In this document: in pieces, positions 1 through 64,000 of the stretch
Layout: the number at the start of each line of letters is the position of its first letter
Numbering within the stretch: position 1 is the stretch's first letter
The notes under the pieces: model-generated
Told to the model about the DNA's origin: nothing
The model's database searches: none
The model's input: the letters and a program-made list of their open reading frames with translations, nothing else
Sequence record: KM606994
DNA from: Escherichia phage RB3
Length of the DNA: 64,000 nucleotides
Strand: one strand, 5' to 3'
Position numbers and translations under genes: made by a program

Positions 1-7
1 GAATCAA

Positions 8-625
8 GTGATTATTTCTAAATTTATTAAAGTGAAAATTGTACCATCAAATTTTAAACATTATCAATCAAAGGGTTATAAATTAACACCTCTTGGAGCG
101 GTTAAACATGGATTTAGGTATTATGAAATTGATGTTAAAGTTGAAGACATTAAAGGTAGTACCGCGTATGTAAAATGCCGTTGCGATAAATGTGGAATTG
201 AATATAACCAACGCATTGGAAGAAACACTGATATTTGTCGTGATTGCCGTCATAAAGATAAAATGCGCAATAATTCATATGGTTCCGCGAATAAAGGAAA
301 AACAGTAGAATGTATGCATGGCGTAAATCATCCAAGATGGAACCCAAATAAATCTGAAATGCGTGAATATATTTCATTGGTATATAAAGAAACTCGTAAG
401 CATAAGAAAATTTGGTCAAAATGGCCAAATGCTGATAAAATAGGAGTGTGTGGTACAAAAGGCGCTTACCAACTTGATCATAAGGTATCTATCAAATACG
501 GTTTTGATAATTTAATTCCTGCTAAAATAATTGGCGGTATTAATAATTTAGAAATAATCACTTGGGAATCTAACCGAGAAAAATCAAAAAGAAATAGTGT
601 AGATCTTTGGGATTTACTAGAATGA
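8..625 (+). CDS. HNH-family endonuclease, putative free-standing homing endonuclease; start uncertain, frame is open to window edge
   Basis: Zn-finger CxxC..CxxC pairs then HNH-like motif (QLDHKVSIKYG...NNLEIITWESNREK); GTG at 8 is only the ORF-finder start. Confidence 0.6.
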   Translation: MIISKFIKVKIVPSNFKHYQSKGYKLTPLGAVKHGFRYYEIDVKVEDIKGSTAYVKCRCDKCGIEYNQRIGRNTDICRDCRHKDKMRNNSYGSANKGKTVECMHGVNHPRWNPNKSEMREYISLVYKETRKHKKIWSKWPNADKIGVCGTKGAYQLDHKVSIKYGFDNLIPAKIIGGINNLEIITWESNREKSKRNSVDLWDLLE

Positions 626-632
626 TTCTAAA

Positions 633-650
633 GGCCTGTTTCGGCAGGCC
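633..650 (+). other. GC-rich hairpin downstream of HNH ORF
   Basis: GGCCTG-TTTCGG-CAGGCC; no T-run, possible RNA stability element. Confidence 0.4.
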
Positions 651-651
651 A

Positions 652-659
652 TATAAATA
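652..659 (+). promoter_or_regulatory. Late promoter TATAAATA (gene 19, distal)
   Basis: Exact TATAAATA. Confidence 0.6.
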
Positions 660-710
660 CACTATATCCTTAATTCTTTAATTCTATATGCCCTAGGTTA
701 AACATAGGGA

Positions 711-718
711 TATAAATA
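711..718 (+). promoter_or_regulatory. Late promoter TATAAATA (gene 19, proximal)
   Basis: Exact TATAAATA 15 nt before gene 19 ATG. Confidence 0.7.
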
Positions 719-732
719 CTACAGAGGCTAAT

Positions 733-1224
733 ATGTTTGTAGATGATGTAACACGAGCGTTTGAATCTGGTGATTTTGCTCGACCTAACTTATTCCAAGT
801 AGAAATTTCTTATCTTGGACAAAATTTTACGTTTCAATGTAAAGCTACTGCTTTACCAGCTGGTATTGTAGAAAAAATTCCAGTCGGATTTATGAACCGT
901 AAAATTAACGTAGCAGGCGATCGTACATTCGATGACTGGACTGTTACAGTAATGAACGATGAAGCTCATGATGCTCGCCAGAAGTTCGTTGATTGGCAAA
1001 GCATTGCTGCGGGGCAAGGAAACGAAATTACTGGTGGAAAACCTGCAGAGTATAAAAAGAGCGCTATCGTTCGTCAATATGCTCGTGACGCTAAAACAGT
1101 AACAAAAGAAATTGAAATTAAAGGTCTGTGGCCTACTAACGTGGGTGAACTTCAGTTAGATTGGGATTCAAACAATGAAATCCAAACATTTGAAGTAACT
1201 CTTGCTCTCGATTATTGGGAATAA
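733..1224 (+). CDS. 19: Tail tube protein gp19
   Basis: 163-aa ORF recognised as T4 gp19; two TATAAATA late promoters upstream; position before gene 20. Confidence 0.92.
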   Translation: MFVDDVTRAFESGDFARPNLFQVEISYLGQNFTFQCKATALPAGIVEKIPVGFMNRKINVAGDRTFDDWTVTVMNDEAHDARQKFVDWQSIAAGQGNEITGGKPAEYKKSAIVRQYARDAKTVTKEIEIKGLWPTNVGELQLDWDSNNEIQTFEVTLALDYWE

Positions 1225-1229
1225 AATGA

Positions 1230-2881
<1,652 letters not shown>

Positions 2882-2882
<1 letters not shown>

Positions 2883-3127
2883 TGGAAGGTTTAATTGAAG
2901 CTATTAAATCAAACGACCTCGTAGCCGCTCGTAAATTATTTGCTGAAGCCATGGCTGCAAGAACGATTGATTTAATTAAAGAAGAAAAAATCGCTATCGC
3001 TCGTAATTTCTTAATCGAAGGTGAAGAACCTGAAGACGAGGATGAAGATGAAGATGATGACGAAGATAGCGATGATAAAGACGACAAAAAAGACAAAGAC
3101 TCTGACGAAGACGAGGATGATGAATAA
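2882..3127 (+). CDS. 67: Prohead core protein gp67 with poly-acidic C-terminus
   Basis: 81 aa, [20 protein letters not shown]..., D/E-rich tail; position after gene 20. Confidence 0.85.
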
Positions 3128-3552
3128 TGCTTCTGATCCCTGAAACTCATGAATTAGTTCTCGAGAATGTCGAAGCACTTATTCCTGAAGCACAGGGTCG
3201 CTTTGACGAATTGTCTTCTGCTTTAAATAAAGACGATATAAATACAATTGTCGAGAATATGCTTGATGATGAAACTGACTTAGCGGTTGCATTAGCTTCT
3301 ATTAATGAAAATATGCCGTTAAATGAATTTATCGTTAAACATGTTTCCGCCCGTGGTGAAATTACTCGCACTAAAGATCGCAAAACCCGCGAACGAAATG
3401 CATTTCAAACCACTGGGCTGTCTAAAGCAAAACGTAGACAAATTGCTCGTAAAGCTACCAAAACGAAGATTGCCAATCCAGCAGGTCAATCTCGTGCTCA
3501 GCGTAAGCGTAAAAAAGCTCTTAAACGCCGTAAAGCATTAGGATTAAGCTAA
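3127..3552 (+). CDS. 68: Prohead core protein gp68
   Basis: 141 aa, basic C-terminus; ATGA overlap with gene 67; synteny. Confidence 0.82.
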
Positions 3553-4190
3553 TGAATGAACCCCAATTACTAATTGAAACTTGGGGTCAACCTGGCGAAA
3601 TTATTGATGGCGTGCCAATGCTTGAATCTCATGATGGAAAAGACTTAGGTTTAAAACCGGGTTTATACATCGAAGGAATATTCATGCAAGCGGAAGTCGT
3701 CAATAGAAATAAACGTCTTTATCCAAAACGTATATTAGAAAAAGCGGTAAAAGACTATATTAATGAGCAAGTTTTAACTAAACAAGCTCTCGGAGAATTA
3801 AATCATCCTCCACGCGCTAATGTTGACCCGATGCAAGCCGCTATCATTATAGAAGATATGTGGTGGAAAGGAAATGACGTATACGGACGAGCTCGTGTTA
3901 TTGAAGGTGACCATGGTCCTGGAGATAAATTAGCAGCTAATATTCGTGCCGGATGGATTCCAGGAGTTTCTTCTCGTGGATTAGGTTCATTGACTGACAC
4001 AAATAAAGGTTATCGTATCGTAAACGAAGGATTCAAATTAACTGTAGGTGTTGATGCGGTATGGGGTCCAAGTGCTCCAGATGCATGGGTAACTCCTAAG
4101 GAAATTACCGAATCACAGACGGCGGAAGCCGATACAAGTGCCGATGACGCCTATATGGCTCTCGCAGAGGCCATGAAAAAAGCGTTATAA
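3552..4190 (+). CDS. 21: Prohead core protease gp21
   Basis: 212 aa, same length and position as T4 gp21; start overlaps gene 68 stop. Confidence 0.9.
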   Translation: MNEPQLLIETWGQPGEIIDGVPMLESHDGKDLGLKPGLYIEGIFMQAEVVNRNKRLYPKRILEKAVKDYINEQVLTKQALGELNHPPRANVDPMQAAIIIEDMWWKGNDVYGRARVIEGDHGPGDKLAANIRAGWIPGVSSRGLGSLTDTNKGYRIVNEGFKLTVGVDAVWGPSAPDAWVTPKEITESQTAEADTSADDAYMALAEAMKKAL

Positions 4191-4193
4191 ATA
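4186..4193 (+). promoter_or_regulatory. Late promoter TATAAATA (gene 22)
   Basis: Exact TATAAATA overlapping gene 21 stop. Confidence 0.7.
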
Positions 4194-4220
4194 TTATTAT
4201 CTAAACAACAGGACTACAAA

Positions 4221-5030
4221 ATGCTTAAAGAACAACTGATTGCCGAAGCGCAGAAAATTGATGCTTCCGTTGCTCTTGATAGTATTTTCGAATCAGTTAA
4301 TATTTCTCCGGAAGCAAAAGAAACTTTCGGCACTGTATTCGAAGCTACCGTCAAGCAGCACGCCGTTAAATTAGCTGAATCTCATATCGCTAAAATTGCT
4401 GAAAAAGCAGAAGAAGAAGTAGAAAAAAATAAAGAAGAAGCCGAAGAAAAAGCTGAGAAGAAAATCGCTGAGCAAGCTTCTAAATTCATTGACCATCTTG
4501 CGAAAGAATGGCTCGCTGAAAATAAATTAGCAGTTGATAAAGGCATCAAAGCCGAACTGTTTGAATCCATGCTTGGTGGATTAAAAGAGCTCTTTGTTGA
4601 ACACAACGTTGTTGTTCCAGAAGAATCAGTTGATGTTGTAGCTGAAATGGAAGAAGAGCTGCAAGAACATAAAGAAGAATCAGCTCGTCTGTTCGAAGAA
4701 CTCAATATGCGCGACGCATATATCAATTATGTGCAGCGTGAAGTGGCATTGAGCGAAAGTACTAAAGATCTGACTGAGTCTCAAAAAGAAAAAGTCTCTG
4801 CTCTGGTCGAAGGTATGGATTATTCAGATGCATTCTCAAGTAAATTGAGTGCAATCGTAGAAATGGTGAAGAAATCTAATAAAGATGAAAGCACTATTAC
4901 TGAGAGTATAAATACTCCTGATACTGAAGCAGCCGGACTGAATTTCGTCACTGAAGCTGTAGAAGATAAAGCTGCACAAGGTGCAGAAGATATTGTAAGT
5001 GTATATGCGAAAGTCGCATCTCGTTTCTAA
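4221..5030 (+). CDS. 22: Prohead scaffold protein gp22
   Basis: 269 aa, highly charged coiled-coil-like E/K-rich sequence; late promoter at 4186-4193. Confidence 0.9.
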   Translation: MLKEQLIAEAQKIDASVALDSIFESVNISPEAKETFGTVFEATVKQHAVKLAESHIAKIAEKAEEEVEKNKEEAEEKAEKKIAEQASKFIDHLAKEWLAENKLAVDKGIKAELFESMLGGLKELFVEHNVVVPEESVDVVAEMEEELQEHKEESARLFEELNMRDAYINYVQREVALSESTKDLTESQKEKVSALVEGMDYSDAFSSKLSAIVEMVKKSNKDESTITESINTPDTEAAGLNFVTEAVEDKAAQGAEDIVSVYAKVASRF

Positions 5031-5048
5031 TTTTAAAGGTTAACACAA

Positions 5049-6614
5049 ATGACTATCAAAACTAAAGCTGAACTTTTGAACAAATGGAAGCCATTACTGG
5101 AAGGTGAAGGTTTACCGGAAATTGCTAATAGCAAACAAGCGATTATCGCTAAAATCTTTGAAAACCAGGAAAAAGATTTCCAGACAGCTCCAGAATACAA
5201 AGACGAAAAAATTGCTCAGGCATTTGGTTCTTTCTTAACAGAAGCTGAAATCGGTGGTGACCACGGTTACAATGCTACTAACATCGCTGCAGGTCAGACT
5301 TCTGGCGCAGTAACTCAGATTGGCCCAGCTGTTATGGGTATGGTACGTCGTGCTATTCCTAACCTGATTGCTTTCGATATTTGTGGTGTTCAGCCGATGA
5401 ACAGACCGACTGGCCAGGTATTCGCACTGCGTGCAGTATATGGTAAAGATCCGGTGGCTGCTGGTGCTAAAGAAGCTTTCCACCCAATGTATGGTCCAGA
5501 TGCAATGTTCTCTGGTCAGGGTGCTGCTAAGAAATTCCCAGCTCTGGCTGCTAGCACACAAACCGTTGTAGGTGATATCTATACTCACTTCTTCCAGGAA
5601 ACTGGTACTGTGTATCTGCAAGCTTCCGCTGTAGTAACAATCGATGCTGGTGCGACTGATGCTGCTAAATTAGATGCTGAAATTAAGAAACAAATGGAAG
5701 CTGGTGCACTGGTAGAAATCGCTGAAGGTATGGCTACTTCTATCGCTGAACTCCAGGAAGGTTTCAACGGTTCTACCGATAACCCATGGAATGAAATGGG
5801 CTTCCGTATCGATAAGCAAGTTATTGAAGCTAAATCTCGCCAGCTGAAAGCTGCTTACTCTATCGAATTAGCACAGGACCTCCGCGCTGTTCACGGTATG
5901 GATGCTGATGCTGAACTGTCCAGTATTCTGGCTACAGAAATCATGCTGGAAATCAACCGTGAAGTTGTTGATTGGATTAACTACTCAGCTCAGGTTGGTA
6001 AATCTGGTATGACCCTGACTCCGGGTTCTAAAGCTGGTGTATTTGACTTCCAGGATCCAATCGATATTCGTGGTGCTCGCTGGGCAGGTGAATCCTTTAA
6101 AGCTCTGTTGTTCCAGATTGACAAAGAAGCAGTTGAAATTGCTCGTCAGACTGGTCGTGGTGAAGGTAACTTCATTATCGCTTCCCGTAACGTAGTTAAC
6201 GTTCTGGCTTCAGTTGATACCGGAATTTCTTATGCTGCACAGGGTCTGGCTACCGGCTTTAACACTGATACTACCAAGTCAGTATTTGCTGGTGTTCTGG
6301 GTGGTAAATACCGTGTATATATCGACCAGTATGCTAAACAGGATTATTTCACTGTAGGTTATAAAGGTCCGAACGAAATGGATGCTGGTATTTACTACGC
6401 TCCATATGTAGCTCTGACTCCGCTGCGTGGTTCCGATCCGAAGAACTTCCAACCGGTAATGGGATTCAAAACTCGTTACGGTATCGGTATCAACCCATTT
6501 GCAGAATCCGCTGCTCAGGCTCCGGCTTCTCGCATCCAGAGCGGTATGCCTTCTATTCTGAATAGCCTTGGTAAAAACGCTTACTTCCGCCGTGTATATG
6601 TTAAAGGTATCTAA
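5049..6614 (+). CDS. 23: Major capsid protein gp23
   Basis: 521 aa, MTIKTKAELLNKWKPLLEGEG...; followed by GGGACC-UUCG-GGUCCC terminator. Confidence 0.95.
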   Translation: MTIKTKAELLNKWKPLLEGEGLPEIANSKQAIIAKIFENQEKDFQTAPEYKDEKIAQAFGSFLTEAEIGGDHGYNATNIAAGQTSGAVTQIGPAVMGMVRRAIPNLIAFDICGVQPMNRPTGQVFALRAVYGKDPVAAGAKEAFHPMYGPDAMFSGQGAAKKFPALAASTQTVVGDIYTHFFQETGTVYLQASAVVTIDAGATDAAKLDAEIKKQMEAGALVEIAEGMATSIAELQEGFNGSTDNPWNEMGFRIDKQVIEAKSRQLKAAYSIELAQDLRAVHGMDADAELSSILATEIMLEINREVVDWINYSAQVGKSGMTLTPGSKAGVFDFQDPIDIRGARWAGESFKALLFQIDKEAVEIARQTGRGEGNFIIASRNVVNVLASVDTGISYAAQGLATGFNTDTTKSVFAGVLGGKYRVYIDQYAKQDYFTVGYKGPNEMDAGIYYAPYVALTPLRGSDPKNFQPVMGFKTRYGIGINPFAESAAQAPASRIQSGMPSILNSLGKNAYFRRVYVKGI

Positions 6615-6629
6615 TCTTTGACGATTTAA

Positions 6630-6657
6630 GGGACCTTCGGGTCCCTTTAGTTGTTTT
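6630..6657 (+). terminator. Rho-independent terminator after gene 23
   Basis: GGGACC-UUCG-GGUCCC followed by T-rich tract. Confidence 0.8.
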
Positions 6658-6662
6658 TATGG

Positions 6663-6670
6663 TATAAATA
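6663..6670 (+). promoter_or_regulatory. Late promoter TATAAATA (gene 24)
   Basis: Exact TATAAATA after the gene 23 terminator. Confidence 0.7.
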
Positions 6671-6697
6671 AATCATATAAACCAAAAGGAAAGCGCA

Positions 6698-7981
6698 ATG
6701 GCTAAAATCAACGAACTTCTGCGCGAATCAACCACAACGAATAGCAACTCAATCGGTCGCCCAAATCTCGTTGCTTTGACTCGCGCTACCACTAAATTAA
6801 TATATTCTGACATTGTAGCAACGCAAAGAACTAATCAACCTGTTGCTGCTTTTTATGGTATCAAATACCTTAACCCAGACAATGAATTTACATTTAAAAC
6901 TGGTGCTACTTATGCTGGCGAAGCTGGATATGTAGACCGAGAACAAATCACAGAATTAACAGAAGAGTCTAAATTAACTCTCAATAAAGGCGATTTATTC
7001 AAATATAATAACATCGTTTATAAAGTATTAGAAGATACACCATTTGCTGATATTGAAGAAAGCGATTTAGAATTAGCTCTTCAGATTGCAATTGTTCTTT
7101 TAAAGGTTCGTCTATTTTCTGACGCAGCGTCAACAAGCAAATTTGAAAGCTCTGATAGCGAAATTGCGGATGCTAGATTCCAGATTAATAAATGGCAAAC
7201 CGCAGTTAAATCTCGTAAACTTAAAACTGGCATCACAGTTGAATTAGCGCAAGATTTAGAAGCAAACGGATTCGATGCTCCTAATTTCTTGGAAGATTTG
7301 CTTGCAACTGAAATGGCAGATGAAATCAATAAAGATATTCTGCAGTCTTTGATTACAGTATCAAAACGTTATAAAGTTACAGGAATTACTGATACTGGAT
7401 TCATTGATTTGAGTTATGCATCTGCACCTGAAGCTGGTCGTTCATTATACCGAATGGTATGTGAAATGGTTTCGCATATCCAAAAAGAATCAACTTATAC
7501 AGCAACGTTCTGTGTTGCTTCAGCTCGTGCTGCTGCGATTCTTGCTGCATCAGGTTGGTTAAAACATAAACCAGAAGATGATAAATATCTTTCACAAAAT
7601 GCCTATGGGTTCTTAGCTAATGGTTTACCGCTTTATTGCGATACTAACAGCCCATTAGATTATGTAATCGTTGGCGTAGTAGAAAATATCGGTGAAAAAG
7701 AAATTGTTGGATCAATTTTCTATGCTCCGTATACAGAAGGTCTCGACTTAGATGACCCTGAACATGTAGGTGCATTTAAAGTTGTTGTTGATCCAGAAAG
7801 CTTACAACCGTCTATCGGTTTATTAGTTAGATATGCTTTATCAGCAAATCCTTATACCGTAGCAAAAGATGAAAAAGAAGCAAGAATAATTGACGGTGGA
7901 GACATGGATAAAATGGCGGGTCGTTCAGATTTGTCTGTTTTATTAGGTGTTAAATTACCAAAAATTATTATTGATGAATAA
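6698..7981 (+). CDS. 24: Capsid vertex protein gp24
   Basis: 427 aa, paralogous to gp23 region; late promoter at 6663-6670. Confidence 0.92.
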   Translation: MAKINELLRESTTTNSNSIGRPNLVALTRATTKLIYSDIVATQRTNQPVAAFYGIKYLNPDNEFTFKTGATYAGEAGYVDREQITELTEESKLTLNKGDLFKYNNIVYKVLEDTPFADIEESDLELALQIAIVLLKVRLFSDAASTSKFESSDSEIADARFQINKWQTAVKSRKLKTGITVELAQDLEANGFDAPNFLEDLLATEMADEINKDILQSLITVSKRYKVTGITDTGFIDLSYASAPEAGRSLYRMVCEMVSHIQKESTYTATFCVASARAAAILAASGWLKHKPEDDKYLSQNAYGFLANGLPLYCDTNSPLDYVIVGVVENIGEKEIVGSIFYAPYTEGLDLDDPEHVGAFKVVVDPESLQPSIGLLVRYALSANPYTVAKDEKEARIIDGGDMDKMAGRSDLSVLLGVKLPKIIIDE

Positions 7982-7987
7982 AGCAAA

Positions 7988-8012
7988 GGGACCGAAAGGT
8001 CCCTTTTTATTT
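7988..8012. terminator. Bidirectional terminator between gene 24 and rnlB
   Basis: GGGACC-GAAA-GGTCCC followed by TTTTTATTT. Confidence 0.75.
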
Positions 8013-9015
8013 AGCTCACCAACTCAATCCAAGCTGGACGAAGTACATCTTGTACCATTTTAACTAATTCCTTTTTAATCAAAGAAGGATTATCTGCTTG
8101 AGTTAGAGTAATACCTTCACGAGAAGTTTCTTCCAAAATATCTTGAACAGTTAGCCCCATCACCTTTCCAAAATCTTTAGGACCAATTTCGCCAATTTTA
8201 GAAATAACGTTATTTACTCGGTTCAGTGTAACGTAACAAGCTAAAATTCCCACCAATTTGTTATCAGCTTCTGATAGTTCAACTTTAGCTTTAATAGGCT
8301 TATCAGACTTTTTCTTTTCACTAAATTTGGAATTCTTGCATTTAATCGCTACACGATTTCCATTACGAAGCCAAGAAGGATAACAAGGTTTCAATACATA
8401 TCCTTCAGCGGTAAATACTTCGCCTTTTGCTTCGGCATTCCAAACGCATTTATTTGCATCAACTAATCCAGCATGGTCTACTGTAAAATTATAATCTTGG
8501 ACGACAGAATCTAAATCATTTGGCAATTTAATAAGCTCTTCAAATTTACCGCGACCTAAAAGTGGAGCCATTTTAAATTTAAATGTATTGCAGAATGATT
8601 CCATCATATAATCATCGACATAAGTCACATCACCACTTTCTGTAGTAACAATAATGTCAAATACATAAAAATCTTTATCGCCATAATCAACATTCTTCTG
8701 AATGCCAGGTCCAGCGAATTCGCCAAAGACTTGATAAGATACAACTGCTGAAGTTTCCATAATATCTTGTACTGCTTTAATGGAATCAGCGTAATTCTTT
8801 AAAATAATTTCATACCCAAAGAAATCTTCAGCAGGAAGAATAGGACCAGTACGTTTAGCGCAAGTTACTTTATCACGCTCAATAATCAATGAGAAATTTG
8901 TGCCGTGAATTTTTTCACGAGCTACCCATTCGCCGCCAGTCAATCCCAGGCTATAAAGTTTTTCAATAAATTTAGAGTTGTAATGATTTTCAAGACTGCT
9001 ATACTTTTTAAACAT
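8011..9015 (-). CDS. rnlB: RNA ligase 2
   Basis: 334 aa; nucleotidyltransferase KxxG motif (EKIHGTN); T4 position after gene 24. Confidence 0.9.
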
Positions 9016-9024
9016 AATTAATCC

Positions 9025-9303
9025 TCAAAATGTAATTTCTAACCAATCACCATCACGCTGATCACTATTGACTTTAAAGCTAAATCCTTCTTTTCTCAGC
9101 CAATCACCAATTTCTTCAGTAATCAATTTATCACGAGCAATACAATAATAATTAAAATGTGTTTTACCTTGTTCAGCTGCTTTATTAGCAAGTTCCGAAA
9201 AATCTTTAATAAAACACTCTAGCTTAAACTGTTTACTTTTAAATGCTTTTTCGCGTAATTGATTAGCAAAAGATTCATTTTCATAAAGATCATACTGTTC
9301 CAT
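9025..9303 (-). CDS. Hypothetical protein (T4 24.2 position)
   Basis: 92-aa ORF, synteny only. Confidence 0.5.
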   Translation of the reverse strand: MEQYDLYENESFANQLREKAFKSKQFKLECFIKDFSELANKAAEQGKTHFNYYCIARDKLITEEIGDWLRKEGFSFKVNSDQRDGDWLEITF

Positions 9304-9505
9304 TTTTCACCTTTTTATTGATATGTCTTTTTCTATAGACAACTTTTTCTCGAGTTTCAAATTTATTCTTAGCAGTCATAGCTCGAGCCCATAATACAGC
9401 CACTTCTTTTGCCTGCAAGTTTAATTCACGAGCAATTTCAATGAATGACTTTCCAGACTCATGAAGAGTAAACACCACAATCTCAGTTCTCATAATCAAT
9501 CTCAT
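9290..9505 (-). CDS. Hypothetical protein (T4 24.3 position)
   Basis: 71-aa ORF, synteny only. Confidence 0.5.
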   Translation of the reverse strand: MRLIMRTEIVVFTLHESGKSFIEIARELNLQAKEVAVLWARAMTAKNKFETREKVVYRKRHINKKVKNGTV

Positions 9506-9559
9506 GTTATCGAGTTGGTGCCATTATATACATCATTTTCTGATTGTGTTTTTGTGTGC

Positions 9560-9589
9560 TTTCAAAATGAAGAAAGGGGCCGAAGCCCC
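9560..9589 (-). terminator. Terminator after hoc
   Basis: Minus strand GGGGC-UUCG-GCCCC followed by UUUCUUCAUUUU. Confidence 0.7.
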
Positions 9590-9595
9590 TTATGA

Positions 9596-10726
9596 TTATG
9601 GATAGGTATAGATGATACCAGTTTCTAAAGCAGTTTTGTGAATGATGTATCCATTACGCGATTCTTGGACATCAACTTCTGGATAATCTTTCATCATCTT
9701 CTGAAGAGTGTAACGATGCAGGTAGTATTTACTATCTGGATCTTCAGTTTTCCAATCTTTACCTTCTTCAGTCATTTTTTGGATTTCATCCATAACCCAC
9801 CAACCGCACCAGATGTAAGCTGAAGTACGATGTGGAAGAGGATGAACATAAGGTAATTCACCTTCTGGTTCCGGAGCAACTTTATCAGTTACCTGAACTT
9901 GACCTTCTGCCGTAATAGTTTTGCTATCATAATCAGCAGCAGTAACAGTTGCAGTAACTTCAATAGTTTGACTTCCAATAGATGAGGTATCAACGGTATA
10001 TACATTAGTTGACCCTTCTACAGGAGAAGAATCTTTCTTCCATGAATACGCAATTTGCGCTTCTTCTGGAGCATTAGTGACATTAGCGGTAAATGTAGCC
10101 GAAGCATCTTGCTGCACGTTAATAGAAGGAGGAGTCAATGTAACCTGTGGATTCATTGTCTTCTTATTAACCGTTAATGATACTTCATTCGAAGTAACTT
10201 CCTTTTCATTGTAATTTTCAGCAGTTACTTGGGCTACGCATTTAATTCTTTTTACTCCACTTGTAGTTGGAGTATAGCTAAATGTAGAGTTAGTTTCTCC
10301 ACCAACTTGTGAATCATCTACATACCACTGATACGTAGCAGACGCTCCAACGGGTTGAGAAGCTAAGGCAGCAGTAAATTGAACTGGGGTTCCAATTACT
10401 CCAGCTGAAGGACTATCAGGAGTTACTGCCAAGGTAGTTGTCTGTGTCTTATTTTGAACTGTGATAGTTGTACTAATTTCAGCTGTTTCAGCTTCAGAAT
10501 CAGGAATAGTATTTGTTGCAACTACCTTAATAGTTTTTTGACCAGCAGGTCCTTTTAATACATAATCAAAAGTTGCTGCTGATCCTTCTTGGGGAGCATT
10601 ATCTACGCTCCAAGCATAGGTAATAGTTCCACCTCCAGTTTCACCACTGGGTGTAGCAGTAAACTGCTTGGTTTCATCAATAACCCCTGTTGGTGTTTTA
10701 GGAGTTATATCAACTGTAAAAGCCAT
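9596..10726 (-). CDS. hoc: Highly immunogenic outer capsid protein Hoc
   Basis: 376 aa; repeated Ig-like T/S/V-rich segments; followed by hairpin terminator. Confidence 0.9.
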   Translation of the reverse strand: MAFTVDITPKTPTGVIDETKQFTATPSGETGGGTITYAWSVDNAPQEGSAATFDYVLKGPAGQKTIKVVATNTIPDSEAETAEISTTITVQNKTQTTTLAVTPDSPSAGVIGTPVQFTAALASQPVGASATYQWYVDDSQVGGETNSTFSYTPTTSGVKRIKCVAQVTAENYNEKEVTSNEVSLTVNKKTMNPQVTLTPPSINVQQDASATFTANVTNAPEEAQIAYSWKKDSSPVEGSTNVYTVDTSSIGSQTIEVTATVTAADYDSKTITAEGQVQVTDKVAPEPEGELPYVHPLPHRTSAYIWCGWWVMDEIQKMTEEGKDWKTEDPDSKYYLHRYTLQKMMKDYPEVDVQESRNGYIIHKTALETGIIYTYP

Positions 10727-10735
10727 AAGTTATCC

Positions 10736-11416
10736 TTATTTTAATGTTACGAAAGAAGAATTGCGTGTTTCACGAATTAGAACTGATCCATCACGATTAA
10801 TGTAGTAAATTAAGCTAAATAAAGTTTGGTGTGCCGACGCGTGTTCAAAACTAGTTGGGTGAGATTTCCAATCCGGAGTTTCAGCAATCCACTGGTAAAT
10901 CCACCAAGGAACCGTGCAGAATCCTGGATTTTTTCCAATCAGCTGAAGATTCGGACTAAAGTTTTCCGGAAGAGTAAATACAGACGGCTTTTCAGATTCA
11001 ACAATCTCAGCTACAGCCTGTTCGAATTTTTCTTCAACAAAAGGAGTATCTTCAATCAAAACTGAGGTATTTTCAGGAATTTTATCCGTTTCTACTACTT
11101 CAATTTTAATGTCAGATTTAACCGGAGAATCAATCAGAAGTGCTGCTTCTGGATTGACTTCTTCATCGTCATATTTTAATCCCTCTGCGGCATCAGCAGC
11201 ATCAATTAGGTCTTTAATAGATAACCCATCAGTCTCAGGCATAGGTTCACTAGCGAGCTTCTGGAGGGCTTCTTCAATATCAACAACGATATTATCAAAA
11301 GATTTATTCTTTTTGACCTTTATACCAAACTGTTCAGCATATTCAGCTAATTTAGCTTTAGCTTCTTTATTATCATCAAGAGCCTTCAGCTCTGCAATAT
11401 AATCTTTATCTATCAT
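10736..11416 (-). CDS. inh: Inh, inhibitor of prohead protease
   Basis: 226 aa; position between hoc and segE as in T4. Confidence 0.82.
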   Translation of the reverse strand: MIDKDYIAELKALDDNKEAKAKLAEYAEQFGIKVKKNKSFDNIVVDIEEALQKLASEPMPETDGLSIKDLIDAADAAEGLKYDDEEVNPEAALLIDSPVKSDIKIEVVETDKIPENTSVLIEDTPFVEEKFEQAVAEIVESEKPSVFTLPENFSPNLQLIGKNPGFCTVPWWIYQWIAETPDWKSHPTSFEHASAHQTLFSLIYYINRDGSVLIRETRNSSFVTLK

Positions 11417-11439
11417 AATATTTCCTCAGTATAAATATA

Positions 11440-11447
11440 GATATATT
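11440..11447 (+). promoter_or_regulatory. Late promoter TATAAATA (segE/uvsW)
   Basis: Exact TATAAATA in the inh-segE intergenic region. Confidence 0.6.
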
Positions 11448-11465
11448 TATTACTCGGAAAATAGT

Positions 11466-12083
11466 ATGTACCACTTTGTATATGAAACAACAAATCTAAT
11501 AAATGGTAAAAAGTATATAGGAAAACACTCTACTGATGACTTGAATGATGGTTACCTTGGTTCCGGTAAGGCAATTCAGCAGGCTATAAAGAAATATGGT
11601 GAAAACAATTTCTCTAGAACAATACTAAAAGAGTTTAAAACTTCCGAAGAAGCGTACATGTATGAAGAAGAAATTATAACTCCTGAACTAATAAAAAGCA
11701 AAAATTATTATAATATGAAACCTGGTGGAATTGGTGGAATTGTTATGACTACAGAGGTTATAGCAAAGATGAAAGAATCTTCCGCTAAAAGATTTGAAAA
11801 CTCACCAGGCACGGTATTAGGTAAAACTTGTTACACTAATGGAACTAAAAATATTTTTATTAAACCTGGAGAACTTGTTCCAGAAGGATTTGTAAAAGGG
11901 ATGGTTCATCCTAATAGAAAGTCCAGAAAAGGATGTAAAGTCAAACCGACTACCACAGGAACTTTTTGGGTCAATAATGGCGCAATAAATAAATTAATAC
12001 AACCAGACGGTATTATTCCCGACGGATTTATTAAAGGTCGTCTCATGAAAAGAGATTCTAAAGGCAAATTTAGTAAGGCATAA
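11466..12083 (+). CDS. segE: GIY-YIG homing endonuclease SegE
   Basis: 205 aa; GIY-YIG motif (HFVYETTN...KYIGKH); between inh and uvsW; late promoter at 11440-11447. Confidence 0.85.
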   Translation: MYHFVYETTNLINGKKYIGKHSTDDLNDGYLGSGKAIQQAIKKYGENNFSRTILKEFKTSEEAYMYEEEIITPELIKSKNYYNMKPGGIGGIVMTTEVIAKMKESSAKRFENSPGTVLGKTCYTNGTKNIFIKPGELVPEGFVKGMVHPNRKSRKGCKVKPTTTGTFWVNNGAINKLIQPDGIIPDGFIKGRLMKRDSKGKFSKA

Positions 12084-12085
12084 TT

Positions 12086-13594
12086 ATGGATATTAAAGTA
12101 CATTTTCACGACTTCAGTCATGTACGCATCGATTGTGAAGAGAGCACGTTCCACGAATTAAGAGATTTCTTTTCGTTTGAGGCCGATGGATATAGATTTA
12201 ACCCTCGCTTCAGATATGGCAACTGGGATGGACGAATCCGTCTGTTAGATTATAATCGTCTTCTTCCATTCGGCTTAGTCGGGCAAATTAAAAAGTTCTG
12301 TGATAACTTTGGCTATAAAGCTTGGATTGACCCGCAAATTAACGAAAAAGAAGAATTATCAAGAAAAGATTTTGATGAATGGCTTTCTAAATTAGAAATC
12401 TATTCAGGAAATAAAAGAATTGAACCGCACTGGTATCAAAAAGATGCAGTGTTCGAAGGATTAGTTAATCGTCGTAGAATTCTTAATCTTCCAACATCTG
12501 CAGGTAAATCTTTAATTCAAGCTTTGCTTGCGCGATATTATTTGGAAAATTATGAAGGTAAAATTCTTATCATTGTTCCAACAACTGCTTTAACAACTCA
12601 GATGGCTGATGACTTCGTTGACTATCGTTTATTCAGTCATGCAATGATAAAGAAAATCGGCGGCGGAGCATCAAAAGATGATAAATATAAAAATGATGCA
12701 CCAGTCGTTGTTGGTACATGGCAAACTGTAGTAAAACAACCAAAAGAATGGTTCTCACAATTTGGAATGATGATGAATGATGAATGTCATCTTGCTACAG
12801 GAAAAAGTATTTCATCTATCATATCAGGTTTAAATAACTGCATGTTCAAATTTGGTCTATCGGGTTCATTACGTGATGGCAAAGCCAATATCATGCAGTA
12901 TGTTGGAATGTTTGGTGAAATATTTAAACCAGTAACGACTTCTAAATTAATGGAAGATGGACAAGTAACTGAGCTAAAAATTAATAGTATTTTTCTTCGC
13001 TATCCCGATGAGTTCACTACTAAATTAAAGGGAAAAACTTACCAAGAAGAAATAAAAATTATTACTGGGCTTAGTAAAAGAAATAAATGGATCGCTAAAT
13101 TAGCTATTAAGCTTGCACAAAAAGATGAAAACGCTTTTGTCATGTTTAAACATGTATCGCATGGTAAAGCTATTTTCGATTTAATTAAAAATGAATACGA
13201 TAAAGTTTATTACGTATCAGGGGAAGTTGATACCGAAACCCGCAACGTAATGAAAACCTTAGCTGAAAATGGTAAAGGAATAATTATAGTAGCTAGTTAT
13301 GGTGTATTTTCTACTGGTATTTCAGTTAAAAATCTGCATCACGTTGTTTTAGCGCACGGTGTTAAATCTAAAATTATTGTATTGCAAACAATCGGTCGTG
13401 TATTACGTAAGCATGGTTCTAAAACAATCGCAACAGTCTGGGACCTCATAGATGATTGTGGTGTTAAGCCAAAATCTGCTAATACTAAAAAGAAATATGT
13501 TCATTTGAACTATCTTTTAAAACACGGCATTGATCGTATTCAGCGCTACGCAGATGAAAAATTTAATTACGTAATGAAAACAGTTAATTTATAA
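12086..13594 (+). CDS. uvsW: UvsW SF2 DNA/RNA helicase
   Basis: 502 aa; Walker A (PTSAGKS) and DECH box. Confidence 0.93.
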   Translation: MDIKVHFHDFSHVRIDCEESTFHELRDFFSFEADGYRFNPRFRYGNWDGRIRLLDYNRLLPFGLVGQIKKFCDNFGYKAWIDPQINEKEELSRKDFDEWLSKLEIYSGNKRIEPHWYQKDAVFEGLVNRRRILNLPTSAGKSLIQALLARYYLENYEGKILIIVPTTALTTQMADDFVDYRLFSHAMIKKIGGGASKDDKYKNDAPVVVGTWQTVVKQPKEWFSQFGMMMNDECHLATGKSISSIISGLNNCMFKFGLSGSLRDGKANIMQYVGMFGEIFKPVTTSKLMEDGQVTELKINSIFLRYPDEFTTKLKGKTYQEEIKIITGLSKRNKWIAKLAIKLAQKDENAFVMFKHVSHGKAIFDLIKNEYDKVYYVSGEVDTETRNVMKTLAENGKGIIIVASYGVFSTGISVKNLHHVVLAHGVKSKIIVLQTIGRVLRKHGSKTIATVWDLIDDCGVKPKSANTKKKYVHLNYLLKHGIDRIQRYADEKFNYVMKTVNL

Positions 13595-13619
13595 GGGCTT
13601 CGGCCCTTTGGAGAAAAAG

Positions 13620-13850
13620 ATGTTACTAGAATTTAAACAATTTCTTTATGAAGCTTCTATTGATGAATTTATGGGTAAAATTGCCTCTTGCCAAACATTA
13701 GAAGGTCTAGAAGAACTTGAAGCTTATTATAAGAAAAGAGTTAAAGAAACTGAATTAAAAGATACTGATGACATCTCTGTGAGAGATGCTTTGGCAGGAA
13801 AAAGAGCTGAATTAGAAGATTCAGACGATGAAGTAGAAGAAAGCTTTTAA
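13620..13850 (+). CDS. uvsW.1: UvsW.1 small protein
   Basis: 76 aa from the ATG at 13620 (ORF-track start at 13608 is TTG); SD GGAG upstream. Confidence 0.78.
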   Translation: MLLEFKQFLYEASIDEFMGKIASCQTLEGLEELEAYYKKRVKETELKDTDDISVRDALAGKRAELEDSDDEVEESF

Positions 13851-13852
13851 AT

Positions 13853-13882
13853 TAAAAAAGGCCCAACCAAAAAGGAAGGGCC
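13853..13882 (-). terminator. Terminator at the end of the uvsY operon, convergent with uvsW.1
   Basis: Minus strand GGCCC...GGGCC hairpin (13-nt loop) followed by TTTTTTAAT. Confidence 0.5.
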
Positions 13883-13905
13883 AAAACTATAGACTAAAGG
13901 TCACA

Positions 13906-14073
13906 CTATAGCAAAAGTTGTGTTTCATTTAATTGTTCTTCCGAACTTTCTGAAACTGGTAGTTCTTTAATGTAATTATAGCAAGGCCCAGGATGTACAG
14001 GACCTTTGTCTGTTTCAACAACCAATGCAGAATCGATTGGAGTTTTACAGACAACACAAATCTTATCTGACAT
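13906..14073 (-). CDS. Small cysteine-containing protein (uvsY.-2 position)
   Basis: 55-aa ORF (MSDKICVVCKTPIDS...) found by hand, below ORF-track size cutoff. Confidence 0.5.
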   Translation of the reverse strand: MSDKICVVCKTPIDSALVVETDKGPVHPGPCYNYIKELPVSESSEEQLNETQLLL

Positions 14074-14101
14074 GATTGTCTCCTCTGAATTATATATCTA
14101 T

Positions 14102-14326
14102 TTATACAACTCTCATATGCATATCAATGCCCATATCTTTAGAATAAAAATATTCATCAAGATATCCGGAAAATTTTCCTTTAATATAAAGGACATCTTC
14201 ACCACACGGGTGGTCGGCCAGGATACGAATATCCTGACGCTTAAGATTATGCTTTTTCATTAAGAATTGAATTTCCGTTTCAAATTCTTCTTCATAATTA
14301 AAAGCATCATCAATGCTATATCTCAT
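14102..14326 (-). CDS. Hypothetical protein (uvsY.-1 position)
   Basis: 74-aa ORF immediately downstream of uvsY. Confidence 0.6.
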   Translation of the reverse strand: MRYSIDDAFNYEEEFETEIQFLMKKHNLKRQDIRILADHPCGEDVLYIKGKFSGYLDEYFYSKDMGIDMHMRVV

Positions 14327-14739
14327 TATTTTCCAGCCTCAAATGCTCGCATGTCTTGAATATGCTTAATAGCAAATCCACGTGATTTGATAGCATCAAG
14401 AGCTCCGCTACAGAAATCTAATAAAATTCCCCAATATTGTAATGAAGTATCAACCTTTAAAACATCCTTATCAGCTGATAGAACTGTCTTCATTTCTGAT
14501 TTCTCGTAACGATCCATACTAAATTCATCACCATCTCCTCGTCCCGAGTAGTAGTCTAATCTAGCTTTAAGAGCAACTTTTTTCTGTGCTTCAATTCTAA
14601 GCATTTCCTTTTTAATACTTGAATGCTTATTAAGCCATTTACTATATAACATCACATTATTAGCTGCTTCATACTGTAATTTAGTCGAATCTATAAACAC
14701 ATCTTTCTTCAATTCTTCTTGAAGATCTTCTAATCTCAT
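14326..14739 (-). CDS. uvsY: UvsY recombination mediator
   Basis: 137 aa; T4 position; MotA-type middle promoter upstream. Confidence 0.9.
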   Translation of the reverse strand: MRLEDLQEELKKDVFIDSTKLQYEAANNVMLYSKWLNKHSSIKKEMLRIEAQKKVALKARLDYYSGRGDGDEFSMDRYEKSEMKTVLSADKDVLKVDTSLQYWGILLDFCSGALDAIKSRGFAIKHIQDMRAFEAGK

Positions 14740-14779
14740 ATTGTTCTCTATTCAATTGTTATTGGATGGACTTAGATTC

Positions 14780-14806
14780 ATTATACCACGTTTATACGTG
14801 AAGCAT
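14780..14806 (-). promoter_or_regulatory. MotA-dependent middle promoter for uvsY
   Basis: MotA box TGCTTCA about 12 nt from -10 TATAAT on minus strand. Confidence 0.55.
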
Positions 14807-15204
14807 TATACTCTATTACTAGAAGCCAATTGCAGTTTTATCTGCTCAATATCATCGGGGTTATCGATGACCGAAAAGCGTATTTCTACTATCAGAGTAT
14901 AATCATCATAAACGGGTATCACATTAACTGATAATTTATCAATACGCGGCTCATAGTTTCTTACTGCGCTTTCGATATTGCGCTCAACTGTATCAGCAGT
15001 AAGAGGAGTCATATTTTCAAAAAGCTGGTCTGATAAATCACATCCAAATTCAGGGTCAAACGGTCTTGAACCTTTTCTTGTTGTAATAATTCCCAAAAGA
15101 CTGTTTTTAATTGACCTTAATCCAAGTGATCTGGAAACATCTTTGTTCCAATCCATTTTCATTTCCGGGTCAATATCAGAATAAAGCTTATTAATATTTG
15201 CCAT
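14806..15204 (-). CDS. 25: Baseplate wedge protein gp25
   Basis: 132 aa; synteny. Confidence 0.9.
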   Translation of the reverse strand: MANINKLYSDIDPEMKMDWNKDVSRSLGLRSIKNSLLGIITTRKGSRPFDPEFGCDLSDQLFENMTPLTADTVERNIESAVRNYEPRIDKLSVNVIPVYDDYTLIVEIRFSVIDNPDDIEQIKLQLASSNRV

Positions 15205-15830
15205 TATAGTAACTCAAAGAACTCTTTGAGGCCTCTTATTACGTGAGCATGGGTTTTTCCACACTCTGGACACTTAATTGGAACAGCCAAATAAACGGTA
15301 GGCTTTAAAAGCATATCTTTTATAGCTACAATATCTGACTCTGTGATGATAGAATATAAATCTTCTAGTTCCTTTTCATTTAAGTCTTCAACTGGAATGC
15401 TTTCCCCGTTAGCATGAATCGTTTCTATACATGATACTATCATGTGGGCTATATTTTTATCATCAAAAATTTTAGGGTATCGGAATTTAATTTTAATGTC
15501 ACCCAGTGTATACCAGAGGTCTTCTGGCGCATCTATTTGTGTGTGTAATAGATTTATATGGGTTGGTATTTCAGTTCCACAGGTGCACTTCCAGGAGTTT
15601 TCGTGATTAACTTCGCCGAGAGAATGTGCCCATAAATGAATCAACAATAGTTCTGATTCTTGGCGGTTTAAATCTTTTGCATTTGTGCAGTCTTTGATTA
15701 GCTTTTTAACAATTACTTCTACAGAACCATTATTTTTGGCAGTAATAAGTTCTAGATATTCTTTAAGCGTGAATGCGCGACAATTGATTATTTTAGAACC
15801 AACTCTCACATCAAATTTGTATTCATACAT
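15204..15830 (-). CDS. 26: Baseplate hub protein gp26
   Basis: 208 aa; divergent late promoter shared with gene 51. Confidence 0.85.
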
Positions 15831-15851
15831 ATTTAGCTCCTTTATTTATCA

Positions 15852-15863
15852 TATTTATAAATA
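15852..15863. promoter_or_regulatory. Overlapping divergent late promoters (minus: gene 26; plus: gene 51)
   Basis: TATTTATAAATA contains TATAAATA on both strands, offset by 4 nt. Confidence 0.7.
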
Positions 15864-15880
15864 GAATAAAAGGAGCATCT

Positions 15881-16630
15881 ATGGCAAACATTATTCGTTG
15901 TAAATTACCAGATGGTGTTCATCGTTTTAAACCATTTACGGTAGAAGATTATCGAGATTTTTTGTTAGTTCGAAACGATATAGAACATCGGTCACCACAA
16001 GAACAAAAAGAAATAATTACTGATTTAATTGATGATTATTTTGGAGACTATCCGAAGACTTGGCAACCATTTATATTTTTGCAGGTATTTGTAGGGTCAA
16101 TAGGTAAAACTAAAGTACCAGTCACATTCGTATGTCCAAAATGTAAAAAAGAAAAGACAGTTCCATTTGAAATATATCAAAAAGAATTAAAGGAACCTGT
16201 TTTTGATGTAGCTAATGTTAAAATTAAATTAAAGTTTCCTTCTGAGTTTTATGAAAATAAAGCAAAGATGATTACTGAAAATATTCATTCTGTTCAAGTA
16301 GATGAAATATGGTATGATTGGAAGGAAATTAGCGAGTCCAGTCAAATAGAACTAGTTGACGCCATCGAGATAGAAACATTAGAAAAAATTCTCGATGCAA
16401 TGAATCCTATTAATTTAACTCTACATATGTCATGCTGTAATAAGTACATTAAAAAATACACTGATATAGTAGACGTGTTTAAGCTATTAGTTAACCCAGA
16501 TGAGATATTTACTTTTTATCAAATTAATCACACACTCGTAAAAAGTAATTATAGCTTAAATTCAATAATGAAAATGATTCCTGCTGAGCGCGGATTCGTA
16601 TTAAAACTGATTGAGAAGGATAAACAATAA
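15881..16630 (+). CDS. 51: Baseplate hub assembly protein gp51
   Basis: 249 aa; late promoter at 15856-15863. Confidence 0.85.
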
Positions 16631-17805
16631 TGAGTATGTTGCAACGCCCCGGATATCCAAATCTCAGCGTTAAATTATTTGATAGCTACGACGCTTGGAG
16701 TAATAATAGATTTGTTGAATTAGCTGCTACTATTACCACATTAACTATGCGGGATTCTCTTTATGGACGAAATGAAGGAATGCTGCAGTTTTATGATTCT
16801 AAAAACATCCATACAAAAATGGATGGAAATGAAATAATTCAGATTTCTGTAGCTAATGCAAATGATATTAATAATGTTAAAACACGAATTTATGGATGTA
16901 AGCATTTTTCCGTGTCAGTAGATTCAAAAGGTGATAACATCATTGCTATTGAATTGGGAACTATTCATTCTATAGAAAATCTTAAATTTGGTAGACCATT
17001 TTTCCCTGATGCAGGTGAATCTATAAAAGAAATGCTTGGTGTCATTTATCAGGATCGCACATTATTAACTCCAGCAATAAATGCTATAAATGCTTATGTT
17101 CCTGATATTCCATGGACTAGCACATTTGAAAACTATTTGTCATATGTAAGAGAAGTTGCTCTAGCTGTAGGAAGCGACAAATTTGTATTTGTGTGGCAAG
17201 ACATCATGGGAGTTAACATGATGGACTATGATATGATGATAAATCAAGAACCATATCCAATGATTGTCGGTGAGCCATCTTTAATAGGTCAATTCATCCA
17301 AGAATTAAAATATCCATTAGCATATGATTTTGTTTGGTTGACTAAATCGAATCCTCACAAACGTGACCCAATGAAAAATGCTACTATCTATGCTCATTCA
17401 TTTTTAGATTCTTCATTGCCAATGATTACTACAGGAAAGGGCGAAAACTCTATTGTAGTGTCAAGGTCAGGTGCTTATTCTGAAATGACTTATAGGAATG
17501 GATATGAAGAAGCTATTCGTCTTCAAACTATGGCACAATATGACGGCTATGCTAAATGTTCTACTGTCGGTAATTTTAACTTGACTCCTGGCGTTAAAAT
17601 TATTTTTAATGATAGTAAAAACCAATTTAAAACAGAATTTTACGTTGATGAAGTTATCCATGAATTATCCAATAATAATTCAGTAACTCATCTATATATG
17701 TTCACTAATGCAACGAAACTGGAAACAATAGACCCAGTTAAGGTTAAAAATGAATTTAAATCTGATACTACCACTGAAGAAAGTAGTTCTTCCAATAAGC
17801 AATAA
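16630..17805 (+). CDS. 27: Baseplate hub protein gp27
   Basis: 391 aa; synteny. Confidence 0.9.
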
Positions 17806-18283
17806 AGAAGTTTCTATTCCTAAAATGGGTCTTAAACATTATAACATTTTAAAAGATGTTAAAGGTCCTGATGAAAATTTAAAACTTCTTATTGATTCTA
17901 TTTGTCCGAATTTATCACCGGCAGAAGTTGATTTCGTTTCTATTCATTTATTGGAATTTAATGGAAAGATTAAATCTCGTAAAGAAATAGATGGCTATAC
18001 TTATGACATTAATGATGTTTATGTGTGCCAAAGATTAGAGTTTCAATACCAAGGAAATACATTTTATTTTAGACCTCCTGGAAAATTTGAACAATTTTTA
18101 ACAGTGAGCGATATGTTATCTAAATGCTTACTTAAGGTCAATGATGAAGTTAAAGAAATTAATTTTCTTGAGATGCCAGCATTCGTTTTAAAATGGGCAA
18201 ATGATATTTTTACAACTTTAGCAATTCCTGGCCCTAATGGTCCAATAACTGGAATTGGCAATATTATTGGATTATTTGAATGA
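17750..18283 (+). CDS. 28: Baseplate hub distal subunit gp28
   Basis: 177 aa; overlaps gp27 3' end; synteny. Confidence 0.8.
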
Positions 18284-20052
18284 AAAAGCCACAAGAAATG
18301 CAAACGATGCGTAGAAAAGTTATTTCAGATAATAAACCAACACAGGAAGCGGCTAAATCCGCTTCTAACACTTTATCTGGACTTAATGATATATCTACGA
18401 AATTGGATGATGCTCAAGCTGCTTCTGAATTAATAGCTCAAACTGTCGAAGAAAAATCGAATGAAATAGTTGGAGCAATTGGTAACGTAGAAAGCGCAGT
18501 GAGTGATACTACTGCTGGTTCTGAGTTAATTGCTGAAACTGTCGAAATTGGCAATAATATTAATAAAGAAATCGGTGAATCGCTCGGAAGCAAATTAGAT
18601 AAATTAACAAGTTTACTAGAGCAAAAAATCCAGACAGCTGGAATTCAACAGACTGGAACTAGTTTAGCCACTGTTGAAAGCGCTATTCCTGTTAAAGTCG
18701 TTGAGGATGATACTGCTGAATCTGTGGGTCCTTTATTACCAGCTCCTGAAGCAGTTAATAATGATCCTGACGCTGATTTTTTCCCTACCCCTCAGCCAGT
18801 TGAACCCAAACAAGAATCACCAGAAGAAAAACAGAAAAAAGAAGCATTTAACTTAAAATTATCTCAAGCTTTAGATAAATTAACAAAGACTGTTGATTTT
18901 GGATTTAAGAAATCCATTTCAATTAGTGATAAAATATCAAGCATGTTATTTAAGTACACCATCAGTGCTGCTATTGAAGCCGCTAAAATGACTGCAATGA
19001 TATTGGCTGTTGTTGTTGGAATAGACCTGTTGATGGTTCATTTTAAATACTGGTCAGATAAATTTTCAAAAGCCTGGGATTTATTTAATACTGACTTTAC
19101 TAAATTCTCTAGCGAAACCGGAACATGGGGTCCTTTATTACAGAGCATCTTTGATTCTATTGATAAAATTAAACAACTTTGGGAAGCGGGAGATTGGGGT
19201 GGATTGACAGCAGCTATTGTTGAAGGACTCGGAAGTGTTCTTTTTAATTTAGGTGAACTTATTCAATTAGGTATGGCTAAATTATCTGCAGCAATTCTTC
19301 GAGTCATTCCTGGTATGAAGGATACTGCTGATGAAGTAGAAGGAAGAGCATTAGAAAATTTCCAAAATTCTACTGGAGCATCTCTCAATAAAGAAGACCA
19401 AGAAAAAGTTGCAAATTATCAAGATAAACGAATGAACGGAGACCTTGGTCCGATAGCAAAAGGATTAGATAAAATTGCTAATTGGAAAACTCGTGCATCT
19501 AATTGGATTCGCGGGGTTGATAATAAAGAAGCACTAACTACCGACGAAGAACGTGCAGCAGAAGAAGAAAAATTAAAGCAACTTTCACCGGAAGAAAGAA
19601 AAAATGCTTTAATGAAGGCTAATGAAGCTCGTGCTGCGATGATTCGTTTTGAAAAATATGCCGATTCAGCTGATATGAGTAAAGACTCAACAGTTAAATC
19701 AGTTGAATCTGCCTATGAAGACCTTAAAAAACGGATGGATGACCCGGATTTAAATAATTCACCGGCAGTTAAAAAAGAACTTGCTGCTAGATTTTCTAAA
19801 ATTGATGCTACTTATCAAGAGCTCAAGAAAAATCAGCCTAATGCCAAACCTGAAACTTCTGCTAAATCGCCAGAAGCGAAACAAGTCCAGGTTATTGAAA
19901 AGAACAAAGCACAGCAAGCTCCTGTTCAACAAGCATCTCCTTCAATCAATAATACTAATAATGTTATTAAGAAAAATACTGTCGTTCATAATATGACACC
20001 TGTTACGAGTACAACTGCTCCTGGTGTATTTGGCGCGACTGGAGTTAATTAA
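18280..20052 (+). CDS. 29: Tail-length tape measure / baseplate hub protein gp29
   Basis: 590 aa; synteny. Confidence 0.9.
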   Translation: MKKPQEMQTMRRKVISDNKPTQEAAKSASNTLSGLNDISTKLDDAQAASELIAQTVEEKSNEIVGAIGNVESAVSDTTAGSELIAETVEIGNNINKEIGESLGSKLDKLTSLLEQKIQTAGIQQTGTSLATVESAIPVKVVEDDTAESVGPLLPAPEAVNNDPDADFFPTPQPVEPKQESPEEKQKKEAFNLKLSQALDKLTKTVDFGFKKSISISDKISSMLFKYTISAAIEAAKMTAMILAVVVGIDLLMVHFKYWSDKFSKAWDLFNTDFTKFSSETGTWGPLLQSIFDSIDKIKQLWEAGDWGGLTAAIVEGLGSVLFNLGELIQLGMAKLSAAILRVIPGMKDTADEVEGRALENFQNSTGASLNKEDQEKVANYQDKRMNGDLGPIAKGLDKIANWKTRASNWIRGVDNKEALTTDEERAAEEEKLKQLSPEERKNALMKANEARAAMIRFEKYADSADMSKDSTVKSVESAYEDLKKRMDDPDLNNSPAVKKELAARFSKIDATYQELKKNQPNAKPETSAKSPEAKQVQVIEKNKAQQAPVQQASPSINNTNNVIKKNTVVHNMTPVTSTTAPGVFGATGVN

Positions 20053-20060
20053 GGAATAAT

Positions 20061-21155
20061 ATGGCAATTGTTAAAGAAATAACTGCTGATTTAATTAAAA
20101 AGTCCGGTGAGAAAATTTCAGCCGGACAGAGCACTAAATCAGAAGTAGTAACTAAAACATACACTGCCCAGTTTCCAACTGGGCGTGCTAGTGGTAATGA
20201 CACTACAGGGGACTTCCAGGTAACAGATCTATATAAGAATGGATTATTATTTACTGCATACAATATGTCATCTAGGGATTCTGGAAGTCTTAGATCGATG
20301 AGATCTAACTACTCTTCTTCATCTTCGAGTATTTTAAGTACAGCCAGAAACACTATTAGTAGTACAGTATCAAAACTATCAAATGGATTAATATCAAATA
20401 ATAATTCAGGAACAATAAGTAAAGCTCCTGTCGCAAACATTCTTTTACCGAGATCTAAATCTGATGTTGATACATCATCACATAGATTTAATGATGTTCA
20501 AGAAAGCCTTATCAGTAGAGGCGGAGGTACTGCTACTGGTGTGCTAAGTAATATTGCTTCAACCGCAGTATTTGGGGCACTGGAAAGTATAACACAAGGT
20601 ATAATGGCTGATAATAATGAGCAGATTTATACGACAGCCAGAAGTATGTACGGTGGCGCTGAAAATAGAACTAAAGTGTTTACATGGGATTTGACTCCAC
20701 GTTCCACAGAAGATTTAATGGCTATTATTAATATCTATCAATATTTTAACTATTTTTCTTATGGTGAAACGGGTAAATCTCAATATGCTGCTGAAATAAA
20801 GGGATATTTAGATGATTGGTATCGTTCTACGTTAATTGAACCTTTATCTCCGGAAGACGCAGCTAAAAATAAAACACTATTTGAGAAAATGACATCGAGT
20901 TTAACTAACGTTCTAGTAGTTTCAAACCCGACAATTTGGATGGTGAAAAACTTTGGTGCAACATCTAAGTTTGATGGAAAAACTGAAATATTTGGTCCAT
21001 GCCAAATTCAAAATATCAGATTTGATAAAACACCTAATGGTAACTTTAACGGATTAGCTATTGCTCCAAACCTCCCTAGTACATTTACTCTCGAGATTAC
21101 TATGAGAGAAATTATCACGTTAAACCGTGCTTCTTTATATGCGGGGACTTTTTAA
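20061..21155 (+). CDS. 48: Baseplate tail-tube junction protein gp48
   Basis: 364 aa; synteny. Confidence 0.9.
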   Translation: MAIVKEITADLIKKSGEKISAGQSTKSEVVTKTYTAQFPTGRASGNDTTGDFQVTDLYKNGLLFTAYNMSSRDSGSLRSMRSNYSSSSSSILSTARNTISSTVSKLSNGLISNNNSGTISKAPVANILLPRSKSDVDTSSHRFNDVQESLISRGGGTATGVLSNIASTAVFGALESITQGIMADNNEQIYTTARSMYGGAENRTKVFTWDLTPRSTEDLMAIINIYQYFNYFSYGETGKSQYAAEIKGYLDDWYRSTLIEPLSPEDAAKNKTLFEKMTSSLTNVLVVSNPTIWMVKNFGATSKFDGKTEIFGPCQIQNIRFDKTPNGNFNGLAIAPNLPSTFTLEITMREIITLNRASLYAGTF

Positions 21156-22120
21156 TGTATTCTTTAGAGGAATTTAATAATCAAGCAATAAACGCAGATT
21201 TCCAACGTAATAATATGTTTAGCTGCGTTTTTGCAACAACTCCATCAACTAAAAGCTCTTCGTTGATAAGTTCAATTAGCAACTTTTCTTATAATAACTT
21301 GGGCCTAAATTCAGATTGGCTAGGATTAACTCAAGGTGATATTAATCAGGGAATTACCACGCTAATTACAGCTGGCACACAAAAACTGATAAGAAAATCA
21401 GGGGTTAGTAAATATCTTATTGGTGCCATGAGTCAACGTACAGTTCAAAGTTTATTAGGCTCATTCACAGTTGGTACATATTTAATTGACTTCTTTAACA
21501 TGGCATATAACTCATCTGGATTGATGATATATTCTGTAAAAATGCCAGAGAACAGATTATCCTATGAAACTGACTGGAACTATAATTCTCCTAATATTCG
21601 TATAACCGGAAGAGAATTAGACCCTTTGGTTATTTCATTTAGAATGGATTCAGAAGCTTGTAACTATCGTGCAATGCAAGACTGGGTTAACGCTGTTCAA
21701 GACCCAGTAACTGGATTACGTGCTTTGCCACAAGATGTCGAGGCAGATATTCAGGTTAATCTTCATGCTCGTAATGGATTACCTCATACTGCGGTGATGT
21801 TCACCGGATGCATTCCAATATCAGTGAGCGCTCCTGAGTTATCATATGATGGAGATAACCAAATAACTACATTTGACGTTACTTTTGCGTATAGAGTGAT
21901 GCAGGCTGGAGCAGTTGATAGGCAAGCTGCGCTTGAATGGCTTGAATCTGCTGCTATAAATGGTATTCAAAGCGTTCTCGGAAATAGTGGAGGTGTTACT
22001 GGACTATCTAATTCGCTTTCACGACTCAGTAGATTAGGAGGAACTGCGGGGAGCATTTCAAACATTAATACTATGACAGGAATTGTCAATTCGCAAAGTA
22101 AAATATTAGGAGCAATATAA
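21155..22120 (+). CDS. 54: Baseplate tail-tube initiator gp54
   Basis: 321 aa; followed by GGGGACC-GAAA-GGUCCCC terminator. Confidence 0.9.
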   Translation: MYSLEEFNNQAINADFQRNNMFSCVFATTPSTKSSSLISSISNFSYNNLGLNSDWLGLTQGDINQGITTLITAGTQKLIRKSGVSKYLIGAMSQRTVQSLLGSFTVGTYLIDFFNMAYNSSGLMIYSVKMPENRLSYETDWNYNSPNIRITGRELDPLVISFRMDSEACNYRAMQDWVNAVQDPVTGLRALPQDVEADIQVNLHARNGLPHTAVMFTGCIPISVSAPELSYDGDNQITTFDVTFAYRVMQAGAVDRQAALEWLESAAINGIQSVLGNSGGVTGLSNSLSRLSRLGGTAGSISNINTMTGIVNSQSKILGAI

Positions 22121-22124
22121 CAAT

Positions 22125-22153
22125 GGGGACCGAAAGGTCCCCATATTTTTATT
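22125..22153. terminator. Terminator between gene 54 and alt.-3 (convergent)
   Basis: GGGGACC-GAAA-GGTCCCC followed by ATATTTTTATTT. Confidence 0.75.
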
Positions 22154-22439
22154 TACGGAATGAAATGAAAGCAGAAACTGAAGCAACTAAACTGTCTTCA
22201 ATATAAACTTCAATTTTTACCGGAGCTTCTGACTCAAATTTACCTGTTACTACACTCTGAAAAATACTTTCAGACTGTTCTGGCTTTGAAAAATTTTCAG
22301 AAGGAAAAATTCCAAACTTTTTATCTGTTCCAAAAATTTTAATAAATTCATCGTAAACTGCTTCATTAAAAGCATTATCAGCAGGAATAACGCCTTCAAC
22401 TACAAGTTCTTGACCTAAAAAGCGCAAAGAAGATTTCAT
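22149..22439 (-). CDS. Hypothetical protein (alt.-3 position)
   Basis: 96-aa ORF; early-type promoter cassette upstream. Confidence 0.5.
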   Translation of the reverse strand: MKSSLRFLGQELVVEGVIPADNAFNEAVYDEFIKIFGTDKKFGIFPSENFSKPEQSESIFQSVVTGKFESEAPVKIEVYIEDSLVASVSAFISFRK

Positions 22440-22446
22440 TTTGTGT

Positions 22447-22500
22447 TCCTCATGTTATGTCAGTAAGTCTACTATAACACAACACGAGGGACTTGTAAAC
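22447..22500 (-). repeat. 54-bp early promoter/leader cassette, copy A
   Basis: Hand alignment: 52 of 54 nt identical to 37922-37975. Confidence 0.85.
22471..22500 (-). promoter_or_regulatory. Early-type promoter (GTTTAC -35, TATAGT -10) upstream of alt.-3
   Basis: GTTTAC-18 nt-TATAGT on minus strand; part of a 54-bp repeat. Confidence 0.6.
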
Positions 22501-24557
22501 TACATTTTGAACTTTTTAGACATTCCGTTGATGTTAACCAAAGAAGCTAATATTTGAGAAACTTCGTTTTCCTCTTCTTTTGATTCTTCTACAAGGAATT
22601 GATTAAATCCAGCCATTGGACGAACTTCACCAGTTTCCATTAAATGGTCTCCATCATATACTGATTCTTCTAATTGTTCAGAAGGAGGAACGATTGTACC
22701 TTCGATTAGATACTTGTTATAAGCAGTTTCTTTCATAAAGTACGTACTTACTTTATTAATCTTCAGTAAAATTCCGCGCGGTAGAATAACTTCAGCTTCT
22801 GATGGAAATCCTGATAAATGACCTGGAACGATAACTTTGATTCGCTCAGCTCCTTTAATTACCATACCCACGCTAGTTTCAGCATCTTCATTAGCATATG
22901 TAGAATGACTACCCATATGCATCAAATCTTCTGCATCAACGGAACCTTCTCCTTCACCAGAAAATACTGCGCCGGAATCATCTAGAGCCATATAGTTTTT
23001 ACCATGCTCACCGAAGATATTTGGTTTAAGCGATGTGGATACGAAGTTCTTGAAATAGAACATTTTGTTTTCAATGTTATGACGCAAAGTTTTAAAGGTA
23101 ACTTCTTGTCCACGATAAAGCGTAGTTCCTGGAGGAAGAACTGAACCTTTAGCGAATGCAGAATCAAGCGTCTCAATATGTTTAATAGCTCGTTCCATAT
23201 ATTCTTCACGGGTAGAATCTGGTTTACCCAAAAGGAACGAGTTCATTTCAACATATGAATCTGCACAATAATCTTCAATTACATCAGATTCAGCTTGAGT
23301 TAATCCTTTTGGAGTTACTTCGGTGCTTGCGTATTCATATGCCTGGGCAGCAGATTCATTAATCAATTTATAAATGCCATTCATGACAAATTGAATAATA
23401 GCTGTCTTTTCATCTGGCGTAGCTTTAGAACCTTTAACTAAATCATTAATAATTTTCTTAATAACATCAAAGCTATTAGAAATATTAATGTCAGCAAGAT
23501 CGCTTAAAATTTTATCAGTTTTATAATCAAAGAATTCTTTATTCTTTAAATATTCTTGAGAACCTTGATACGATATATCGCTCTGCAACTTGATAGATGG
23601 ATCACGTAAACGTGCATGGGCTAATGCAATATGATTTCGGAAACTTTCTAGTTCATAATCGTTAGATTTAAAACGAGAAGCACTTCTCATACCACCGATA
23701 GCTCCTTTGCCGAAGTTTGAACCAATCTGAATAACGCCAGAGTTCATTGGTCCTTCTGCTTTATATACCGGAACTTTAGATTCAAACTCTTGATATTTCT
23801 TGGCAGCGAAGCTATCACCCTGAAGTGAAGCATCGACAGTAGAATATTGAGCTTGTGCTGCTAATCGACGACTAATTTTAGTTTTTTGAATAACAGCTTG
23901 ATCCGTGCGCTTATCATTTTCTAAAGCAATAGAAGCAGCAACAGCGACAGCTTTAGGAACAGCATTACCTGTTTTAACATCTACATAAACATCACCGACC
24001 TTTGATTCAACTTTTGTGAATAACTCAGTTGAAATAGGAGGTACACCTGGAATGTCTTCTAAATTGGCATTTTTACGGTAAACCATAATATATGCATACT
24101 TTTTATCATAGTCCCAGATTTCCTTTAAAAGAACATATCGACCTGCTCCTTTAGTACGTACTAAACGGTCAGCAATAACTTGCATTTGACGAGCAGCGCC
24201 ATTTGTTTTACTTTTTAGTACGCGGAATAGGCATGCGTCAATTTTATACTGTTTCATTGTTTGAAGAGCAGTATCAAAAACAGCATTAATGACGCCAATT
24301 GGATTTCCACCCAAGTTTCTAAGCTTAACCAGCGATAATTTCTCGTTGACACCTATCATTACGATATGCATCATTTTATCGCCTGGCTTAACGTTTTTAT
24401 TCGTATCACCACCAGAGGTGTATGTACAAAATCTAAATCCAGGAAGCACGCTTTCTTCGCCGGCTTGAATAGCAAAAATTTGTGGTATTTTATGCTTAGG
24501 ATTTAAGTTAACAACCGGCGCCGAAGCGCCGTCAAATAATTCTGTAATAAGTTCCAT
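22500..24557 (-). CDS. Alt-like ADP-ribosyltransferase paralogue (downstream copy)
   Basis: 685 aa; N-terminus MELITELFD... close to the upstream copy; R-S-E ART motifs (LYRGQ, FVSTSL, EAEVILPRG); start 3 nt after the upstream copy's stop. Confidence 0.8.
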   Translation of the reverse strand: MELITELFDGASAPVVNLNPKHKIPQIFAIQAGEESVLPGFRFCTYTSGGDTNKNVKPGDKMMHIVMIGVNEKLSLVKLRNLGGNPIGVINAVFDTALQTMKQYKIDACLFRVLKSKTNGAARQMQVIADRLVRTKGAGRYVLLKEIWDYDKKYAYIMVYRKNANLEDIPGVPPISTELFTKVESKVGDVYVDVKTGNAVPKAVAVAASIALENDKRTDQAVIQKTKISRRLAAQAQYSTVDASLQGDSFAAKKYQEFESKVPVYKAEGPMNSGVIQIGSNFGKGAIGGMRSASRFKSNDYELESFRNHIALAHARLRDPSIKLQSDISYQGSQEYLKNKEFFDYKTDKILSDLADINISNSFDVIKKIINDLVKGSKATPDEKTAIIQFVMNGIYKLINESAAQAYEYASTEVTPKGLTQAESDVIEDYCADSYVEMNSFLLGKPDSTREEYMERAIKHIETLDSAFAKGSVLPPGTTLYRGQEVTFKTLRHNIENKMFYFKNFVSTSLKPNIFGEHGKNYMALDDSGAVFSGEGEGSVDAEDLMHMGSHSTYANEDAETSVGMVIKGAERIKVIVPGHLSGFPSEAEVILPRGILLKINKVSTYFMKETAYNKYLIEGTIVPPSEQLEESVYDGDHLMETGEVRPMAGFNQFLVEESKEEENEVSQILASLVNINGMSKKFKM

Positions 24558-24560
24558 GAT

Positions 24561-26654
24561 TTATCCTTGAACGAACTTGTAAGGCATGTTTGTAATATCT
24601 ATGCAAGACGCAATAATTCCAAGAGATGATTCTGCTTTCTGTTTAACGTTTGATGAAACAAATGATGCAAAGTCAACTCTGTCTTCTATTTCAATATCAC
24701 CTGTCATTGCAACTACTTCACCGGTTTCCATTAAATGGTCTCCGTCATAGATTACCGATTCGGTGAGTTCTTCGGTGGTCATAACTTCAGCTTGAATGAG
24801 TTTTGTATTATTAGATGTTGTTCCGTCATTATTAGAAGCATCAGTTATTTTATTAACTTTGACCATCAATCCACGCGGTAGAATAACTTCAGCTTCTGTT
24901 GCTATTCCGAGACTTCCTGGATATACAACATTAACTTTATGAGCTCCATCAATTGCCCATCCTATTTGAACTTTAACGTATTCAGGATTTTCTTTATACG
25001 CTCTTATTTCGTTTGGATTAATAGTTATTCCTTCTTCATTTTTATCAACTGTTAATTCATTGCGAGCTTCTGGTTCTAAAAGACCAATACCAGCATGTGT
25101 AATTCCAAAACGTCCAAAAATGATAGGAGTTAAAGAAGTAGATACAAAATTTCTGAAATAGAACACTTTATTTTTAACTAGTGCTTCGTATATAGGAGCA
25201 GTCATACTTTGAGCACGATAAACTGTAATGCCTTCTGGTATACGGTCACCATTTTCAAAAGCTGAATCTAAATTATTTATCGCAGATTCAATTTCTTTTT
25301 CACTCATTACATCATATCGTTCTGGATTGTAGCGGCCTAAAAGAAGATTATTGATGTCAGTATATCCTGATCCACAATACTCTCTAATACCGCGCTTTTG
25401 CGATGGAGTATATTTAGAACCATCACGGGCAATAGTAATATCAATCATTGGACCTGCACCAATTCCAGAAAAACTATAAATCATTCGTTTGAGGAATTTA
25501 GTTTTTGCTGAGTTCCAAGAATTTTTAGTTATTTCTTCCCAGACTTCATCTGGCTGCCCTTTACGAGTTTTATTATGTTTATCAAGCCAATTATCTTTAT
25601 ATTCTTCAAAGAATTGATTAACAGCTGCTGCGTATTTCTCTAAACATTTTATTGAAGTAGTTGGTTCATTTTTAATCGCATTAAGAATTACATCTTTAAT
25701 TTTTTCAGAAACTTCATTAACCTCACTTTTTGAAAAGAATTTATAGTCATAGTGAAGTTCATCTGCGGTTCCTTCGGCAATGATTTTTGCTGCCTTAGTT
25801 TTAGAAGCTAATGAATTAATTCCAAGCTTCATTTCTTCTGCTTCGGGAATTAAAGGAGCAGTAGCAGGTTTATTGAAATTAGCTGCGGTAGATTCATACT
25901 TCTGGAATAATTCACTTTCAAATCTAGAAGACTCTAACGATTGACTTTGTGCAATTGCTCTACGTGAAATTTTAACTTTAACGATTACAGCTTGGTCAGA
26001 ACGTTTATCATTTTCTTGCGCAATAGATGCTGCAATTGCCTCATTTTTAGTTACTTGGGCTCCAGTATCTTTATTGATATAAACATCACCGACCTTCGAT
26101 TCAACTTTAGTAAAGAGCTCAGTACTAATTTCCGGAACTCCCGGAATGTCTTCTAGTGATACATTTTTGCGATGTATAAGAATATATGCATACTTTTTAT
26201 CGTAATCCCAGAGTTCCTTAAGAAGGACGTATCTGCCACCTGAACGACTGCGGATGAGTCTATCAGCAATAAGTTGAATTTGTCGAGCTTGACCGGCGGT
26301 TTTAGACTTAAGAATACGAAGCATGCAGGCATCAATTTTATACTGACGCATTGTTTGCATTGCAACAGTAAAAACCGAATTGATATAATTAATTGGGCTT
26401 GGACCAAGACCTTTCAATTTAGCAATTGAACCTTTAGCGGTTAATGTAAAAGGAACAATATGCATCATTTTATCGCCCATTTTTAAATCGCGATTAGTAT
26501 CACCTCCAGATGTATAGGTACATAAACGAAAGCCTGGTTGTTCAATTGCATCATCAACATGAACTGAAAAAATTTGCGGTATTTTCTTCTTTGGATTTAA
26601 GTTTGTAATCGGAAGAGTAGTATCTTCGTCAAATAATTCTGTAATAAGTTCCAT
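24561..26654 (-). CDS. alt: Alt ADP-ribosyltransferase (head-packaged, injected)
   Basis: 697 aa from second Met; R-S-E motifs (VYRAQ, FVSTSL, EAEVILPRG); late promoter upstream; adjacent to alt.1 and gene 30. Confidence 0.85.
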   Translation of the reverse strand: MELITELFDEDTTLPITNLNPKKKIPQIFSVHVDDAIEQPGFRLCTYTSGGDTNRDLKMGDKMMHIVPFTLTAKGSIAKLKGLGPSPINYINSVFTVAMQTMRQYKIDACMLRILKSKTAGQARQIQLIADRLIRSRSGGRYVLLKELWDYDKKYAYILIHRKNVSLEDIPGVPEISTELFTKVESKVGDVYINKDTGAQVTKNEAIAASIAQENDKRSDQAVIVKVKISRRAIAQSQSLESSRFESELFQKYESTAANFNKPATAPLIPEAEEMKLGINSLASKTKAAKIIAEGTADELHYDYKFFSKSEVNEVSEKIKDVILNAIKNEPTTSIKCLEKYAAAVNQFFEEYKDNWLDKHNKTRKGQPDEVWEEITKNSWNSAKTKFLKRMIYSFSGIGAGPMIDITIARDGSKYTPSQKRGIREYCGSGYTDINNLLLGRYNPERYDVMSEKEIESAINNLDSAFENGDRIPEGITVYRAQSMTAPIYEALVKNKVFYFRNFVSTSLTPIIFGRFGITHAGIGLLEPEARNELTVDKNEEGITINPNEIRAYKENPEYVKVQIGWAIDGAHKVNVVYPGSLGIATEAEVILPRGLMVKVNKITDASNNDGTTSNNTKLIQAEVMTTEELTESVIYDGDHLMETGEVVAMTGDIEIEDRVDFASFVSSNVKQKAESSLGIIASCIDITNMPYKFVQG

Positions 26655-26677
26655 CATAGCCTCTCTAGTGTTTATTC

Positions 26678-26685
26678 TATTTATA
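26678..26685 (-). promoter_or_regulatory. Late promoter TATAAATA (alt)
   Basis: Exact TATAAATA on minus strand about 20 nt upstream of alt start. Confidence 0.65.
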
Positions 26686-26706
26686 AAATTAAAGGCCCGA
26701 AGGCCT
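26685..26706 (-). terminator. Terminator/hairpin after alt.1
   Basis: Minus strand AGGCC-UUCG-GGCCU directly after stop, then U-rich. Confidence 0.6.
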
Positions 26707-26895
26707 TTAGTAATCTAGTGGTAAGAGAGTACGATATATTTCAAACTTCGGTCCTTTTTCATAGGCATCAAATGTTTCTGTAAATTTGTTATAAGCGTAT
26801 GCATCTACAAATTCGAGAATGACTTGTGATACAGAAGTAGAAACATCTCCACCTTCTTTTTGAGCAATGACAATTGTTTCTAAGTAAGCTTTCAT
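26707..26895 (-). CDS. Hypothetical small protein (alt.1 position)
   Basis: 62-aa ORF between gene 30 and alt; followed by UUCG hairpin. Confidence 0.5.
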   Translation of the reverse strand: MKAYLETIVIAQKEGGDVSTSVSQVILEFVDAYAYNKFTETFDAYEKGPKFEIYRTLLPLDY

Positions 26896-28355
26896 AGACC
26901 AGTTACCTCATGAAAATCACCAAATACATCCTCGAATGTATTAGCTTTAGTTTTATCTTCACGTAAACGAATCGCAATCGGAAGAAATAATTTAACGTAA
27001 TCAGTGCGGCCATCAGATTTTAACCAACCGTTGCATTCGCACTCTAGAATTTTTCCAATATAATAATTTTGGTTTTCCATAATGCGAGTACGGTCAAGTT
27101 CATGCGATTTTACACCGGCTTTATCTTTTAAGCCTGAACCAGCATTTACTTTAATTTTTCCACACTCTGACTCAAGAATAAATCCACCTGCTTTAGTAGG
27201 GTCTTTACGGTGAGGATAAATTCCTACAATTTTTAAATCAACATCAATTACTTCTTTAAATTTATAGAGATTTTTTGAACGAGCATTTTCCCATAATCCA
27301 TCGATATTTTTGAGAATAATACCTTCAAGACCTTGGTCAATATACTTTTTATAAATTACCTTAGCTTCATCTAAGTTATTTACTACTTGGTTTTCAATTA
27401 AAATTACTTTATCATATCCTGATGTCATTTGTTCTAGTTTAGAAAAACGTACATCATATTTCAAACGAAATGCAGGAAGACCGTATATTTCTACCAACGG
27501 TACATAATCCCAGACCTGAAACTTCATGCACTGTGCTTCTTTTTCAGAAATGGTTCCCTTTAAAGATTTATTGGCGATGCCATTAGATGCAGTACGTGAT
27601 TCAGCTACTTCGGCGAATTCTTTAGCTTTACTAATTTCAGGATAAGCATCAAAAAGAAAATCTAGGCCTTCTGGCTCCTTTTTAACTTGCTCATGGTATA
27701 CCAATTCGCCATCAATTAACACACCTTCTGGATGAATCTGGCGGGCTTCAGCGGTCATTTTGATTAACTCTTCCTTAAGAAGATCTAATCCTAGATATTC
27801 ATTACCAGCTCGTGATAAAAGACGAACATCATCTAATTCATCACCTCTAACTTCAGCAAAACACCGAGCTCCATCAGCTTTTAACTGGGCAAAAGCTGGA
27901 AATTTGATATTCTTATTAATGCCTTTTTCATCATAAGAACTTGCAAGCATTTGAGGTTGTTCAGGAATTAAACCTGGCCAAACTTTGTTTGCAATAGATA
28001 CCGAAGCACCGCATTCAAGGTCTCGCATCATCACCCGACGCAAAACTTCAACATCATCTTTTTTACCGTCAGTAATATATCCAGTTAATTCCTCAATTGC
28101 CGCATTTCCAGTCAATTTCCGAGTAGCTAACGTGAATTCAATGAAGTCAAGCATATCGGTAAGAGTCAACATTCCAAAACTCTGGGTAGCAATACCAGGT
28201 TTAGGCCATTTCTTGATATAATACTGTAACCCACGAGAATAAGTCAGACGATATACCCGTTTAAGCAATTCATTATCTTTATTCTTTTCAAGAATTGCTT
28301 GCTTCTGCTTAGTTGAACCAATAGATGCTATTTCGTTCAGAATTTTAAGAATCAT
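26892..28355 (-). CDS. 30: ATP-dependent DNA ligase gp30
   Basis: 487 aa; ligase motif I KADGAR. Confidence 0.93.
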   Translation of the reverse strand: MILKILNEIASIGSTKQKQAILEKNKDNELLKRVYRLTYSRGLQYYIKKWPKPGIATQSFGMLTLTDMLDFIEFTLATRKLTGNAAIEELTGYITDGKKDDVEVLRRVMMRDLECGASVSIANKVWPGLIPEQPQMLASSYDEKGINKNIKFPAFAQLKADGARCFAEVRGDELDDVRLLSRAGNEYLGLDLLKEELIKMTAEARQIHPEGVLIDGELVYHEQVKKEPEGLDFLFDAYPEISKAKEFAEVAESRTASNGIANKSLKGTISEKEAQCMKFQVWDYVPLVEIYGLPAFRLKYDVRFSKLEQMTSGYDKVILIENQVVNNLDEAKVIYKKYIDQGLEGIILKNIDGLWENARSKNLYKFKEVIDVDLKIVGIYPHRKDPTKAGGFILESECGKIKVNAGSGLKDKAGVKSHELDRTRIMENQNYYIGKILECECNGWLKSDGRTDYVKLFLPIAIRLREDKTKANTFEDVFGDFHEVTGL

Positions 28356-28621
28356 TGTTCATCCTTTAGAGTTTGGTTTACAGCTCTATTATAAATCAAT
28401 TCATCATTAAGCTCAGTCAAAGACCTGTGGTACGTGGTTCTAACTTTATTTCCTTGCATCCAGTGCTTGACGTAAATGAAACCTTGCTCTACACATTTTT
28501 TAAAAATTCGTTCGTCTTTTTGAGCTCGGAATTCTGGATTGCATCTAAAAAATTGATTTACGTGACCGTAATCACGTGTAGTATTACCTTCATTTTCATA
28601 AATAGTATGAACAACAAACAT
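28352..28621 (-). CDS. Hypothetical protein (30.1 position)
   Basis: 89-aa ORF, synteny. Confidence 0.5.
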   Translation of the reverse strand: MFVVHTIYENEGNTTRDYGHVNQFFRCNPEFRAQKDERIFKKCVEQGFIYVKHWMQGNKVRTTYHRSLTELNDELIYNRAVNQTLKDEQ

Positions 28622-29460
28622 TAGAATGCTCCTTGGAAAATATTATCACCACTAGTAGGTCTATTATACAAATACCCTATGCCGCCAGGTTTAATATAGT
28701 TCCATGTCTGAAACGGATGTGTCTGATATGGATGATATAGATGATTATAAGGATTAAACCCAGGAGTTCTCCAGGTAGTGTTCCAAGGAAAAGAATCGTT
28801 TTTGATCATCTTCTCAATTACATCTTTTATAACTTTTTCACTATCAAAACTTTCTTTATTTTCCTTCGATGGAAAAAGCTTATTCTCTACATCATTCCAT
28901 GTATAAACTCGCTGTGCAGTTTTTGGAATACTGTCACGCTCCCCTCGAACCATCCAATAAACAGGAACATTTAATATTTCACTCGCGTGATCGCAATGGT
29001 GAGCGAGATCGTCAATATAACAAATTACGTTATATTTCTCTTTTGCCTTTTTGAACAACTCTTCTTTTGAAGAATCATGACTACACATCAGTACTTCTGA
29101 GAAGGCACCAGGAAAAAGAGCATTCAAATTAAATTGACGATTCAGCAGAGCGTCAATAGAATCACCCAATGCTGTAACAGCTACAAAATTATAATCTTCT
29201 TTTAATTTGTTAATTACACACAGGGCATCTTTATATGGAGACAAGTAACGAATAAAATCTGAACGATTGTATTTTTCAATTAACTTGACGCCAAGTTCTT
29301 CATCACAATTAAAGAGTTTACCAGGAGAAATAAATTTCTCATCTTGGATCATTTTTAAAATATGTTCTAACGGAAGATTATATTTCTGAGCAAAATAAGG
29401 AAGGCCTGATTGCCAGCTTAAACATACTCCATCAATATCAGTTAAAATAGTAGGCTTCAT
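28621..29460 (-). CDS. HAD-superfamily hydrolase-like protein (30.2 position)
   Basis: 279 aa; N-terminal HAD motif I (ILTDIDGV). Confidence 0.6.
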   Translation of the reverse strand: MKPTILTDIDGVCLSWQSGLPYFAQKYNLPLEHILKMIQDEKFISPGKLFNCDEELGVKLIEKYNRSDFIRYLSPYKDALCVINKLKEDYNFVAVTALGDSIDALLNRQFNLNALFPGAFSEVLMCSHDSSKEELFKKAKEKYNVICYIDDLAHHCDHASEILNVPVYWMVRGERDSIPKTAQRVYTWNDVENKLFPSKENKESFDSEKVIKDVIEKMIKNDSFPWNTTWRTPGFNPYNHLYHPYQTHPFQTWNYIKPGGIGYLYNRPTSGDNIFQGAF

Positions 29461-29921
29461 AGAGAGTCTCTTAATAGGTTTAACACATCAATAAATTCAG
29501 CTTCAGTTAGTATTGTATCATCTTTTGTTAGACCACTAGCCATGCTGTGCTTCAAAACTTTTCCTTTCGAGGCTTGTAATGCATCACGAAAGCCCTTGTT
29601 TTGGATCGCTGCTTCAAAATATGCATTTGTATACAGCTCTTTCCACGCCGGGGAGTATCTTGAAAACGGAACTCCAATCCAGAAGAGGGTCCCACGGTCC
29701 TGAGCTCTAGCATAAGACCTTCCAGCTTGTTGGGCGGCAAGCCCGGATAACCCAAATATACGACGTTGTTGTTCAACATTTTTCACCTTGCATCCTTGGA
29801 GGAATCCTTCAAGACCTCCAAATTGAATACCATCCATAACGAAAGGCCATTGGGCGAAATTACTTAATGCACATGATGGCCACCTAAAATTGTTTCTAAT
29901 CTCTAACTCAGACATTTTCAA
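29457..29921 (-). CDS. NADAR (YbiA/DUF1768)-family protein (30.3 position)
   Basis: 154 aa; WPSCALSNFAQWPFVMDG...F pattern parallels E. coli YbiA FSNFAAWPIKVDG. Confidence 0.65.
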   Translation of the reverse strand: MKMSELEIRNNFRWPSCALSNFAQWPFVMDGIQFGGLEGFLQGCKVKNVEQQRRIFGLSGLAAQQAGRSYARAQDRGTLFWIGVPFSRYSPAWKELYTNAYFEAAIQNKGFRDALQASKGKVLKHSMASGLTKDDTILTEAEFIDVLNLLRDSL

Positions 29922-30114
29922 TGCTTATAATTTCAACATCAGCCCAATGACCATAGCAAGGAAGACGAAATTCAACTGGCCAGTTAGGGTCCTTTTCTAA
30001 TATAATAGACTTAACTTGTGGTTCTTCATGTTCATCAGTATATGGATTTTTATCTGTTACTTTATATGTGACCTTAATGTACTGAATTCCAAAAATCTTA
30101 TTAATTATATTCAT
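29908..30114 (-). CDS. Hypothetical small protein
   Basis: 68-aa ORF in 30.x operon. Confidence 0.45.
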   Translation of the reverse strand: MNIINKIFGIQYIKVTYKVTDKNPYTDEHEEPQVKSIILEKDPNWPVEFRLPCYGHWADVEIISIENV

Positions 30115-30308
30115 ACTAGTTCCTTTAATCCGTAAATAGGAGATAATTCATCACCCATACGAAGGTCTTCATTTCCATCTACCCAGGAAACAATATAAGC
30201 CTCTTTTATTTGAACACCACTCCATTTAAATGGAGGTAGAACCTTAGAAATTAATCCAGGTATACCAACTCCCTTTAATTCAACAGTTTGACCTAAAAAG
30301 AATTTCAT
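30111..30308 (-). CDS. Hypothetical small protein
   Basis: 65-aa ORF in 30.x operon. Confidence 0.45.
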   Translation of the reverse strand: MKFFLGQTVELKGVGIPGLISKVLPPFKWSGVQIKEAYIVSWVDGNEDLRMGDELSPIYGLKELV

Positions 30309-30595
30309 TAGAACCTCATCTGAAAACCGTGCGATTTAACATTACCGCCACCAATATCAGAGATATTAATTTCGCGCGCAATTGAAGGGTCAATGTCAAT
30401 TTCGCGATTGAGTTTAGTGATAGCTAAAGTATCGCGCCCATTTACAGTACGAAACTCTAAAGGACAAACCACATCAACATAGTTTTTAATCGATTCGCTA
30501 GTAGGTTGCAAATGTGCAGGAAGGTCTTTAGGCGCCTTTGAGAAAACTACTTCGCAGAAGTTTTTACGGGTATCAAAATAAGTAGTCATAAACAT
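30308..30595 (-). CDS. Hypothetical protein; start placed at internal Met
   Basis: ORF-track start at 30646 would place a GC hairpin inside the coding region; the ATG at 30595 has SD GAGGAAAA. Confidence 0.4.
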   Translation of the reverse strand: MFMTTYFDTRKNFCEVVFSKAPKDLPAHLQPTSESIKNYVDVVCPLEFRTVNGRDTLAITKLNREIDIDPSIAREINISDIGGGNVKSHGFQMRF

Positions 30596-30635
30596 AACAT
30601 TTTCCTCAGTAAGGGGCCAAAGCCCCTCATTTATT

Positions 30636-31013
30636 TTAAATATCAAATTCGTTAAGAACTACATCAAAGATTGCTTCAAGATGCTCAGGTTTAGCTCTGT
30701 TACTCAGAATATGACGAATCCAAGTTTTAACCAAAAGCTTGCGATTAGCACCATTCCAGCAAGGATGAGTCCCTAAATCACGTTGACGAAAATCATCATC
30801 CAGAGCGATTTTGAAGTTTGAACCTTCCATTGTGATTGAAACCGTGATGCCATTTTCAAATCGCATATAAACGTAGTTAGGAGTCATATACTGTTCAATT
30901 TCGCATACTGATCCATTTTGATGTTTCCAAAGGCAGATGGTATCAATAGAACCTGCAATACCATTAGAAACATATTTACGTTCAAAGTTGATGTAGTTCA
31001 TTTTATTCTCCAA
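30636..31013 (-). CDS. Hypothetical protein
   Basis: 125-aa ORF with early promoter upstream. Confidence 0.5.
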   Translation of the reverse strand: MENKMNYINFERKYVSNGIAGSIDTICLWKHQNGSVCEIEQYMTPNYVYMRFENGITVSITMEGSNFKIALDDDFRQRDLGTHPCWNGANRKLLVKTWIRHILSNRAKPEHLEAIFDVVLNEFDI

Positions 31014-31037
31014 GATGTTTAATTGCGGTACAGGTAT

Positions 31038-31066
31038 ATAATATCATATCCTGCACCAAAGTAAAC
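31038..31066 (-). promoter_or_regulatory. Early promoter upstream of ORF 30636-31013
   Basis: GTTTAC-17 nt-TATTAT on minus strand. Confidence 0.6.
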
Positions 31067-31068
31067 AA

Positions 31069-31401
31069 TTATTTTACTACTTTCCAATGCTGCATGTCAA
31101 GTTTACCAACTTTTTTCATCTTCTCAATTAAGCGTTCGGCACGTTGGCGAGCTGTAACATAATACCATTCACCTAATTCATTTTGTTCAATTTTTCCAAC
31201 GATTACTGTATTTAATTCATAAATCCAACCAGTAAAGAAATTATGAACTTGAATTGTAAAGGTGAAATCTGTTCCCATACCTTCTGTTGTTTCTACTTCA
31301 ATAATATCACCTTCAACTGCCATTAAGAACCACATAGTTTCATCATATTTACCATTGAAGCATTTAGTTTTAACTGCAGCGTTCAGATTAATCGTTTTCA
31401 T
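31069..31401 (-). CDS. Hypothetical protein
   Basis: 110-aa ORF with early promoter and SD GGAGAATAAA upstream. Confidence 0.5.
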   Translation of the reverse strand: MKTINLNAAVKTKCFNGKYDETMWFLMAVEGDIIEVETTEGMGTDFTFTIQVHNFFTGWIYELNTVIVGKIEQNELGEWYYVTARQRAERLIEKMKKVGKLDMQHWKVVK

Positions 31402-31428
31402 TTTATTCTCCTTTGTTTGTGTAAGATA

Positions 31429-31458
31429 ATACTATCACAAAGGAGCTATACTGTAAAC
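31429..31458 (-). promoter_or_regulatory. Early promoter upstream of ORF 31069-31401
   Basis: GTTTAC-18 nt-TAGTAT on minus strand. Confidence 0.55.
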
Positions 31459-31511
31459 AACTTTATGCAATCTTTGGAAAATAAAAAAGGACTCCCGAAG
31501 GAGTCCTCAAC

Positions 31512-31688
31512 TTATGCTTTCTGCTTACCAAAACGAGAAGCATCATCTCGAAGAACCGCACGCGCTCGGCGCATGATCTTCTCAACAGTTTGATTGATAC
31601 GAGAGTTCGACCCACGCTTGTAGCCAGCGCGTTTAGAATCACCAACTTTCTTTTCAACTGCTTTCTTTGCTTTAACTTGTTTTGCCAT
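31512..31688 (-). CDS. Small basic protein (30.9 position)
   Basis: 58 aa from MAKQVKAKK...; lysine/arginine rich. Confidence 0.45.
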   Translation of the reverse strand: MAKQVKAKKAVEKKVGDSKRAGYKRGSNSRINQTVEKIMRRARAVLRDDASRFGKQKA

Positions 31689-31933
31689 TATAAATTCTCT
31701 TTTAAATGAAAATGCAGGACTTATTGGCATTGCCTGCGCAAGCCCTCAAGGGGAACATAGGTTTTTGGATATTTAACGACCAGGATAACCATAAACCCGT
31801 CATCATTCACATTCAAGAGGTACACCGTAAAACTGCCGAGGTCTTAAAACTATAATGATTCGCAAATCATTAATCAGACAGTTCGACGGCTCCTCGATTT
31901 TAGCTCACACTAAGGTAGTGAATCTCCAATAAA

Positions 31934-32182
31934 TTACTTCAATGTTACCACAAAGTGACGAACTGCTTTTCGTGCAGCAGAAGCCAGAGGCTTAGCATAT
32001 TTAAGTTCATCTTTTTCCTGAAGCTCAGCAGCTAATGCAGTTTGAGCAGGATTCAGATGTTTGAAATAACGCAGGATTTCAAGAGCTTCGGCTTCAACAT
32101 CAATAGATGCGCCATAGTTTTCGTGACCATTATTCCATGCGTTTCGTTGCAGTTCAAGAGCGTGTTGTAATTGTTTAATCAT
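31934..32182 (-). CDS. rIII: rIII lysis inhibition accessory protein
   Basis: 82 aa, MIKQLQHALELQRNAWNNGHENYG... Confidence 0.88.
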   Translation of the reverse strand: MIKQLQHALELQRNAWNNGHENYGASIDVEAEALEILRYFKHLNPAQTALAAELQEKDELKYAKPLASAARKAVRHFVVTLK

Positions 32183-32329
32183 TTAAAAATTCTCGTTAGA
32201 GATTAAAACTCGGTAGTCACGTTCTTCTGAATTTCATCTTCTTTCGACAGATCTCTCAGTTGTAGACTACCACATAGAATTGTTCGGTTAACTTATTATT
32301 CCGACACCCAATTCATATTATTATTTATA

Positions 32330-32665
32330 TCACTTATAAAGACATGGAATAGCTTTATAGTGGCAAGTGACGAATTTTTGTTTAATTTCTTTTGGCTGCT
32401 TAAGACCCAGAGCTACAAAAGGATGCGGAACGTTTCGAATTTGACCAACTGGAAGAGAAGTCAAATCACCAACTTCGCAGAAACCTTCAGGAACATCAGG
32501 ACCAACAGAGTGAACTACACACAGTTCAGGAACTTCACCTTGAACACGTTTACCGATAATAAGTCCTGATTCTGTAACTTCTTCATCACCAGCTTGTGCA
32601 GGTTCAGAAACTAAAATAACATATTCACCGACAGCACGAATTGGTAGCTGTTGTACTTCAGACAT
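32330..32665 (-). CDS. 31: gp31 co-chaperonin (GroES functional analogue)
   Basis: 111 aa, [24 protein letters not shown]...; MotA-type promoter upstream. Confidence 0.9.
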
Positions 32666-32695
32666 CGTTTTTCCTTTTTGTTAACAGATGAATTA

Positions 32696-32723
32696 ATAAT
32701 AACAAATAATTCTTAAAGCATTT
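32696..32723 (-). promoter_or_regulatory. MotA-type middle promoter for gene 31
   Basis: AATGCTTTA MotA box, 12-nt spacer, TATTAT -10 on minus strand. Confidence 0.5.
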
Positions 32724-33030
32724 ATTTACCAATAAATTGGAGTAAATGCTCAACTTTCATACCATTAACAGAAATCAATTTGTCAATAGAAAAACCTCGC
32801 CATGCACCAAGCTCAACATCAAATACTGGAATCATGTCAGTAGATTCTTTCCGAGTAGATTCAGTCAATTTGCCAGTTTGCATGGTTGGCATAAAGTCTG
32901 CATCACGAGTACCTTTCATAACACGAATAGTACCATCAGACTTTTCAAAAACTACGTTTGAAACACCCATGGACAATTTAGTTTTCAAAATTTCGCGAAT
33001 TGCTACTTTTTGTTCAGTCGTCAGTTTCAT
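32722..33030 (-). CDS. Hypothetical protein (31.1 position)
   Basis: 102-aa ORF. Confidence 0.5.
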   Translation of the reverse strand: MKLTTEQKVAIREILKTKLSMGVSNVVFEKSDGTIRVMKGTRDADFMPTMQTGKLTESTRKESTDMIPVFDVELGAWRGFSIDKLISVNGMKVEHLLQFIGK

Positions 33031-33267
33031 TTATTTACCTATTACAGTTTTAATATGAGTTGTTCCACGTTCTTTAAGGGTGGAAAGTAATTTTTGGCAT
33101 TTTTCTAAATCAGATTTCCAACTATACGGTCTATCAATACTAGTCCAATCAGTTTTATAATACTGTTTCCATTTAGAGAAAAAATATTTCTTATACTCTA
33201 CAGCAAATGAGATGTTCTCGTTAGAATAAGAACTAATTGCTGTGAGCTTTACCAAACGAAATTTCAT
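33031..33267 (-). CDS. Hypothetical protein (31.2 position)
   Basis: 78-aa ORF. Confidence 0.5.
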   Translation of the reverse strand: MKFRLVKLTAISSYSNENISFAVEYKKYFFSKWKQYYKTDWTSIDRPYSWKSDLEKCQKLLSTLKERGTTHIKTVIGK

Positions 33268-33848
33268 TATTCACCACAGAATTCGTTGATATTTTCCCAG
33301 TTTAACTTATTCAAGTTTTTCTTAGGAACATTAAACACTTCAATACCTGCATTTCGCAGAATATCATCCCAACCAGGTTTATTTTTGTCGTATGTTTCGC
33401 AATAAACCAGTTTTTTAATTCCAGATTGAGCTATCGCTTTTGCGCAATCCGGACATGGAGAAAGTGTTACATACATAGTAGCACCTTCAATAGAAGAACC
33501 ATTTCGTGCAGCAAACAAAATTGCATTTAGTTCAGCATGAATTTCATTTTTAGATGACCATTCCGAGTGAGCACTACGGTGTTCTTTCGCCAAAACAAAA
33601 CGATCAGTTGAACCAAATGATACGCATTCAGGCTTATGACCTTGAATGATAGTATGTTTAGGCTTATTCAACAACCAACCTCGCTCAGCAGCATAATCAC
33701 AACAGTTCACACCTCCTGCGGGTGAACCATTATACCCAGTAGAAATAATACGTCCATTCTTTTCAATTACTGCTCCTACCTTCCAGGAGCAACATTTTGA
33801 TTCCTGTGATACTAAATATGCAATTTGAAGTACTGTACTCGCTTTCAT
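33267..33848 (-). CDS. cd: dCMP deaminase
   Basis: 193 aa; cytidine/dCMP deaminase Zn motifs (HAELNAI...PCPDCA). Confidence 0.9.
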   Translation of the reverse strand: MKASTVLQIAYLVSQESKCCSWKVGAVIEKNGRIISTGYNGSPAGGVNCCDYAAERGWLLNKPKHTIIQGHKPECVSFGSTDRFVLAKEHRSAHSEWSSKNEIHAELNAILFAARNGSSIEGATMYVTLSPCPDCAKAIAQSGIKKLVYCETYDKNKPGWDDILRNAGIEVFNVPKKNLNKLNWENINEFCGE

Positions 33849-34183
33849 TTCATAATCACCAGATAAGCAGATTTAGCAGTTTCAACACGATAAATTTCGT
33901 GACGAAGTTTAGTTATACTTTTAATAACAGAACTAATTATATTCTGCCCATCTTTAAAGCGGTTTTTCTTATCAATAAAAACTGCGCCAGTCATCTTTTT
34001 GTGAAGCTCAACTGGATACTTCGTCACAATAATCGCATCATACACAGAAGGATGAATACTATTCACCAGAGTATCATTCATTAAAGTTATTCTAATGAAC
34101 TGTGCTGTTTCAGAATCAAGCGCTCTATGATCGCCAGTATCATTTTCAAGACAATTATCAATTATATCAGTTAAATTCATCAT
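33845..34183 (-). CDS. Hypothetical protein (cd.1 position)
   Basis: 112-aa ORF. Confidence 0.45.
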   Translation of the reverse strand: MMNLTDIIDNCLENDTGDHRALDSETAQFIRITLMNDTLVNSIHPSVYDAIIVTKYPVELHKKMTGAVFIDKKNRFKDGQNIISSVIKSITKLRHEIYRVETAKSAYLVIMK

Positions 34184-34416
34184 AGTACGCCATACACCCT
34201 TTGTGCTTCAACTAATCCATCAAAATCCAGTTTAAGATGCGATATTTGATCGCCATCACCTGGATTCACAATTACTAATACTGAACGAGGAGTTTCGGTA
34301 ATAACACGAACCGATGTTTCAGGAAATCGTTCAGAAACCTTATTTACTAATTCCTGTGCAAATAGTTTAACTTTTTCTTGGAATTCTTTAACAGTAATTG
34401 GTTTTTCACTTAGCAT
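34180..34416 (-). CDS. Hypothetical protein (cd.2 position)
   Basis: 78-aa ORF. Confidence 0.45.
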   Translation of the reverse strand: MLSEKPITVKEFQEKVKLFAQELVNKVSERFPETSVRVITETPRSVLVIVNPGDGDQISHLKLDFDGLVEAQRVYGVL

Positions 34417-34937
34417 GTTGATCCCAGCTCCTTACTTTCAACGTTTTTAACTAATTTGACAGAAACTAATTCAGCATCTTGGGTAATCATTACCGGACCT
34501 TCTTCATACTCTTCAAGATATTCTAGAGCTTTCTTTTTAGCTTCTTCCTTCGTATCAGTTTGAGCATAGATATAGAACATACAACCAGTAATACCTACTA
34601 CTTTCCACTTAATTTCTTTATCAGTTTTAATTTCAAATTTACTTACAGAATCATCTTTTTGAACTTCTTCGAAAAAAGAATATTCTAACATATAAGCAAT
34701 TGAAAATAACGGGCTAACTTTATAGGATTCACCCATTACATCAACAGCTTTATACCAGCAGTCATCAATTTCGCGTTTAATGCTAATAACATTTTTCGCA
34801 GGATCTATTTTTACTTTAAATGAATTTTCCCCAATAAACTGGGCAATTCGTTTATTAGCCCCGCAAGTTTCATTAAAAATATCTTTATATCCAGCTTTAA
34901 AGCGATAAACCTTATCTTCTTCAAACCATTCGCTCAT
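34410..34937 (-). CDS. Hypothetical protein (cd.3 position)
   Basis: 175-aa ORF; early promoter upstream. Confidence 0.5.
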   Translation of the reverse strand: MSEWFEEDKVYRFKAGYKDIFNETCGANKRIAQFIGENSFKVKIDPAKNVISIKREIDDCWYKAVDVMGESYKVSPLFSIAYMLEYSFFEEVQKDDSVSKFEIKTDKEIKWKVVGITGCMFYIYAQTDTKEEAKKKALEYLEEYEEGPVMITQDAELVSVKLVKNVESKELGSTC

Positions 34938-34967
34938 TTCAATTTCCTCATTTGTTTTGGTAGAGCT

Positions 34968-34997
34968 ATAATATCACAACTCTACCGTAAAGTAAAC
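34968..34997 (-). promoter_or_regulatory. Early promoter upstream of cd.3-position ORF
   Basis: GTTTAC-18 nt-TATTAT on minus strand. Confidence 0.6.
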
Positions 34998-34999
34998 CA

Positions 35000-35275
35000 T
35001 TAAATCGCTTTGAATTCCGCAGTTTGAGATTCAAAACGAATGTCGCCTTTGATAACTAGCTCAGCATCAAGACCAAATACGACAATGATATGCGCGGAAC
35101 CTGGATACAACGTGATGGCAACAGAATCCACCTGGTCTGGAAGCAAAGTATTCAATACATGAGTTACTTGAGCGTGGATTCGAAGCTCAGCTGCATTATC
35201 AAGTTTTTCAAACATATTATTAGCTATAATTTGGCTAAACACTACTTCTACGATTTTAGAGTAAGTCGGAAACAT
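35000..35275 (-). CDS. Hypothetical protein (cd.4 position)
   Basis: 91-aa ORF. Confidence 0.45.
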   Translation of the reverse strand: MFPTYSKIVEVVFSQIIANNMFEKLDNAAELRIHAQVTHVLNTLLPDQVDSVAITLYPGSAHIIVVFGLDAELVIKGDIRFESQTAEFKAI

Positions 35276-35339
35276 ATTTACCTCACATAATTTTCTTCAA
35301 GCCAATTAATAATATCCCAAGTTTCATGGTGCAAAGCCA

Positions 35340-36543
<1,204 letters not shown>

Positions 36544-36547
<4 letters not shown>

Positions 36548-36780
36548 TTATTTTTCTCAACCAATGATTGAATATAATCATGCAGGTCTTTAGATGCTTT
36601 ACCCCACTTATTTTGATATTCATTTTTGAGATTAGCACGTGATTGAGCTAATAAAACATCATTAGTTGGAGGTAAAGATTCTAATCGTTGAATCTGGCGA
36701 CCATAAATCATTGCAGCCATCTCGGATTCATAAATCAATTCTTTGAGATGTTCAAATTGATGCCATGAAATCATTTGCAT
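36544..36780 (-). CDS. Hypothetical protein
   Basis: 78-aa ORF. Confidence 0.45.
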
Positions 36781-37070
36781 TTATCCTCTTTTAGCTCTTG
36801 ACGATAATAACATATCATAGTTTTTTGGTCATGTACATATCGTTTTACATCATTAAGCCAAATACGAAATTCCTGGGAATCTTCAAATGGCATACCGACC
36901 CAAGCTTTACCATCAATAACTTTAACTTTCCAAGATAGTTTAGCTTCATCATATGACTTTATTTGCACAGGCCAATTAGGATGAACTGTTTCTTTCTTTA
37001 CTTCTAGAGGCTTTGTCGAACAACCAACTAGAAGACCAATAGATAATATTACTGCTGATAGTTTAATCAT
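36771..37070 (-). CDS. Outer-membrane lipoprotein spanin (o-spanin; T4 pseT.2-type)
   Basis: 99 aa; signal peptide with lipobox LLVGC; C-terminal cysteines; 4-nt overlap with upstream i-spanin. Confidence 0.65.
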   Translation of the reverse strand: MIKLSAVILSIGLLVGCSTKPLEVKKETVHPNWPVQIKSYDEAKLSWKVKVIDGKAWVGMPFEDSQEFRIWLNDVKRYVHDQKTMICYYRQELKEDKCK

Positions 37071-37420
37071 TTAGAAAGGTCCTGGATGTCTTCTGCGAAC
37101 TTGTTGAAGGAGTTGTTGATTTGTTTTTCAACCAATCCTGGCTTATGAGCCACCACATCCGCCTTCTTTGCATCTTTGCGCAGTTTTTCATTTTCACGCT
37201 CAATAGCAGCAATTGCCTCACGATTTTTATTATTCATCGCATCAATATAATTATACTGAATTCGCAAATTATTTAATGCTAAAGCGTTTTCATTGGCCGT
37301 TTTTGTAATTTCAGTAACTGATGTTTCTAATCTTTCTACCTTATTTTTTAAAATAATAGATGTTCCGCCAAATGCTATTACAAGTAATAGCAATCCAGCT
37401 GTAAAATTACTTACATGCAT
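37067..37420 (-). CDS. Inner-membrane spanin (i-spanin; T4 pseT.3-type)
   Basis: 117 aa; N-terminal TM helix (AGLLLLVIAFGGTSIIL) then charged coiled-coil. Confidence 0.65.
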   Translation of the reverse strand: MHVSNFTAGLLLLVIAFGGTSIILKNKVERLETSVTEITKTANENALALNNLRIQYNYIDAMNNKNREAIAAIERENEKLRKDAKKADVVAHKPGLVEKQINNSFNKFAEDIQDLSK

Positions 37421-37914
37421 AAAGTTTTAATAACCTCTATAATATCGTCTTGAGAAAGACCGTTAATTAAAATATGATGTTCAGCTGGAGATTTAGAAAT
37501 TTTAAAGCATGCCTCAACATCTTCTGCCATATCCGATGCACTACGATTTGGATTACTAATACCAAGGCGGTGTTTTCCCGTCAAAGGATTAACGATGATA
37601 TAGCATTTGCAGTTATTGATATGAACATTGGGTTGAGTCTGATTAATGAACACTTCACAATCATACTTAGCGAGTTGATTTTCTAAAAAGACTTTCATCT
37701 CTTCAACCGCATCAGGAAGCATATCACGGGCTTGCTCAAGACGACGATTTCGATATTCTTTAATGGTCGTTTTCCGCTTGACTTGCTTAGCTAAATCTTT
37801 CTTAAGATCAGTGATATATCCAACTCGACGATTTCCTTTGAATACAGAAATCCCATCTGTAGTATCACCGTATGCTTCAACGACCATTTCAGTAGTAATA
37901 AGTTGTAAATCCAT
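37411..37914 (-). CDS. alc: Alc, inhibitor of host transcription
   Basis: 167 aa from second Met; position between pseT.3 and rnlA. Confidence 0.85.
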   Translation of the reverse strand: MDLQLITTEMVVEAYGDTTDGISVFKGNRRVGYITDLKKDLAKQVKRKTTIKEYRNRRLEQARDMLPDAVEEMKVFLENQLAKYDCEVFINQTQPNVHINNCKCYIIVNPLTGKHRLGISNPNRSASDMAEDVEACFKISKSPAEHHILINGLSQDDIIEVIKTLCM

Positions 37915-37921
37915 CATAAAG

Positions 37922-37975
37922 TCCTCATGTTATGTCAGTAAGACTACTGTAACACAACACGAGGGACTTGTAAAC
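37922..37975 (-). repeat. 54-bp early promoter/leader cassette, copy B
   Basis: Hand alignment: 52 of 54 nt identical to 22447-22500; the two mismatches lie in the -10 and start region. Confidence 0.85.
37946..37975 (-). promoter_or_regulatory. Early-type promoter (GTTTAC -35, TACAGT -10) upstream of alc
   Basis: GTTTAC-18 nt-TACAGT on minus strand; part of a 54-bp repeat. Confidence 0.55.
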
Positions 37976-37978
37976 AGC

Positions 37979-39566
<1,588 letters not shown>

Positions 39567-39593
39567 AATAAAATGGGCCTTGCGGCCCACTCC

Positions 39594-40096
39594 TTAAAAG
39601 TATTTTTTAAAACTCATCATAACTTTATCATCAACATCATTATCAATCTGTGCAACAAGGTAAGATGACAGTTCTACTTCTTGTGGCGCGGATTGAACAT
39701 TATCAGAATTAAGATATTCACGAATCCAAGGATATGGATGTTTAACCGGAGCATCGGTAATTGGGCATGGAAGACCACACTGTTTCATACGAGATACAGT
39801 TAAGTAATCAATAAAGCTCCACATGCTATTTGTATTTAATCCAGGAACATCGCCATCTTTAAATAAATGAACTGCCCAATCTTTTTCTTGGCGGTTAACT
39901 TCCATGAAAATATCAACTGCTTCTTGTTCACACTCTTGAGCAATTTTAACCCATTCATCACCATCAGTACCGGATTGAAGTTGACGAATAATATATTGAG
40001 TGCCTTTAAGGTGAAGCTGTTCATCGCGTGCAATGAACTTCATAATCTTGGCATTACCTTCCATGATTTCCATGTTCTTATGGAAGTTAAAGGTAC
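39594..40096 (-). CDS. nrdB: Ribonucleotide reductase small subunit NrdB, exon 2
   Basis: Reads ...FNFHKNMEIMEGNAK..., aligning with E. coli NrdB FAFAERELMEGNAK; 3' splice site inferred after an intron-terminal G. Confidence 0.8.
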
Positions 40097-41187
40097 CGTT
40101 ATGTTCGATTGAGCTCGCTAATTCTCAACCCGTTCTCTTATGAACTGCTACATATTACTATGCAGACCAGACTATATCACAATCCCAGAGGGATTCTCCC
40201 CATTTCGAGTCGCTTGACCCTACGTCCGAAGACTAGTCGTTGAACCTTGCTTTGCAATTGTCGCCGTGCCATCGTTTATATGTTGATGGTGATAAATCTT
40301 TCTTATCACAATATGGACAATTCAATTGAATTCTATTTGGATTTAATTTACATCTGTCATTATGTTTTAGATAAAATCCAGGACCTTTACCAATGTGACC
40401 GCAGAAATCACATGTGATTTCTTTTTGTGCAGGATGGGTCCCGTTCTTAACCATTTCTAATGTTTTTGCTGATGTTCTTTTCTTATGGTCTTCTGACAAG
40501 AAATGATGTGAACCGTCATTTACCCGTTTTGATTGAGTTTCTGACTGCATTTTACCACCGCAAAATACATGAGTACCTTCTTTTATAGCTGCAATATTGC
40601 GTTCTTTAACTTTTGCAATATGCTCAGCTTGTTGAAAATTATGTATACCTAATGCAACTCTATTTAAATTAGATTTACGCTGTATTTCACCGTCTAAAAG
40701 ATGAAATGTACCATTTTCTATCTTAGATTTAATAGAGGCAATATTTTTAGCTCGTACTTCAGGGATATTAAAAATCTGGATTTCTCTAGATTTTGCGGCT
40801 TTAGAAGCTAATTCAGAAATTTCTTCAGGAGAATATTTCATTCTAAGCTTTATAGCATGACAAGCCTGGTAATCTTTTTGAGCTAAATGTATATCATAAT
40901 GTTCCTGTATAGAAAGGCACATCAAATTATCTAAATCATTATTTTCACGGTTACCGTCTTTATGATGGATTTCGTCTGTTCTTCCATCAGAATCTTTAGG
41001 TATAGGTCCGTTAGCATCTATCCAAATTTTTCTATAGTTCAATTGTGCATCCTCTTAAAAGTATAATCATATTTATATTATACTAATTAAAGGTGCAAGC
41101 AAAACCTTGGCTGCTAGTTTTCCTATAAAGGACTTTCCAGCAATTAAAGGAGTTTTCGATAAACGTTACCGTTTAAAGGCGCATTTT
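40097..41187 (-). mobile_element. Group I self-splicing intron in nrdB, about 1.09 kb, carrying I-TevIII
   Basis: Interrupts nrdB between FYVSFA and CTFNFHK; 3' core shares GTAGGGTCAAGYGACTCGAAA and GATATAGTCTG with the td intron; boundaries inferred, +/- a few nt. Confidence 0.8.
40233..41042 (-). CDS. Intron-encoded HNH homing endonuclease I-TevIII, full length
   Basis: 269 aa; HNH motif (EIHHKDGNRENNDLDNLMCLSIQEHYDIH); inside nrdB intron. Confidence 0.85.
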   Translation of the reverse strand: MNYRKIWIDANGPIPKDSDGRTDEIHHKDGNRENNDLDNLMCLSIQEHYDIHLAQKDYQACHAIKLRMKYSPEEISELASKAAKSREIQIFNIPEVRAKNIASIKSKIENGTFHLLDGEIQRKSNLNRVALGIHNFQQAEHIAKVKERNIAAIKEGTHVFCGGKMQSETQSKRVNDGSHHFLSEDHKKRTSAKTLEMVKNGTHPAQKEITCDFCGHIGKGPGFYLKHNDRCKLNPNRIQLNCPYCDKKDLSPSTYKRWHGDNCKARFND

Positions 41188-41863
41188 ACGCAAAAGATAC
41201 ATAAAAACGAATAGCTTCTAAGGCATTAATAACGTGCAAACAGAGGTAAAGAGATTTCATTAAAGCACGTTTAGCTTCGGCTTCTTGCTTAATAGCTCGG
41301 TTTAAACGAAAGTCGGCATCAGGAGATTCTTTAGCTAGTTCTACAAATTCTTTAGCATTTTCCCATTCACGGGTTTTAATCAGAACATCATCATAATAGC
41401 GACCGATAGATTCAGCGCGTTTCATAATAGCTTCATCTAATACAATCTCATCAAACACCTTTGACGGATCAGTATAAAGATTTCGCATGATATGTGTATA
41501 TGAACGACTGTGAATAGTTTCACTAAAAGTCCATGTAGCAACCCATGTATCAAGACTTGGGTCTGAAATTAATGACATAAGTACAGCAGATGGCGCACGA
41601 CCCTGAATGCTATCCAAAAGTGATTGATACTTCAGATTATTAGTAAAAATATTTTGCTGATACTGAGGAAGCTTATTAAACTGTGCAGCATCCATCATTA
41701 AGTTTACTTCTTCCGGGCGCCAGAAGAATGACAATTGCTTTTCGGTCAAATCTTCAAAAACTTTATGGCGTTGAATATCATAACGCGCAATACCAAGACC
41801 TGAACCAAAAAACATGGGTTCTTTTAAAACATCAACTGGATTTGTATTAAAAACTGTAGACAT
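41188..41863 (-). CDS. nrdB: Ribonucleotide reductase small subunit NrdB, exon 1
   Basis: Starts MSTVFNTNPVDVLKEPMFFGSG; ATG overlaps mobE stop (TAATG); exon ends ...RFYVSFA + split Cys codon. Confidence 0.8.
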
Positions 41864-42594
41864 TAATTTTTCCTCTTTAAAATTCTGCCGCGTTTCCAAC
41901 CTGGCGGTATAATATCATCTTTACCTATAAGCGTGCATTCACTTCCATTATTAATCCATTTCTTACCGCGGATTCCTTTATAATCTCTTGGTTGTATTTT
42001 ATCAAACTTTGCATCAAGTTGATATGACCATCTAAATCCATAGGCATATTGAAATTTACCCTCAGCACAATATTTGATATTTGACCCGTTTCCATTAACT
42101 GACCTGGACGCTGCCGCAATAGAGTGAAAGGTTTCTATGAAATCCCCATCTAATGAGAATTTATGTATTTCGATAGATGGGCATGCATACCTATTCACGT
42201 TTGATACATGTTGTTTAGTTTCGTTTTTATGATGCTTGCCTAACATTCCTCTAGGATGAGGATTATTTTTCCAATATTTCTTAAAGAAATCAGAATTAGC
42301 TTTAGCAAATAATTTTCTGTGCAAGCTATACAATCTGTTATTAATTCTATTACCAGCTTTATCTGTTGCCATTAACGTTAACGCAGAGGCAAGCCCAAAA
42401 TGGCCTTCATTTATCTTACATAGTAATAGATGCGCTATAAAATGTTCTCTAGCTGTTAATTCAACTAAATTTTCTTTATCATCAGAACCTCCCATGCATT
42501 TAGGGACTATATGATGTGTCTCTTTATATTCAGATAAAGGTTCCCGAGCCTGAGCTCGGGAAATTAGGTCATTATAGATTTTTTGATAATTCAT
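41863..42594 (-). CDS. mobE: HNH homing endonuclease MobE
   Basis: 243 aa; HNH motif (HHIVPKCMGGSDDKENLVELTAREHFIAH); between nrdA and nrdB. Confidence 0.75.
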   Translation of the reverse strand: MNYQKIYNDLISRAQAREPLSEYKETHHIVPKCMGGSDDKENLVELTAREHFIAHLLLCKINEGHFGLASALTLMATDKAGNRINNRLYSLHRKLFAKANSDFFKKYWKNNPHPRGMLGKHHKNETKQHVSNVNRYACPSIEIHKFSLDGDFIETFHSIAAASRSVNGNGSNIKYCAEGKFQYAYGFRWSYQLDAKFDKIQPRDYKGIRGKKWINNGSECTLIGKDDIIPPGWKRGRILKRKN

Positions 42595-44858
42595 TACAAT
42601 TTACACGCTGCACAATCGTCGGCTTTAGGAGTTTCTATTTCATAATCATCAGTACCAGAACCATCACGGGTATTATGATAATAGAAATTTTTAATGCCAT
42701 AATACCATCCGTATAGCATGTCATCAATCATTATTGACATTGGAACCTTTCCTTTTGGAAAAATCTGCGGGTCATAATATGTATTCGCTGAAGCTGATTG
42801 ACATACCCATTTCAGCATAATAGCTACTTGCGTAAGATAAGGTTTATTACCTTTCTTAGCTAATTTCCATGTATAATCATAGAGGTCTATGTTATGCTCA
42901 ATATTGGGCACGACCTGATTAAAGGAGCCCTCTTTTGATTCTTTAACAGAGACTGGTCCACGTGGAGGCTCGATACCGTTTGTACTGTTAGAAACTTGGG
43001 AAGATGACTCACATGGCATAAGTGCTGATAATGTGCTATTACGGATGCCAAAGAGCTTAAGGTCTTCCCGCAGCGCCGACCAGTCACAAACGTATTTTGG
43101 AGCTGCGATTTGGTCAATCTTTTTATTGTACCAGTCGATAGGTAATTCGCCTCGAGACCAACGAGTGTCTGAATAATATTCACAAGGTCCTTTTTCTTTG
43201 GCGAGCTTAATGGATGCTTTAATGAGTCCATACTGTAATCTCTCAAATAGTTCATGTGTTAAATCGTTAGCATCTTCATAAGAAGCAAAGTTACTTGCCA
43301 GCCAAGCTGCATAGTTGGTAACACCTACACCGAGGTTACGACGCTTTTTAGCTTTTTCTGCTTCAGGAACTGGATATCCTTGGTAATCCAAAAGATTATC
43401 AAGAGCACGAACTTGAACTTCTGCCAATTCATTAATTTTATCTTGGTCTTGCCAGTCAAAATTATCTAGTACGAATGCAGATAACGTGCACAAGCCAATT
43501 TCAGCATCAGGACTATTCACATCATTTGTTGGAATAGCAATTTCACAGCACAAGTTACTCTGACGAATAGGTGCCTTTTCACGAATAAACGGAGTATAGT
43601 TATTCGTATTATCAATGAACTGTACATAAATCCTTGCTGTTCCTGAACGTTCAGTCATGAGCAATTCAAATAGTTCACGGGCTTTAATACGCTTTTTACG
43701 AATATTAGGGTCTTTTTCTGCTGCTTCGTATAATTCACGGAAACGGTCTTGGTCTTTAAAATAAGAATAATAAAGCTCTCCACCCATTTCATGCGGACTG
43801 AACAAAGTAATGTAATCGTTCTTTCCGAATCGTTCCATCATCAAATCATTCAGTTGAACACCATAATCCATATGACGAATGCGGTTTTCTTCTACGCCTT
43901 TGTTATTTTTCAAAACGAGAAGATTTTCAACTTCCAAATGCCAAATAGGATAATAAGCAGTAGCAGCGCCGCCACGAATTCCACCCTGTGAACATGATTT
44001 AACTGCAGTCTGAAAATGTTTCCAAAAAGGAATAACACCAGTATGGCGTACTTCACCCATGCCAATCTTAGAACCTTCGGCACGAATCATACCAACGTTA
44101 ATACCAATTCCAGCGCGTTTAGAGATATATTCTACAATCGAAGCGGAAGCCTTATTGATAGACTTCAATGAATCACCTGCCTCAATAACAACGCATGAAC
44201 TAAACTGCCGAGTTGGAGTACGGCAACCAGCCATAATAGGAGTTGGTAATGAAATCTGTCGAGTAGATACTGCTTCATAAAAACGAATAACGTGTTTTAG
44301 TCTATCAACAGGTTCATCTTGATGCAATGCCATTCCAATAGTCATAAATGCAAACTGCGGAGTTTCATAAATTTGACCAGTGGTTTTATCTTTAACTAGA
44401 TATTTTTCTTTTAATTGCATCGCTCCGGAATAAGTAAATTCCATATCCCGCTCGTGCTTAATTTTTGATTCTAAAAATGTAATTTCTTCTGCAGAATATT
44501 TTGACAACAATTCAGGGTCGTATTTACCTTCATTTACACAGTAAGAAATATGGTCAATAAATGAACGTGGTTCATATTGTCCGTAAACATGCTTACGAAG
44601 AGCAAACATTAAACAGCGCGCAGCCACGTATTGATAATCAGGCTCTTCAACTGAAATAGAATTCGCAGCAGCCTTAATTACAATGGTTTGAATGTCATCA
44701 GTGGTCATTCCATCACGGAGATATGATTTAATATTTTCATATAATTCATAAGGATCTACAGATGTTCCTTCAGCTGCCCAAGATAAAACTTTAATAATTT
44801 TTTGCGGGTCAAAGCTCTGAGAAACACCACTACTTTTGATAACATTAATTAATTGCAT
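42594..44858 (-). CDS. nrdA: Ribonucleotide reductase large subunit NrdA
   Basis: 754 aa; class I RNR alpha subunit recognised. Confidence 0.95.
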   Translation of the reverse strand: MQLINVIKSSGVSQSFDPQKIIKVLSWAAEGTSVDPYELYENIKSYLRDGMTTDDIQTIVIKAAANSISVEEPDYQYVAARCLMFALRKHVYGQYEPRSFIDHISYCVNEGKYDPELLSKYSAEEITFLESKIKHERDMEFTYSGAMQLKEKYLVKDKTTGQIYETPQFAFMTIGMALHQDEPVDRLKHVIRFYEAVSTRQISLPTPIMAGCRTPTRQFSSCVVIEAGDSLKSINKASASIVEYISKRAGIGINVGMIRAEGSKIGMGEVRHTGVIPFWKHFQTAVKSCSQGGIRGGAATAYYPIWHLEVENLLVLKNNKGVEENRIRHMDYGVQLNDLMMERFGKNDYITLFSPHEMGGELYYSYFKDQDRFRELYEAAEKDPNIRKKRIKARELFELLMTERSGTARIYVQFIDNTNNYTPFIREKAPIRQSNLCCEIAIPTNDVNSPDAEIGLCTLSAFVLDNFDWQDQDKINELAEVQVRALDNLLDYQGYPVPEAEKAKKRRNLGVGVTNYAAWLASNFASYEDANDLTHELFERLQYGLIKASIKLAKEKGPCEYYSDTRWSRGELPIDWYNKKIDQIAAPKYVCDWSALREDLKLFGIRNSTLSALMPCESSSQVSNSTNGIEPPRGPVSVKESKEGSFNQVVPNIEHNIDLYDYTWKLAKKGNKPYLTQVAIMLKWVCQSASANTYYDPQIFPKGKVPMSIMIDDMLYGWYYGIKNFYYHNTRDGSGTDDYEIETPKADDCAACKL

Positions 44859-45175
44859 AAGTCCTCAACTTGAAAATCGTCTTTAAACAATCGGTTAACT
44901 ATATGAGCTATTATATCACCATGACACGGCTTTGGTTTACATGTGCATCCTAGCCTCATTCCACGTAAAGGCTCTAAATGTGCTTTAGTTATTTCTCCGG
45001 ATTTAATTCGACGTATAAAATCTTTTTTGAATAATTCAATGGCAGCCTCCCGGCTGCCAGCATCTTTACCGACGTAATTTCCCCAAAATGTACCGCGGTG
45101 AATATTAACATCAAAGTCGGATTTATATTTATTCACTACCTGGCATAGACGGCCCGCGCGGTGATAATTCGTCAT
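44849..45175 (-). CDS. Hypothetical Cys/His-cluster protein (nrdA.1 position)
   Basis: 108 aa; C-terminal [14 protein letters not shown] motif. Confidence 0.5.
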
Positions 45176-45404
45176 ATTGTTTTTCCGTTAAAACAGTAAT
45201 ATCATAGTAACAATCTGAAGAAGTTTTAACTGTAGAAATTTTATTATCAAAATACTCACGAGTCATTTTATGAGTATAATATTTTTTGCCATAAATGATA
45301 ATAGGCTGATTTGGTCCTGGAACTTCTAACTCGCTTGGATTAGGAAGTGTAAAAAGAACTACACCAGAAGTATCTTTAAATCGTAAAATCATATATCCTC
45401 GCAA
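45129..45404 (-). CDS. Hypothetical protein (nrdA.2 position)
   Basis: 91-aa ORF. Confidence 0.5.
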
Positions 45405-45415
45405 TTAAATTAAAA

Positions 45416-45727
45416 TTATACCGCCATTTTTCCTTTCAAGACACCGTGGGACTGATAATCTTTGAGAACGAAATCTTTAGGCCTGAGTTTAAGAATGTAT
45501 TCCAATTGTTCTTTAGTAGAAAGATAGCGGAATTTATAAGGCAATCCGCCTATTACCAGTTCACAAAGCTCTTTAGGTTCACGACGCAAAATTTCTTTAC
45601 ATTGTTCTACGTGATTCATATAGATATGAGTATTACCGCCAGAAAATATCAAATCTCCAGGAATAAGATTACACATCTTAGCTACAATATGAACTAACGT
45701 AGCATATGATGCAATATTAAATGGTAG
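45416..45727 (-). CDS. td: Thymidylate synthase, exon 2
   Basis: Exon begins CTACCATTT (LPFNIASYATLVH...) right after intron-terminal ...CATAATG. Confidence 0.92.
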   Translation of the reverse strand, partial: LPFNIASYATLVHIVAKMCNLIPGDLIFSGGNTHIYMNHVEQCKEILRREPKELCELVIGGLPYKFRYLSTKEQLEYILKLRPKDFVLKDYQSHGVLKGKMAV

Positions 45728-46743
45728 CATTATGTTCAGATAAGGTCGTTAATCTTACCCCGGAATTATATCCAGCTGCATGTCACCATGCAGATCAGAC
45801 TATATCTCCAACTTGTTAAAGCAAGTTGTCTATCGTTTCGAGTCACTTGACCCTACTCCCCAAAGGGATAGTCGTTAGGCATTTATGTAGAACCAATTCC
45901 ATTTATCAGATTTTACACGATAAGTAACTAATCCAGACGAAATTTTAAAATGTCTAGCTGCATCTGCTGCACAATCAAAAATAACCCCATCACATGAAAT
46001 CTTTTTAATATTACTAGGCTTTTTACCTTTCATCTTTTCTGATATTTTAGATTTAGTTATGTCTGAATGCTTATGATTAAAGAATGAATTATTTTCACCT
46101 GAACGATTTCTGCATTTACTACAAGTATAAGCAGAAGTTTGTATGCGAACACCGCACTTACAAAACTTATGGGTTTCTGGATTCCAACGCCCGTTTTTAC
46201 TTCCGGGTTTACTGTAAAGAGCTTTCCGACCATCAGGTCCAAGTTTAAGCATCTTAGCTTTAACAGTTTCAGAACGTTTCTTAATAATTTCTTCTTTTAA
46301 TGGATGCGTAGAACATGTATCACCAAACGTTGCATCAGCAATATTGTATCCATTAATTTTAGAATTAAGCTCTTTAATCCAAAAATTTTCTCGTTCAATA
46401 ATCAAATCTTTCTCATATGGAATTTCTTCCAAAATAGAACATTCAAACACATTACCATGTTTGTTAAAAGACCTCTGAAGTTTTATAGAAGAATGGCATC
46501 CTTTTTCTAAATCTTTAAAATGCCTCTTCCATCTCTTTTCAAAATCTTTAGCACTTCCTACATATACTTTATTGTTTAAAGTATTTTTAATCTGATAAAT
46601 TCCGCTTTTCATAAATACCTCTTTAAATATAGAAGTATTTATTAAAGGGCAGTCCTACAATTTAGCACGGGATTGTCTACTAGAGAGGTTCCCCGTTTAG
46701 ATAGATTACAAGTATAAGTCACCTTATACTCAGGCCTCAATTA
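45728..46743 (-). mobile_element. Group I self-splicing intron in td (1016 nt) carrying I-TevI
   Basis: 5' end TAATTGAGGCCTGAGTATAAGGTG after exon ...TTGGGT; 3' end ...CATAATG; length equals the T4 td intron. Confidence 0.92.
45875..46612 (-). CDS. Intron-encoded GIY-YIG homing endonuclease I-TevI
   Basis: 245 aa; MKSGIYQIKNTLNNKVYVGSAK... Confidence 0.93.
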   Translation of the reverse strand: MKSGIYQIKNTLNNKVYVGSAKDFEKRWKRHFKDLEKGCHSSIKLQRSFNKHGNVFECSILEEIPYEKDLIIERENFWIKELNSKINGYNIADATFGDTCSTHPLKEEIIKKRSETVKAKMLKLGPDGRKALYSKPGSKNGRWNPETHKFCKCGVRIQTSAYTCSKCRNRSGENNSFFNHKHSDITKSKISEKMKGKKPSNIKKISCDGVIFDCAADAARHFKISSGLVTYRVKSDKWNWFYINA

Positions 46744-47292
46744 ACCCAAGAAAACATCTACTGATCGTTGATACCACTGCAAATCCAAATAGCCATTACG
46801 CACATTAAACTGATAGAACATATGACAAGGCGGTAATGCCATATATTTAAGTTCAGCTGGATTCCACGCAGAAACAATTTGTCGCCTATCATTCGGCAGT
46901 TTTTTAATACGATCAATAACTTCTACAATTTGGTCTACACCGCCAAAATCACGCCATTGTTTTCCATAAATTGGACCAAGTTCACCGCTATGGTATCCTA
47001 AATCTTTTGCTTGATTTTCGTAATTTTCATCCCAGACTGTTTTGCCTTGGATTAACGAATCATGCTGAATTAATCGTAAATCATTTACGTTAGTACTTCC
47101 TGATAAGAACCAAAGTAGCTCAGCAATGCAAGCTTTCCAAGCGAGCTTTTTAGTTGTTACTGCAGGAAAACCTTTACTTAAATCCCAGCGTAATTTAGTA
47201 CCGAACAAAGCAATTGTTCCTGTGCCCGTTCGGTCATCGGTTTCATAGCCATTTTCAAAAATGTCTTTAATTAAATCTTGGTATTGTTTCAT
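46744..47292 (-). CDS. td: Thymidylate synthase, exon 1
   Basis: MKQYQDLIKDIFENGYETDDRTGTGT...; exons sum to 286 codons. Confidence 0.92.
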
Positions 47293-47336
47293 TTAGTACC
47301 TTATATAAATTATAATACATTTTATGAAGCTAATAA

Positions 47337-48533
<1,197 letters not shown>

Positions 48534-48554
48534 ATTACCTCCTATTAAAAAGGA

Positions 48555-48878
48555 TCAGGAAACATATCCACTAGATTTAATCATTTTAATTAATGTTAAC
48601 ATTCCTTTATTAACTGCTCGTGAGATTTCATCAAAAACTTCATCGCTAAAAAGTTCTAACACGCCATACTGAACTTTTAATTTACAGCCAGCAATTTCGT
48701 TTTCGCCTATAGTAAATTCGTTTCCGCCAATTCCACCGAAAAACTTAATCACGCCAGTTAACTGTCTTCCACGAGAATATGGGTCGTGTGATAAAGTAAT
48801 ATGAGTCACCCCAGGTACAGTTTTAAATTGGCAGCGAATGTTTACTTGGGAAATTCCAGTTACATGAATGTCAGACAT
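48555..48878 (-). CDS. Hypothetical protein
   Basis: 107-aa ORF. Confidence 0.45.
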   Translation of the reverse strand: MSDIHVTGISQVNIRCQFKTVPGVTHITLSHDPYSRGRQLTGVIKFFGGIGGNEFTIGENEIAGCKLKVQYGVLELFSDEVFDEISRAVNKGMLTLIKMIKSSGYVS

Positions 48879-48888
48879 AATATTTTCC

Positions 48889-49131
48889 TCAGACGGACTT
48901 TTTCACAATTTTCCAATCGGCTTTAAACTGTTCAACGTCAGAGTGGTAAATCCAGAATCCTGCGCTTTCTCCATCTTCATAAAGAGGACATCCATCGCAT
49001 TCATCTTCCCATCCCATATCACGCAAAAGACGTTCAGCTTTTTCAACAAGTTCAGAATCTTTACCGATGATATTAAAATACCATTTACCTCTAACTTCTG
49101 AATCTTTGATGCTCTGGCGTTGTAATCTCAT
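48889..49131 (-). CDS. Hypothetical protein
   Basis: 80-aa ORF; early promoter and SD GGAGAATAAA upstream. Confidence 0.5.
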   Translation of the reverse strand: MRLQRQSIKDSEVRGKWYFNIIGKDSELVEKAERLLRDMGWEDECDGCPLYEDGESAGFWIYHSDVEQFKADWKIVKKSV

Positions 49132-49156
49132 TTTATTCTCCTTAGTTGATAGGGTA

Positions 49157-49186
49157 ATAGTATCACACTACTACCCTTCTGTAAAC
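49157..49186 (-). promoter_or_regulatory. Early promoter upstream of ORF 48889-49131
   Basis: GTTTAC-18 nt-TACTAT on minus strand. Confidence 0.55.
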
Positions 49187-49551
49187 TACTTTTTGAAAGT
49201 TTTTCGCAAAAGTTCAATGATTTCATCTACATTGTTTTCGTCTACAATGCAGTGAATTTTTGTTACGCCAGAAATCTTGTCTTCGACTTCGTCTTCTTCA
49301 GAAGTCGGTTCTTTATACTCACGAAAACAATGAAATTCGTCTTCGCAGACGTTGAAGTAAAAATGCTTTCCATTTGCGCATTCAATGTGTTTTATTACTC
49401 TAAATCCATCAGCAGAGAAAGCTTCTTTAACTTCAAACCATCCGCCATTTTCTTGAATAATTTTAACTATTGATGAATTAGAACGTGGGCGATAATTAAT
49501 AAATGTATTAATAAGTCTTGGAACAAACTCATACTTTTTGCCAATATACAT
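49186..49551 (-). CDS. Hypothetical protein
   Basis: 121-aa ORF. Confidence 0.45.
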   Translation of the reverse strand: MYIGKKYEFVPRLINTFINYRPRSNSSIVKIIQENGGWFEVKEAFSADGFRVIKHIECANGKHFYFNVCEDEFHCFREYKEPTSEEDEVEDKISGVTKIHCIVDENNVDEIIELLRKTFKK

Positions 49552-49595
49552 TACGTTTTCCTCATTTTAACGGGGCTATTACAGCCCCTTGATAA

Positions 49596-49823
49596 TTATT
49601 GTTCGATCAGTCCCATGTAAAATTCTGTGTCTTCAGAATCCATGCCATCACAATATTCATTAGCCATAAAGCGGGTAAGGTCTTCAAGAGGACCTTCAAT
49701 GACAATAGAAAAATTGCAATAATTGGGATCATCATGAATACTTGTGATACTAAGTTCAGGATAACGATTACGAATAATTTCTTCAATATATTCAAAATCA
49801 ACGATGTCAATATCAACTTTAGC
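49596..49823 (-). CDS. Hypothetical small acidic protein
   Basis: 75 aa from [11 protein letters not shown]...; SD AAAGAGGAAAA. Confidence 0.4.
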
Positions 49824-49920
49824 CATATTATTTTCCTCTTTAATTATCAACAGTATTGCCGATAGTTGTATAGTACCATGGAAGGACAAGGATGTAAACC
49901 GTTTTGTGAAAAAATTTTTG

Positions 49921-49949
49921 AAATAAAAAAGGGGACCTCTAGGGTCCCC
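49921..49949 (-). terminator. Terminator after gene 32
   Basis: Minus strand GGGGACC-CUAGA-GGUCCCC followed by UUUUUUAUUU. Confidence 0.8.
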
Positions 49950-49971
49950 AATTAATTAGTAATATAATCTA

Positions 49972-50877
49972 TTAAAGGTCATTCAAAAGGTCATCTAGGT
50001 CCGTGTCATCAGCACTAGATGAACTGCCAGAGCTTGAGCTCATAAAATCATCTTCAGTTTTTGTATTGAAGTCATCAACATTGAATGCATCCAAATCATC
50101 AGCAACTTTATCAGCTTTCTTAGCAGCAGTCGCTGCGGCACCACCCATTGCAGCAGTTCCCATAACTTGACTGAACTTAGTGCTCAGTTCTTCAAACGAT
50201 TTGAATTTATCTTTAGAAGTCATTTCAGAAAGGTCAACCATTTGTTCGAACAGTTCTTTCTGGAAAGATTCATCGTCAATGTTTGGAATCGCAGATTGAT
50301 TCAGGAATTTAGATTCGTCGTAGTTACTAAATCCAGAAACCTGTTTAACTTTCAGTACAAAGTTAGCACCTTCCCACGGACAAGTTACATCAACTGGAGT
50401 TTCACCCATTTCAACATCAACCGCAATCATCGCGTTGATTTTATCCCAGATTTTCTTACCGAAACGGTATTTAAATACTTTACCTTCATTTTCTGGAGCA
50501 GCTGGGTCTTTTACAACAAGAATGTTAGCCCAGTAAGAAGTTTTACGTTTAACAAGACTATACTCTTTATTGTCAGTGTTGTACAGATCATTTTTACTGA
50601 TGTATTGACATACTGGGCAAGAATCGTAATCACCATGGGTAGATGAACATGTTTCAATATACCATTTACCATTTTTCTTGAAACCGTGATTTACAAGAAT
50701 TGCGAATGGTGCTTGTTCATCATTTTTAGACGGAAGAAAACGAATTACTGCTTGACCGTTACCCGCATTATCGAGTTTCAGTTTCCACTCGCCTTTATCT
50801 TCAGAAGAAAAACCTTTATTGCCATTCAGTTTAGCCATTTGTGCAGCAAGTTCAGCAGTAGATTTACGTTTAAACAT
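49972..50877 (-). CDS. 32: Single-stranded DNA-binding protein gp32
   Basis: 301 aa; Zn-binding Cys/His cluster; acidic C-terminus; terminator downstream. Confidence 0.95.
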
Positions 50878-50935
50878 TTTATTTCCTTTTTAACTTAATT
50901 TAATTAACAGTTGGTGCTATGACACTTTACCTCAT
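50878..50935 (-). promoter_or_regulatory. Gene 32 translational operator (autoregulatory 5' leader)
   Basis: Leader ...GTGTCATAGCACCAACTG then AU-rich UUAAUUAAAUUAAGUUAAAAAGGAAAUAAAAUG, matching the remembered T4 gene 32 operator architecture. Confidence 0.55.
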
Positions 50936-51564
50936 AGCTGGCATAATTTGCAATACTCTGGGTCTTCGAGAGGTATCCAACCTGAGTTGAAATACTTTAC
51001 CATCGATTTAGCAGTTGTATCAGTTATATTTATATTACCTTTAACTCTTCGCCATCCAGGAGTTTTACCGTACAGATTAGAGGATAATAATAACACATAA
51101 TTCTCGTAAGCAATATGAGATAATTTCCAAGACTCTATATTAGCTCGTGATGTTTTCCAAGGTCTAAAATCGTCACGGTTCATATAATTAGCCAATCTCA
51201 TATGCTCTCTAACTTCCGGGTCTTTGGCTGGATGAGTTTCACCACTCACACCAAATCCACCACCAGCATATACCAGATTAAAATAGTCTGGATTATCTCT
51301 GGCATTTACTTCAAGTTGGTATTTTCGTTCTGCTTCAATAACATCCAAGTCATCATCAATTTGAATTATTTTAACGCTCGGTTTTTGAAGCATTAGCGCA
51401 TTCAAAAATCTTTTTTGTTTACATGAGCTCCAGTATTCCTTTCCGGAAGAGTCATATATTATTCCATTCTCAAATGAGCAATTTAATTTACTACCGATAT
51501 AGTAGTATGGCGGAGTCTTATTTTTGACACGGTCTTCAAATGTAAACCAATATACTATATTCAT
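50932..51564 (-). CDS. segG: GIY-YIG homing endonuclease SegG-like
   Basis: 210 aa; GIY-YIG-like (IVYWFTF...PYYYIGSK); between gene 32 and 59. Confidence 0.72.
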   Translation of the reverse strand: MNIVYWFTFEDRVKNKTPPYYYIGSKLNCSFENGIIYDSSGKEYWSSCKQKRFLNALMLQKPSVKIIQIDDDLDVIEAERKYQLEVNARDNPDYFNLVYAGGGFGVSGETHPAKDPEVREHMRLANYMNRDDFRPWKTSRANIESWKLSHIAYENYVLLLSSNLYGKTPGWRRVKGNINITDTTAKSMVKYFNSGWIPLEDPEYCKLCQL

Positions 51565-51565
51565 A

Positions 51566-52219
51566 TCAATACTTACAAGATTTCACAGTTTCAATGAAAA
51601 CATTTTTAGCTTTCTGTGAATCAATATTTAAAATTTTTCTATAAGCCTTTAACTTTATAGAATAATTATTCCAGACTAAATTATCAGTCTGTTCATCGTG
51701 TTTATCAATTATATTTAAAAACGAATCAAGCAAGATAAACGTCTCAAACGAAATTATGTTCGATTGCAGAAGTTTAAAAATATAACTTGACTGAACCTTT
51801 GGATTATATTCAAAGATTTCTTTAAAAGCAGAAACTTCAACTTTTTTACTAAAATAATAAATGTTGCGAATATCTTCTTCAAACTTAAATTTAATTTGCT
51901 TTAAGCGTCCGATATATTCACGATAAAACACAAGCGCATCAGCGTCAGAGATGTCGCCAATCCAAGCATCTTGGTTAGCAACCAAATTACTTATAAAGAT
52001 TAAAGCAAGTTCCTTTAATTTATATTTTTCTGATAACTTCTGGAAAAAATACTTATCCCTTCGCTTTTGATAAGCGGCATCAGACACCCGCATGCACCAA
52101 TTATACTTAATTACATCATACTTTCCATTCATATGCTGTTTTATCATTAAGTATAATTTATAAACTGATTTACCATCAATGTATCTTTCACCACCAGCAG
52201 GCATGCGGAGTTTAATCAT
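51566..52219 (-). CDS. 59: Helicase loader gp59
   Basis: 217 aa; synteny. Confidence 0.9.
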   Translation of the reverse strand: MIKLRMPAGGERYIDGKSVYKLYLMIKQHMNGKYDVIKYNWCMRVSDAAYQKRRDKYFFQKLSEKYKLKELALIFISNLVANQDAWIGDISDADALVFYREYIGRLKQIKFKFEEDIRNIYYFSKKVEVSAFKEIFEYNPKVQSSYIFKLLQSNIISFETFILLDSFLNIIDKHDEQTDNLVWNNYSIKLKAYRKILNIDSQKAKNVFIETVKSCKY

Positions 52220-52554
52220 AGCAGAAAATCTAATGTATTAGTTTTTTCACAACGAACAACAGAAGGACGTAAAAGATTTTCGTCAATAGCTTCTGACTGA
52301 ATTTTTTCAATTATACCCGAAGGAATAAATTTAGCAAATTGAGTTTCAGGAATAGAATTTTCTTCTAAGAATGCTGTTGTAGCTTCAAGATAACTCATTC
52401 CAAACTCTTCTACCATTTTTTCAATAATAAATCCATTTTCTTGACGATCAAGAAGCTTTGCTATTTCATCCTTTTCTTTCTTAATTGAAAGTTCTTTTTC
52501 TGAAAGACCGGTCTCATCGACCGGACGAATATCATTTAGAGAAAACTGTGTCAT
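52216..52554 (-). CDS. 33: Late transcription co-activator gp33
   Basis: 112 aa from MTQFSLNDIRPVDE... Confidence 0.85.
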   Translation of the reverse strand: MTQFSLNDIRPVDETGLSEKELSIKKEKDEIAKLLDRQENGFIIEKMVEEFGMSYLEATTAFLEENSIPETQFAKFIPSGIIEKIQSEAIDENLLRPSVVRCEKTNTLDFLL

Positions 52555-52801
52555 AAAGTTCAACTACCTCTTCAGTTTCAGCTTCAAACACATCACGGTT
52601 ATCTTTATGATACAAAGCTAATAGACGATTAAACATCTTACCATCAACGCCAAGTTCATCTTTGGCACGAATTCGAATATCTTTAATCAGTTCATTATAA
52701 CCGGAAATTTTCAGTTTATGATCAGATGCTTCTTTAATAAATTTAGCCAAGTCTTCGCCATGGATAGCTTCATCAAATTCAACCATTTCTTTTTTAGCCA
52801 T
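52532..52801 (-). CDS. dsbA: Double-stranded DNA-binding protein DsbA
   Basis: 89 aa; synteny. Confidence 0.85.
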   Translation of the reverse strand: MAKKEMVEFDEAIHGEDLAKFIKEASDHKLKISGYNELIKDIRIRAKDELGVDGKMFNRLLALYHKDNRDVFEAETEEVVELYDTVFSK

Positions 52802-52809
52802 TATTCACC

Positions 52810-53727
52810 TCAAAATTCATTAATACTATTAGTTAATTTAGAAAGACCCGCTTTTACAAAATATGAATAAATTTTGCCACGCGGTGGTAATTTATATGAA
52901 TTATAGTAATTCACAATGTTTGAAGCAATATTATCAGGAATATAATCAAAATCAATTAGAACTAAATTTTCTTTATAACGATTATATTCAGATTCTGTGA
53001 GAAGCACCTTAGCTTGCTCACGGTCATTAGCAATAGCTTCAACGATTGAAGTTTTCATTGAAGGAGTCCGTTCACCTTCAACTCTGGTAAACCAAAAGTC
53101 AGAACGTACTTTAACTGAAGCAACGTTATCCTTTTTGTCACCCTTAAGAATTTTAGTCATACAATCAATTTCAGCAGAACCGCTTTTAATTTTAACCCAT
53201 TTCTTGTGCATCGGTGACCATTGCTTAACATTTGGATATTTGTGAAGTTGAGTAAAGTCACCGTCCGATGAAATGATTAAAATCTTATGTCCTTCTAAAG
53301 AGAACTTTTTAACAAGAACAGCAATGTGGTCATCTGCTTCATACTTATCAATATCCATAACAATGTATGGCATATAAGCTTTCAATTCATCTATAACTTT
53401 ATGACTGGATTCAAAATAACCTTCCCAGTCCCAAGTAGATTCTTCTCGTGCTTTTCCACGGTTTTTCTTATAATAATAAGCGAAATCACGACGCCAGTAT
53501 CCAGATTTCGCGTTATCAATACACAGTACAATTTTAGTGTATCCAAGCGTTTTTGCTTTTTTGACATTAAACTTAATTGAGTTCAATATCAAATGACGAA
53601 CCATTGATAAATTAATTTTTTCTTTATCTGGGAAGTTTACCAGAGCAGTTGAAAGCGCAATTTGACTAAAGTCAATAAAGCAAATTCCTTCTTTGTAATC
53701 TTCATCCAGCATCATTTCTAAATCCAT
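52810..53727 (-). CDS. rnh: RNase H (FEN-family 5'-3' exonuclease)
   Basis: 305 aa from MDLEMMLDEDYKEG...; early promoter upstream. Confidence 0.9.
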   Translation of the reverse strand: MDLEMMLDEDYKEGICFIDFSQIALSTALVNFPDKEKINLSMVRHLILNSIKFNVKKAKTLGYTKIVLCIDNAKSGYWRRDFAYYYKKNRGKAREESTWDWEGYFESSHKVIDELKAYMPYIVMDIDKYEADDHIAVLVKKFSLEGHKILIISSDGDFTQLHKYPNVKQWSPMHKKWVKIKSGSAEIDCMTKILKGDKKDNVASVKVRSDFWFTRVEGERTPSMKTSIVEAIANDREQAKVLLTESEYNRYKENLVLIDFDYIPDNIASNIVNYYNSYKLPPRGKIYSYFVKAGLSKLTNSINEF

Positions 53728-53756
53728 ATGAACCTCGTTCAATTAGTGAGATTTCT

Positions 53757-53786
53757 ATTATATACTATCTAAATCTTAAAGTAAAC
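53757..53786 (-). promoter_or_regulatory. Early promoter upstream of rnh
   Basis: GTTTAC-18 nt-TATAAT on minus strand, back-to-back with the gene 34 late promoter. Confidence 0.65.
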
Positions 53787-53789
53787 AGG

Positions 53790-53797
53790 TATAAATA
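53790..53797 (+). promoter_or_regulatory. Late promoter TATAAATA (gene 34)
   Basis: Exact TATAAATA upstream of gp34. Confidence 0.7.
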
Positions 53798-53831
53798 CTT
53801 ATTATTGAAAACACAATAGGAGCCCGGGAGA

Positions 53832-56800
53832 ATGGCCGAGATTAAAAGAAAGTTCAGAGCAGAAGATGGTCTGGACGCAGGTGGCGATAAAATAATCAAC
53901 GTAGCTTTAGCTGATCGTACCGTAGGAACTGACGGTGTTAACGTTGATTACTTAATTCAAGAAAACACAGTTCAGCAATATGATCCAACTCGTGGATATT
54001 TAAAAGATTTTGTAATCATTTATAATAATCGTTTTTGGGCAGCAACGGATAATATTCCAAAACCTGCTGGAAATTTTAATAGAATTCGTTGGAAAGCATT
54101 ACGTACTGATGCCGTATATACAACCGTATCATCTGGACCATATCAATTAAAATCCGGAGAAGCAATTTCAGTAGATACATCAGTTGGCAATGACATTGAG
54201 TTTACTTTACCACCTTCTCCGCTTGATGGAGAAACCGTAATAATTCAAGATATCGGTGGAAAACCTGGCATAAATCAGGTTAAAATAAATTCTTCAAATC
54301 AGAGTATTGTCAATTTTAGAGGTGAACAGGTACGTTCAGTTTTAATGACTCATCCAAAGTCACAGATGGTATTCATTTTTAATAATCGTTTGTGGCAAAT
54401 GTATATTGCTGATTATAGCAGAGAAGCTGCGATTGTTACTCCATCGACTGCATATCAAGCACAATCTAATGATTTTATCGTACGTAGATTTACTTCTGCC
54501 GCACCGATTAATGTTAAACTTCCAAGATTTGCCAATCATGGAGATATCATTAATTTCGTTGATTTAGATAAATTAAATCCACTTTATCATACAATTGTTA
54601 CGACATATGATGAAACAACGTCAGTACAAGAAGTTGGAACTCATTCCATTGAAGGTCGTACATCGATTGACGGTTTCTTGATGTTTGATGATAATGAGAA
54701 ATTGTGGAGATTGTTTGATGGGGATAGTAAAGCACGTTTACGCATTATAACAACTAATTCTAATATTCGTCCAAATGAAGAAGTCATGGTATTTGGCGCG
54801 AATAATGGAACAACCCAAACAATTGAACTTCAGCTTCCGACTGATATTTCTGTTGGTGATACTGTCAAAATTTCCATGAATTACATGAGAAAAGGACAAA
54901 CGGTTAAAATCAAAGCTGCAGGTGAAGATAAAATTGCTTCTTCAGTTCAATTGCTGCAATTCCCAAAACGCTCAGAATATCCACCTGAAGCTGAGTGGGT
55001 TACAGTTCAAGAATTAGTTTTTAACGGTGAAACTAATTATGTTCCAGTTTTGGAGCTTGCTTATATTGAAGATTCTGATGGAAAATATTGGGTTGTACAG
55101 CAAAACGTTCCAACTGTAGAAAGAGTAGATTCTTTAAATGATTCTACTAGAGCAAGATTAGGGGTAATTGCTTTAGCTACACAAGCTCAAGCTAATGCTG
55201 ATTTAGAAAATTCTCCACAAAAAGAATTGGCAATTACTCCAGAAACGTTAGCTAATCGTACTGCTACAGAAACTCGTAGAGGTATTGCAAGAATAGCAAC
55301 TACTGCTCAAGTTAACCAGGATACTACATTCTCTTTTGCTGATGATATTATCATCACTCCTAAAAAGCTGAATGAAAGAACAGCTACTGAAACTCGCAGA
55401 GGTGTTGCTGAAATTGCTACACAGCAAGAAACTAATACAGGAACCGATGATACTACAATCATCACTCCTAAAAAGCTTCAAGCTCGACAAGGTTCTGAAT
55501 CATTATCTGGTATTGTAACTTTTGTATCTACTGCAGGTGCTACTCCAGCTTCTAGCCGTGAATTAAATGGTACGAATGTTTATAATAAAAACACTAATAA
55601 TTTAGTTGTTTCACCTAAAGCTTTGGATCAGTATAAAGCTACTCCAACACAGCAAGGTGCAGTAATTTTAGCAGTTGAAAGTGAAGTAATTGCTGGACAA
55701 AGTCAGGAAGGATGGGCAAATGCGGTTGTAACACCAGAAACGTTACATAAAAAGACATCAACTGATGGAAGAATTGGTTTAATTGAAATTGCTACGCAAA
55801 GTGAAGTTAACACAGGAACTGATTATACTCGTGCAGTCACTCCTAAAACTTTAAATGACCGTAGAGCAACTGAAAGTTTAAGTGGTATAGCTGAAATTGC
55901 TACGCAAGTTGAATTCGACGCAGGCGTCGACGATACTCGTATCTCTACACCATTAAAAATTAAAACCAGATTTAATAGTACTGATCGTACTTCTGTTGTT
56001 GCTCTATCTGGATTAGTTGAATCAGGAACTCTCTGGGACCATTATACCCTCAATATTCTTGAAGCAAATGAGACACAACGTGGTACACTTCGTGTAGCTA
56101 CACAAGTTGAAGCTGCTGCAGGAACATTAGATAATGTTTTAATAACTCCTAAAAAGCTTTTAGGTACTAAATCTACTGAAGCGCAAGAAGGTGTTATTAA
56201 AGTTGCAACTCAGTCTGAAACTGTGACTGGAACATCAGCAAATACTGCTGTATCTCCAAAAAATTTAAAATGGATCGTGCAGAGCGAACCTACTTGGGCA
56301 GCAACTACTGCAGTAAGAGGCTTTGTTAAAACTTCATCTGGTTCAATTACATTCGTTGGTAATGATACGGTAGGTTCAACACAGCCATTAGAATCATATG
56401 AGAAAAATAGCTATGCAGTATCACCATATGAATTAAACCGTGTATTAGCAAATTATCTGCCGTTAAAAGCAAAAGCTGTAGATAGTAATTTATTGGATGG
56501 TCTAGATTCATCTCAGTTCATTCGTAGGGATATTGCGCAGACGGTTAATGGTTCACTAACCTTAACCCAACAAACGAATCTGAGTGCCCCTCTTGTATCA
56601 TCTAGTACTGCTACGTTTGGTGGTTCAGTTACGGCAAATAGTGTACTAACTATTTCTAATACTGGAACAGAAACTCATCTGATTTTTGAGAAAGGACCTC
56701 AAACTGGAACTAACCAAGCACAGACGGTGACTATTAGAGTGTGGGGTAATCAATTTAGTGGGGAATCAGATACAACACGTTCTACTGTATTTGAAGTTGG

Positions 56801-57701
56801 TGATGAAACGTCTAATCACTTTTATTCTCAGCGCAATAAAGCTGGAAATATAACATTTAATATCAACGGTACAGTAACACCTATAAATGTTAATGCTTCA
56901 GGAACATTGAATGCAAATGGTGTAGCAACATTTGGTAATTCAGTCACTGCAACTGGTGAAATTATTTCTCGAAGCGCAAATGCTTTCCGTGCTATTAACG
57001 GAAATTATGGTTTCATTGTTCGCAATGATGGATCAGTAACGAATTTTATGCTTACTGCATCGGGTGATCAGACTGGCGGATTTAATGGATTACGTCCTTT
57101 AGCTATTAATAATGCATCTGGCCAAGTAACGATTGGTGAAAGCTTAATCATTGCAAAAGGTGCTACTATAAGTTCGGGTGGTTTGACTGTTAACTCGAGA
57201 ATTCGTTCTCAGGGTACTAAAACCTCTGATTTATATACCCGTGCGCCAACATCTGATACAGTAGGATTCTGGTCAATCGATATTAATGATTCAGCCACTT
57301 ATAACCAGTTTCCGGGTTATTTTAAAATGGTTGAAAAAACTAATGAAGTGACTGGACTTCCATACTTAGAACGTGGTGAAGAAGTTAAATCTCCTGGTAC
57401 ATTGACTCAGTTTGGTAACACACTTGATTCACTTTACCAAGATTGGATTACTTATCCAACGACCCCAGAAGCACGTACCACTCGCTGGACGCGTACATGG
57501 CAGAAAACTAAAAATTCTTGGTCAAGTTTTGTTCAGGTATTTGATGGAGGTAACCCTCCTCAACCTTCGGATATAGGAGCAATCCCATCTGATAATGGAA
57601 TAATAGGTAATCTTACTATTCGTGATTTCTTACGAATTGGTAATGTTCGCATTATTCCTGACCCAGTGAATAAAACTGTTAAATTTGAATGGGTTGAATA
57701 A
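53832..57701 (+). CDS. 34: Long tail fibre proximal subunit gp34
   Basis: 1289 aa; late promoter at 53790-53797. Confidence 0.93.
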   Translation: MAEIKRKFRAEDGLDAGGDKIINVALADRTVGTDGVNVDYLIQENTVQQYDPTRGYLKDFVIIYNNRFWAATDNIPKPAGNFNRIRWKALRTDAVYTTVSSGPYQLKSGEAISVDTSVGNDIEFTLPPSPLDGETVIIQDIGGKPGINQVKINSSNQSIVNFRGEQVRSVLMTHPKSQMVFIFNNRLWQMYIADYSREAAIVTPSTAYQAQSNDFIVRRFTSAAPINVKLPRFANHGDIINFVDLDKLNPLYHTIVTTYDETTSVQEVGTHSIEGRTSIDGFLMFDDNEKLWRLFDGDSKARLRIITTNSNIRPNEEVMVFGANNGTTQTIELQLPTDISVGDTVKISMNYMRKGQTVKIKAAGEDKIASSVQLLQFPKRSEYPPEAEWVTVQELVFNGETNYVPVLELAYIEDSDGKYWVVQQNVPTVERVDSLNDSTRARLGVIALATQAQANADLENSPQKELAITPETLANRTATETRRGIARIATTAQVNQDTTFSFADDIIITPKKLNERTATETRRGVAEIATQQETNTGTDDTTIITPKKLQARQGSESLSGIVTFVSTAGATPASSRELNGTNVYNKNTNNLVVSPKALDQYKATPTQQGAVILAVESEVIAGQSQEGWANAVVTPETLHKKTSTDGRIGLIEIATQSEVNTGTDYTRAVTPKTLNDRRATESLSGIAEIATQVEFDAGVDDTRISTPLKIKTRFNSTDRTSVVALSGLVESGTLWDHYTLNILEANETQRGTLRVATQVEAAAGTLDNVLITPKKLLGTKSTEAQEGVIKVATQSETVTGTSANTAVSPKNLKWIVQSEPTWAATTAVRGFVKTSSGSITFVGNDTVGSTQPLESYEKNSYAVSPYELNRVLANYLPLKAKAVDSNLLDGLDSSQFIRRDIAQTVNGSLTLTQQTNLSAPLVSSSTATFGGSVTANSVLTISNTGTETHLIFEKGPQTGTNQAQTVTIRVWGNQFSGESDTTRSTVFEVGDETSNHFYSQRNKAGNITFNINGTVTPINVNASGTLNANGVATFGNSVTATGEIISRSANAFRAINGNYGFIVRNDGSVTNFMLTASGDQTGGFNGLRPLAINNASGQVTIGESLIIAKGATISSGGLTVNSRIRSQGTKTSDLYTRAPTSDTVGFWSIDINDSATYNQFPGYFKMVEKTNEVTGLPYLERGEEVKSPGTLTQFGNTLDSLYQDWITYPTTPEARTTRWTRTWQKTKNSWSSFVQVFDGGNPPQPSDIGAIPSDNGIIGNLTIRDFLRIGNVRIIPDPVNKTVKFEWVE

Positions 57702-57709
57702 GAGGTATT

Positions 57710-58825
57710 ATGGAAAAATTTATGGCAGAGTTTGGACAAGGATATGTCCAAACGCCATTTTTATCGGAAAGCAATTCAGTAAGATATAAAATAAGCATAG
57801 CGGGTTCTTGCCCGCTTTCTACTGCGGGGCCATATGTTAAATTTCAGGATAATCCCGTTGGAAATCAAACATTTAGTGCAGGTCTTCATTTAAGAGTTTT
57901 TGACCCTTCTACAGGAGCATTAGTTGATAGTAAGTCATATGCTTTTTCTGCTTCAAACAATACAACATCTACCGCTTTTGTCAGTTTCATGAATTCTTTG
58001 TCAAACAATAGACTTGTTGCTATATTAACTAGCGGAAAGGTTAATTTTCCTCCTGAAGTGGTATCTTGGTTAAGGGGAGCAGGAACTTCAGTTTTTCCAT
58101 CAGATTCAGTATTGTCAAGATTTGACGTGTCATATGCTGCTTTTTACACTTCTTCTAAAAGAGCTATCGCATTAGAGCATGTTAAACTAAGTAATAGAAA
58201 AAGCACAGATGACTATCAAACTATGTTAGATGTTGTATTTGATAGTTTAGAAGACGTCGGAGCTACAGGATTTCCTAAAAGAACATACGAAAGCGTTGAG
58301 CAATTTATGTCTGCGGTTGGTGGAACTAATAACGAAATTGCGCGATTGCCAACTTCAGCTGCTATAAGTAAACTTTCTGACTACAATTTAATTCCTGGTG
58401 ATGTTCTTTATCTTAAAGCACAACTATATGCTGATGCTGATTTACTTGATCTTGGAACTGCAAATATATCTATTCGTTTTTATGATGCATCAAATGGATA
58501 TATTTCCTCGACCCAAGCTGAGTTTACTGGGCAAGCTGGGTCTTGGGAATTAAAAGAAGATTATGTAGTTGTTCCTGAAAATGCAGTAGGATTTACGATA
58601 TATGCACAAAGAACTGCCCAAGCAGGTCAAGGCGGCATGAGAAATTTAAGCTTTTCTGAAGTATCAAGAAATGGCGGAATTTCGAAACCTGCTGAATTTG
58701 GTGTCAATGGCATTCGTGTTAATTATATCGGTGAATCCTCTTCACCTCCAGATATAATGGTACTTCCTACACAGGCATCGTCTAAAACTGGTAAAGTGTT
58801 TGGACAGGAATTTAGAGAAGTTTAA
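57710..58825 (+). CDS. 35: Long tail fibre hinge protein gp35
   Basis: 371 aa; terminator downstream. Confidence 0.9.
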   Translation: MEKFMAEFGQGYVQTPFLSESNSVRYKISIAGSCPLSTAGPYVKFQDNPVGNQTFSAGLHLRVFDPSTGALVDSKSYAFSASNNTTSTAFVSFMNSLSNNRLVAILTSGKVNFPPEVVSWLRGAGTSVFPSDSVLSRFDVSYAAFYTSSKRAIALEHVKLSNRKSTDDYQTMLDVVFDSLEDVGATGFPKRTYESVEQFMSAVGGTNNEIARLPTSAAISKLSDYNLIPGDVLYLKAQLYADADLLDLGTANISIRFYDASNGYISSTQAEFTGQAGSWELKEDYVVVPENAVGFTIYAQRTAQAGQGGMRNLSFSEVSRNGGISKPAEFGVNGIRVNYIGESSSPPDIMVLPTQASSKTGKVFGQEFREV

Positions 58826-58831
58826 ACTGAG

Positions 58832-58855
58832 GGAGCCTTCGGGTTCCTTTTTTCT
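58832..58855 (+). terminator. Terminator after gene 35
   Basis: GGAGCC-UUCG-GGUUCC (one G-U pair) followed by TTTTTTC. Confidence 0.75.
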
Positions 58856-58856
58856 T

Positions 58857-58864
58857 TATAAATA
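58857..58864 (+). promoter_or_regulatory. Late promoter TATAAATA (gene 36)
   Basis: Exact TATAAATA after the gene 35 terminator. Confidence 0.7.
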
Positions 58865-58887
58865 ATATTAAAATAAAGGGGCATACA

Positions 58888-59538
58888 ATGGCTGATTTAA
58901 AAGTAGGTTCAACTGTTGGTGGATCTGTCATTTGGCATCAAGGAAATTTTCCATTGAATTCAGCCGGTGACGATGTACTCTACAAATCATTTAAAATATA
59001 TTCAGAATATAATAAACCGCAGGCAGCTGATAATGATTTCGTTTCTAAAGCTAATGGTGGTACTTACACCGGTCCAATTACTATTAATTACGGGGTAAAT
59101 AGTTATCTTCAATTAAGTAATAATGAAACCCCCATCCGAATTCGTTCTGGTGGCGGCACTGGTAATACTCTTGTAGTTGGTGGCTCTTCTGGCGGTATTA
59201 GTTTTAGACCAGCAGGTAGTGAAATCACTACTGGACAAATTACTATTACGCCAGAAGGTTTGACAACATTTACCAAAGCTGTAACGGCTCCATCTGTAAC
59301 TGTCACATCTACTCCTTCCGCAGCATCAGATGCTACTCGTAAAGATTATGTTGATGGAGCAATAAATACTGTTACAGCAAATGCAAACTCTAGGGTATTA
59401 CGCTCTGGAGACACTATGACAGGAAATTTAACTGCGCCAAACCTTTTTTCACAGAATCCTGCATCTCAACCTTCACACGTTCCACGATTTGACCAAATCG
59501 TAATTAAGGATTCTGTTCAAGATTTCGGCTATTATTAA
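58888..59538 (+). CDS. 36: Long tail fibre distal connector gp36
   Basis: 216 aa; late promoter at 58857-58864. Confidence 0.9.
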
Positions 59539-59546
59539 GAGGACTT

Positions 59547-62500
59547 ATGGCTACTTTAAAACAAATACAATTTAAAAGAAGCAAAACCGCAGGTCAACGT
59601 CCTGCTGCTTCAGTATTAGCCGAAGGTGAATTGGCTATAAACTTAAAAGATAAAACAATTTTCACAAAAGATGACTCAGGTAGTGTTATAGAATTAGGTT
59701 TAAAATATGGAGGAACAATTGATGGTTCTTTAACTGTTAATGGAAGCATAATTGGAAATTTAACAGGTAACGCTGCAACCGCAACGAAATTAAAAACAGC
59801 ACGAAAGATTAATGGTATATCTTTTGATGGGTCAAAGGACATTACCCTAACTCCATCTGACATAAATGTAAATAGTACAACATTTATAAAAAATAATGGT
59901 GAATTACCTACTGATGCTAATTTAGATACGTATGGGCCCATTGAAGAATATCTTGGTGTTTGGTCGAAATCTACTTCAACAAATGCGCAACCAGCAAATA
60001 AATTCCCAGAAGAAAATGCCGTAGGTGTACTAGAAGTATTTGTGGCCGGCCAATTTGCTGGCACTCAGCGTTATACTGTAAGATCTGGTAACGTCTATAT
60101 TCGTTCCTTATCTGCTAAATGGAATGGCGTCGATGGTCCATGGGGTCCGTGGCGCAATATTCAAACTGGCACACGCCCACTATCAACTACGCTAGACTTG
60201 AATACTTTAGGTGATGCTTCTCATTTTGGGTTATGGCGAAATAGTTCAAGTTCCATTGCATCATTTTCTCGAAATTACCCAGAAGAAGGTGGTCTCGCGC
60301 AAGGTCTTTTAGAAATTTATGAAGGTGGTAACTATTCTCGCACGCAACGTTATACTACCCGAATGGGTGTTGTATATGTTCGTTGTCTTGCTAGTGCATG
60401 GGATCCAGAAGCTCCGAATTGGGGACCGTGGCAACAAGTAGGTATGGTTACTCCAAACACATTCTATGACGGGGATCTTAATAATTTTCGTTCTCCTGGC
60501 TTGTATAACATTTTAGGGACTGATGCCGTTATTAACCGTCCAGTTGCAGAAGGTGTTCCGGTTGAGATGACCGGATTGCTTGAGGTTAAACAGCGTGCTT
60601 CCGGTGGCGCTATTTTCCAACGTTTCACTACCGCAGGAACGGGTGCAACTACGCGATCTCGCGTGTTTGAACGTGCGATGACAAATAACATCTGGGGAAA
60701 TTGGTACGAAGTATATACGTCCTATTCTATGCCGATCACTCTGGGTATGGGTGGTGTTAAATCTCAATTAGCGGAGCTAGACTGGCAAACCTTTGATTTT
60801 GTCCCTGGTAGTATGTTTAGTGTTCCTTTGAACAAAATAAAGAACATGCCAGCAAATATGGATTGGGGTGCGATTGACGGAAACTTGGTTATGTTTTCTG
60901 TCGGTCCTAGCGAACACACTAGCACAGGGCGTACTGTTCAGGTTTGGCGTGGTACTGTATCCCAGACAAACTACCGTTATTTTGTCGTTCGTGTGTTCGG
61001 TAATTCTGGAAATATAACTTGTACAGTTCGACGCGTTGTTCTTGAAGATGGTAGCCACAAATGGACAGCGCAACAAGATTTTAATGGTGCAGTTAACTTC
61101 GGTGCTCCTACCAATTTTAACTCTACTGTTAACCTTAATAACACTACCACATTTAAAACAGAAGTTAAATTCCGCTCGTTGAATGCATTCCGTATGTATG
61201 GCGGAAAATTTGGTGCATTTTTACGTAATGATGGAGAGAGTCTTTATATTCTTTCCACCGACGAAAATGATCAAGATGGAAACTTTAATACAAATAGACC
61301 TTTCCGTTATGAATTAAGAACTGGTGATGTTACTTTGGGTGGTACTAGTGGTGCTAACGTTTTAAAATTAAAACGTGATTCTCTCACCGCATTTTTTGGT
61401 GGTGATATTAACATGAAAGGCTTGATGACTTTTGACGCCGGGCGTTTAGGATCACGAGATTATTTTAAATTTAACCATTGGGGTGATAGTAATAATGGTC
61501 GTGATAACATCATTCAGTTAGAAGATAGTCAAGGCGCTCATTTTTCCACTGAACGTACTTTAGCGACAGGTGCAATTAAAACTCGTTTCTTTGGCGAAAC
61601 ATTCACTGATGGTACATTATACCTAAATCAGATGAATAATAGTTCTGAACGATTCTCTATTAATAATTGGGGAAATTCAGAAGTTGGTCGCCCGGCAGTG
61701 TTGGAAGTCGGTGATTCTAAAGGTTATCACTTCTATACGGAACGCAGGACAGATAACAGTTTGATGTTTGATGTTGCTGGCGATTTTACTGCGCATGGAC
61801 CTTCCGGGATTACTATCAAAACCTCTACTGGTGCTCGCCATATCTGGTTTAGAGATGATAGCGATGCAGAAAAGGCTGTTATCTGGGCTACAGATGAGGG
61901 TATTTTACATATACGAAATAATCATGGTGGTTCATTTAGTCATCACTTCCAGGGTGCAATGATTAAAGCGGGAGAGCGTGTTCCTTATGCCGGAGATCAA
62001 GGGCTTATTCGCGGTGAAGTTTCTGGTGGTGCTTATGTGAATTGGAGAGACCGCCCTGCTGGTTTGTTGCTTGACTGTCAACAAAGCGTTGATAGTGCTC
62101 ATGCTATTTGGAAAGCGGTTGATTGGGGGCGTAACTTCATCGCTGCTTTGGACGTTCATTGTCCCGGTGATAGTAATAATACTGCGGCAGCGATTCTCCA
62201 TGTTCAGTCTGCTGATTATCAATTCCATGCAAGTGGAGAATTTCATGCCACTGGTAACGGAAACTTTAACGATGTTTATATTCGATCAGACCGTCGCCTC
62301 AAAGAAAACATCGAAGATTATATAGGAAATGCGTTAAGTTTGATTGGCAAACTGAAAGTGAAAACTTACGATAAAGTTAAATCTCTTAAGGACCGTGAAA
62401 TTATCGGTCATGAGATCGGCATTATCGCACAGGATTTACAGGAAATATTACCAGAAGCTGTAAAATCTTCAAAGGTTGGCAATCTTGATAATCCAGACGA

Positions 62501-62639
62501 TGTTCTGACAATTTCTAACTCTGCTGTGAATGCTCTTTTAATTAAGGCTATTCAGGAAATGAGTGAAGAAATTAAAGAATTGAAAACGCCTCTCTTTACT
62601 AAAATTATTCGCAAAATTAGTAAATATTTTAAATTCTAA
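59547..62639 (+). CDS. 37: Long tail fibre distal subunit gp37 with C-terminal S74-like intramolecular chaperone domain
   Basis: 1030 aa; C-terminal [12 protein letters not shown]...(Ser914, last 117 aa) matches the autocleaving chaperone Ser/Lys motif. Confidence 0.9.
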
Positions 62640-62645
62640 CAACAA

Positions 62646-62663
62646 GGGGGAAATGCCCCCTTT
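62646..62663 (+). terminator. Hairpin/attenuator between genes 37 and 38
   Basis: GGGGG-AAATG-CCCCC followed by TTT, then gp38 SD. Confidence 0.5.
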
Positions 62664-62673
62664 GGAGAAAATT

Positions 62674-63456
62674 ATGGCAGTAGTTGGTGTTCCTGGTTGG
62701 ATTGGTAGTTCATCCGTAAATGAAACAGGACAACGATGGATGAGTCAAGCAGCTGGTCAATTAAGATTAGGTGTTCCTTGCTGGATGAGTCAATTTGCAG
62801 GTCGCTCAAGAGAAATTATTCATACACTTGGAGCAGACCATAACTTCAATGGTCAATGGTTCCGAGATAGGTGTTTTGAGGCAGGTAGTGCACCTATAGT
62901 GTTTAATATCACTGGAGATTTAGTATCATATTCTAAAGATGTTCCTTTATTCTTCATGTATGGAGATACACCGAATGAATATGTTCAGTTGAATATACAC
63001 GGCGTAACGATGTATGGACGTGGCGGTAATGGCGGTAGCAATAGTCCTGGTTCAGCTGGAGGTCATTGTATTCAAAACGATATTGGTGGGAGACTAAGAA
63101 TTAATAATGGTGGAGCTATTGCTGGAGGTGGCGGCGGTGGCGGCGGCGGATATTATTCTCCTTTTTCACAAATGAGATTGACTTTTGGAGGTGGCGGCGG
63201 GCGTCCGTTTGGCGCACCGGGCGGATCTATTGATATGCAATCAGGAGCAACTGCTGGTACTATTTCTGCGCCTGGCGCAGGGTCTGTGAACGGTATCTAT
63301 AGCGGCGGTGGCGGTGGCGAAGTTGGCTCCGCAGGAGGTAGATGTAATATTCGTGGTCAAGGATCTGAATACGATGGCGGAGCTGCTGGTTATGCCGTCA
63401 TAGGGTCTACACCGACATGGCAAAACGTTGGAGCAATATATGGTCCAAGAGTATAA
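62674..63456 (+). CDS. 38: gp38 receptor-binding adhesin, T2-type with glycine-rich motifs
   Basis: 260 aa from [13 protein letters not shown]; conserved N-terminal domain then poly-Gly motifs separating variable loops. Confidence 0.85.
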
Positions 63457-63486
63457 TTTGAATAAATATCCTTAAAAGGAGGGTCT

Positions 63487-64000
63487 ATGGCAGCACCTAG
63501 AATATCATTTTCGCCCTCTGATATTCTGTTGGGTGTTCTAGATCGCTTGTTCAAAGATAACGCTACCGGGAAGGTTCTTGCTTCCCGAGTAGCTGTCGTA
63601 ATTCTTTTATTTATGATGGCGATTGTTTGGTATAGGGGAGATAGTTTCTTTGAGTACTATAAGCAATCAAAGTATGAAACATACAGTGAAATTATTGAAA
63701 AGGAAAGAAATGCACGCTTTGAATCTGTCGTCCTGGAACAACTCCAGATAGTTCATATATCATCTGAGGCAGACTTTAGTGCGGTGTATTCTTTCCGCCC
63801 TAAAAACTTAAACTATTTTGTTGATATTATAGCATACGAAGGAAAATTACCTTCAACAATAAGTGAAAAATCACTTGGAGGATATCCTGTTGATAAAACT
63901 ATGGATGAATATACAGTTCATTTAAATGGACGTCATTATTATTCCAACTCAAAATTTGCTTTTTTACCAACTAAAAAGCCTACTCCCGAAATAAACTACA
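63487..64000 (+). CDS. t: Holin t, 5' partial (runs off window end)
   Basis: MAAPRISFSPSDILLGVLDRLFKDNATGKVLASR... with TM segment VAVVILLFMMAIVWY; no stop within window. Confidence 0.88.
   Translation, partial: MAAPRISFSPSDILLGVLDRLFKDNATGKVLASRVAVVILLFMMAIVWYRGDSFFEYYKQSKYETYSEIIEKERNARFESVVLEQLQIVHISSEADFSAVYSFRPKNLNYFVDIIAYEGKLPSTISEKSLGGYPVDKTMDEYTVHLNGRHYYSNSKFAFLPTKKPTPEINY

Follow-up and report, generated by a model that had tools for sequence, protein, structure and literature searches.

The window analysed here, 64,000 nucleotides of Escherichia phage RB3 (sequence record KM606994), contains two genes on the minus strand that are each interrupted by a group I intron with an endonuclease gene inside it. 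These are nrdB, whose intron encodes the HNH endonuclease I-TevIII, and td, whose intron encodes I-TevI, an enzyme of the GIY-YIG family. A further endonuclease gene, mobE, lies directly upstream of nrdB. Window positions 30000-54000 (24 kb) were 100% identical to the genomes of phages RB5, RB6, RB7, RB9 and RB10, all of which are recorded under the species Tequatrovirus RB3, and the same complete identity was found for positions 39594-41899. The window matches RB5 positions from about 96 to 160 kb, and coordinates were converted by subtracting 95992 from the RB5 position; the nrdB intron thus corresponds to RB5 136089..137179, again with 100% identity. The annotation of the five genomes joins nrdB from two pieces, places I-TevIII between them as a homing endonuclease and has mobE upstream. 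The long nrdB intron with I-TevIII is a known feature that has been both published and annotated, and it is not new: the long intron of RB3 nrdB was published in 1991 (Eddy & Gold, Genes Dev 5:1032; GenBank X59078) and the biochemistry of I-TevIII together with the mobility of the intron in 2007 (Robbins et al., PMC1865063). With the identical sequence already present in five annotated GenBank genomes, its discovery value is small. The coordinates of the features at both genes and of mobE are collected in Table 1.

Table 1. Positions of the nrdB, td and mobE features in the window.
Feature	Position	Strand	Description
nrdB exon 1	41863..41188	minus	676 nt; from T4 nrdB alignment, spliced translation and E. 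coli R2 alignment
Group I intron of nrdB in its long (RB3) form	41187..40097	minus	1091 nt; begins AAAAUGCGCC, ends AACAUAACG
nrdB exon 2	40096..39594	minus	503 nt with stop codon; begins GU, which completes the Cys codon
5′ ribozyme segment	41095..41191	minus	P1, P2, P3 5′ strand, P4, P5, 5′ strand of P6/P6a
3′ ribozyme segment	40097..40255	minus	P6a 3′ strand, P7, P7.1, P7.2, P3 3′ strand, P8, P7 3′ strand, P9, P9.1, P9.2, terminal G
Late-promoter consensus match TATAAATA	41077..41070	minus	28 nt upstream of I-TevIII start; script search
Hairpin burying the I-TevIII Shine-Dalgarno sequence	41097..41046	minus	predicted fold
I-TevIII ORF	41042..40233	minus	269 aa; UUG (TTG) start, UAG stop
Segment absent from T4	40978..40488	minus	491 nt, inside I-TevIII ORF; bordered by GAAGA
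mobE	41863-42594	minus	243 aa; directly upstream of nrdB
td exon 1	47292..46744	minus	549 nt, 183 whole codons
td group I intron	46743..45728	minus	1016 nt, between Gly183 and Leu184
I-TevI ORF	46612..45875	minus	245 aa; from RB5 annotation, T4 alignment and Pfam
td exon 2	45727..45416	minus	312 nt with stop codon

The nrdB intron, put at about 1.09 kb in the original prediction, could be delimited to the base from the T4 alignment and the translation of the joined exons. Its ends fall exactly on the positions of the original prediction (40097-41187), which shows that intron boundaries can be placed to single-base precision from raw sequence. It interrupts a Cys codon behind its first base (T|GT; UGU once spliced), the 3′ base of exon 1 being U and the 3′ base of the intron being G. 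The spliced exons form a single ORF of 392 aa, and its product can be aligned with E. coli R2 continuously across the splice junction (FYVSFAC|TFNF vs FYVSFACSFAF, E 1e-126). For td, the spliced product of 286 aa gave a full-length alignment with 1TIS, the structure of T4 thymidylate synthase. The I-TevI ORF showed Pfam matches to GIY-YIG (66.8 bits), I-TevI_ZnF (73.4 bits) and I-TevI_DNA-bd (110.5 bits). The td intron occupies the same site as in T4 and its I-TevI ORF is identical to that of T4 at the DNA level; over its whole length the intron departs from that of T4 RefSeq at only two points, a T that is missing upstream of the ORF (at about 46652) and one substitution near P9.

Two earlier statements on the introns had to be refined. 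It had been claimed that the td intron has exactly the T4 length of 1016 nt. This is indeed the length found here, whereas the T4 RefSeq intron measures 1017 nt by alignment. The classical published length of the T4 td intron is 1016 nt. Both introns had also been said to interrupt conserved codons, which is correct for nrdB, where the Cys codon is split, but not for td, where the intron falls between two codons within a conserved motif.

The ribozyme core of the nrdB intron

The helices listed in Table 1 are our own assignments derived from the sequence, with the Rfam alignment of the identical PD112 sequence as an added basis. In the predicted P1, exon GCGU pairs with intron bases 6-9 (GCGC) and a U-G pair falls on the splice site. 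The end signature of group I introns is present, with the exon-final U opposite the guide G and a G as the last base of the intron. The last codons of I-TevIII and its UAG stop overlap the predicted P7 5′ strand and the first base of P7.1. To assess the fold, 70 proposed pairs in 13 helices were counted over five variants (window, T4, PD112, SG1 and S16); this structural alignment is one of nrdB introns, and nrdD, which bears another intron in T4, is located there at about 43.5-46.4 kb. Standard pairs were present in 99.7% of the cells, a figure that is inflated because the structure was derived from the same sequence, compared with 35-43% when the partners were slid against each other. In the five variants the conserved helices from P3 through P9 are able to form, the P3/P7 pseudoknot among them, and they are kept in the relatives. 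Compensatory changes were seen at two pairs of P2 and one pair of P9, and covariation support is thin since most helices are invariant among the five compared sequences.

The original prediction that the nrdB and td introns share blocks in their 3′ cores was confirmed: either intron contains GTAGGGTCAAGYGACTCGAAA and GATATAGTCTG exactly once, and neither block is found elsewhere in the window; the mean numbers of matches in shuffled sequence were 0.00 and 0.01, respectively. The two blocks map to P7.2 and to the J8/7-P7 strand.

Rfam searches of the whole window at gathering thresholds returned no matches. In a permissive scan of positions 39900-41400, Intron_gpI was matched in the 3′ half with 33.9 bits (E 1.5e-6), all other matches being at chance level. 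The gathering score of this family (RF00028; threshold 50) was reached only by relatives with an absent or shortened ORF, namely the PD112 intron with 68.6 bits and the short SG1 intron (420 nt) with 57.9 bits, while the window itself stayed below it. The PD112 intron is 304 nt long and has no ORF, and its flanks are those of the window except for a gap of 2 nt within the promoter region. The sub-threshold score of the window intron is likely due to the 810-nt ORF that sits inside the core, in P6, and because the ORF-less relatives exceed the threshold we do not read the low score as a sign that the sequence is not an intron.

It might be argued that nrdB is truly split here, so that two polypeptides would be made with a free-standing HNH gene between their genes and RNA splicing would play no part. 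Such a reading could point to the Rfam result at gathering level and to several records which list nrdB_1 and nrdB_2 as CDSs with a hypothetical protein or homing endonuclease in between. However, exon 1 stays open until the first codon of the intron and exon 2 has no start of its own at the junction, joining the exons at U|...G| rebuilds one codon and yields an R2 that is aligned across the junction, and the intervening sequence possesses a group I core that is well recognized in its ORF-less form. The T4 homologue is moreover a classic self-splicing intron (PMC1865063, PMC2988022; also described as self-splicing in PMC2790892). A truly split nrdB, to which we assign next to no probability, was rejected on the basis of the restored codon, the unbroken R2 alignment and the group I core.

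In many GenBank phage genomes the locus is given as two separate nrdB genes and a "hypothetical protein", without an intron or a join, and this constitutes a systematic annotation gap. The sequence described here is of practical use as a clean reference for the re-annotation of phage records of this kind. As a separate observation, the 3′-terminal 89 nt of this intron, from about P9 to P9.2, have an 86.5% match in the unrelated marine Pseudoalteromonas phage pYD6-A (NC_020849.1, 16993-17079), in a gene that is annotated as "ATPase". This match may mark a related group I intron that has escaped annotation.

I-TevIII and the signals for its expression

The I-TevIII ORF is the only long ORF in the nrdB intron and contains no frameshift. 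Its product is identical in all 269 of 269 residues to I-TevIII of RB3 (CAA41802.1, from record X59078), in agreement with the intact HNH endonuclease that had been predicted. Pfam HNH_3 was matched at residues 4-48 with 43.9 bits (cut-off 24.8; E 1.9e-11), and the translation includes all of the catalytic residues H26, H27, N39 and H48, each of which abolishes I-TevIII cleavage when replaced by alanine (PMC1865063). Both C-terminal zinc fingers of the form CX2C...HX3C are intact (CDFC at 211 and CPYC at 242; C211, C214, C242 and C245), and zinc-finger residues of I-TevIII are needed for the binding of zinc and DNA (PMC1865063). The earlier expectation of a potentially active homing endonuclease agrees with the published experiments on the identical RB3 protein, which cleaves its homing site and drives homing of the intron (PMC1865063). 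In the stretch that separates the HNH domain from the zinc fingers, at residues 74-114 (about 40701-40823), Pfam also reported FlgM, an anti-sigma-28 factor, with 26.2 bits against a cut-off of 25; this match is probably due to chance.

I-TevIII has in common with I-HmuI and other HNH endonucleases of phage introns that an HNH module is combined with an extended DNA-binding region (PMC1865063), and both I-HmuI and I-TevIII cleave some way off the site where the intron is inserted (PMC1865063). The two are set apart by their descriptions, I-HmuI being a monomer that nicks one strand, whereas I-TevIII is a dimer that makes a double-strand break and binds DNA through two zinc fingers (PMC1865063).

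Middle and late promoters have been described for the intron ORFs (PMC2988022). In addition to the match to the late-promoter consensus, the nrdB intron contains a Shine-Dalgarno sequence, AAGAGGA, at 41056..41050 (intron bases 132-138), with the I-TevIII start at base 146. The hairpin predicted to bury it has a folding energy of -14.9 kcal/mol (z = -5.28); among 200 shuffled sequences there was none of equal stability. For I-TevI, I-TevII as well as I-TevIII in T4, early read-through RNA hides the ribosome-binding site, and late transcripts that start inside the hairpin expose it (PMC2988022). Late promoter and hairpin of the nrdB intron may be inferred to work here as they do in T4. A scan for sigma-70 promoters gave 14 sites compared with 13.6 in shuffled sequence and is uninformative for the middle and late promoters of T4.

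Long and shortened forms of the intron and their mobility

Alignment with the introns of RB3 and T4, which the original prediction had proposed as a check, placed the intron with RB3 and identified that of T4 as a shortened form. Compared with RB3 (X59078), the insertion site, the ribozyme and the I-TevIII protein are the same and the intron DNA is 99.9% identical. The window has CCC, with an extra C at 40192, where X59078 has CC near its position 1040, so that the lengths are 1091 and 1090 nt. These bases belong to the predicted P8 hairpin AAUCCC-UCU-GGGAUU, and CCC is found in the window, RB5-10, T4, PD112, SG1 and S16. Since the extra C completes the P8 hairpin and all other aligned phages have CCC, the base missing from X59078 was probably misread in 1991. 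The RB3-like state suggested earlier is thus apparent in the I-TevIII protein, which is that of RB3, and in the complete identity of the intron to RB5, RB6, RB7, RB9 and RB10.

In T4 (NC_000866) the nrdB intron is 598 nt long, at the same insertion site and with nearly identical ribozyme segments. It keeps the start region of the ORF and the C-terminal zinc-finger region and lacks the 491 nt in between; it is also without two single bases, and its changes in P9 preserve pairing. The loss removes the HNH domain and, as it is not a multiple of three, shifts the frame. The annotated T4 ORF of 97 codons starts in another frame and runs into the zinc-finger region, and the T4 record itself labels its copy as a defective endonuclease whose proximal half has suffered a deletion. 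The earlier statement that T4 has a deletion derivative of roughly 0.6 kb with a truncated ORF was therefore accurate. This defunct T4 intron does not home by itself and is mobilised in trans by MobE (PMC2790892).

The 491-nt difference is read as a deletion and not as an insertion because GAAGA borders the segment on both sides in the long form. If instead the short form of T4 had come first, the 491 nt would have been inserted later to give the long form, and it is true that two sequences alone give no formal proof of direction. Yet the 491 nt complete one ORF of which both halves survive in T4 in different frames, they encode the catalytic HNH domain, and the direct repeat of the long form, with one copy left in T4, is the trace that a deletion leaves. 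Overlapping but distinct deletions occur in two other phages, and the intron of the distant phage S16 is of the long form as well. We consider the derivation of the long from the short form exceedingly improbable. The ancestral state ascribed earlier to the long intron is in line with T4, where the two ends of the ORF survive on either side of a gap that shifts the frame and lies at a short direct repeat.

The I-TevIII ORF is shortened in three different ways, by 491 nt in T4 (at GAAGA), 664 nt in SG1 (at AGATG) and 785 nt in PD112 (at ACAATTG), in each case at direct repeats of 5-7 nt that are seen in the full-length form. On the extracted loci the respective positions are 4441-5065 for T4, 1201-1618 for SG1 and 1501-1804 for PD112. 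PD112 and SG1 are also without part of the late promoter TATAAATA. Among 927 phage records with matches to the nrdB region, the intron was present in 127, and in 83 of these 127 one match covered at least 80% of the 1091 nt, which makes the long form the usual one. The T4-type deletion was found in a minority, consisting of T4 strains and a few others. Phage S16 carries the long intron with 89% DNA identity and an annotated CDS of 810 nt at the position of I-TevIII, and the retention of this CDS at such a level of identity points to selection on the protein. The one-base difference from the 1991 sequence and the three different repeat-flanked deletions of the ORF are the mildly new points of this analysis.

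The nrdB exons are a mosaic with respect to T4. A patch of exon 1 at about 41264-41349 (gene positions of about 515-600) diverges strongly from T4, with 12 nt of indels, and the 74 nt of exon adjoining the intron, like the greater part of exon 2, hardly differ from T4. Judged from the sequence, this pattern fits exon co-conversion during intron homing.

The neighbouring mobE gene differs from its T4 counterpart. Only the first ~55 residues, the HNH part, are common to the encoded protein and to MobE of T4 (141 aa); the remainder differs and contains a NUMOD1 DNA-binding motif, and T4 has a separate ORF, nrdB.1, at this place. The gene has the look of a free-standing endonuclease that was replaced or had its domains swapped. 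Replacements of Hef and MobE were reportedly treated by Sandegren et al. in 2005, and the variant in the window may be related to these. Near the 5′ end of mobE there is a terminator-like GC-rich hairpin, TTCCCGAGC-TCAG-GCTCGGGAA (42541-42562, minus strand). Wilson & Edgell described an internal terminator that limits mobE transcripts in mobE-carrying phages, and the hairpin fits this terminator. With mobE being present here too, homing by I-TevIII and mobilisation in trans by MobE may both operate at this locus.

This raises the question of whether I-TevIII, although intact, might be idle, with the intron being kept mainly by vertical descent or by gene conversion that is triggered by MobE. 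The trans-mobilisation of the defunct T4 intron (PMC2790892), the position of mobE directly upstream of nrdB also in this phage, and the differing ORF deletions in T4, SG1 and PD112 would be compatible with an idle enzyme, as would the low catalytic efficiency reported by Robbins et al. in 2007 and the failure of Eddy & Gold in 1991 to show mobility of the RB3 intron (PMC1865063). Robbins et al. did, however, demonstrate I-TevIII-dependent homing for the RB3 intron (PMC1865063), and the intron is covered to at least 80% of its length in the 83 of 127 intron-bearing records mentioned above, while S16 still has its annotated 810-nt CDS at 89% intron DNA identity. We therefore regard an idle I-TevIII as improbable, if somewhat less so than the alternatives treated above.

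Taken together, we are highly confident that the nrdB intron of the window is a group I intron in its wild-type state and at full length, as it belongs to the RB3 group among the T4-like phages. From our analysis this reading draws on the intron boundaries, the intact ORF with its residues, the identity to RB3, the pairable and conserved core and the deletion in T4; from the literature it takes splicing, cleavage chemistry and mobility, as described for the identical protein and a 99.9% identical intron. According to the mechanism that we propose, the split core (P1 to P6 on the 5′ side and P6′ to P9.2 on the 3′ side) would fold around an ORF that is looped out from an extension of P6, and self-splicing of the nrdB pre-mRNA, initiated by guanosine, would restore the Cys codon and the complete R2. 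The looped-out ORF would give rise to I-TevIII, an endonuclease of the HNH type that bears two zinc fingers at its C-terminus. Its ribosome-binding site would be buried in the hairpin in early transcripts and would be free in late transcripts from TATAAATA, which would begin inside the hairpin. I-TevIII, made late, would then bind intron-less nrdB as a dimer, as is known for the identical protein (PMC1865063), and repair off the intron-bearing allele would copy the intron in (PMC1865063). The td intron and I-TevI would follow the same scheme with a GIY-YIG enzyme.

Considering all forms of the nrdB intron, the long form may be the usual wild state, from which I-TevIII would have been lost at least three separate times with the ribozyme left intact, a natural decay series to which we give an even chance. 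The series of ORF deletions illustrates the cycle of gain and decay of homing endonuclease genes. If it is indeed a decay series, it would allow the loss of homing endonuclease genes to be studied, including the question of whether a neighbour of the MobE type keeps leftover introns circulating.

Follow-up and report, generated by a model that had tools for sequence, protein, structure and literature searches.

Gene content of the gene 32-frd interval

The window analysed here is a 64,000 nt stretch of Escherichia phage RB3 (KM606994), in which the interval of interest is flanked by gene 32 (49972-50877, minus strand) and frd (47674-48288, minus strand). All genes at this locus lie on the minus strand, and transcription proceeds from gene 32 through frd towards td. 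Five ORFs occupy the interval in the order frd.3, frd.2, frd.1, ORF107 and ORF81. The full set spans 48288-49826; the segment delimited in the initial annotation (48555-49551) includes just three of the five. That annotation noted more small ORFs than the three of T4, and indeed the T4 genome annotates only frd.1, frd.2 and frd.3 here. The corresponding 1801 nt stretch is 100% identical in RB5, RB6, RB7, RB9 and RB10 (species Tequatrovirus RB3), which are represented below by RB5, and the 1.8 kb stretch is 94-96% identical to hundreds of further Tequatrovirus genomes. The RB5 GenBank record (KM606995) labels frd.1, frd.2 and frd.3, names ORF81 hypothetical protein RB5_232 and has no feature at ORF107.

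Because ORFs of 62-88 aa are also present on the opposite strand of the interval, ORF length alone is weak evidence for a gene. Some of the five might accordingly be frames left open by chance in AT-rich intergenic DNA, as could also be argued from their lack of a known function and their low-confidence structure models. However, the ATG of each of the five ORFs is preceded, at a correct spacing of 6-9 nt, by a Shine-Dalgarno sequence, with GAGGAAAA or GGAG motifs common to the gene starts of the interval, and each matches a family HMM in Pfam or PHROG (E from 1e-32 to 1e-53). Moreover, frd.1 and ORF81 show a strong excess of synonymous changes, and ORF107 is maintained at 33-48% identity in other genera and in Phapecoctavirus. 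Chance frames are therefore scarcely credible, and the Shine-Dalgarno sites, conservation and dN/dS values demonstrate that the five ORFs are genuine genes. The earlier statement that none has a recognisable motif is correct with respect to function, as all of the matched families are of unknown function, but it does not extend to family assignment.

Orthologues of T4 frd.1, frd.2 and frd.3

Three of the genes are orthologues of their T4 namesakes. The first, frd.3 (49596-49826, minus strand), encodes an acidic protein of 76 aa when counted from the ATG that is preceded by a Shine-Dalgarno site (AAAGAGGAAAATAAT-ATG). This protein belongs to the Pfam family Phage_FRD3 (PF05798; E=1.9e-37, 128 bits versus a cut-off of 28.1), its gene occupies the position after gene 32 that is orthologous to T4, and it is 86% identical to T4 Frd.3 and 99-100% identical to its counterparts in RB27 and MLF4. 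The frd.3 mRNA of T4 has been reported among abundant NAD-capped early phage transcripts (bioRxiv 10.1101/2024.04.04.588121).

The 121 aa product of frd.2 (49186-49551, minus strand) is a member of Pfam FRD2 (PF03197; E=5.9e-32, 110.7 bits versus a cut-off of 29), and its gene is likewise found in the orthologous position. This gene exists as two alleles, one of 121 aa that is present here and in T2 and MLF4, and one of 128 aa that is present in T4, T6 and RB27. Identity is 91-96% to T2 and MLF4 (91% to T2) and 66-67% to T4, T6 and RB27 (67% to T4). The two alleles are old, with a dS of about 0.8-1.0 and a dN/dS of about 0.25 between them. An amber mutation in T4 frd.2 leaves plating normal (PMC12152347), and frd.2 was scored as a fitness gene in a CRISPRi-ART screen (PMC11879866).

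The 80 aa product of frd.1 (48889-49131, minus strand) belongs to Pfam DUF5417 (E=1.7e-33, 115.1 bits versus a cut-off of 23.9), is 99% identical to T4 Frd.1 and is encoded at the matching position next to frd.2. The gene is present in 1416 phage records; none of the papers found in our literature search mentions DUF5417.

ORF107 is a DUF7247 protein

ORF107 (48555-48878, minus strand) is absent from both T4 and T2. It begins with a Shine-Dalgarno sequence and start codon of the form CTGAGGAAAATATT-ATG and encodes 107 aa that belong to DUF7247 (PF23905), with a score of 142.8 bits (E=7.2e-42) versus a Pfam gathering cut-off of 27 bits. Residues 1-106 align to positions 1-102 of the 106-position model, and the protein also matches phrog_3566 (E=6e-53). 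It has the form typical of the family, a stand-alone protein of about 100-120 aa whose N-terminus bears a conserved RCQF...PGV motif and whose C-terminus bears a G..L..M helix. The DUF7247 model was matched by all 11 diverse relatives of ORF107. Among 11 sequences with 29-90% identity, ten residues are invariant (R15, C16, Q17, P22, G23, I27, G92, L96 and M99 among them), and ORF107 retains all ten.

When 1.84 billion representative proteins were searched exhaustively with a HMMER profile, nine true DUF7247 clusters were recovered, all of stand-alone proteins of 99-113 aa, and no fused or bacterial relatives were found. Two long matches from the same search proved to be tandem-repeat artefacts. 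Profiles built from two alignments gave nothing below E=0.3 when searched against PDB sequences, and no meaningful match was obtained in NCBIfam or PADLOC. Our literature search found nothing on RB32ORF231c, RB51ORF237, phrog_3566, phrog_3183 or PF23905, and DUF7247 was mentioned in no paper that we found.

ORF81 overlaps the start of frd

ORF81 (48288-48533, minus strand), which is absent from T4, encodes an acidic protein of 81 aa (pI 4.05) that carries a CGECQRVC motif. The protein belongs to phrog_3183 (E=2.3e-43), with residues 1-81 aligned to model positions 1-80 of 80, and matches no Pfam family. Its Shine-Dalgarno sequence and start codon are AATAGGAGGTAAT-ATG. The stop codon of ORF81 overlaps the start codon of frd (TAATG), an arrangement through which translation of ORF81 may be coupled to that of frd.

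A profile of ORF81 gave nothing below E=0.3 against PDB sequences and nothing meaningful in NCBIfam. Five of the six proteins searched against PADLOC-DB models of defence and anti-defence proteins had no match, and ORF81 gave only a chance-level match to Cas8b (E=0.0066, 13 bits). AlphaFold2 models of ORF107 (mean pLDDT 39.7, 17-sequence alignment) and ORF81 (mean pLDDT 53.4, 9-sequence alignment) were unusable because the alignments are too shallow. We also used hhalign to compare ORF107, ORF81, frd.1, frd.3 and ORF115 with each other and with frd.2, GoF and MotB.1. The only relationship seen in this set was a weak match between frd.2 and MotB.1 (about 82 columns, 32% probability). ORF81 has no profile similarity to the GoF/MotB.1/Frd.2 family, and ORF107, considered as a further LSm-like family member, was rejected on the same comparison.

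Promoters and hairpins

Downstream of gene 32, a terminator scan and inspection of the sequence identified an intrinsic terminator (49931..49949, minus strand) formed by GGGGACC-CTAGA-GGTCCCC followed by TTTTTTATTT, which supplies the stem-loop of a promoter-early stem-loop (PeSL)-type element. A terminator is annotated at the matching relative place after gene 32 in wV7. Upstream of frd.3 is a consensus match to an early sigma-70-type promoter (49870..49898, minus strand; TTTACA-N17-TACTAT) with a TG extension and an AT-rich stretch upstream. This sequence agrees with the PeSL promoter consensus of T4 and PST, TTTACW-N17-TAYWAT (PMC4122927), and the putative promoter would drive frd.3 and frd.2.

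A second match to the same consensus (49157..49185, minus strand; TTTACA-N17-TACTAT preceded by TG) lies just upstream of frd.1 and overlaps the final bases of frd.2. It accounts for the internal early promoter reported in the initial annotation, and the T4 version is nearly identical. This putative promoter would drive frd.1, ORF107, ORF81 and frd, and the terminator scan revealed no terminator-like site between it and frd. Judging from these consensus matches, both promoters would read on into frd and td. A MotA-box scan of the interval found no middle promoter.

Two hairpins were examined. The GC hairpin that had been reported at 49572-49588 is present (minus strand; GGGGCT-ATTAC-AGCCCC), located 5 nt beyond the frd.3 stop codon and ~12 nt before the frd.2 Shine-Dalgarno site. 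Across six phages (RB5, T4, T2, T6, MLF4 and RB27), the stem is constant and the loop variable. The predicted fold of -11.9 kcal/mol is unremarkable in context, with a z-score of only -1.07 versus shuffled sequences. The stem-loop has no U tract and therefore is not a canonical terminator. A more stable predicted hairpin (49143..49188, minus strand; -17.1 kcal/mol, z -3.1) lies just beyond the frd.2 stop codon and includes the spacer and -10 region of the frd.1 promoter match. Folding is just as strong in two further haplotypes (z -3.8 and -4.2). A covariation test by fixed-register pair count found no double-sided changes, and thus the support for this hairpin is its folding energy.

T4 has lost two widespread genes

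To determine how widespread these genes are, we searched 50,697 phage records with tblastn or blastn and counted the matches. These counts take in duplicate RefSeq and GenBank entries as well as partial genomes, and so percentages derived from them are approximate. The roughly 514 records that carry frd.1 at 90% identity or more provide a rough Tequatrovirus baseline. The tblastn count for ORF81 is 468 phage records, of which 434 reach 90% identity or more, and the gene has essentially no relatives beyond Tequatrovirus. ORF107 is found in 476 records, with 238 at 60% identity or more. The other 238 copies are more distant and reside in phages of Klebsiella, Enterobacter, Citrobacter and Edwardsiella and in Phapecoctavirus. 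The two genes occur together in 219 records, T6 among them. Furthermore, in both Merlin (Moonvirus) and Shinkou (Jiaodavirus) the frd.1 homologue is followed immediately by a DUF7247 gene, and in Edwardsiella phage PEi26 the DUF7247 gene overlaps an annotated frd.1 feature. DUF7247 has thus long been part of this cluster, and both ORF107 and ORF81 are old, widespread Tequatrovirus genes.

The T4 sequence itself retains a trace of the missing genes. The spacer between frd.1 and frd in T4 is 71 nt long and aligns to RB5 in three pieces. The 16 nt immediately downstream of the frd.1 stop codon (GAGGAAAATATTATGT) match the ribosome-binding site and start of ORF107 at 16 of 16 positions. After a 9 nt gap, 25 of 31 nt match codons 5-15 of ORF107, and the last piece corresponds to the final ~10 nt of ORF81, which overlaps the frd start. 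T4 thus keeps a relic of ORF107, in which the ribosome-binding site and the ATG survive together with about 50 nt from the 5′ end of the gene. This T4-type junction is present in only 17 records. From these data we conclude that T4 lost ORF107 and ORF81 by a deletion of about 530 bp and that RB5 gained neither gene. The contrast between five early genes here and three in T4 exists because T4 deleted two widespread genes.

The opposite scenario, in which the RB5 group recently acquired ORF107 and ORF81 by insertion into a T4-like three-gene arrangement, takes its appeal from the absence of both genes from the reference phage T4 and from their lack of a known function or of relatives outside phages. 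Such an acquisition is nevertheless highly improbable given the relic in T4, the 17 records with the T4 junction versus 219 with both genes, an arrangement common to T6, RB27, MLF4 and many other phages, and the placement of DUF7247 downstream of frd.1 in other genera. The same observations overturn the suggestion in the initial annotation that the additional genes might be lineage specific, since T6 has both and T2 has ORF81. One-to-one orthology of all five ORFs with T4 genes fails because two genes of the interval have no T4 orthologue.

The interval is hypervariable, as had been proposed. Among the phages compared, gene 32 and frd are separated by three to nine ORFs: three in T4, four in T2, five in T6, MLF4 and RB5, six in RB27, wV7 and Shinkou, and nine in Merlin. 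At least six states of the slot between frd.1 and frd were observed. It is empty in L012, holds the ORF107 relic in T4, ORF81 alone in T2 and both ORF107 and ORF81 in T6, MLF4 and RB5. In wV7 and JLBYU31, ORF107 is accompanied by an unrelated JS98-like gene of 113 aa and a 30 aa relic of ORF81, and L011 carries an unrelated ORF of about 80 aa. The slot between frd.1 and frd is a cassette hot spot.

The boundaries of these events differ. T2 lost only ORF107, exactly between two Shine-Dalgarno regions, and an 84 bp indel upstream of frd.1 also has both of its ends in similar Shine-Dalgarno/start regions. These two cleanest indels therefore end in similar translation-initiation sequences (GAGGAAAA/GGAG...ATG). 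The T4 deletion ends within ORF107 and near the end of ORF81, both inside coding sequence. T4 and T2 each lost DUF7247 independently.

T4, T6 and about 197 records carry a conserved, hydrophobic mini-ORF of 22 codons upstream of frd.1. It is conceivable that this mini-ORF encodes an unannotated membrane micro-protein of T4.

ORF107 is a fast-changing protein

We calculated pairwise dN/dS ratios for 15 genomes by the Nei-Gojobori method, with 7-8 sequences per group and an identical set of genome pairs for every gene. IMG/VR yielded only five frd.1 loci, and therefore the DNA sequences were taken from GenBank phage records. In all comparisons, dN/dS was 0.04-0.06 for frd.1 and 0.04-0.08 for ORF81, values (about 0.05) that show strong purifying selection on both genes. 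ORF107 gave 0.16 within the allele group of 107-111 aa, 0.44 within the 119 aa group and 0.67 between the two groups. Its dS (0.13-0.23) resembles the values for neighbouring genes, and thus at like synonymous divergence its protein sequence changes ~10 times faster than those of ORF81 and frd.1. About 35 non-synonymous and 14 synonymous changes separate the groups, and by this estimate dN/dS between the groups does not seem to fall clearly below 1. These ratios and the conservation of ORF107 indicate that it is a real but fast-changing protein.

A copy of a gene with such high family dN/dS (0.44-0.67) and a history of repeated loss (T4 and T2) might instead be decaying and non-functional in the RB5 group. 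A 1 nt T insertion near the 3′ end of ORF107, which replaces the terminal PDPF with S, and the lack of an annotated feature in the RB5 record could be taken as further signs of decay. However, the 107 codons are open, the Shine-Dalgarno sequence is intact, and dN/dS is 0.16 within the allele group to which this copy belongs. In addition, the C-terminal tails of DUF7247 proteins differ naturally in length (from ...GYVS to ...PFQWEII), and none of the ten residues invariant across the family has been altered. Decay is thus quite unlikely, and we continue to treat ORF107 as a real protein under rapid change.

This rapid turnover of amino acids could perhaps reflect a variable host or defence partner, a reading we hold only tentatively, with relaxed constraint as the alternative. 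It is rather unlikely, as far as can be judged at present, that DUF7247 is a counter-defence or host-takeover protein engaged in an arms race. If this were true, whether DUF7247 is present, and in which of its two allele groups, would help to account for the differing sensitivity of T2, T4, T6 and the RB phages to particular E. coli defence systems. The fast protein evolution and repeated loss of DUF7247 make it a reasonable candidate for accessory-gene screens on defence-system panels.

Discussion

The interval very probably represents ordinary hyperplastic-region content of a T4-type phage, a string of small and dispensable early genes. The products would presumably act early, in host takeover or against host defences, and each may be dispensable individually. 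Cassettes may come and go by recombination between short regulatory repeats, as in the modular shuffling of T4-type phages. The ends of the T4 deletion inside coding sequence imply that not every event fits this regulatory-repeat mechanism.

The five-gene arrangement is already known, being present in GenBank for T6, RB32, RB51 and hundreds of isolates, and it is ordinary because it was T4 that deleted two widespread genes. The reference genome is thus a deletion outlier at this locus. As a consequence, annotation transfer based on T4 misses real genes, as exemplified by ORF107, which is unannotated in the records of RB5-RB10.

Comparison with known systems

The T4 frd cluster resembles that of RB5 in its flanking genes (32 and frd), its strand and its gene order, as well as in the frd.1 promoter and the frd.3-frd.2 hairpin. 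In contrast, RB5 has two extra genes between frd.1 and frd and a T2-like 121 aa allele of frd.2, whereas T4 has the 128 aa allele and an 84 bp segment upstream of frd.1, containing the 22-codon mini-ORF, that RB5 lacks. A closer parallel is provided by T6, RB32 and RB51, which have the same five genes in the same order. The ORF81 protein of T6 is 98% identical, and the T6 record notes the two extra genes as RB51ORF237 and RB32ORF231c. T6 differs in carrying the 119 aa allele of DUF7247, which is 61% identical to that of RB5, and frd.2 and frd.3 alleles of the T4 type.

At the protein level, frd.2 falls into the Frd.2 branch of the GoF/MotB.1/Frd.2 family by its match to Pfam FRD2. The N-terminal domain of this family is predicted to be LSm-like, a bent beta-sheet of five strands (LSm/SH3-like; Kim et al., 2025, PMC12152347).

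Recombination at PeSL elements or at other short stretches of homology reshuffles the small early ORFs in hyperplastic regions of T4-type phages (Arbiol et al., 2010, PMC2839356; Comeau et al., 2014, PMC4122927). The spacer between gene 32 and frd.3 has the PeSL layout, consisting of a stem-loop, an AT-rich stretch, TTTACA-N17-TACTAT, a Shine-Dalgarno sequence and an ATG. Unlike this layout, the hairpin at the frd.1 promoter overlaps the promoter rather than preceding it. The indels found here lie near PeSL-type elements, as expected of PeSL shuffling, but paired PeSLs, the boundaries expected of excision or integration as mini-circles, do not bound the T4 and T2 deletions or the 84 bp indel. 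In its general character the interval corresponds to these hyperplastic regions, being a cluster of early ORFs, small and without known function, that differ in number and identity among close relatives.

A putative micro-protein gene upstream of frd.1

In T4, T6, RB27 and others, an 84-bp segment follows the early promoter and precedes the Shine-Dalgarno site of frd.1. This segment, which lies in the region 4506-4643 of T4 (NC_000866; L002), is carried by 197 phage records, and has no counterpart in the window at about 49132-49156. RB5, T2 and MLF4 likewise lack it. Within the segment is a 22-codon ORF (MFAPYIMAAVMLVCLYLLIKAC), preceded by its own Shine-Dalgarno site, that encodes a hydrophobic product and is unannotated in NC_000866. 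Because the variable sites among the copies read comprise five synonymous changes and one non-synonymous change, the ORF appears to be a real micro-protein gene.

A stable hairpin (window 49143-49188; -17 kcal/mol, z -3.1) can also form where the early promoter of frd.1 has its spacer and -10 region. Two other haplotypes of this promoter fold with equal stability, and a fixed-register pair count revealed no double-sided compensatory changes in the hairpin. It could serve as a structure at the 3′ end of the frd.2 transcript, or it could be a feature of the promoter.

Altered gene ends near frd

ORF107, a DUF7247 protein gene (window 48555-48878), has no feature annotated over it in the GenBank record of RB5 (KM606995). 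Relative to close relatives, it carries a 1-nt T insertion near its 3′ end (GGATATGTTTCCTGA versus GGATATGTTCCTGATCCTTTTTAA), which replaces the final four residues, PDPF, with S. The 3′ end of frd (window 47674-47706) is changed as well. Its usual stop has been lost in RB5, adding 11 residues to give a product of 204 aa versus 193 aa in T4, T2, T6 and MLF4, and the extension creates an 11-nt overlap between frd and the ORF that follows.

Between frd and td lies an ORF of 115 aa (window 47337-47684) that belongs to phrog_1928 and to no Pfam family. It is missing from T4 because td and frd overlap in that phage. The same ORF is present in T6, RB27, MLF4 and wV7, and it also occurs in the T2 RefSeq record, yet is unannotated there. 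Distant homologues are found in Merlin and Shinkou.

Comparison with related phages

In wV7 and JLBYU31, the slot of ORF81, the phrog_3183 gene, is occupied by an unrelated gene of 113 aa that resembles JS98 gp228. Upstream of this gene in both phages sits a stop-interrupted relic of the ORF81 5′ end, 30 codons long (2202-2291 of L004, the wV7 locus). The pattern is the same as in T4, where a relic of the ORF107 5′ end persists.

The window also encodes I-TevI, the homing endonuclease of the td intron (45875-46612), and has segG in the interval from gene 32 to gene 59 (50932-51564). T4 has both genes at these places, like the window, whereas T2, MLF4 and RB27 have neither at the corresponding places.

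Follow-up and report, generated by a model that had tools for sequence, protein, structure and literature searches.

A T6-type tail fibre tip shared with phage RB5: gp37 with a predicted self-cleaving S74-type chaperone end and a Tsx-type gp38 adhesin

The tail fibre tip encoded in the window, i.e., the whole 64,000-nucleotide stretch of DNA analysed, very probably consists of a gp37 precursor processed via its S74-type C-terminus and of a T6-type gp38 adhesin binding Tsx (Table 1), and the sequence contains nothing that speaks against this reading. Over the stretches compared (1-50000 and 57001-64000), the window is 100% identical to RB5 (KM606995.1), in whose record the two genes are labeled as gene 37, "long tail fiber distal subunit" (RB5_245), and gene 38, "tail fiber adhesin" (RB5_246). 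Likewise, the tip region of RB6, RB7, RB9, and RB10 is identical to that of RB5 (1.5 kb compared). The RB5 tip is an ordinary module that has been annotated and tested before and is already known. Tips built from a gp37 chaperone and a gp38 adhesin are more common among T-even phages than any other arrangement, with structures solved for S16 and PP01, and the present findings have little significance beyond correct annotation, the RB5 receptor having been determined and the adhesin engineered in 2011.

Table 1. Features of the gp37/gp38 region (positions refer to the window).
Feature	Position	Strand	Basis and remarks
gp37, long tail fibre distal subunit precursor	59547-62639	+	ORF, 1030 aa
Mature part of gp37 (residues 1-913)	59547-62285	+	ORF, RB5_245 annotation; predicted end of 11 residues
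C-terminal intramolecular chaperone/auto-processing domain, Peptidase_S74 (residues 914-1030 plus stop)	62286-62639	+	Pfam PF13884; release after trimerisation predicted
Catalytic motif S914-D-R-R-L-K919, Ser/Lys dyad	62286-62303	+	Predicted scissile bond R913/S914
Intercistronic RNA hairpin AGGGGG-AAAUG-CCCCCU	62645-62661	+	Between gp37 stop and gp38 ribosome-binding site (GGAG 62664-62667)
gp38 tail fibre adhesin, 260 aa	62674-63456	+	Pfam, PDB matches, RB5_246 annotation
gp38 N-terminal attachment domain (residues 1-42), W9/W22/W37	62674-62799	+	Gp38_N match; 8-protein alignment
gp38 C-terminal specificity domain (about residues 115-239)	63016-63390	+	Column conservation; GRM/HVS scheme of Trojet 2011

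The reading frames with their coordinates, the gp37 end of 117 residues starting at Ser914 and the 260-residue, glycine-rich gp38, all described in an earlier note on this DNA, are borne out by ORF reading and Pfam. A 12-residue motif starts at Ser914 (codon at 62286), and the domain that it opens is the extreme C-terminus of the fibre subunit. Residues 914-973 match Peptidase_S74 over the complete model (positions 1-58 of 58, E 7e-15, 55.5 bits against a Pfam cutoff of 22 bits), and the domain can be aligned to the chaperone domain of S16 gp37 (6f45_A, E 4e-7) as well as to the ICA domain of MYRF (7dc3). Since the Ser-x4-Lys spacing is also present at the domain start (S914 and K919), the assignment of the gp37 C-terminus as an S74-type intramolecular chaperone with an intact dyad, likewise put forward earlier, is supported at the sequence level. 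Of seven gp37 sequences aligned, five reach the cleavage region (window, T6, T2, FL34, and Ec_O157kw), and all of these have the pattern VY[IV]RSDxR[LV]K. Moreover, the S16 site DLNVS^SDRRIKK aligns over DVYIR^SDRRLKE of the window, which puts the cut at R913^S914, and mature gp37 would therefore end with DVYIR. The end VYIRS given in the earlier note is off by one residue, as it is incompatible with a released piece starting at Ser914. Processing has been published for T2/T6 gp37 (for T2, proteolytic processing by Drexler et al., 1986) and for S16 gp37, and by homology with T2 and S16 the RB5 protein would likewise cleave itself between R913 and S914 and release the domain.

For gp38, residues 47-260 match GP38 (PF05268, E 9e-71, 238.6 bits) and residues 1-42 match Gp38_N (PF21721, E 1e-19, 70.4 bits), each with a cutoff of 25 bits. 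As these scores and that of Peptidase_S74 are far above the cutoffs, the gp37/gp38 observation is not due to chance. Among the PDB matches are 9v85 (PP01 gp38, 7.7e-80) and 6f45_D (S16 gp38, 1.5e-49), adhesins of which the structures were determined in a complex containing the gp37 tip or OmpC. These matches support an assignment of gp38 to the adhesin type and not to the T4-type chaperone, as had already been proposed. A tblastn search with gp38 gave matches in 786 phage records, of which 77 reach an identity of at least 95%. Tryptophans W9, W22, and W37 are invariant in all eight diverse gp38 proteins aligned, and a role of the three N-terminal tryptophans in attachment has been described for S16. 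Glycine makes up 24% of gp38, with runs of nine, five, and five residues from positions 151, 172, and 211, respectively, and a polyglycine sandwich structure is known for S16 gp38. Conserved glycine-rich motifs (25 residues in addition to GGxGG and GGAAG) alternate with hypervariable segments at about 121-128 (SNSPGSAG), 160-171 (12 residues), about 185-211 (26 residues), and about 219-234 (16 residues), an order that fits the GRM/HVS scheme of Trojet (2011). Invariant in the eight proteins are GRGG(N)G, G152-G157, G172-G176 followed by RPFG, G212/G214/G215, and G239; for conservation at the extreme C-terminus, the corresponding stretch of the FL34 record was left out due to an aberrant end, probably a frameshift. 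RPFGAP, which the earlier note had listed as a variable loop, was misplaced there, because RPFG belongs to the invariant motif GGGGGRPFG, also present in S16 and PP01 gp38.

Regarding the receptor, gp38 is 93% identical to its counterpart in T6, with near-identical variable segments, and 97% to that of KarlGJung (BASEL). The adhesin is thus T6-type in sequence and receptor (Tsx), and the former label "T2-type" is suitable as a name of the general architecture only; taken literally it was rejected, the identity to T2 gp38 being 53% versus 93% to T6. Assignment of the receptor class by gp38 alignment, the check suggested with that label, gives Tsx and agrees with published experiments. In spot tests on Keio deletion strains, Tsx was established as the RB5 receptor (Trojet et al., 2011). 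In the same study, RB5 recombinants bearing the gp38 variable segments of RB32 gained the RB32 host range, placing specificity in a gp38 segment of about 400 bp, and nearly all Tsx binders had the same set of four variable segments. Hence, the location of host specificity in the variable segments of gp38, formerly deduced from its loops, is supported by published work on RB5 itself. KarlGJung and Paracelsus, the latter also with a 97% identical gp38, are reported as Tsx-dependent. Being readable from the gp38 variable segments, the receptor class is useful for phage cocktail design, and loss of tsx is the expected route to resistance.

An adhesin using another receptor or an additional one, such as OmpA, LPS, FadL or OmpF, is unlikely, even when considering that the specificity domain of RB5 differs from that of T6 by S166P, D188N, A195G, A200S, A204S, S211N, and G214N in the alignment. 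Three to four changes in variable segments 2 and 3 are sufficient for adding OmpA and Yersinia recognition in phage PST, and RB5-like phages plate on Yersinia at low frequency (Trojet, 2011). In addition, Yersinia phage fPS-65, with a 97% identical gp38, requires the LPS inner core; only LPS-heptose resistance mutants were obtained in this host, which lacks Tsx, so that in hosts besides E. coli an adhesin of this type can exploit different surface structures. Against a different receptor in RB5 stand its Tsx dependence on the Keio strains, the same dependence of KarlGJung and Paracelsus, and the segment set common to nearly all Tsx binders.

It is hardly credible that the role of gp38 is confined to that of an assembly chaperone, as it is for the T4 protein, with gp38 absent from virions and the receptor-binding site left to gp37. 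The gene does sit where T4 gene 38 does, and some records still call T6 gp38 "distal long tail fiber assembly catalyst", but the best BLASTP alignment to T4 gp38 comprises 12 residues at a non-significant E of 1.9, the strong matches are to adhesins solved with the gp37 tip or OmpC, gp37 does not retrieve a T4 gp37 chain from the PDB, and the RB5 host range shifts on exchange of the gp38 variable segments alone. Very unlikely, too, is that the S74-like domain is a degenerate chaperone that escapes cleavage and stays in the fibre tip permanently. Its first half (roughly 914-935) diverges from the T6 sequence, which would fit this reading; however, neither the Ser914/Lys919 dyad nor the DVYIR strand is disrupted, both are found in relatives with documented or inferred cleavage, and docking of gp38 in the S16 structure requires the surface lying under the chaperone domain.

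With a cleaved gp37 and a gp38 adhesin, the tip is very probably assembled as follows. Within the gp37 precursor of 1030 residues, the S74-type end would aid folding of the trimeric beta-helical tip. The Ser914/Lys919 dyad would then, as deduced from homologous proteins, cleave the R913-S914 bond, and departure of the domain would uncover the DVYIR tip. On the latter, going by the S16 structure, a single gp38 would dock via its N-terminal helical domain and the three tryptophans, one copy capping the gp37 trimer. Trojet (2011) regarded gp38 as apparently trimeric, while in the later crystal structure of the S16 complex, which shows gp38 physically at the tip, each gp37 trimer carries a single gp38. 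With its C-terminal half, gp38 very probably forms a polyglycine-II sandwich, the distal hypervariable loops of which bind Tsx, a nucleoside channel in the outer membrane of E. coli.

The gene order 36-37-38-t is common to the window, RB5, T6, T2, and KarlGJung, with the gp38 gene directly 3' of gene 37 and its predicted cleavable chaperone end and 5' of the holin gene t. As formerly noted, the module is unlike T4 and the window is T4-colinear outside the gp37/gp38 block. However, this block does not start at 62286 but at about 59681, i.e., around gp37 residue 46, and by extending to 63461 covers nearly all of gp37 plus gp38. In BLASTP, likeness to T4 gp37 is limited to the first 66 residues (79%), beyond which the matches are only two short repeat-like stretches. 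In the PDB, gp37 matches domains of the gp34 type and the tip of S16 gp37 but no T4 gp37 chain, and residues 506-587 match Gp34_trimer in Pfam. By BLASTP, neither gp38 nor the gp37 end shows homology to its T4 counterpart, the T4 gp38 chaperone and the T4 needle, respectively. The gp37 gene is a mosaic, being about 94% identical to T6 DNA at 59547-61598 and again T6-like from 62221, while for 61599-62220 a nucleotide match was obtained neither with T6 nor with KarlGJung, the two genomes compared. This segment is thus not T6-like, yet the upstream shaft and the downstream adhesin flanking it are. That these approximately 620 bp (residues ~685-892) represent an independently exchanged module with a role of its own, for example, a secondary LPS contact or tuning of gp38 presentation, is quite improbable; if true, fibres of the RB5 type would differ from T6 in host range despite the common Tsx adhesin.

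Translation of gp38 is assigned to the ATG at 62674, preceded by GGAG at a distance of 7-10 nt and used as start in the RB5 record. A 267-aa version from the in-frame ATG at 62653 was rejected on these grounds; all gp38 homologs compared start with MAV or MAI, which also counts against it. In the intercistronic region, a stem is kept at the same place in T6, KarlGJung, FL34, SG1, and T2 with differing stem and loop sequences (GAGGGC-UUCG-GCCCUC in T2). Stability of the hairpin in its 61-nt context compared to shuffles (z = -1.6) is not significant alone, and it is its conservation that suggests a real structure. A scan of 62200-63700 for sigma-70-type promoters and intrinsic terminators gave numbers of matches that did not exceed those of shuffled sequence; terminator-like matches in this region were on the minus strand only, at the intercistronic hairpin.

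Compared with known systems, T4 has its tip genes at the same genomic position and shares the first 66 gp37 residues, which join gp36. However, its gp38 is an unrelated assembly chaperone of 183 aa, its gp37 itself binds OmpC/LPS, and an S74 domain was not seen in T4 gp37 by BLASTP with the chaperone domain of the window. Endosialidase, T5 pb1, and MYRF domains (MEROPS S74, PF13884) have the same Ser-x4-Lys at the domain start and are located C-terminally of a trimeric beta-helix. Unlike in these proteins, release of the domain encoded in the window would expose a dock for a separate adhesin and not merely complete an enzyme or fibre. The (gp37)3-gp38 complex of Salmonella phage S16 (PDB 6F45), homologous over the whole gp38 and the gp37 tip/chaperone domain, is the structural model for self-cleavage before the serine of SDRR(I/L)K, tryptophan docking, the polyglycine-II sandwich, and distal variable loops. 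It differs from the window in its host and variable loops, in the strand preceding the cut (DLNVS versus DVYIR), and in the size of the released domain (113 versus 117 residues).

Among the T-even relatives, T2 shows the same architecture, its gp37 precursor combining an S74 domain with the VYIRSDxRLK site, and its gp38, about 260 aa long, having the three tryptophans and the glycine-rich motifs in common with the window. Its gp38, a FadL/OmpF adhesin, differs in the variable segments, the N-terminal subtype, and the receptor, its gp37 is 1341 aa long, and its chaperone domain is devoid of the 17-residue C-terminal tail found in the window. The closest system is T6, together with RB3/RB14/RB27 and the KarlGJung/Paracelsus variants, sharing the same four gp38 variable segments, the N-terminal attachment subtype, and Tsx as receptor. 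T6 and the window hardly differ in the second half of the gp37 chaperone domain. Differences from T6 are the length of gp37 (1030 versus 994 aa), about eight substitutions in the gp38 specificity domain, and the gp37 stretches that are not T6-like, i.e., residues ~685-892 and the first 20 or so chaperone residues. Over the C-terminal, approximately 180 aligned residues, gp37 is closer to the FL34-type tip (68% versus 58% for T6).

From the open reading frames near the end of the window, a long tail fibre distal subunit (gp37) followed directly by a glycine-rich adhesin (gp38) can be deduced, and the coordinates and counts of the earlier note for both are correct: the Ser914 codon of gp37 starts at 62286, with 117 residues from there to the stop. 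RB5 (KM606995.1) from position 95993 agrees base for base with the window where compared (1-50000 and 57001-64000), and the 1.5 kb around the tip are 100% identical to Enterobacteria phages RB5, RB6, RB7, RB9 and RB10. In the RB5 record, gene 37 is RB5_245 ("long tail fiber distal subunit") and gene 38 is RB5_246 ("tail fiber adhesin"); holin gene t comes next. A 267-aa gp38 from the in-frame ATG at 62653 is disfavoured, since GGAG lies 7-10 nt 5' of 62674, the compared homologues start with MAV or MAI and the RB5 record uses 62674. The intercistronic hairpin keeps its stem at the same site in T6, KarlGJung, FL34, SG1 and T2 with differing stem and loop sequences, the T2 version having a C(UUCG)G tetraloop. 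It presumably resembles the stable hairpins that have long been known between cistrons of T4 late transcripts.

Features of the tail fibre region and of two further loci, in window positions
Feature	Position	Strand	Remarks
alt.-2 (RB5_192)	22500-24557	-	2058 nt, full-length
I-TevIII	40233-41042	-	nrdB intron homing endonuclease, 810 nt
gp35 (hinge protein)	57710-58825	+	Pfam ILEI (interleukin-like EMT inducer / FAM3 fold), residues 58-112, 33.4 bits, cutoff 27
gp37	59547-62639	+	ORF, 1030 aa
Gp34_trimer (Pfam; C-terminal trimerisation domain of proximal subunit gp34)	61062-61307	+	gp37 506-587, E 5e-15
Segment unmatched in T6 and KarlGJung	61599-62220	+	gp37 ~685-892
Basic tail of chaperone domain	62586-62636	+	gp37 1014-1030
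GC-rich hairpin	62645-62661	+	between gp37 stop codon and gp38 ribosome-binding site
gp38	62674 (ATG)-63456 (stop codon end)	+	ORF, 260 aa

Pfam Peptidase_S74 ("chaperone of endosialidase") matches gp37 residues 914-973 over the complete model (1-58 of 58, 55.5 bits at a cutoff of 22 bits, E 7e-15). Among solved structures, the gp37 C-terminus aligns to 6f45_A, a fragment of S16 gp37 (E 4e-7; SDRRLK over SDRRIK), and to the MYRF auto-processing domain 7dc3. The Ser914/Lys919 dyad recurs, together with the DVYIR strand, in gp37 of T6, T2, FL34 and Ec_O157kw. In Salmonella phage S16, gp37 ends in an intramolecular chaperone of 113 residues, which cleaves itself off once trimerised; the cut separates the two serines in DLNVS^SDRRIKK, and the equivalent position in Tequatrovirus relatives is DVYIR^SDGRLK (PMC7917993). 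Proteolytic processing has also been described for T2 gp37 (Drexler et al. 1986). RB5 gp37 would be cut likewise at R913^S914, freeing the 117-residue domain and leaving a mature protein of 913 residues. As the released piece would start with Ser914, mature gp37 should end in ...DVYIR rather than in ...VYIRS as given earlier. A basic tail of 17 residues closes the chaperone domain in RB5-, T6- and FL34-type gp37, while the T2/slur02 type lacks it. Further upstream, the PDB matches of the Gp34_trimer region are the gp34 structures 4uxe and 5nxf; hence, this domain is common to proximal and distal half-fibres.

Two Pfam families cover gp38, Gp38_N at residues 1-42 (70.4 bits) and GP38 at 47-260 (238.6 bits, E 9e-71). 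Among solved structures, it matches the S16 receptor-recognition protein 6f45_D (E 1.5e-49) and the gp38 fusion protein 9v85 (E 7.7e-80), which we take to be the PP01 gp38 of PMC12892980. As judged from sequence comparison, the domain matches of gp37 and gp38 exceed chance. Glycine makes up 24% of gp38, with runs G9, G5 and G5 starting at residues 151, 172 and 211. Among eight diverse gp38 proteins, W9, W22, W37 and every glycine-rich motif are invariant, while the intervening segments vary (approximately 121-128, 160-171, 185-211 and 219-234). "RPFGAP" had been wrongly counted among the variable loops: all eight proteins have GGGGGRPFG unchanged, as do S16 and PP01. In the S16 crystal structure, the gp37 trimer carries one gp38, anchored via three tryptophans at the N-terminal helix tips. 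Behind the helices lies a beta-helix together with a polyglycine-II sandwich, and the variable segments form the distal loops of the sandwich (PMC6851490). Each RB5 fibre tip would thus bear one gp38. In gp38 of slur02 (L008, 301-1086), the N-terminal domain is T2-type but the variable segments are T6-type, which makes this protein a natural chimera across attachment and specificity domains.

The tip module differs from T4, as claimed, but the difference is not confined to 62286-63456: the largest T4 megablast gap in the window spans 59681-63461, nearly all of gp37 plus gp38. With T4 gp37 only the first 66 residues are in common (79%), and T4 gp38 (183 aa) shows no significant protein similarity to the window gp38. 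Elsewhere, the window is T4-colinear as stated earlier, from gene 19 through 34-36 (84% covered, mostly at 90-98.6% identity). Besides, RB5 has a full-length alt.-2 beside alt, whereas T4 has only the short fragments alt.-1/alt.-2, according to its record remnants of an alt duplication; most of the RB5 gene (22520-24209) lies inside a stretch without T4 megablast match. I-TevIII is truncated and defective in T4 (294 nt), mobE is longer than in T4 (732 versus 426 nt), and the RB5 stretch has no annotated segD, a gene that lies between 23 and 24 in T4.

Within gp37, DNA identity to T6 is 94% up to 61598 and 87% again from 62221, while the segment in between has no nucleotide match to T6 or KarlGJung. 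From these alignments, the segment looks like a module exchanged on its own, immediately 5' of the tip. The adjoining stretch 62000-62350 is common to only about 25 phage records, and many phages match only from about 62350 on, starting inside the chaperone domain. The C-terminal ~180 residues of gp37 are closer to those of phage FL34, whose adhesin is OmpF-type, than to those of T6 (68 versus 58%). Fibre-module shuffling is well described in T-even phages (PMC3157838, PMC7917993) and is not new, although a role not yet explored could lie only here.

The label "T2-type" holds as a generic name for the architecture but not for the adhesin class, as gp38 is 93% identical to that of T6 and only 53% to that of T2; identity to KarlGJung (Bas37) is 97%. 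The variable segments are almost those of T6, one of 12 residues corresponding to YYSPFPQMRLTF in T6 and one of 16 residues being identical. The receptor class, left to be assigned in the earlier note, is Tsx (T6 class) and already in the literature. PMC13353012 reports Tsx dependence for KarlGJung and Paracelsus, with Maffei et al. 2021 as source. RB5 itself was studied by Trojet et al. (2011; PMC3157838), who give Tsx as its receptor. RB5 recombinants that had taken up RB32 or RB33 variable segments were able to grow on a host resistant to RB5, and the smallest RB32 insert conferring the RB32 host range placed the specificity determinant in a segment of about 400 bp with all four variable segments. 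Overall, the observation of the tip is confirmed and its interpretation supported with the above corrections, and the feature is already known, being annotated in the RB5 genome, with homologues solved structurally and the RB5 receptor assigned experimentally.
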